Of a stretch of 33,951 nt of DNA, positions 1-33,951 are shown in pieces. Made by a program: the position numbers and the translations under genes. This stretch comes from Octopus bimaculoides (lineage: Eukaryota). The notes under the pieces are model-generated. The model was not told the origin of the DNA and made no database searches. It was given only the letters and a program-made list of their open reading frames with translations. The stretch is from positions 63,307,256 through 63,341,206 of the forward strand of contig NC_068985.1 of assembly GCF_001194135.2 (NCBI RefSeq), given 5' to 3'. Within the stretch, counting starts at the first letter, position 1; the number at the start of each line of letters is the position of its first letter.

Positions 1-262
1 GTCAACATTACATATTTCAGTAATTGACCAGTTAACGATATTGAAACTGTAAGTCACGACTGGTATGGCTAGAGCATTGATCGCTTCGATCCTGTTTCTC
101 GCGTTCAGCTCTGTCTTCAGTATTGCTCTCACCCTGCGATAACATTCTCTTCTGATCCTTTCCCTCATCACTGAGTGCTTGATATTGTCCCCTTCAATTA
201 CCCCTAGGTATTTGTAGCTCTCCGCTGGTTCTAACTCTTTTATGACATTTTGCTGGTCAAGG
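1..262 (-). mobile_element. R4/Dong-like RLE non-LTR retrotransposon fragment (end of RT and thumb), runs off the window start
   Basis: The minus strand translates openly as NVNLDQQNVIKELEPAESYKYLGVIEGDNIKHSVMRERIRRECYRRVRAILKTELNARNRIEAINALAIPVVTYSFNIVNW. YKYLG followed by RV..IL...LN..N.I.AIN..A.PV..YSF..V.W is typical of R4-clade elements. Confidence 0.8.
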
Positions 263-275
263 TTCACATTAGATG

Positions 276-277
<2 letters not shown>

Positions 278-343
<66 letters not shown>
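278..343. repeat. (TTA/TAA)n microsatellite
   Basis: Pure ATT run seen directly. It grades into degenerate AAT-rich sequence up to about 640. Confidence 0.97.
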
Positions 344-345
<2 letters not shown>

Positions 346-1994
346 TACTGAATTTAGTATTACTTCTATTATTATTATTGAATGTAGTATTACTTCTATC
401 GTTTGTAGTATCACACAAATTCGTTGTAGTATTATCAAGTGTTGTATCAGTAAGGCTTGAGTTATTATATCTATCGGCATCACTGTTTGTATTAGTTCCA
501 TTCTTCTGGATTCCTAGATATCCACTATTATTATCACCATTACAAGGGTTGAAAACACTATTAACAATATTATTATTACTAATCCGTCCGGATAATTTTA
601 TATTTCTTCTATTAAATCGGGCTATAATAGTACTTGTATTTACATTCCTTCCCCTCCGGATTTGATGGCCTTCTGCCAACATTGGAAACCAACATTGCAA
701 AATGTATGGATCAATTCAGTATTTAGGTATCTTGTAAAGATCTACCTCATATTCATAGAATACACTATATTGTAATAAATATCATTCACGTACAACAGTG
801 TGTGAATGACATTCTTAAGGTCAACAGTTACTCGCAACCACTTCTAGGCTTTGTCATTAATTCAGTATTTTTTTTTACTAAATTTGATGAGGTTTATTCA
901 TTTTTGGATTGGTCACCTCCTAAGCTACATCTTGAGTTAGAAAAATTGAAATTTGGTTCAGTAGGGAAAAAAGTTGAGATTCTAAATATGTGAAGTCGAA
1001 AAGGGGAGAATAACGCCTGAAATCGACTTCAGGGATATACACGCGATGCTGCATACATACTTTCGTAAACACACACACACCTACATACGTACATACATTC
1101 ATACACACCTACATACATTCATACATACCTACATATTTATTGCAGAAAAATGTTACTGAGGTTTAAAGTGTAATCATTTTCACCTAATCAGAAAACAGGA
1201 TTTAGAAGTTGGCATTTTCTGCATGATAGTTGTCTATCACAAAATGAAAGCAAAATCATTATATGAGGAGGAATTTTTTTATTAAACAAATGAAAGCAAA
1301 GCATTACCACAATCAAAGTTGTAAGAACTTCGGAAGTTTTAATAAGTTCTTTGTTTGCTTTAAAACTTTAATTCAATATTAAGAGTAGCAGAATTTAGAT
1401 TATTATATGACAAAGTGTTTGCTTTCAGCTATAGTATGCTTGGATTTTCAGAGTAGTAGGATTCAGATTTTTTATTTTCAGGCAAGTTAACAAGAACGGT
1501 AGCTGAATTGCAGGCTTTAGTTTTATTTTGCATGAATTGCAACTAAGAAACGAACTTTGCCCTAACTAGGGCAGGTGGCACCTCCTGCCTTACGGTGGTG
1601 TAATGGCTATTTTTGCATTTTTAAAAATGTTATATTAGTCATGGCTTTACTATTCATATGATCAGGTTCTCTTCTTGTTATATAGTTGATATATTCTCAT
1701 ACCCCTTTTTGCTAGCTCTTCTTACTATACATACATATAGCTAATTTATTTCTTGATTTTATAATAAAATTAGTATTACATTAATATTCGCCATTATATA
1801 GAAAATTATTTTTCATAATGAATTTTCCCACATTCTTTTTAGGCGCGTTCCTATTATGCACTTTATTTCAATATAAAAATTTATATGCAGTGAAGATATA
1901 CGATCTAATAGTTCTTACAACTATAATTATATTTCTCATTCATAAAATTCTTATTTTAATTCAATCATCAACAATGAAAAACAATACAAATATT

Positions 1995-2430
1995 GGATCT
2001 TTTCCTTTTGGCCGGCACATAGAAAAATAATTTTTTGTAACTAAACACTTTCAAATTTCGTATACTGGTAGAATGTGTCATTTAAAACATCATTTACTCT
2101 TAGCGTTTTTAAGAAAATTCTTTATTTTCGAAGTTATTTCGTGTTAAAGTTGTCGTCTTTCGGTAATGTCAACCAATCAATGACGTCTATTGAAGTGAAA
2201 ACAATTACTGCTGTGGTTTGTCAACATGACTTTCTGACGGTGTAAATTTACTTTGTCTGTTATTTATGACATCGTTCGTGCGTTTGTACTGGTTTTAGCT
2301 TTGGGGTTTTAGGGTTAGGGTTAGGGTTCAGGTTTTAGAGTTAGGGTTAGGGTTTGGGTTTTAGGGTTAGGGATAGGGTTTTAGAGTTAGGGTTAGGTTT
2401 AAGGTTTTAGGGTTAGGTTAGGGTTTTTTT
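1995..2430 (+). mobile_element. Single arm of the GGATCTTT-terminated, telomere-repeat-bearing MITE family
   Basis: Starts GGATCTTTTCC and matches 16253-16680 in blocks (AAACACTTTCAAA, CAACCAATCA.TGACGTCTATTGA.GTGAAAACAATTACTGCTGTGGTTTGTCAAC, TTTATGACATCGTTCGTGCGTTTGTACTGGTTTTAGCTTT), then a TTAGGG-like tract. No mirrored arm was found. Confidence 0.8.
2301..2425 (+). repeat. Degenerate interstitial (TTAGGG)n tract
   Basis: TTAGGG hexamers mixed with TTTTAGGG, TTAGAG and TTCAGG variants. Confidence 0.9.
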
Positions 2431-3330
2431 CAGCTACTATTTTCGAAAAGACATTTTTGCCCCCCCCCCTCCAATTTTGGGTTTAATCCAACTACTAATA
2501 CAATTTCACAACAATGTCGTCGCAGGTGTTTTTAACCGTGAGGGCACATAAAATCGGTACAAATACCACAAGGTATTTTGTCTGACCCACCCGCCAATCC
2601 ACCGTTCTGGATTGGTTCCTTATTTATTGACTAAAAAAAAAAATGAATGGTAAAGTTGGCGTCGAAGGAAAGTAGAAACAAATACCGCTGTCTGTCCAGT
2701 GCCCTAACGACTCAGCTACTCTACCATTAACTAATGTTAAATCATTTAACGATAACTGGGACGATCATCAAATCAATCTTGAACACGTATCCCTCAACGT
2801 TGTTTCCATTATTTCAGTAATACTATGAGTGTGTAATGGTTAGCGGCTGGTTTACCAATCAGTTAATGGTTATTGTAGTGATCGAACATTTTTATTGACC
2901 TGGGTTGTTGTTGTTGTTGTTGTTTATGCCCGAGTCGGCTATGATCGATCAAACCTATGATGAAAGACATTCTAGTTGTAATATTTCCATATTATATTCA
3001 GACAATGTATAATAGACTACCTTATCCAGTGTTTTATGTTTTTGTTTTAAAGACTAGAGGTTTTGATATTTGAGGGAGAATTAGCTACGTTGGTTATACC
3101 TAGCAAGCAAAGCGGGCACGATGAGAGTGATTTCAGGCTGAGAAAGGAACTGGGCTCTCTTAAACACTAGTAAGATGCGCGGTGAATCAGTTAATTGCAA
3201 TATAAACACTAGCACGTGCTAACATCTGGCATTTATTAGGGCTGCATAGAATTTAGTAGTCTCTTTCTTACATTTGTTCTTTCTTTCTATCCGCTTTTCT
3301 TAACTTCTTCCTTTCTATGTATTTATTTAT

Positions 3331-3385
<55 letters not shown>

Positions 3386-3475
3386 NNNNNNNNNNNNNNN
3401 NNNNNNNNNNNNNNNNNNNNNNNNNNNNNNNNNNNNNNNNNNNNNNNNNNNNNNNNNNNNNNNNNNNNNNNNNNN
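3386..3475. other. Assembly gap between (GA)n and (TG)n/(GA)n microsatellites
   Basis: N run flanked by dinucleotide repeats. Confidence 0.99.
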
Positions 3476-3495
3476 TGTGTGTGTGTGTGTATGCG

Positions 3496-3544
<49 letters not shown>

Positions 3545-4139
3545 CTATTTCTATGCATGTAAATTCAAAAAGATGAGTGTGGAGTGAGGGAGAGGAAAAC
3601 AGGAAAGGGTTTAAAAGAATAGAACAGTTACAAAGAGATAGAGCGAAGCACGTACACAAACGCACGCAAACGCGCGCGCGCGCGCATGCATACACATGTA
3701 TAAATATATGTCAGAAATCCATCATAACGTGATTCCTGGCTAATATCTAACTCAGTAAGCCTTGTAAATCACTCAATTTCTGATGTGTCTAATAACAATC
3801 TAAAATTCTGATCTAAATCCAATTAAATGCCTTAGACCCTTATAAACCTTAGCATAAAAATAAAGGGCAATGGAAAGAATTAAACTAGCCCTAGTCTTAT
3901 TGCAGACATTGGAAACTGTAAACAACTAAAACTTTAATAGGGGATAACGTCAATATTTTGGAGAATATTAAAATACATTAAAAAATATGAACCAAAAATG
4001 GGACGTATAAATAACTATAGGAACATTGCGATAAAAATTATATCGAAATATACATAGACACCCCATCATCAGCTACTCTATTGGAAACCATTGTGCTTTC
4101 GACACATCCATATGTATCAGTATATAAATATGCTCATAT

Positions 4140-4164
4140 ATGTGTGTGTGTGTGTGTGTGTGCG

Positions 4165-4190
<26 letters not shown>
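4140..4190. repeat. (TG)n-CG-(CA)n self-complementary microsatellite
   Basis: TG run immediately followed by a CA run. Confidence 0.9.
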
Positions 4191-4201
<11 letters not shown>

Positions 4202-5287
4202 GCACAAACACAAAGATAAACACAAATACACACACACGCATAACGCACACACACGCATATATGTAGCAGTCAAGGTAGTTTATCGTCATTGTCAGTGATT
4301 CCCAAACTGGTTTGTCGCAGAATCGTTTTACGATTTTCCAGATATTCCGGAACCATGCGTTTAATCTATGAAGATCTGTTGCTCTAATTAAAAGACACGA
4401 ATACAGACAAAATCAAGACAATGGTTGAGCTCCAATGAACGCTTAGTGATTCGATTAATCGAGTTGATCAGAAAATTCAAATACCTGAGTGTCTAAATCT
4501 ACAGTAACTGCTGCAGAAGCAGGAAGTGTGCCACCGGATGTGTATAGGCCACAAAACAACGATCAACCTCGCAATGGCGTGCAAACAAAAAACTCGCATC
4601 TTTTTACTCACAGGTATTGAATAGTCTCGATGGGTACTACTTTGGGTAAGTGCCAGATTTGGACACCGTATCGACATTATACTAATATTTTTTTGTCACT
4701 CTAGCTTTATTCACAGCACGAACGTACGCAATTTTCTCTCCAAATCCAAGATATTTGTAACATCCATCACTGGTGACAAGGGATGTAGACAAGCCATTCA
4801 TTTGTTTACTAAATATGAACACTTAACATGACTAAATTCTATTCCTATGTTCTACAACAATATTGTGACTGGTTTTAACTGCTTCTTGGTGTCGTGACTA
4901 TTACTTAAACACAGTTTAATGTCATCGACAAAAAGAAGTGTGGGTGACATTAATTTTTCTTATCTCTGCAGTTGCTTTCATTTTGCCTTTGTATCTCATT
5001 CACAGGGCTGAGATAAGTATGTATGAATGAATGTATGCATATATGTGTCCAGATAGAAGAATGCATGGATGTGTGTATATATATATATTTATGAATGTAC
5101 ATACATATATATATGAATCTTTCCTTGTAAATTACACACACACACACATGTACACACACATACAAAGTTTTGGGGGTTCAATTTGAAAGTTTATATAAAA
5201 GGAAAAGAAAACAAAATATCCCATCCAAAATAAAAATATTTTAAAAAGTCCAAAATATAAACTAGATTATGGCTGGGAGATAATAAT

Positions 5288-6321
5288 TTATTCAAAGTAG
5301 CTGCTCTCAACTGCTACCACGATTTCAGACGGCTCCAGTATCTGGTGCATGTGTTACTCACTGTATCCTTGGGAAGATCTTCGAACATCTTCCTGATCTT
5401 CGCCACCAGCTCTGCCTTGGTATCTCAGGTAGAGTGGCTGGTGTCTCTTTCAAATTCGCCCCACACATAGTAATCCATGGAATTACAATCGAGGAAATTG
5501 GGAGGACAGTAATTGAGCTTGGTGAAATCGTAGAAATTCTCCGACAATCAGTTTTGACTCTTTCTAGCAGTATAGCAAGGTGCAAACTCCTGCTGCTACA
5601 CATATGGCCTTCCAGTAATAATCCTTTCCAGCCCGGGTTTGATCAGTTTCCAGCAGCTCCACATAACCGTCTGATTTGAGCCTAAGGCCCCGTTCAAAGA
5701 CCCTTTGCAACTGACTCTGGCCGAAGTTTTTTCCATTTAAGTAGAACCAGATCATCCCCGGTTCAACAGGATGTCTCAGCATGTTCAGGAGCTTCTTTGC
5801 CTTCGTCAAGCGGTTCTCCTTGACCTTGGCTGTCAGAATTTGTCCCTTGCGCCTCTTGTACGAGTGGTAGTGAAGGTCCTCATTCAGGGCCAGCTTCAGT
5901 TTTCTCGCCAAGGCCTAGATTTCTTTCCTTGGATCTTCCATCACCTTGTCTTACACTTGTTGGATAAATTTGGGCGTGCGGACGGAGTCAGAACGCCTGT
6001 TGTATTCCTTCTAGCTGGCTACAGCTTCGTAGTCTCCGCTACAGTTGTCCATGTCACATCTTATAGCCTTTACAGTATTAACAAAACATTGAGCAGCTGT
6101 CATGGTGCCGGTATGCTGATAGCCAGCATGAATCATCATGATACAGGTACGCTTTCCCGATATTCAGATGGCTCCCAGTCCCCCATGTCAGCTAACTTTT
6201 TCCAAACTACAACTTTAATCATTATAGTCTCTAACGCCGTTGACTTTTTCATCAATACATCAAGCTATTTCTGAAAAAAGGAGACATAAAAAAATCGTCA
6301 AATTTAGCTCGATCACCCCGT
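5288..6321 (-). mobile_element. Decayed Tc1/mariner transposon, maT (DD37D)-type; transposase pseudogene at about 6186 to 5288
   Basis: Minus-strand remnants RSDSVRTPKFIQQV, ALNEDLHYHSYKRRKGQIL, EPGMIWF and GRPYV*QQEFAPCYTARKSQN*LSENFYDF...CPPNFLDCNSMDYYVWG. There are 37 residues between the second acidic position (QQE, decayed from QQD) and the D of MDYY. The 5' end reads ACGGGGTGATC, a mariner-like terminus. Several stops and an internal deletion are present. Confidence 0.85.
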
Positions 6322-6628
6322 TTGTGCACGTGTGTATGACTGTGTGAATGTAGGTTTGGAGGTATGTGTATATGTAAGAGTGTATGTGTATATCTATGTA
6401 AATGTGTATGTATGTATGTATGTATGTATGTATGTATGTATGTGTGTGCGTGCATGTGTATAAAGTGTATGTGTATTTGTATGTATGCGTCTGAGATAAT
6501 ATTTTAAGAAATTGGAAGTAAAGTGTGTGGGTGAGCATCCGTAACAAAGTGTTGGAGGGAAGGGAGAAAAGGGAGAGATGGGAGAGAAAGAAAGACGGGG
6601 AGGAAAGGAAAAGAGTAACTATACATGG

Positions 6629-6690
<62 letters not shown>

Positions 6691-7644
6691 NNNNNNNNNN
6701 NNNNNNNNNNNNNNNNNNNNNNNNNNNNNNNNNNNNNNNNNNNNNNNNNNNNNNNNNNNNNNNNNNNNNNNNNNNNNNNNNNNNNNNNNNNNNNNNNNNN
6801 NNNNNNNNNNNNNNNNNNNNNNNNNNNNNNNNNNNNNNNNNNNNNNNNNNNNNNNNNNNNNNNNNNNNNNNNNNNNNNNNNNNNNNNNNNNNNNNNNNNN
6901 NNNNNNNNNNNNNNNNNNNNNNNNNNNNNNNNNNNNNNNNNNNNNNNNNNNNNNNNNNNNNNNNNNNNNNNNNNNNNNNNNNNNNNNNNNNNNNNNNNNN
7001 NNNNNNNNNNNNNNNNNNNNNNNNNNNNNNNNNNNNNNNNNNNNNNNNNNNNNNNNNNNNNNNNNNNNNNNNNNNNNNNNNNNNNNNNNNNNNNNNNNNN
7101 NNNNNNNNNNNNNNNNNNNNNNNNNNNNNNNNNNNNNNNNNNNNNNNNNNNNNNNNNNNNNNNNNNNNNNNNNNNNNNNNNNNNNNNNNNNNNNNNNNNN
7201 NNNNNNNNNNNNNNNNNNNNNNNNNNNNNNNNNNNNNNNNNNNNNNNNNNNNNNNNNNNNNNNNNNNNNNNNNNNNNNNNNNNNNNNNNNNNNNNNNNNN
7301 NNNNNNNNNNNNNNNNNNNNNNNNNNNNNNNNNNNNNNNNNNNNNNNNNNNNNNNNNNNNNNNNNNNNNNNNNNNNNNNNNNNNNNNNNNNNNNNNNNNN
7401 NNNNNNNNNNNNNNNNNNNNNNNNNNNNNNNNNNNNNNNNNNNNNNNNNNNNNNNNNNNNNNNNNNNNNNNNNNNNNNNNNNNNNNNNNNNNNNNNNNNN
7501 NNNNNNNNNNNNNNNNNNNNNNNNNNNNNNNNNNNNNNNNNNNNNNNNNNNNNNNNNNNNNNNNNNNNNNNNNNNNNNNNNNNNNNNNNNNNNNNNNNNN
7601 NNNNNNNNNNNNNNNNNNNNNNNNNNNNNNNNNNNNNNNNNNNN
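6691..7644. other. Assembly gap between (TG)n and (CTA)n
   Basis: N run. Confidence 0.99.
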
Positions 7645-7770
7645 ACTACTACTACTACTACTACTACTACTACATCTGCTGCTGCTGCTGCTACTACTAC
7701 TACTGCTGCTGCTGCTGGTGATGATGATGATGATGCAATTGCTGGTGGTGATGATGGTGCTGCAACAGCA
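7645..7770. repeat. Compound trinucleotide repeat (CTA)n(CTG)n(CTA)n(CTG)n(GAT)n
   Basis: Seen directly. Confidence 0.9.
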
Positions 7771-7875
7771 TAAAAAAAAAACATGAAATAACACGAATAG
7801 AAAAAACATTTTTGTTTTTCTTATACACGATTCTTTTTAATGGGACAAGGGAGAGAATGCGAGAGAACGAGAAAT

Positions 7876-7921
<46 letters not shown>

Positions 7922-8627
7922 GAGAGAGAGTGTGTGTGTGAGAGAGAGAAAGAGGGAGAGAGAGAGAATGTGCACGTGTGTGTTACAGTCTGAATAATGT
8001 GGCCCGCTTTATGATGTGTATGTGAGTATGTGTGAATGATAGTATGACTGTGTACCTGTGTAACTGTGTACTTGTGTGTGTGTGTGTGTGTAAAAATGAT
8101 GGGGCTGTTAATATGTGTTGACAATAATTGAGGGTGTTACTAATAATAATGGTGTCTTGCAGTGTACCTGATCTTGTACACCCACTTCACCTGTAGCCGG
8201 AACCCTACTACAGGGCAAATAGTTAGGTCCTACTGTAACATGGTAGCCTAATTAATAACGATTAAATTAACCCACATTGCTTGGCTACTGTCGAGTTTAA
8301 TCTATCAACACTTTAGGAGTGAAAGGCTAAGATGCCCTTCCTAGGAAGTGAACTCAGAACGTAAAAAGCAGAAACAAATGCCAAAAGACATTTGCCCGAT
8401 GTTCAAATAATTCTTCAACTCTAAGAATGTAAAATTAACGGGGGGGAAAAAAAAAAATTTAAGTTTGGTTTTATCTGAAAATTGATTAAAGGGAAATAAC
8501 TGCAACTGACTGTTGCCAATATTTTAATCCCACCCTCCACCTTTTACATCATCACGTCTCCAGACGTACACACCTTTTTTTTCTCTCTCACTGCCTCTCA
8601 CCCAAACTAATGAATAAAACCCCTCCC

Positions 8628-8739
<112 letters not shown>

Positions 8740-9346
8740 AGCAGATAGATAGATACACACACATACATACATATGTATGTATGTATGTTTTATGAATGTA
8801 TATGTACGGTTGCGTCTTGGTATACATATACCCAGCCATCTCACCTCGTCATCCTTTTAAAGAGTGCTCTCTGTTTACATAAATGTGTGTTTGTGCATGT
8901 GCGCGCGCATGATTTGAGAGGGAGAATTAAAGAGAGGGAGGAGAGAAAGAGAGTGTGTGTGTGTGTGTGGGTGAATAGTTGCGGAACAAAGTAAAGAGGT
9001 TTGTTTCACCAGTAAAAATATGGAAATACAAATATATATATATATATAATAAATAATTAAATAAAAAAAATAAAACTTCGCTGTAAGACTAGATAAATAA
9101 ATAAATAAATAAATGAGTAATGAGTTTCACCGCCGCTGCTGCCTCTGCCTTAGTGTTAACCATATTAACTAATAGAGGGAGGGGGTTGAGAACTCTTCGT
9201 ACTCCCTCACCCTCATTTATCTACATGAGTAGCGGTGGGGTGATGTACAGTAATAGAGATAAGGGAGGAGGTAATGCTTAAGAGGAAGGAAGGGGTGAAG
9301 ACAGCTGAGTAGTAGCAGGTGTACTGCCAGTCGGAAGACAATTCTC

Positions 9347-9352
9347 TCAGTT
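9347..9352 (+). promoter_or_regulatory. Possible Initiator (TCAGTT) for the tropomyosin-like gene
   Basis: TCAGTT lies about 125 bp upstream of the ATG, downstream of a purine/G-rich TATA-less stretch. This is a short motif match only. Confidence 0.25.
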
Positions 9353-9475
9353 CCATATTTCTGCAGCCTGAGAGCGGAGTGCGTTTTCTTCGTTTCTTCT
9401 CAACTCGAACCGGTTCCTTCGAGTGGAATTCTTAATAAACTTTCTTTCTTCTCCGATTGACAGTAAACTTTAGCC

Positions 9476-10000
9476 ATGGATCGTGAAACATATCTGAAAA
9501 AAGTCCAGGCCATCAGAGTGGCCAAAGAAACTGCTATGGACAAGGTGGAGGTCATTGAGGAAAAACTGAAGGCCACCGAGTCCGAAAGGAGCCGCTTGGA
9601 TGAGGAACTGAACTGGTTACAAAAGAAATATTCTAACATGGAGAAAGAACTGGATACTGTGAACAATGACCTGTCTAAAGCCCAGGACATGATGCACTAC
9701 GCCGAAGAAAGAGTTAGCGAGTGTGATACAGAGATCCAGAACTTGCAAAGGAGGATACAAATGTTGGAGTTACAACTTGAGAGAAGTGAAGAAGCTTTGT
9801 CTGTGAAAAAGACCGAAGAAGTAACAAACCAGGAGAAGCTGAAGGAAGCCGAGTTGAGGGCAACAAACGCCGAACGAACGGTGACCAAACTGGAAGAAGA
9901 TCTGGAGAAAATGGAAGTCTCATTGAACGAAGAGAAGGAAAAATATAACCAACTCATTAAAGATTTAGATGATGCTTACAACGATGTAGCATTGTATTAA
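9476..10000 (+). CDS. Short (174 aa) tropomyosin-like coiled-coil protein with an uninterrupted coding sequence
   Basis: Intact ORF with GCCATGG start context and an in-frame TAA at 9464-9466 that fixes the start. Tropomyosin signatures: KKVQAI...AMDK, LQKKYSN.E..LD, RVSECDTEI..L.RRIQMLE..LERSEE, KLKEAE.RA..AERTV.KL, EKEKY....DLD.AY.D..LY-stop. Confidence 0.9.
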   Translation: MDRETYLKKVQAIRVAKETAMDKVEVIEEKLKATESERSRLDEELNWLQKKYSNMEKELDTVNNDLSKAQDMMHYAEERVSECDTEIQNLQRRIQMLELQLERSEEALSVKKTEEVTNQEKLKEAELRATNAERTVTKLEEDLEKMEVSLNEEKEKYNQLIKDLDDAYNDVALY

Positions 10001-10201
10001 AATACAACTGCCTCATACTTAACTTTCTCCTTCCCGTCCGACTTGACTCTTTTGCAATTTTATTTTCTTCCCCTCACGAGAAAGGTAAGAAATTTAATGT
10101 TTTCAGCCAGATATTATTTAAAAGTGAATATTAGCCATAACATCAGACAAACATTATTTCTAATAATGACAATGCAAGCAGCATAAAACAGCGCTGTTAA
10201 C

Positions 10202-10207
10202 AATAAA
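10202..10207 (+). terminator. Candidate polyadenylation signal AATAAA
   Basis: First canonical AATAAA about 200 nt after the stop, followed by an A9 tract at 10220-10228. Confidence 0.4.
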
Positions 10208-11349
10208 AAGCAGTTAATTAAAAAAAAAGATGTAATTAAGATTAGTGGAACATCTCTAATCTTTTTTTATTTTTATATTTTTAAATTGTGAAAATTATTT
10301 GGAGGAAAACAAACCTACTCTGCACCTTCTCTATCGATGTCCTATTTATAATCCAGTTAGTTCACCAGTTAACCAATAATCCAGCGATCATATTGTTTAT
10401 CATTGATTGATTGATGATCACAAAGATCAATATGCCAACGACAGTCACACTATATCACCAACCGGTGTTCTCTAAGTAATTTTATCTCTGTTATTCACAT
10501 TAATCAAACGTTTTAACAAGAAAAAATTTTAAAGGTAAAAGCCAAGCGTTAGCCCTGCCGTGTTTGTAGTTTTGCTGGAAACCAAGTTGTTTGGAACTTT
10601 ATTAACCAGAGACCAACATCACAGGTCACAGTTGAAGCAACCAAGTCTTCTTTAACAACACCTTTGGAAATGTGTGAAAGATCGCCAAGCAAACAATAAT
10701 AAAGCAAAACAAAAACAGAAACAAGAAAAACAATGATTTATTTTGAAAATGAATATTTGCAAGAAGAAAATAAACTTTAAAAATCTATGACTAGAATCTT
10801 CATCTTGGAAATAAATTTGTTTACATTTAATATTTGTTCATTTTTAGTAAAAATAGCGTTAAGTGTCTTGTCGAAGGACCAACATAAACAAAACAACAGA
10901 CAAAAACAAATGTGAACAGCTGTTCCTGAAAGAAAAACTGAAGTCAGTTATATATATATAAAATAGTAAATGATGAAAGATGTACAACAAATCTGAACTA
11001 ATTCCATCATGGAATTGTTTGCCGACTGACTTCAGTATTCTTATTTGTATCCTTTTACTGCTATTTTGATGTCTTAATTCTTCAGTTTTTATTCTAATTG
11101 TTTTTGTTGTTGGCATTTTTATATTTGTTATAATACTGTTTATTTCTTTATTTTTCTTACCAATTTACCCAATTCTTGAGATACACTTCTAGTGTTGCAT
11201 GCGTGGTGGTAGTCGGATATATGAGTGGTGCGAAAATTTATGAATAGAGTAGAGATTCATATTTGTGAATGGGTGAGAAATTTTAGTGAATGAAGCGGAA
11301 AAGTGTATACTACAGTTGTACACACACACACGCGCGCGCGCGCGCGTGT

Positions 11350-11455
11350 ACACACGTATATATATTTGTTTATATACATACATATATATATATATATATA
11401 TACATATATTTATATACATATACATTTATATACATATATATATATATATTTATAT

Positions 11456-11514
<59 letters not shown>

Positions 11515-11540
11515 CATACATATACATGCATATATATATT
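11350..11540. repeat. (TA)n-rich microsatellite
   Basis: Seen directly, preceded by (CA)n(CG)n. Confidence 0.95.
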
Positions 11541-11790
11541 AAGATAATAAGAAAGTAAGATAATGGAGATATAACATTTAATAAAAATTTATTATCTGCA
11601 AAAATCAAACATGGTGACTTACAGCTGTTTCAATTTAGTTAAAAAGATTAAATAGCAATTATTAAAATCATTATATTAGGCTAAATATCTTCAGATACCA
11701 CCCCTTAATGAGGCTAATTTAACCTCTAGTTGAATATATATTTATATATACATAAATATTTATATATATACATACATGGCTGTAATGTGA

Positions 11791-11827
<37 letters not shown>

Positions 11828-12059
11828 CATAGACATACATACACATACATACAAAGATAGAAAAGTCAATCTGAATCGTATTAAAGTGATGACCTTCATC
11901 ATAGATGAGTCATCTCCTGGCACGTCAGTATTCCACCGTCAATTCCCACTCGAATTCATTGTTATCATACTTTTACAGACTACTCTTAAGGACATCTCTG
12001 AAGAATTTCATTTATTCTCTTCAGACTTACTTTTTCATTCCTTTAATAACTGATAGTGG

Positions 12060-12980
12060 AAAAAAAAATGTAAAATTTAGTTGTTTCGTGTCATCATCAT
12101 CATTTACTCGTCTTTTCAGGGAAGCAAGGATTGTACTCGAACCTTTTTTATGTAGTGTTGTGTCTGCCCACATCTTGGAAGTATTCAACATTTTAGACCA
12201 CCTACCCAAGAAACCAAATAGTTGGAATAAGTTCTTACATGTTGGGGATTTGATTATGTAACACCTTTGTTTTAGTTATGTTGGTAATTAAAACCCATCT
12301 TTCAAAGACTTCATGGAAAATATCGGTAATTGTCTGCAAAAGCACCAACTGTGTCATCAATGTAATACTGAAGTCGTAGTTTTCCTTTTTAGTACGGAGT
12401 CTGACAAGATTAAATATCTTGCTATTTGTGTGGACAAAACCCGAGTATAACTGAGAGGAAGATGAAAAAGAGGGTAGATGCAATCACACCTTCCTGTTTT
12501 ACTCCAGTTCTGTCAGTCAAATATCGTCAGGCTCGAGTGACTTGTTAGTCTTTAGGGAGTAAATTGCTTTTGTTGGGTTTTTCTAATGTCAGGTGATGTG
12601 GCTAAGAATTTCAGCATTGACCTTTGTACAATGTTGTCCAGAGATCTTTCGTTCAAAGTACACTCACAATTAAACAAATCATAGAAATATTCTAACCCTC
12701 AATCATTAGCAGCTGCTTGTTCTTTTATACGTTTTGTACCGTCTAAACCGTGTAGAACCCATTGCACATACACCATTGAATGCTTTAATCACACTAGTGA
12801 AACCTCTTATGTCATTCATATCAGTTGCTTTAATCTGTCACCAATTGTTCTTCATTGCTTGTCCTTGCTTGGTGAAAAGTATTTCCATTGTGCATATTAT
12901 TCTCCTCATGTGGTTGAACATGAAAAGTCGCATTCTTCGTGTTGATCTGCTTTTACTTGGCTGTTGGCCTCATCAAATTA
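12060..12980 (-). mobile_element. Decayed RTE-clade LINE fragment (linker and RT), internally deleted
   Basis: Minus-strand remnants FDEANSQVK, MKNNW*QIKATDMNDIRGF..IKA, YDLFNC, GVKQEGVIASTLFFIFLSVIL, KIFNLVRLRTK, INITKTKVL and ASLKRRV follow the RTE/BovB-type order. Confidence 0.7.
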
Positions 12981-13529
12981 GTCTTACACACATGTATGTA
13001 TGTATGTATGTATGTATGTATGTATGCAAGTATGTACAGTAAGCCCTCGACTATTGCGGATGTTACGTTCCAAAAACTTCGCGATAGGTGAAAATCTGCG
13101 AAATGGAAACTGTACTGTATATTTATTATTATTATTTTTATAATTTGTATATATTATAAATGTAAAACAACACCATAGAGGAATCGACATATGCTTAAAT
13201 AATAAAGCGCGATATAGCGAGGGATTATTGTATACATACATAATCTTACGTGTCTTGTATAACTATATGCATGTCCAAACTTACTTTCTATTGTAATTAA
13301 ATGCGATGCAAATCTTGTTTCGTGTAGCTGCTGTGTTGAAACGGTCAGCACTGGAAGCTCGAGGTCAACGAATTCGTTTGTTCTATATACAAACGTCGTT
13401 ATGTGAAAGATAATAATAATGAATTGTTATGCAACCACAAAGCTACATGAGTTGAAGTGGTTACAATTGATTTCATACACCCCAGTATTCGAATGGTAAC
13501 TGATTTTTTTCAAAACTGTCTCGATTGAA

Positions 13530-13955
13530 ATAATAATGATAATCCTTTCTACTAGAGGCACAAGGCCTGAAATTTGTGAGAGGGGGATAGTCGATTACAT
13601 TATAATAATGGTTTCAAATTTTGCCACAAGGGCGCCAATTTGGGGAGAGACAATAAATCAATTACATCGACCCCAGTGTTTCACTAGTACTTAATTTATC
13701 GACCCCAAAAGGATGAAAGTCAAAGTCGACCTCGGCGGAATTTGAACTCAGAATGTAAAGACGGACGAAATGCTGCATTTTCCTGGAGTACTAACGATTC
13801 TGTCAGCTCACCGCAATAATAATAATAATGATCCTTTCTACTGGAAGCACAATTTGGGGGAAGGGATTAAGTCGATTACATCGACCCCAGTGCATAACTG
13901 GTACTTATTTAATCGACCCTGAAAGGATGAAAGGCAAAGTCGACCCCGGTGGAAT
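13530..13955 (-). mobile_element. Three nested or tandem tRNA-derived SINE copies, each ending in (TTA)n
   Basis: Repeated GTCGATTACATCGACCCCAGT...TATCGACCCC.AAAGGATGAAAG.CAAAGTCGACCTCGGCGGAATTTGAACTC, whose reverse complement carries a B box GAGTTCAAATTCC. Copies are separated by AAT runs. Confidence 0.85.
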
Positions 13956-13991
13956 AATAATTAAAATAATAATAATAATATTATTATTATT

Positions 13992-14135
13992 GAGCGAGCC
14001 AGCAGAATCGTTAGCATACCGGGTAAAATGCTTAACGGCATTTATTCCGTCGTTACGTTCTGAGTTCAAATTCCACCGAGGTCGACATTGCCTTTCATCC
14101 TCTCGGGGTCGATAAAATAAGTATCAGTTGAACTC
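13992..14135 (+). mobile_element. tRNA-derived SINE, 5' part
   Basis: A-box-like GAGCCAGCAGAATCG, B box GAGTTCAAATTCC, then GAGGTCGAC.TTGCCTTTCATCC..CGGGGTCGATAAA. Confidence 0.85.
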
Positions 14136-15249
14136 TAAATGTTTGGAGCCACTTTTTCCACATTTTTTCCTTTATTTGTTAAAATGTCATCAAAAATAAA
14201 ATAGAATAAACAGGAGGTGGCGACAGCTGTGGCGGTGAGTTAATATTAAACAAATACCTATTTTCTGTTCAGATCGTATCAGCAGGTGAGCTTTTGGTAA
14301 GGAACTAACGCATGACTGTAGTAACCACAGTGCTGTACTGACTAAAGTACTGCGCTGAAGTATAGTATAGAATACGGTGGTGCACTGTAGTAGAGCACAT
14401 ACTGTAGTAGTATTCAGAAGTACCCTCAGATCCTGCCTGTGAAACTGTTGAAAGACTTAACAGCAGCTTATGTAGGAAAGTGAGATTTCTTATAGGTAAA
14501 ACACGACAGCAAAAAGAATTAAAACTAAAAAGAGAAGAGAAGAGAACATTACATATTGACATGCAGACATAGTGGTGGGGGTGGTAAGCATCCAACGAAC
14601 TAGAGCTGTAGATGTTCAGTTCATTTACGCTACTTGTACTCAAAATAGCCAACCAGCCGCTCTCAGTCCATTTGTAGTCGAAATGGAGTTACTATGTCAC
14701 AACGGTTTTTTTTTGGACTATTCCTGTTTATTTAACTTTATCAAGAAAAAATTTGAACAAAACAATGAGAAAATATTCCCTATTCAAATATAGAAAGGGT
14801 TATATATTTGGTAGTTTGACAACTTGCCGAAATACGACGGTTATATATTTTTAGAGAAATGTATATAATTTTATCAAGTTGTAAAGATGCAGTTGATACA
14901 TTGAAGACCTTTTGTACTGGTTTGTAAGAGTTCTGAATGAACTGTTTAGACATTGTTGAACCTCCTTCAGTATAAATGAAGAGCTGTCGATGACATTGAA
15001 GATAATGCCGCCAATATTCAATATTCAATTCGTTTGTAGTTGTAGAAGATAGGGCAATGAGTTTTTATAAAATCTTTGGTCAAACAAATTTGGAGAGACG
15101 AAATAAAATTGTATATTTAAGAATTTATAAAACTTATATAATTCATAGGACTGTACTATCTCTGTACAATCAGCTGATGGGAACAGGACACGAAACTACG
15201 CCAGTTTGGTTAGTAGCATCAACAGGTCTGCAGCATCACTTGTAGGGGT

Positions 15250-15960
15250 TCCTTTCGGAAATACCTTAAAAGCCTACTCGTGGCCTTTACATTAGGGGTT
15301 CCCACATCGCGGCAAAGCTCTCCCTAATATTTTTTGTTTTTAGAAGCATTCGCATCACCATCAGTGTTTCTGGCACTTACACGGTGCTGGTACCGAAGAT
15401 CTCACCGTCTCTCTCGATGTCCTTCCTTCGTGCTATGAGGGTTATCAATTCTTTGTTGGCCTTCCTCACTATTACGAAGTTTTGTGTTTGTACTGTTGGT
15501 TGTTGCTATTGGTAGTGATGGTGGTGGGTTCTTTCCAGGGCTGTTGCAGTGGTGTTGGAGGGGTTGATGTTGCTGTAGATGTGGGTGTATTTTCTCTGTT
15601 TTTTGATGTGTGTTGGTGTGGGGCAATGTACCTTATTGTGTTTTATTTTTGATTTGTTTGGTTTGGGGGGTTTCATTGTTTGTTATTCACAACGTAAGTA
15701 TCGTTGCCGTTTAAGTTGTCGAGGCTACTGTTGGTCTTGTTTTTTTCCCTATTATAGTTTTTGTTGTTGCAGTGATGGTGGTGGTGGTGGTGTAGGTAAT
15801 GGCCATGCTCGTTGTTTTATTGTTGATGCTGTTAATTGATGTCTTTGGTATTGTTTCATTTATTGTGGAGAATTCAGCTTCGTAATTGGAATGAAATTCA
15901 TGCGCTGTATTGTCGTTGTTGTGGCTGCTGTTTGTTGTTATAGTGGTGGAATCTCCTCTT
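15250..15960 (-). mobile_element. L1/Tx1-clade ORF1 3' remnant
   Basis: Minus strand encodes NFVIVRKANKELITLIARRKDIERDGEIFGTSTV*VPETLMVMRML, homologous to NFLLVRKSNKQLMDLLSRRKDAEREGVIFGTSTFQVPETLVLVRML at about 33600-33740. Both are preceded by a T/N/Q-rich low-complexity tract. Confidence 0.75.
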
Positions 15961-16252
15961 CAGTCTCTGTTATACTTAGTATAAACTCTGCATTAATACT
16001 AATAGCAACTAAGTTCATTTAAACTCAGATCGACCCTGATCTAGTAGGCTTGTCGTCAAATGCATTCTAATCATTTCAATCCTATATTTATTTTTCAGGC
16101 ACAGTTTAGAACTACATTATCTTATGTCTCCTGTATTTTATTTAGACACAGTTTATCTAGGACTACATTATCTAATACGTTCTTTGCATTTCAAGAACTT
16201 CGTCAGTCCACAACTCCGAGTTTATAGTTGACGTCAATCTTAAAGTGATTTC

Positions 16253-17146
16253 GGATCTTTCTGATTTGGCGGACACCATTTGTTTTCTAACGAAACACTT
16301 TCAAACTTGGGATACTGATAGAATGTGTCATATAAAACATCTTTTTCTCTTAGCCTTGTTAAGAAAAGTTTGTATATTCGAAGTTATTTCATGTTAAAAG
16401 TTGTCGTATTTCGGTAATTTCAACCAATCACTGACGTCTATTGAGGTGAAAACAATTACTGCTGTGGTTTGTCAACAACACGTTGTGGCGGTGTAATGGG
16501 ATCTTTTCCCTTGAATAAAATTAGTGCCGTTGTTTGTCAACAACAACTATCGGCAGTACTGTTATTTATGACATCGTTCGTGCGTTTGTACTGGTTTTAG
16601 CTTTAGGGTTTTAGGGTTAGGGTTCGGGTTTTAGAGTTAGGGTTAGGGTTAGGGTTTTACGGTTAGGGTTAGGGTTATGAGCATTTTTGCCAAATTTGGC
16701 GAAAATATGTTCAATACACCGCCACAAATTTTTCGCCAAATTTGGCAAAAATACTCATAACCCTAACCCTAACCCTAACCCTAATCCTAACCCTAAAACC
16801 CTAAAGCTAAAACCAGTACAAACGCACGAACGATGTCATAAATAACAGTACCACCGATAGTTGTTGTTTACAAACAACGGCACTAATTTTATTCAAGGGA
16901 ATACACCGCCACAACGTGTTGTTGACAAACCACAGCAGTGATTGTTTTCACCTCAATAGACGTCAGTGATTGGTTGAAATTACCGAAATACGACAACTTT
17001 TAACATGAAATAACTTCGAATATCAAAATTTTTCTCTGTTCTATAAGACAAAATATACAAGTATACGAAGTTTTAAAGTGTTTCGGTAGAAAACACACTA
17101 AATAAAAACTAAATAAAAAATGGTGTCCGCCAAATCAGAAAGATCC
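16253..17146. mobile_element. 894-bp foldback MITE with whole-length inverted arms, internal TTAGGG/CCCTAA tracts and a probable 8-bp TSD
   Basis: Termini GGATCTTTCTGATTTGGCGGACACCATT and AATGGTGTCCGCCAAATCAGAAAGATCC are exact reverse complements. Inner arms are near-identical, with a spacer of only about 13-24 nt. Flanks are GTGATTTC (16245-16252) and ATGATTTC (17147-17154). Confidence 0.9.
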
Positions 17147-18896
17147 ATGATTTCTTGCCACTGTTGTAAGAAGTATGAATGAATTCAATGTAATCTAATG
17201 TTCTGTCTCACTGGAATCATAAGAGAGATTTGAACTCAGAACAGAAATAATATTTTGACTTTTCACAAATAATAAGTTTAAAAAAGGAAAATTTATATTC
17301 GTAGATATACGTTTGGTAACTTCATTAAATTACATGAATATCACTTTGGTTGGTTGACATGCCTAGTACTAATTTCACTTGTTATTAAAAATTTAGTCTA
17401 AAAACTAATGTTACCCTGTAGGGATTGATTCAATTTGAATAAATGAAGGATTTGAAAGGAAGCTATCAGAGTTTAAGGCTATGAATGCAGCGAGTTCCAT
17501 CTTCGTACAAATACAGTTTTCAGATATACTATAGTTACTATTATAGTTTATTAATAATAATCACATTATTATTAATATGTTTAATATTATTAATAATATT
17601 GCGATTACGACTTAGATCATCCGTTGTTAACATGATTTACTTCAGTTTGATTTAAATCCAATAATCTCTTTAAACTTAACTTACAACACTTTTGTATGTT
17701 TTTCTTTCATAAATTTCCTTAACTTATTATATTCAGAGAGTTTTTATCTATTTTTGGCTAATCGATGCCAGCCAGCAATGGAATCTAGCTGTACCCGGCT
17801 TTTATTTCAAAACAACAAACACTGTAATACTGCAGATAGCTTAATCTTAAAAGAAAGATTTATGAGCGGATAAGTCTCAAAAGCAAAACCAAAAAACTGG
17901 GAATACCGTCACAGAGACTGCAATAGAACAAGTTCATAAAAAAAAAACCTACAGACGTAAGGGCTATGGCTACATGTTATTCGCTTATTTGGTAGCCTCG
18001 GAAAGAATTTCTTCAAGAAAACAGCATTTTAACAGTTTTTATTCTTGGAGAAAACATTTCAAAAAACTTTAATCAATCAATAAATAATAAATGTAATGAA
18101 TTATTTGAGATTTTTAAAATCTTCAATTACAAGTCTTTAAAACGAACCAACGATATACTGGAAATCAAAAACATTTGGACTTGGTAATACATTCACTGAC
18201 CAAACTCAGACAGTCTTCAATGAACTTGAATCAGTGAAATTATTGGCTGGTTTTTGAACGTTTGGTGAAAATTAAACAAGAATGAAGAAAAGCGTACTAA
18301 CTGCAGATGGAATCTACTGGAACCACATGCTTAATCTGCACTTCCGCTCACCATAATACCAATAAGGCTGCGTTGCTGCTTAGTTTCTGGGGTTTTCTCC
18401 TAGCATCATTTTTTTAAAATTTCTTATCTGAAATAACTTGAAAATGTATTTGGCTGGCGTTTTCACTCTGGAAATTAAAAGCTAACCAAATCTGAAAAAT
18501 AAAACTGAATTATAATTTCAAAAGCAAATTTCTTGTTTTACTTTATAAACAAATTATAATTTTTTTCACTAATTATTAATCATCCAGGAGGCAAGCAACA
18601 TCGATGAAAGAAGGTAAGTTCTTGGTGAGACAAGACCCAAACCTAATTTCTGTACCATTTGACTCACACCAGTACATATTTTAAGGGAAACATGAACATT
18701 ATATTGGGCGCACACCGAGTAAGATGGCTGTTACAAAGACGTCGAACTTCTGAACTAGAAGTTCTGGTCATGGTTAACCATATGTGTCAAATGCATCTTC
18801 AGGTGTTGGAAATTTTACAAGATATTGGAATGTTTAAAGAAAAAGCAGTAAATCTTCTTGACCAAGGATAGGCTTAAAGCAGTTTCTACGAATATC

Positions 18897-19117
18897 CATA
18901 GTGTAACCTAGTTAGTCAGAGCCTGTATTCCTGTAACATTTACAATGCGACCAACTTAGTTGCAGTATATATTGTTGTAACATGTATAGTGTGACCTAGA
19001 TAACCATAATAGATATTGCAACAACATCTATAGTATGACTTAATTAGTCGCAGTCAGTATTGCTGTAACATTGTAGTGGGGCCAAGCTAAGAACAGTTTG
19101 TATTGCTATAAAACACG
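18897..19117. repeat. Degenerate 44-bp tandem array, about 5 units
   Basis: Units start at 18897, 18941, 18985, 19029 and 19073, with approximate consensus TATAGTGTGACC.A.TTAGT.GCAGT..GTATTGCTGTAACAT. Confidence 0.7.
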
Positions 19118-20318
19118 TAGATAGACTACCCAGATACGTTTATCCTGGCGTTATCAGAAAATACTTTGGTTTTGAACACTAATCACTAAAGTATTTGTGA
19201 GCAAAGACAGAGGAGAGTATAGAGAAGTGTGTAAAAGAATTCTCCTACTACATCATCATGGTTAGACACAGAACCATAGACAATGAACCCAAACTTCACC
19301 ACGTCATTACCAGACGGGCCAGATAACCTCTGAACTCAGCTCAGTAACTTGCTGAACACTAAACAAACATCAGCTAGAATATTGCATGGCACAACTAACT
19401 TAACATATATCTTTGATAGAACATAATTAATGTAGCTAATAATTAAAGTATTCCATAAGCTATACTATAATTATTCAGTTTAAAACATTACCAGTTAATT
19501 ATTAAGATTTTAATTCGACATGATAAACATTAACTTTAGACGGAAAAACGAACAATGGCCACCCTCAGGTGGTGATCTCACTGCCCAATACATGTTTAGA
19601 AACATTATTTTGCAAATATACCATCAGGAAACCAATTTCACTTCACTTGCACCTGTTAATGCCATTGAGAAAGGCACAAACGTTAAAATATCTCCTTCAT
19701 TTACCATAAGAATATAAATCCTACGCAGAAGAAAAAATTATAATGTTAAAGAATGTTATCTGTTAAAGTATATTAATTCTGTACTTCAGTGTTCTGAGGA
19801 CATATCCAAAGGAGTCTATTGAGGTTTTTATCTCGTTCGACTAACTGTAATTGGTTCAAGAAGTTATGGACTTCCTCCAATAATAGCTAAGCTTTATAAA
19901 ATTTAAGGAAGCGTGATGATTGATAGAGAATCAGTCAAAAGAGTGCAATGGTTGATTCTAGTTTAAATACAGCCATAGTCAGCAGTATATTTTAACTCTC
20001 CATAGCCAAGATATAAAGATCAGTTACATATTGGGGTCGATTCAATAGCGATTTATCTATTGGCATAGCTATGCGGTTAAGAAGTACTAAATTAAATCTT
20101 ACTGAACGGCACTGTGGACAAGTATCCTCTACCATAGCCTGTATGTATGCACTAGCGCGCGCACACACACACACACATGCACATATACTTCGTTTTTGTA
20201 TCTGGCTTGCAAGATTCTTTATATGAATTCGTGTGTTGTGTCTGGAGAGTCATATTGTCTTAATGCCTTATCATCTAACACACCCACCTGTTCGATTTCC
20301 ACTCACACACACACACAC

Positions 20319-20762
20319 NNNNNNNNNNNNNNNNNNNNNNNNNNNNNNNNNNNNNNNNNNNNNNNNNNNNNNNNNNNNNNNNNNNNNNNNNNNNNNNNNN
20401 NNNNNNNNNNNNNNNNNNNNNNNNNNNNNNNNNNNNNNNNNNNNNNNNNNNNNNNNNNNNNNNNNNNNNNNNNNNNNNNNNNNNNNNNNNNNNNNNNNNN
20501 NNNNNNNNNNNNNNNNNNNNNNNNNNNNNNNNNNNNNNNNNNNNNNNNNNNNNNNNNNNNNNNNNNNNNNNNNNNNNNNNNNNNNNNNNNNNNNNNNNNN
20601 NNNNNNNNNNNNNNNNNNNNNNNNNNNNNNNNNNNNNNNNNNNNNNNNNNNNNNNNNNNNNNNNNNNNNNNNNNNNNNNNNNNNNNNNNNNNNNNNNNNN
20701 NNNNNNNNNNNNNNNNNNNNNNNNNNNNNNNNNNNNNNNNNNNNNNNNNNNNNNNNNNNNNN
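20319..20762. other. Assembly gap between (CA)n and (GA)n
   Basis: N run. Confidence 0.99.
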
Positions 20763-20816
<54 letters not shown>

Positions 20817-20889
20817 AAAGAAAAAATAGTGGTACGGTCAACAACTTACATTCCACATTCACATTTATACACACACACACATACACACA

Positions 20890-21105
20890 TTGATTTCAAA
20901 TTTTGGTACAAGGCCAGCAATTTTGGGGGAGGAAATAAGTCGATTAGATAGGCTCCAATGTTCAACTGGTACTTATTTTATCGACCCTGAAAGAATGAAA
21001 GGGAAAGTTGACCTCGGCGGAATTTGAACTCAGAACATAAAAACGGACGAAATGTCGCTAAGTATTTTGCCCAGTGTGGTGACTATTTTGCCAGCTACTG
21101 CCTTA
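20890..21105 (-). mobile_element. tRNA-derived SINE (same family as 13530-14135)
   Basis: TATCGACCCTGAAAGAATGAAAGGGAAAGTTGACCTCGGCGGAATTTGAACTCAGAAC. Confidence 0.85.
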
Positions 21106-21329
21106 TATATATATATATGAAGGACAAAAGGAACGACATACTTATTTTTTTTGGAAAATATTGCTTGACGAATGAAATTTGGTGTGGTGGGGGATATATA
21201 TAACGTGTAAGAATTCCATTTTATGTGTTAATTTTAACTTCAAAAAGTCAAATAATGATTCAAAGTTTTGCACACAAATCATTAAATTCAGTAGAAATAT
21301 TGAAAATAAAACACGTAAAACACGTAAAT

Positions 21330-21515
21330 AATTCTAATTTTGACACAAAACTAGCAATTTCGAGGAGAAGGGCCAGTCGATTATATGGACCCCAGTACTT
21401 GACTGGTACTTAATTTTATCACGTCCAAAAGGCAAAATTAACTCAGCAGGATTTGAACTCAGAATGTGATATGTCGGAATGCCGCTAAGCATTTTGTCCT
21501 ACTTCGCCACCTTAA
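21330..21515 (-). mobile_element. tRNA-derived SINE, degenerate
   Basis: GTCGATTA...GACCCCAGT..TTGACTGGTACTT...GGATTTGAACTCAGAA...GCCGCTAAGCATTTTG. Confidence 0.75.
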
Positions 21516-21529
21516 AATTTAGTTAAAAT

Positions 21530-21680
21530 AAGCCTTTCTACTATAGGCACAAGGCCTGATATTTTGGGGGAGGAGTTAGTCGATTACATCGACCCAGTGC
21601 TCGACTGGTACTTATTTTATCGACCTTGGAAAGATGAAAGACTAAGTCGACCTCGGCGGAATTTGGACTCAGAACATAAA
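21530..21680 (-). mobile_element. tRNA-derived SINE, 5'-truncated
   Basis: CCTTTCTACTATAGGCACAAGGCCTGA...GTCGACCTCGGCGGAATTTGGACTCAGAAC. Confidence 0.8.
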
Positions 21681-21832
21681 AAGTGTAGTTAAAATAAAAA
21701 CAAAATAGTCATTATCATCAGTAAATATATTCTCAATAATAGAACCAAAAAGAAAAAAAGAACAATTGGGACTGCCAAAAATTAGTATGTGCCATTTAGA
21801 TGCTTAGTTTTAGTTTTTTTGTTCAACAGGTG

Positions 21833-22140
21833 CAGTGAAGGCGCGGGGCTAGTGGTTAAGGCATTCGGCTCACGATCGTAAAGATCATGAGTTCAATTCC
21901 TGGCGACACATTGTGTCCTTGAGCAAGAGATTTTATTTCTAGTTGCTCCTATTCACTTAGCTGGCAAAAATGAGTAGTACCTGTATTTTAAAGGGCCAGC
22001 TATGTCACATTCTATTTCACGCTGAATCATCCTGAGAAATACGTTAAAGGGTATGCGTATCTATGGAGTGGTCACCCATTTGCACGTTAATTTCCCGAGC
22101 AGGCTTTTCTGTTGATCGGGTGAACTGGCACCCTCGTCAA
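21833..22140 (+). mobile_element. Second tRNA-derived SINE family
   Basis: A-box-like GGCTAGTGGTTAAGG, B box GAGTTCAATTCC, then TGTGTCCTTGAGCAAGA, a motif common just downstream of the tRNA head in metazoan SINEs. The body differs from the other SINE family. Confidence 0.7.
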
Positions 22141-22169
22141 CAGATGTGGGGACAACCGAAAATTTTTAT

Positions 22170-23280
22170 AGACTTGTTGGGTACGTACAAATAATTTCGA
22201 AGTCCCGGAAAACTATGGGTGCTCAGTAATTATTTTTAACATACAGTATGTTAACAAATATATATTGACCAACGATACATCAACTCTATGGTAATATAAT
22301 GGTGATTTTTCAAGGTCACTTCAATAATTCATTCTAATTAATCGGTTTCTGACTGAAAAATCCTAGATTCAGAGCCATTTGTGAAATTTTTCTTATCTAT
22401 TTCTGTAAATGTGGTTTTGTCGCATAAAATTTCTTCATTGTGGCAGAGTAAGTTTGCAAACCTACGCCATTCCACATTGCTCAGATCATTCACATCATGC
22501 AATTAAGTCAAATCCAAAGTCCCAATCTTTGAGGATAAAACGGATTTGTACTGATACAGAGGATTATTGGAAACATGGAAACGATTTTGTGCGCCATTAT
22601 GTCAAACGCGATTGTAGTGCGTTACGATTGAAGGAAATCGTGAATGACAGTCAATTCCATCACAAATTATAACAGAGATGTTATGATTTACACAAAAGGT
22701 GGGACTTATAACGATTCCATTTGGTGTACGCAGCCGAGTACACCAAACACAACTTGATTTATGTTGGGTGTGTAACAGAAACATTAAATAAAAAATTCAA
22801 TGGGCATAGGTATAACATCAAGCACAATAACAGTACTTCGGCGGAACTAGCCAAACATTTTACATCAAACGGTTGTAAATTTGAGAGACATCTGAAAGTA
22901 CACATTCTCAGAAAATATTCTGACTCCACTTCATTTCAAATTCCCGAATCACATGAGGATAAATATACTTGTGAATGACAAACCTCAGACCCTTGAGGAA
23001 TTAACAAAATGAGACGAGAATTACATCACATTTACGCTAAACTTTTTGACTAAGTGTTCTCTTCACTGCTTTCTTTTTTTTTATCCTTGTTACCAGTCAT
23101 TTTGTCTAGAAAGGAAGGCAGGATATTCCATTTCAAATTTTGAATTTCTGAATTTCTGTGTATTTTTCATTTTTCGCTTTGAACCCGAGAAAGACAGACA
23201 TAGAGTAGAAATATTGTTTATTGAAATGAACAGAGTCAATCTGTATTTAATTCATATCGCATCACGCTCTTCTTATTATG
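22170..23280 (+). mobile_element. Penelope-like element fragment (end of RT and GIY-YIG endonuclease)
   Basis: CSDHSHHAIKSNPKSQSLRIKRICTD (PLE S.HP.H...SIP.SQ.LRI.RICS motif, 22409-22672) and VYAAEYTKHNLIYVGCVTETLNKKFNGHRYNIK...AKHF (GIY-YIG, 22721-22978). Frameshifts and stops are present. Confidence 0.85.
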
Positions 23281-23569
23281 TATTTATCTTCGTGTAGAGT
23301 TATGTCAATCTTCAGGGAAATGAGAAGACTGGAAGGTTTCTGATAAAGTAATCTCAGTGGTTATAAGTGCTATCGGTACCGTTACCAACAGACTTGGTAG
23401 TTTCCTTATTGAAATCGATATAACTACGTGACATGCATCAGTACTGAAATATGCTCTATTAAGAATACAAGGATTGTTCGGAAGATCCTCGATATCTAAT
23501 GAAACTGATTGTGATCCAGTATCAGGGACACTAATCCCGAATGTAATACATTTTTGCTTACCATATGAT

Positions 23570-23670
23570 CACAATAATAATCCTTTCTACAAAAAACCCC
23601 AAAATTTTGGGGGAGGAGGCCAGTCACTCACATCAACCCCAGTGCTCAATCCTTACTTGTTTTATCAACT
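23570..23670 (-). mobile_element. SINE 3' fragment
   Basis: AATAATAATCCTTTCTAC...TTTTGGGGGAGGAGGCCAGTC..TCACATCAACCCCAGTGCTCAA. Confidence 0.7.
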
Positions 23671-25720
23671 CCAAAAGTCTGAAAACCCGAAATGCTTGTC
23701 CTGAACGGATAATGCCCCCTCCCACGACAGTGCTAAGCACTTTTGTATGCTGTCCATAATCTTCGACTTCAGAGTCCTCCAGAAGTGACCACTCAGACTG
23801 TTCTCGTCGATGAGAACAATCTGAGTCAATCTTAGAGGTATCCATTTAATATGACCATCGAGCAGATTCCACTGTACTTTGTGGTGACTGAGCTTCTGAA
23901 GACGGAAACGAAAACCGACAACCACCAGATAGTACTTTAGATTGATCCAAATTGATCATTACTCCGCCAAAGCTGGATCTGTTTCTGACTCGTTCTACGA
24001 TGTATTGTATGAGGTGGAGGTTGTTATGGATAGACCTGTCGGAAATCGTACAAGTCTGCGCGTCTCCGACTACATTACCGACAATAAGCAACAACCTCTT
24101 GGCGAGCACCTTAGCTATAATCTTTAATTCAATGTTGAATAGAGTTAAGGGCCTGAAAATTTCCATCACGTTCTCCTTTTTCAGCAATGTCACCACTTCC
24201 CAGCTCACACAACTGGGGATGCTTCCAGCTGCAGTAGACGGCTACCAAAACAACCATGTCGAAATATAGCTCATAAAGCAGATAATTCAATCTTGGTGAT
24301 ATGCTCCCCACACAGTGGCTTAGCAAATCTGCTACTTCCTCCACTGAAATCAGTTTCTCGCAACACTCAACCTCCGTCAAATAGATGCGGCAAACCATGG
24401 AGGTAGGCCTCAAAGCCTACTGTCGCAGATATACCGTTCCTCGAAAACAGCAATGCTGCTGCCACTCGGGCTCAACCGACGGCTTTTAGCCTTCATGTTT
24501 CAGCGCATGCATCTTAGTTCGGACAATGAAATCTTCATGTTTTGTGTCGAAGAAATTGCTGAGGGCCATTCTGGCCGCTAGTACGTCTTTTGTTATTCCT
24601 CCTTTATGTGCCCCATCTAAACTATTGACTTGTCTGTTCTATGCTGTTGTTTACTAAAGCGATTTCTTTGCTAAAACTAACAGATGCCTCTTTGACTTTC
24701 CTTTTTAGTGAAATCCATCACTTGATAGCTGCTTCTGTCAATTCTCGTTTAACTAGTATACTAATCTGACACCCGAAATCTTCCTGTGACGGGGAGGACG
24801 TGTTCTTCTTCCGGTAATCTGACCCTTGTCTATTTGTCTTTTCTAGGTTGACTGTGAAGTTCTCAAATTTTTGTCTGAATAGCCAACGATCTGAAACTAT
24901 GGACAACTGATACAATGCCTATCAGCTAGCCAGATAAAAATCCTAAGTATGACATGGATAACCCACTGAGATTTGACCATGTCCACATTAGCGTGTTCGG
25001 TAAATCGAGAAGAAGCTTGTCAGGCAGCTGGAAATACCTGAGAAGGTTTGCAAGGTTTTTGCACCCCACTCCCTAATAAGATATTCCCACATAATCTTTA
25101 CTTTCGTTCAACCTATCGATTGGATCTAAAGAAACCGTAGTCACCTATGCGTCATGACCTATCCAAAACAGCACCGCCACTCCACACCACTTGATCCATG
25201 CCGACTGGAGGTAGTTTAAACTTCGTAGTCGTCCAGAAAGAGAGCGAGTGATTGCGTTCCGGAAATCCTAGTCTCACTAGTAGCTACTGCATCTAGACGT
25301 AGTGACCTGAGGTCGTTGAGCAGGTGACTCTGTTTTCACGCTACCCACCAGCGCCCAGTCTTAGAGTTACCATTCTAAGAGGAGGGTCAGAAACAAAAAG
25401 AACAGTTAGTCACTTGCCCTAGTCTTGGGCGGTCCTTTTGGGGTCTCTGTACAAGCCATCTAAGTTCCTCCTGTCTAATAAATTTTTTAATCCTCCCACA
25501 TCACGTGGCAAACGCTTCCTCAAAATGTGATACATTGTTGGAGTCGTCCTTACTAGAACCTTCTCTTCGAGAGTTTCGGAAATGATGAGACTATCAAGAC
25601 CCACGCCTATTATCAAAATTTTATCTTTGTTAGAGTGTACAAACTGCATCAATTCCTCGTTATCCTTTCAGAAAACTGTGTAGTCAAGAAGTTCGTCCAT
25701 AAGATGTTGCTTTAATTGTT
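23670..25720 (-). mobile_element. Decayed L1/Tx1-clade LINE: ORF1 end (25720-25419) and ORF2 from ATG at 25373 (APE endonuclease and partial RT)
   Basis: Remnants KQSHLLNDLRSLRLDAVATSETR (APE N-terminus), ISVEEVADLL...YELY, VVTLLKK...FRPLTLFNIELKIIAKVLAKRL...AQTC.ISDRSIHNNLHLIQYIVERV...INLDQSK and WEGALSVQDK, with internal deletions. Confidence 0.85.
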
Positions 25721-26470
25721 CCGTGTCTTGTGACTGATGTGGTTGTCATTTTTTTTTCTTCGTGCACATCATTTCCCTTTCGGGGATTACCATGACGCCA
25801 GGTTCGGACAATACCTTACATGTTTAATGGCATTCGCTCTCCTGTGCAGTGAATGGGTGGTCCACTATGATAATGATGATGATGATGATGATGATGATGA
25901 TAATGTATTCGGAAACACTTTTCTCCACTCGAGCCATTTTCTCAGATTGCAACCGTAGAATAGTGTGTATATTAAGTGAGTATAACTATAACGTGTATAT
26001 ATCTGTATACAGCATTTGTATCCCTTTAGTGTGTCTGTAACTACAGTGTATTTAACAGTTTAATGTATATGTAACTACAGCGTGTATATCAGTTGTGTAT
26101 AACTATTTCGTGAATATGTATCAAGGTAAAGCGAAATATAATGCTGGTTCATCTTATTCTTCAGGCTTTATCAACTCAACCAATTTCTGTAGTGACAGTC
26201 GTCACGCATCATTGAACCCACTTCAAGTGATGTGTAAAACAGGCTGGGAATCCTTCCTTTCTACAAGTGTCAATTTCATTGGTCGATTTGTTTGACTTTT
26301 CTGAAGGAGAGAAAAAAATATTCTTGGCATAGTGATTCCATTATAACCATAATCAAGATTCGACTGAACGAAGAAAATGCTTCTGGATGCGTTTAAATTT
26401 GAGGAGTCACTATCGACACTTGTGGTGCAACGAGTCAATGAATCCGTTCAGTGTTCTCTTTCCCACCTCT

Positions 26471-26558
26471 CTTCCTCTCCTTTTCACTTCCTCTCCTTTT
26501 CACTTCCTCTCCTTTTCACTTCCTCTCCTTTTCACTTCCTCTCCTTTTCACTTCCTCT
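26471..26558. repeat. Perfect 16-bp minisatellite (CTTCCTCTCCTTTTCA) x5.5
   Basis: Units at 26471, 26487, 26503, 26519 and 26535, plus a partial unit, inside a long polypyrimidine region. Confidence 0.95.
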
Positions 26559-27149
26559 TTCCCCTTCCTCTGTTCTGTTCCCTCTCTGTTTTAACCCTCG
26601 TCTCGCTTACTCTCTTTCTCTCTCTTTCCTCTACTTCCTTCCCTTATCCCTCTTTCTAATTATCTTTCTGATTTGGAAAAAAGAGACTGTGAGTACTCTG
26701 TTCTATTCGTATGGCGAGCGAACCACCTTTATCCTTTCTTCCTTTCTAGTCAGCTCCGTCCATTCCTTACTCGTTCCCTCCTTTCTACACTATCAACTAG
26801 CAACCAGCGAGCGAACTTGTCACTTCCACTACAATTACTGTATTTTCCGGTGTATAAGCCGCTATTTGTTTTGTTTTTACCTTCATGTTTTGATAATGTT
26901 ATTGTTTATCTAATAAAGACTTTTATATTGACGAAATGTGTTTGTTGTTGATTATAGTAAGATAGAATCATGACAATAATAATACATCTCATAGTTTAAA
27001 ATAAGGCATTTTGAAACTACATTTACGTCAACAACAAAAAAGCTAGCTGCGATTCTTCGAACAGAGTGGTGACATTTAGTAGAGATGACCCGGAAGTTGT
27101 TCCTCTTCGATTACTATCGCAAACAGCAGTAGTTTTCTTCAATCGAATA

Positions 27150-27344
27150 CACGTCGTTGATTGGTTGAAATTACCCAAATACGATAACTTTAACACGAAA
27201 TAACTTCTAAAATACGAAATTTTGTCAAAAACGTTCTGAGTAAACCGTGTTCTACGTGAGAAATTCTACCAGTATTCAAAGTTTCAAACTGTTTAGTTAA
27301 AAAAAAATAATTAAAAAAGTCTGTGATTTAGATGGAATAGATCC
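27150..27344 (-). mobile_element. Outer-arm fragment of a relative of the GGATC-terminated MITE
   Basis: ACGTCGTTGATTGGTTGAAATTACC.AAATACGA.AACTTTAACA.GAAATAACTTC matches 16960-17020, and the fragment ends in AGATCC. Confidence 0.7.
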
Positions 27345-27785
27345 GTTATGCTTAGTGGATTTCCACTCAGATTTTTGAAACATACAAAAAGATCTAACAT
27401 TTATTATAGGATTTTGCGCTGTCTTGTTGTGTAGTTTCTTCAATGTCTTTGGTCGTCCATTGCAGTCTCTGCGTTGAAATTACTATTTATTTCCTTTAGC
27501 AGAGGTGCACAAGTTTGTACAAGTCTCCTGATTTTATTTTGAATTCCTGAATATCTAATATGGTTATCTTCTGTTAGTTTAAGAATGTAATTTGCAATAT
27601 TTTGCCTCATATAACTAAACGCTTAATATTATATATGTTATGAGGCCATCTTTGCTGTAGTAAAGTCTGAGTGTGATAAGGACAAAATATCTTTTATTGT
27701 AGTTGTAAAACTGTTCTCTGAATTATGCTACGAGGATGTCATGTGTGATGTCTTTAGGTCTTTAATGTTATTCTTTTATTCTTTT

Positions 27786-27825
27786 ACTTGTTTCAGTCAT
27801 TTGACTGCGGCCATGCTGGAGCACC
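27786..27825. mobile_element. Short SINE/LINE tail fragment
   Basis: TTTCAGTCATTTGACTGCGGCCATGCTGGAGCACCG, recalled as a common octopus repeat end; not verified. Confidence 0.4.
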
Positions 27826-28079
27826 GAAGCAGATTAAAATTAGTTTACAAGGATTATCTTTGATCGTCTTGGACCTCTTTAATTCTGTGCTGGGCGTTCG
27901 TGTAAAGAGAGGAGCTGAGCTATGCACTCATCGCTACCTGCAACAATCCATTCAGTATTCTCTCTCTCCCATCTCTCTTCCCTTCTCTCTCCTTGCCTAT
28001 TCTCCCTTCCTCTCTTCTACTCTCTTTCTATCACACTCTCTCTCTTAACCCTCCTCTTTTAACAATCTGTAACGATCTA

Positions 28080-28720
28080 CAACGTGGAGAAACTACAAAA
28101 CTAGTAAGTCCAGTTCAACTCATAGGATAATGCGAGAAACAATTATGCGGACACTATTGCATCCGAATTCAGAGACCTTTCTGGACAAACTAAGGACATA
28201 GAAACGGAGTAGAGATTGTTGTTTGGCAGTTTCCGTTTTGGCTGTACTATGTAGTGGACGAAAGCGGCGGGGTGTGATATCAGGTGATCAAAGAAACCCT
28301 GTTTTAGCGAGGAAGTTACTATACACGCAAAGAAGGAAGTTTAAAAAGCCTGGTTTGAAAACAAGTCTCTCCTTTTGTACATGCTCTACACCGAGGCGCG
28401 AAAAGTTGCAAGAGAGACAGTAAAAACGTCCAGGTCAGCGAGGACTTATTGATCAATAATGTATTTTGGCAGATCATTCGTTACCTTCGTTATATGAAAC
28501 CTCTTTCACATCTGCCATAAAGAACTCGGTTGGGAGAAATCCTTTGGAGGTGGAGAGAATACCTTGCTGAGTTCCTAAATCCAGTCACAATAAAATCTTT
28601 TGATGGCGATGAAGTGCACCAAGAGGCGTAAACTGACCTTAAAGGAGCTGAAGCCATAGAGACGAAAAAGCGCTCAAATATGACAAGGCTGTTGATAAGG
28701 ACGAAAATCAATCTGAGATG
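28080..28720 (+). mobile_element. Decayed RTE-clade LINE linker fragment
   Basis: Remnants IASEFRDLSGQTKDIETE, NNVFWQIIRYLR and EILWRWREYLAEFLNP match the EN-to-RT linker of RTE-type ORFs. Confidence 0.55.
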
Positions 28721-29790
28721 TTAAAAGTAGTCTCTGGATAGTTCGTGTATGTCAGTCAGAAAATTTTCTTTGTTTAAGGCTTCCAATCTCCTTCATTCAT
28801 TTGTCTGTTTCATCACTCACAATTCCTATTACACCAGTAATCACAAGAGTAATCTTTACAGACTTCATGTACCAAATCCTCACAATCTCAAATTTTAAGG
28901 AGTTGTAGTTTTTCAACTTTTCATTTGCTTTCTTCACATTCCTAGTATCAAATGGACAAGACAGATCAATCAGTATGCACATTCGATTTTTCTTGTTTAA
29001 TATTTGGCTTGTTATCATATCCAGTTGAATGGGAAAATCCCTCAAAATCTTGCATGTTTCCGATTCATGTACTCTTTCTACCTGATGATTGTACCATGTA
29101 CCTCCCGCTTCAAGCGACCAATGTAAAACTTTTTCCATTTCTACATTCTTCCTGGGTCAACTTGAAACATTCTGCAACAGTGTATGTCATTGTTTCATCC
29201 CAAATTCCAAACACTCTACATTTTGCCGACACCTTCTCCTCATGCATATAAGTTGTTTGTTTGAAGTGCTTAATCAAGATTATAATAAAGATCTCGTTTT
29301 TCAGTTTCCTATTTTTTAAACCAAGCCACGATTTTGTTCCAGCAAACATCCTCAATGGCTTTCCAAAACTGACCATGCAAAGGTTTCTTTTCAATTCTTT
29401 GAAGCTCTCTGAATTTCATTTTTGTCCTTTTCCCCTTTTCCAGTCTTATTCGCCTGTTCTTTATTCATTGCCTTTAGAAACTTTTCTGTTCTGTTCTGCA
29501 AATAATCAAGTAATCTCTTTCATTCCATCTATACATACTCTTCAATACCAATTAAGCCTCCTCCACTCTTGTCTCTTTTCAAGTACAACCGATTGATATC
29601 AGCTTTCGGATGTTAGGCTCCATAAATAGTCAACAGTTTTCTAGTTTTCTGTAACGTATCTGCATTTCACCTTTTCTGCAATCCACAATTCAAACTCTAT
29701 GCCTAATAACTGGCACTGCTCGTGAATTAATTGTTTCAATAGCATTTCTTGAATTCAACCTTGACTGTAATATTTTCCTCACTCTCCACA
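28720..29790 (-). mobile_element. R4/Dong-like RLE LINE 3' part (thumb, CCHC, restriction-like endonuclease)
   Basis: RVRKILQSRLNSRNAIETINSRAVPV, RLYLKRDKSGGGLIGIE, CRVFG..DET......C, and WYNH.VERVHE.E.CKIL.DF.IQ.D...LIDLSCPFD...K..EK..NY..LK.EI.RIW...V....VITGVIG.V. Confidence 0.85.
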
Positions 29791-29874
29791 GTCAACGAGA
29801 GGGACGAAATATCTGTCTACCCACAGGAATAAGGTAAATGATCCTTTCTCACCGACTTCTCTCTTGCCGATCAT

Positions 29875-32330
29875 GTCTGCTCAAAATAGGTTATGTAAAT
29901 GCATGAGGTTTGGGGTCAGCTTGGAAGCCGGGTCACTTTCTCAATAACCTCAGATTACCAGATATAGATGTGGTCGCCATTAGCTAGACTAGACTTTTAC
30001 ATCCACAAGCTTTCAATCCCATTCTCGATGGATACGAGATTTTCTCCAAGTCGACTGGAATTGTGAGGAAGAACTGCTGCGTTGATTCGGAAAGGTCTGA
30101 AAGGTCACGATACAGACCATCCTCCTGGAATGAGAAAGTAAGCTGGTGGTCCTGGAGGTGAAAAGTTGTGAAGGTTGAGCTTTCAGACAAGTAGCTGTTT
30201 ACGCTCCGACAGAGGCGGAACAGCCGAATTTTTTTTAGGCATCTGGAGGTTTTCTCGGCGAGTAAGGCAGCGTTTGGAAAACCGATAACATATGCAGAAA
30301 CACGGAAAGTGACGGCCGGCTGCATGAGGAGCAAATCGTCTGGTTTACTTTTATATGCCAGACTTGTTTGGAGACCTCTTGGCAGACGTCTACCGCAACT
30401 GGCAGCAGAACGGGAGGATTCCCAGTTCTGTTAGCCCAAGAGTGGTAGCCCTGCTAAGAAAAGACTCAAACAAGGAGCATCACATTAATAACTTTCTGAC
30501 CATAACTCTGTGAAACGCTGTTTTAAAGATTTTCGCCAGGATATTAGCAAATTAGTTGGCGCTTGGTGGTGCGCAAACACGCGCCACCTCAAACAGATCT
30601 ATTCATGAAAACCTCCACCTCATGCGATACATCATAGAGAGAGTGGGTAATGAACTTGGCATGAGTGATGTTCTGATAAATTTAGGTCAACCAAAAGCCT
30701 TCGATAGGGCTTTTTGGAGGCTGTTCTCATGGTGGCCGGTTTTGGTCCCGTATTCTGCGGCTAGATTGCCGCAATGTACAGTAATTTCTGCCAAGTGGTT
30801 CGGGTGAATGGTTACATATCGAAACCATACAACACCATGCGCTCGGTCCATGAAGATTGACCCCTGTCGTCTCTTTTGTATCTACTGCAAAAACTAGAGA
30901 CATTGAAGGGCATCCCGCGTGAGCTAGAACGTGAAAGAACCGTGTCAGCATACGCAGATGATGTCACTCATAATGTCAGACAGCGGACACTTAGACCTGA
31001 TTAGCACTGTTCTAAGGGAACACGAGGCGGTGACAGAAGCAAGAATAAACCAAGGAAAGTCAATGAGTTTGCAGCTCGGCCCCTGGAGAGGCAGGTCTAT
31101 GCCGTCCTATAGCAATGTGGTACGCTGGACGTGCGAACCGATTAAATTGCTCGAGGTCTGGGTCTGATTTGGTCCAGACCTACAAGTGGAGGAGTACTTG
31201 GACGAGATGACGAGCAGGGTAACCAATCCTACTCAGAAATGGGTCAAGTGAAATCTTTGCCTGAAAGGTCGGGTAGAGCTGGTGAACGTGTACATTACCT
31301 CCATCATATAATTGCCAGACCGTTTGCCTAGCCCCAGTTCACGTCTCATCAAATTAGAATACTTTCTGTGGAATGTGAGCGCTCCGATGATCAGGCGATT
31401 TTTTTTGTTTTCAACACCTGCTGACCTGCGGACTGAGCAAGCTGATGATGCTCAGACATGCTGAGCTGAGACATCTCAAGCGTCTCCTTGACGGTGAGCA
31501 GGTGTGGTTGCCGTTTGTAAGGCTCGCTTTTCTGCAGCCGGACTCTTTAACTGAGCTATAATCCTGGGTTAAGCGTAGACCGAGGCAGAGTGTTTGACAC
31601 CAAGATTGTCATCAGATACTCATGGCTCTCTGCCAGTCAGGCAATTAGGTTTCGGCATTGATTAACTGGCTGGTCTGTTCTGAGGGACTTTCGGATTATT
31701 TTCAGAAGTCTCTGACCGGGCAGCGCTGCCGGAAGGCATTGCCGGTTCGCTATAAACTCTGGAGTCATGGAAGTGCCGTCTACCGGGTTTGTCCGAGATG
31801 TGTGCTAAGCGACGAAACTTTCTGCACGCATTCGTCACTGCTCCAACATTGGTGATTTTGAGCTTACCTCAAGAACCTGTTCTCGCGTGTATGACAGATT
31901 CGGCACTCGGCTGAGCCCAGTGTGAAGATCGTTTCTCCGCTTTCTTTTTTTGGCTGGGAAGGACCGACAATATTTATCTGCCTGGTTGCCATAGTAAAAG
32001 AGGAGTGGAGCAGATTGGAGGGGCTGAAGTTAAGCATATTACTCTTTGGCCAAGCTCTCATCAACTTTTTCACTTTTCACCTTAAAAGGAAAGTGAGGGT
32101 GGAGAGGGCAGTGCTGCCTTCCAGCAAATTATTTGAAAGGTGAGTGATATGGCAACGATGGTCCGAGTGAACGAGTCTTCTCTGAGCATGCAATTGTAGA
32201 TCGAGAGAGGAAGTAGTAAGGGTGACCACGGCTTTGTGGGATTTCTACGAGCAGCCCTTGCAAGTTTCTGCCCCGTTGGGAATATTTCTTGTCTGTATAT
32301 TTTTGTTTCATTGTTTTTGTTATTCTTTTG
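29875..32330 (+). mobile_element. L1/Tx1-clade ORF2 pseudogene (copy A): APE, RT, C-terminal Cys motif and 3' UTR
   Basis: LKIGYVNA*GLGSAWKPGHFL (29880), VAVYAPT, RSIHENLHLMRYIIERV...INLGQPKAFDR, YADD at 30951-30962 and KALPVRYKL...CPRC...DET. Many frameshifts and a deletion between EN and RT. Confidence 0.88.
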
Positions 32331-32339
32331 TTTACACGC

Positions 32340-33951
32340 TTTCATCTAACAAGAACCGCCCAGAGCCGGTGATCCAGGCGGACGTGGAAAGGGCACTGAA
32401 AGAAATAATGCCCAACATTCTTCATATATAATGGGCAAAACAGTTTGCGGGAATTTCAGTGCTCTTTAAATCTGAAGCCCTGGCCGCCAAGTACTCCGTG
32501 GTTCCCTGCTGGAGTGAAAAATATGTGCTCCATCTATCCTACTCAGAAAGGAGGATGGTGTGCATAAAGATCGCTGGGATATCACCAGAGGTAAACCTAT
32601 GGTGGATTCTCGCAGCGATCGTTTTGGAAGGGAGCAACAATCTCTTGGAGGTGAAAAGGACACGACGTGAAAATTGGTCTGGGACCAGTGTGGAAGTACT
32701 CCTCCACATTCAACCAGAAGCTATTCACATGATCCCAGACCTTATTCGCCTCCAGAATTACATGTCACAGTTGAGGGTAGAAGGCCACGGTGCCACCTGT
32801 GTGGAACGACAGGACACTTAAGAGCCTTCTGCCCCCAACAGAAGATAGGGAACTATGGAGGTCCCTTACTGCCAACACGAGGCCCCTAAAAGCCTCATCA
32901 ACAACAACAACAACAACAACAACAACCAAACCAACAACGACTAGTAACCAAAGCAGTGCCAACTCCAGCAACAACGGCATTATCATCAACAACAACAGTA
33001 AAACCAATAAACGAAGGAAAATCACTAACACCAGGGAGTGAAGCTGGTGCATCTGTTGCTGGTGTTGTTGATGCTGCTGGTGAACTGAAGTTGCAAACCC
33101 AGTAACAACAGCAACCCCAGCAAAATCAGCCACAGCAGCAACAGCACCAGTAACTTCAGTTCACCAGCAACATCAACAACACCAGCAACAGATGCACCAG
33201 CTTCACTCCCTTTAACAGCAGAAAAGACAATACATAAAAACACACACAGCACCCAGGGGATCCCACAACGAAGCTTTCCCACTCCCTCCCTCTCTCCGTC
33301 TACTTCAAATCCCATCGACCCATGCCCTGATTCCACAGACTCATTCATTGGCAACACACAAAGAAAATGACGGGGAAACACCCAAAATAAAAAAAAAAAA
33401 GAAAAAGAATCACAAAAATGCATCAAGTCTCACATCAAAAAGCAGAAAATACACCCACAACTGCCACAGACACACCGACAGCATCACCAACCTCTCCAGC
33501 ACCACAATCATAAACTGCGCCCCCAACACTACCTCAACTACAGCAACCGATCAAAAGAAAACACTTCCAAGAGTCACAACCAATCACACAAACACCTAAC
33601 TTCCTGCTAGTGAGGAAGTCAAATAAACAATTGATGGACCTCTTATCACGAAGAAAGGATGCCGAGAGAGAAGGTGTGATATTTGGCACCAGCACCTTTC
33701 AGGTGCCGGAAACATTGGTGTTGGTTCGAATGCTTACAGAGGCAAATAAACTCATTAGGAAGAGTTTTCTGCAAGATATGGGAATCCCTAATGTAAAGAC
33801 CACAATTAGGCTTTTAAAGGGACACTGAGCCACCTGACCTCCTAGTGGTAAATAGGCGCCTCTTTGTGTCTTTAAATTCTGTCCGGGGGTGTTTAAGTGT
33901 AGTATAAATGTTCGTGGCCTGGGGTCGCCCTGGAAGCAGGATTACCTACTC
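32340..33951 (+). mobile_element. L1/Tx1-clade copy B: ORF1 pseudogene (to 33828) with a CCHC knuckle, then the start of ORF2
   Basis: CHLCGTTGHLRAFC (CX2CX4HX4C) at 32791-32832, a low-complexity N/T/Q tract, the conserved C-terminal block, then INVRGLGSPWKQDYLL from 33904 (APE N-terminus, same family as 29880). Confidence 0.85.

What the first reader, a model, noticed from the sequence alone, without database searches (positions are those of the whole stretch)
9476..10000. Miniature tropomyosin: both ends conserved, about 112 central residues (16 heptads) missing
Seen: an intact 174-aa ORF. By-eye alignment to a recalled 284-aa mollusc tropomyosin places residues 1-109 at offset +2 (RRIQ at 92-95 vs 90-93) and residues 121-174 at offset -110 (ending Y174 = Y284). 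The difference of 112 aa equals 16 heptads, so the coiled-coil register is preserved, which suggests selection for a functional dimer rather than decay. Established: animal tropomyosins are typically about 284 or 248 aa and span 7 or 6 actins, while about 161-aa yeast Tpm2/Cdc8 span 4. Inference: this could be an animal tropomyosin spanning about 4 actins. It would lack the central region containing the G126/D137 positions and the troponin-T-associated part, implying a non-muscle or unusual filament role.
Basis: partly seen in the sequence, partly recalled or inferred. Interest (0 to 1): 0.72.

Follow-up and report, generated by a model that had tools for sequence, protein, structure and literature searches.

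The report
Octopus mini-tropomyosin gene, real and expressed
This is a real, strongly expressed octopus gene for a 174-residue tropomyosin that lacks exactly 16 heptads of the normal 284-residue protein, and it belongs to a small, uncharacterised cephalopod family of shortened tropomyosins whose lengths suggest they span four to six actin subunits rather than seven.

Summary
Window 9476-10000 (+) is an intact 174-aa ORF in Octopus bimaculoides. It passes Pfam Tropomyosin (75.6 bits, cutoff 38.6). Formal one-gap alignment to five 284-aa tropomyosins always gives a 112-residue gap (16 heptads). The heptad frame is unbroken from end to end.

It is not a misassembly: four DNA runs cover it with no differences. 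It is not a dead retrocopy: many RNA runs carry it as a spliced mRNA of about 2.5 kb, with the whole CDS in exon 1 and a 6.7-kb GT..AG intron in the 3'UTR.

The deletion ends lie inside exons 3 and 7 of the multi-exon canonical gene, so this is not exon skipping.

The same junction occurs, without gaps, in relatives. These are a 171-aa gene in three octopods (dN/dS 0.16), a 209-aa tandem neighbour, and a 247-aa transcript from an unidentified species. Their lengths step by 38 residues.

The most likely function is a parallel coiled-coil dimer lying along F-actin over about four subunits. That is inferred, not shown. No orthologue-based dN/dS could be obtained for this gene itself.

Verdict: a new variant of a known kind, moderately interesting.

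The parts
9271..11046 (+). Exon 1 of the mRNA: 5'UTR, complete CDS and the first 1046 nt of the 3'UTR. There are two clusters of 5' ends, 9271-9296 and 9415-9418.
   Evidence: RNA contigs of eight runs lie contiguously to 11046 with no internal joints. X3, X4, X5 and X11 start at 9271-9296, X28 starts at 9335, and X32, X36 and X38 start at 9415-9418.
9464..9466 (+). In-frame TAA upstream of the start codon. The ORF cannot extend 5' within exon 1.
   Evidence: Sequence read directly.
9476..10000 (+). CDS of the 174-aa short tropomyosin (paralogue A), stop codon included. It has no introns.
9476..9814 (+). Residues 1-113. A 2-residue N-terminal extension, then the equivalent of canonical residues 1-111 (periods 1-3; exons 1a, 2 and most of 3).
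   Evidence: One-gap alignment offset -2. K8K9, LQKKY 48-52, C83, RRIQ 92-95 and ERSEE 102-106 match the cephalopod canonical protein.
9815..9835 (+). Residues 114-120 (EEVTNQE): the junction zone, with no clear homology to either side of the deletion. It is helical and in register.
9836..9997 (+). Residues 121-174, equivalent to canonical residues 231-284 (end of exon 7, exon 8 'AAEAERTVSKLQKEVDRLE' type, exon 9 muscle type ending in Y).
   Evidence: One-gap alignment offset +110. Pfam stretch 119-171 matches profile 187-239 of 242. Canonical exons are mapped in L007.
11047..17736 (+). Intron of 6690 nt (GT...AG), lying entirely in the 3'UTR.
   Evidence: All RNA contigs jump from 11046 to 17737. 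Donor gta and acceptor cag read directly.
17737..18460 (+). Exon 2 (3'UTR only). The RNA contigs end at 18372-18460. The true 3' end is probably a little after the AATAAA at 18498.
18498..18503 (+). Candidate polyadenylation signal AATAAA.
   Evidence: Its use is inferred, not shown.

Best explanation
Shown:
- The window carries a real, transcribed, spliced two-exon gene of Octopus bimaculoides. Its single-exon CDS encodes a 174-residue tropomyosin paralogue.
- Relative to the 284-residue cephalopod muscle-type tropomyosin, it keeps the first ~111 and last ~54 residues and lacks a net 112 residues (16 heptads). The a/d heptad pattern therefore runs unbroken from residue 3 to 174.
- It is one of at least three old lineages of a family that shares this junction: A (this gene), B/C (171 and 209 aa, a tandem pair on another chromosome) and D (247 aa, species unknown). 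All have intron-free CDSs where DNA is available.

Inferred:
- The family arose once. The likely route is retroposition of a high-molecular-weight tropomyosin mRNA plus an in-frame internal deletion between the homologous period-3 and period-6 regions. The canonical gene has many exons and sits on a third chromosome.
- The protein forms a parallel two-chain coiled coil that lies along F-actin. It would use the four retained quasi-repeats (basic pairs at 8/9, 50/51, 92/93 and R134; an acidic periodicity of about 20 residues) and polymerise head to tail through its retained N and C ends. Each molecule would cover about four actin subunits instead of seven.
- It would lack the central G126/D137 region and the mid-molecule troponin-associated region.
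- The 209- and 247-aa relatives, each longer by one 38-residue period-2 module, would cover five and six subunits.
For: - Identity and source of the gene.
- Gap of 112 in every comparison.
- Unbroken heptads, 82% apolar a/d.
- AlphaFold2 gives one helix 3-173 with pLDDT 96, and 98 across the junction.
- Expression: the CDS is held entire in 19 runs of 8 studies returned by an RNA-filtered search (14 labelled RNA, 5 of unrecorded kind). Contig depths are up to about 1000-2000 in X32, X36 and X38, and about 6e5 summed in X33. The GT..AG splice is identical in all eight runs laid across it.
- Assembly is sound.
- Family: P0006, P0105, P0106, P0107, P0108. Single-exon ORFs sit in L002, L003 and L004. 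The alignment of A, B, C and D is gap-free from the period-2 module through the junction to the C end.
- Selection on relatives: B, O. bimaculoides vs O. vulgaris, dN/dS 0.16. B and C vs Argonauta have dN 0.08-0.10 with saturated dS.
- Origin: the short family groups together, apart from the canonical sequences. A is 46% identical to the O. bimaculoides canonical protein over the shared part, against 24-33% to other canonical tropomyosins. It shares the cephalopod C81.
- Canonical exon boundaries (exons 6-9 mapped in L007; the 125/126 end of exon 3 inferred from where isoforms diverge) put both deletion ends inside exons.
- Acidic-residue power at period 19.7-20 is 3.5-4.3 in A, against 6.6-8.0 in 284-aa proteins. 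That is about what is expected for its length.
- Precedent: yeast Tpm2p spans four actins and Tpm1p five (PMC2120352).
Against: - No biochemical or localisation data exist.
- Length arithmetic is imperfect: 174 aa needs an end overlap of about 17 residues to fit four actin periods of 39.3. The retained basic pairs are 42 residues apart.
- The N terminus (MDRETYLKKV) differs from the canonical MDAIKKKM and carries two extra residues.
- Surface (b/c/f) identity to the canonical protein is only 34%.
- Purifying selection was measured on paralogues B and C, not on A. The only trace of an A orthologue is fragmentary: organism B, 80-88% DNA identity confined to the CDS, with 3 synonymous and 3 non-synonymous codon changes visible.
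- No A orthologue is present in the protein collections searched.
- The 3'UTR intron lies 1046 nt after the stop. In vertebrates that arrangement would mark an mRNA for nonsense-mediated decay.
Confidence: 0.5

Rival explanations
1. A tropomyosin-derived coiled coil that no longer works as an actin-lateral binder and has taken on another role. It could be an adaptor or a structural filament protein, as the atypical Drosophila Tm1-I/C became a kinesin/RNA adaptor.
For: Only 44% identity to the parent, with surface positions least conserved at 34%. The N terminus is altered. Very high transcript abundance in one sample suggests a bulk structural product. Relatives C and D carry 38-residue insertions that shift the heptad frame by +3, unlike any canonical tropomyosin. 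Precedent: PMC5286366.
Against: The periodicity of about 20 residues in acidic residues, the basic pairs aligned with canonical K6/K7, K48/K49, R90/R91 and R244, and both terminal segments are all retained. Family lengths step by 38 residues, about one actin period.
Confidence: 0.25
2. A modulator of canonical tropomyosin cables. Because it keeps both overlap-forming ends, it would insert into or terminate head-to-tail chains of the 284-aa protein, or heterodimerise with it. This would change the register or length of the cable rather than form cables of its own.
For: Both terminal regions that form the overlap complex are the parts retained. The gene is expressed in many samples, where canonical tropomyosin, a ubiquitous protein, is presumably also present; that co-expression was not checked.
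Against: The termini are the less conserved parts of the retained sequence. Three separate lineages with module-number variation fit a self-sufficient polymer better. There is no direct evidence.
Confidence: 0.12
3. A transcribed processed pseudogene: a retrocopy with an internal deletion and no protein function.
For: The CDS is intron-free and sits on a different chromosome from the multi-exon parent. No dN/dS was obtained for A itself. The intron is in the 3'UTR.
Against: The ORF is open over 174 codons despite divergence to 44% identity (chance about 7e-6). The heptad pattern is as clean as in canonical proteins. The start context is good and no other ORF competes. The mRNA is abundant and spliced. 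Sister genes with the same junction are under purifying selection. In organism B the similarity begins exactly at the start codon.
Confidence: 0.04
4. An assembly or annotation artefact: the 336 bp are really present, or the ORF is a collapsed version of the canonical gene.
For: The window has three N gaps elsewhere.
Against: Four DNA runs from three studies and at least eight RNA runs give contigs across the whole ORF with no differences or joints. All sampled 31-mers are present in 20 runs of DNA and RNA. The canonical gene is a separate locus.
Confidence: 0.01

Closest known systems
Canonical cephalopod/mollusc muscle tropomyosin (284 aa; the Tod p 1 / Oct v 1 type; O. bimaculoides gene on CM046604.1)
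   Same: Pfam PF00261. Collinear N-terminal ~111 and C-terminal ~54 residues. 46% identity over the shared, database-verified part. Shared C81 and the RRIQ, ERSEE and AERTV motifs. Unbroken heptads. An acidic periodicity of about 20 residues.
   Different: 112 residues shorter (about periods 4-6 missing). A 2-residue N-terminal extension. The CDS is a single exon rather than about nine alternatively spliced exons. It lies on a different chromosome.
Fungal short tropomyosins: S. pombe Cdc8 and S. cerevisiae Tpm2 (four actins) and Tpm1 (five actins). The lengths 161, 161 and 199 aa are from my own knowledge.
   Same: The same length class. The cephalopod family also has members that differ by one 38-residue module (171 vs 209 vs 247 aa), as Tpm2 and Tpm1 differ by one actin period. 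Whole-length collinear match to a 161-aa 'Tropomyosin' chain in the PDB (8puz; its species was not checked), E 7e-4.
   Different: Not orthologous. The octopus protein groups with mollusc tropomyosins and is derived from a 284-aa ancestor by deletion. It is 10-13 residues longer than the fungal four-actin forms.
Metazoan low-molecular-weight tropomyosins (about 245-248 aa, six actins), e.g. O. vulgaris P0125
   Same: Shorter tropomyosin variants with a retained C-terminal half.
   Different: LMW forms arise by an alternative promoter and exon 1b replacing exons 1a+2. Here the N terminus is the HMW type, the loss is internal, and it is fixed in a separate gene.
Drosophila atypical tropomyosin Tm1-I/C
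   Same: A tropomyosin-derived protein with a non-canonical role. It is a precedent for the neofunctionalisation rival (PMC5286366).
   Different: Tm1-I/C is an isoform of the canonical gene with unstructured extensions. The octopus protein is predicted as pure coiled coil from a separate gene.

Membership tests
Tropomyosin (Pfam PF00261) | Sequence matches the family profile above the curated threshold | tested here: met
   75.6 bits against a cutoff of 38.6, E 5.3e-21. PDB tropomyosins at E about 1e-24.
Tropomyosin (Pfam PF00261) | Uninterrupted heptad repeat / continuous alpha-helix over the whole length | tested here: met
   A single heptad frame in all 21 sliding windows, with 82% apolar a/d. 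AlphaFold2 gives a helix 3-173 at pLDDT 96. Dimer formation itself was not modelled.
Tropomyosin (Pfam PF00261) | Periodicity of about 19.7 / 39.3 residues in the acidic and basic actin-binding zones | tested here: inconclusive
   Acidic power is 3.5-4.3 at period 19.7-20, against 6.6-8.0 in 284-aa proteins. That is about as expected for the shorter length, but weak on its own. Basic pairs at 8, 50 and 92 plus R134 are spaced 42 residues apart.
Tropomyosin (Pfam PF00261) | Length equal to a whole number of actin periods plus a short end overlap | tested here: inconclusive
   174 aa fits four periods only with an overlap of about 17 residues; 171 aa (B) needs about 14. Family lengths of 171, 209 and 247 step by 38.
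Tropomyosin (Pfam PF00261) | Conserved N- and C-terminal overlap sequences | tested here: inconclusive
   K8K9 and the C-terminal Y are retained, but the N terminus is MDRETYLKKV with two extra residues. About 34% identity in the first 38 residues, measured against a canonical sequence recalled from memory for residues 1-80.
Tropomyosin (Pfam PF00261) | Cooperative binding along F-actin and head-to-tail polymerisation | not testable with these tools
   Needs co-sedimentation, viscosity or cryo-EM.
Canonical metazoan TPM gene products (HMW about 284 aa, LMW about 248 aa) | Seven or six actin periods encoded by a multi-exon, alternatively spliced gene | tested here: not met
   174 aa from a single-exon CDS. 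The canonical O. bimaculoides gene has separate exons 6, 7, 8 and 9 with alternatives.
Exon-skipped isoform or retrocopy of an exon-skipped mRNA | Deletion ends coincide with exon boundaries of the parent gene | tested here: not met
   The ends fall at canonical ~107-118 and ~219-231, inside exon 3 (81-125) and exon 7 (214-234). Exons 6-9 were mapped in L007. The 125/126 and 164/165 boundaries are inferred from where isoforms P0114, P0125 and P0137 diverge.
Processed retrogene | Intron-free CDS, at a locus unlinked to a multi-exon parent | tested here: met
   A is on CM046605.1, B/C on CM046607.1 and the parent on CM046604.1. The CDS crosses the parental 80/81 boundary without a break.
Processed retrogene | Poly(A) remnant and target-site duplications | not tested
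   At this level of divergence these are expected to have decayed, and I did not search for them. The present mRNA has its own 3'UTR intron.
Fungal four-actin tropomyosins (Cdc8/Tpm2) | Orthology with the fungal clade | tested here: not met
   E 7e-4 to the 161-aa PDB tropomyosin chain, against 1e-24 to animal tropomyosins. It groups with mollusc canonical sequences.

The most novel reading that the evidence does not exclude
Cephalopods have evolved a separate, intron-free gene family of modular mini-tropomyosins (171/174, 209 and 247 residues, in steps of one 38-residue period). These would act as four-, five- and six-actin rulers and mark actin filament populations distinct from those coated by the seven-actin protein. 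That would be an animal counterpart, reached independently, of the fungal Tpm2/Tpm1 pair. The window gene would be a very abundant structural component of at least one tissue.
Probability: 0.3. Interest if true: 0.7.

Novelty: new variant of a known kind. Interest (0 to 1): 0.55.

Why it matters
From my own knowledge, animal tropomyosins are described as six- or seven-actin molecules, and four- and five-actin forms are known from fungi. A conserved, highly expressed animal family of shorter forms with exact heptad-preserving surgery would matter in three ways.

- It would be a natural experiment on how tropomyosin length, period number and the central G126/D137 region affect actin binding, cable geometry and myosin regulation.
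- It would add an unannotated class of actin-filament regulators to cephalopod cell biology.
- Automated pipelines already label the relatives with shellfish-allergen names such as 'Tod p 1.0102' and 'Por p 1.0101'. Knowing that they are truncated paralogues is useful for allergen and proteomic databases.

Tried and rejected
1. Exon-skipping origin: rejected. I mapped canonical exons 6-9 in L007 and inferred the earlier boundaries from isoform differences. Both deletion ends lie inside exons.
2. Misassembly: rejected.
3. The word-index protein search with the single sequence found only distant 284-aa hits. The exact sequence is not in the clustered collection. The exhaustive HMMER search and a profile search were needed to find the family.
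4. Orthologue of A for dN/dS. I laid contigs of organisms B, C, D, F and G at 80% likeness. Only organism B gave fragments (9475-9579, 9651-9708, 9907-9952), too little to rebuild a CDS.
6. Foldseek of the single-helix model against the PDB returned nothing, which is uninformative for a lone helix.
7. Full canonical gene structure: only the 3' 10 kb could be fetched.
8. Literature searches found no description of a short cephalopod tropomyosin. SRR9970006 is not mentioned in the library, so the species of relative D is unknown.
9. No second family member lies in the window.
10. The bootstrap values of the NJ tree were partly lost on re-rooting. I rely only on the groupings and pairwise identities.

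Caveat: the 284-aa octopus query used was written from memory. Residues 81-284 agree with database proteins P0114 and P0125 apart from a few residues, but residues 1-80 are unverified. All conclusions also hold with the database sequences P0011, P0035, P0031 and P0001.

Full report
**Where the window comes from.** The exact 174-aa product is encoded on chromosome CM046605.1 of Octopus bimaculoides assembly GCA_001194135.2, at about 63.3 Mb. The window is AT-rich. It contains microsatellites, three N gaps (3386-3475, 6691-7644, 20319-20762) and decayed retroelement fragments. The short tropomyosin gene is the only convincing protein-coding gene in it.

**Checking the observation.**
- The ORF at 9476..10000 (+) is intact. 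An in-frame stop lies 12 nt upstream.
- It scores 75.6 bits on Pfam Tropomyosin, against a cutoff of 38.6. The best stretch is at the C-terminal end of the profile.
- phmmer against the PDB gives E about 1e-24 to vertebrate alpha-tropomyosins, with two overlapping alignments. One is at the N-terminal offset (6-172 to 4-166) and one at the C-terminal offset (35-171 to 145-281).
- I scored every possible alignment with a single gap against five 284-aa tropomyosins: Haliotis P0011, two database proteins of unknown species, an ant Tm2, and an octopus sequence I wrote from memory. Residues 81-284 of that recalled sequence I later confirmed against P0114 and P0125.
- In all five comparisons the best solution was N-part offset -2, C-part offset +110 and gap 112. 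It beat any other gap size by 46-82 BLOSUM62 units. Relatives B and P0107 also give 112.
- With mollusc references the breakpoint lies at residues 111-120. With more distant references it moves earlier, because tropomyosin periods resemble each other. The net gap does not change.
- Residues 114-120 have no clear counterpart on either side.
- The heptad frame is the same in every sliding window (a = 3+7k). 82% of a/d positions are apolar, against 76% in Haliotis tropomyosin.
- AlphaFold2 predicts one helix from 3 to 173 with pLDDT 96, and 98 across the junction.

**Not an artefact, not silent.**
- DNA contigs from four runs of three studies cover 9100-10400 with no differences, indels or joints. 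All sampled 31-mers are present in 20 DNA and RNA runs.
- An RNA-filtered search returned 19 runs of 8 studies that hold the whole CDS; 14 are labelled RNA and 5 are of unrecorded kind.
- Assembled transcripts of about 2.4-2.5 kb run from 9271-9296 (or 9415-9418 in other samples) to 11046. They then continue at 17737 and end at 18372-18460.
- The skipped 6690 nt start with GT and end with AG on the + strand.
- The gene therefore has two exons, with the entire CDS in exon 1 and the only intron in the 3'UTR, 1046 nt after the stop codon.
- Contig depth is about 13-240 in some runs and about 1000-2000 in X32, X36 and X38. In X33 it is about 6e5, summed over thousands of error-variant contigs.
- Contig depth is a crude measure and tissue labels are hidden. 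Even so, the mRNA is clearly abundant in some samples.
- The spliced mRNA has no other ORF longer than 42 aa.

**The family.**
- The exhaustive HMMER scan of 1.84 billion representatives found only two clusters closer than canonical tropomyosins: a 171-aa protein and a 122-aa fragment.
- A profile search named them: Argonauta hians 'tropomyosin-2-like' (171 aa), an O. vulgaris hypothetical protein (171 aa), O. bimaculoides 'tropomyosin Por p 1.0101' (193-aa model), and unnamed transcriptome proteins (180, 122 and 91 aa).
- Paralogue B: the genomic loci show an intact single-exon 171-aa ORF in all three octopods (L002:14172-14687, L003 and L004:10001-10516).
- Paralogue C: about 7-9 kb upstream of B in O. 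bimaculoides and A. hians there is a second single-exon ORF of 209 aa.
- Relative D: the 953-nt polyadenylated Logan contig from SRR9970006 encodes a 247-aa relative once one base of an A-run is discounted.
- A and B have one copy of a 38-residue period-2-like module, C has two and D has three. Downstream of the module, all four align without a single gap through the junction to the C terminus.
- The 112-residue deletion therefore happened once, in a common ancestor.
- A, B/C and D are about equally distant from each other (41-47% identity) and group together apart from the canonical sequences.
- B has dN/dS 0.16 between O. bimaculoides and O. vulgaris (dS 0.20). Against Argonauta, B and C have dN 0.08-0.10 with saturated dS.

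**Origin.**
- The canonical O. bimaculoides tropomyosin gene is on CM046604.1. In the 10 kb I could fetch, it has three alternative exons 6, one exon 7 (residues 214-234), two alternative exons 8 and two alternative exons 9.
- Isoform comparisons give further boundaries at 125/126 and 164/165. The gene is therefore organised like vertebrate TPM genes, a comparison made from my own knowledge.
- The deletion ends lie inside exon 3 and exon 7, so exon skipping is excluded.
- A uses the HMW N terminus, the 'AAEAERTV...' exon 8 type and the muscle-type exon 9. It crosses the 80/81 exon boundary without a break and keeps the cephalopod Cys81.
- Intron-free CDSs at unlinked loci point to retroposition of a processed mRNA.
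- The in-frame loss between the homologous ends of periods 3 and 6 could have occurred at or after that step. This step is inference.

**Likely mechanism.**
- What is retained is what a tropomyosin needs to be a coiled coil with two polymerisable ends and several actin-binding periods.
- Basic pairs align with canonical K6/K7, K48/K49 and R90/R91, and R134 aligns with R244. The LQKKY, RRIQ and AERTV motifs are kept. The acidic periodicity of about 20 residues is about as strong as expected for the shorter length.
- The family's length series of 171/174, 209 and 247, in steps of 38, is hard to explain except as counting actin periods. It parallels yeast Tpm2p (four actins) and Tpm1p (five) (PMC2120352).
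- I therefore favour a four-actin tropomyosin, at about 0.5.

Caveats:
- The length fits four periods only with an unusually long overlap, and the basic pairs are 42 residues apart rather than 39.3.
- The N terminus is altered, and surface identity to the parent is 34%.
- The extra modules in C and D shift the heptad frame by +3.
- Selection on A itself is unmeasured. The only trace of an orthologue is an 869-nt DNA contig of another species, whose similarity (80-88%) starts exactly at the start codon.

Rivals are a neofunctionalised coiled coil (0.25), a modulator of canonical cables (0.12), a transcribed pseudogene (0.04) and an artefact (0.01).

**Comparison with what is known, and novelty.**
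- It meets the sequence and coiled-coil criteria of the tropomyosin family.
- It fails the criteria of a canonical metazoan TPM product (length, exon structure) and of an exon-skipped isoform.
- It is not related by descent to the fungal short forms it resembles in size.
- Relatives exist in databases only under automated names, some borrowed from shellfish allergens.
- Five literature searches found no description of the family.
- I rate it a new variant of a known kind, interest about 0.55. The gene and family are solid. The functional claim that would make them important is still untested.

Noticed in passing
L002:4537-5166 and L002:14172-14687 (O. bimaculoides CM046607.1); L004:2415-3044 and 10001-10516 (Argonauta hians): A tandem pair of single-exon short-tropomyosin genes, C (209 aa) upstream of B (171 aa), conserved between Octopus and Argonauta. 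No C copy was seen within 10 kb upstream of B in the O. vulgaris locus L003.
   Followed up: partly
C residues about 25-100 (L002:4537-5166); D residues about 25-138 (L006): The extra 38-residue period-2-like modules in C (one extra) and D (two extra) each shift the heptad frame by +3 (0 to 3 to 6). This is a stammer-like discontinuity that canonical tropomyosin lacks.
   Followed up: partly
L002:10001-14687 (RefSeq-type model P0106, 193 aa): The database model for O. bimaculoides B replaces the first 29 residues with 51 residues from an upstream exon, although an intact 171-aa ORF with the normal MEACKKKM start lies in the genome. This is either an annotation artefact or an alternative 5' exon.
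   Followed up: no
window 9271-10300 in run X33: Summed contig depth is about 6e5, spread over more than 4000 short contigs with small indels. That is two to four orders of magnitude above the other RNA runs. The sample type is hidden, so this is unexplained. It suggests either a tissue where this is a top transcript or an unusual library.
   Followed up: partly
window 9271-9296, 9335 and 9415-9418: Transcript contigs start at different places in different runs. In X36, a 68-nt fold-back contig maps to 9410-9447 on the + strand and 9418-9447 on the - strand, which suggests a main cap site near 9417 in the high-expression samples.
   Followed up: no
window 10451: T>A difference in the 3'UTR in RNA runs X5, X28 and X36 but not in others. 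The four DNA runs laid (X1, X13, X15, X17) do not show it. Probably a polymorphism. No A-to-G editing-type changes were seen in the CDS.
   Followed up: no
window 3386-3475, 6691-7644, 20319-20762: Assembly gaps (runs of N) flanked by CA/GA/TC microsatellites. A long (CA)n lies at about 8631-8735, just upstream of the gene.
   Followed up: no
window 8924-9170 and 11280-11900: AT/TA- and CA-rich simple repeats attract thousands of RNA contigs at very high depth and produce many spurious 'joints'. These are repeat artefacts, not splicing of this gene.
   Followed up: partly
window 23846-24413 (-): ORF fragments with a weak reverse-transcriptase match (RVT_1, E 4e-4, below cutoff). A decayed retroelement.
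   Followed up: partly
window 17111-17147 (inside the intron): A segment of 30-36 nt is shared with several unrelated RNA contigs in four runs. Probably part of a dispersed repeat.
   Followed up: no
P0059 (177 aa): A different short tropomyosin prediction from another animal joins residues of about 1-70 directly to exon 6 onward. It looks like exon skipping or a gene-model artefact, and is not related to the cephalopod deletion.
   Followed up: no
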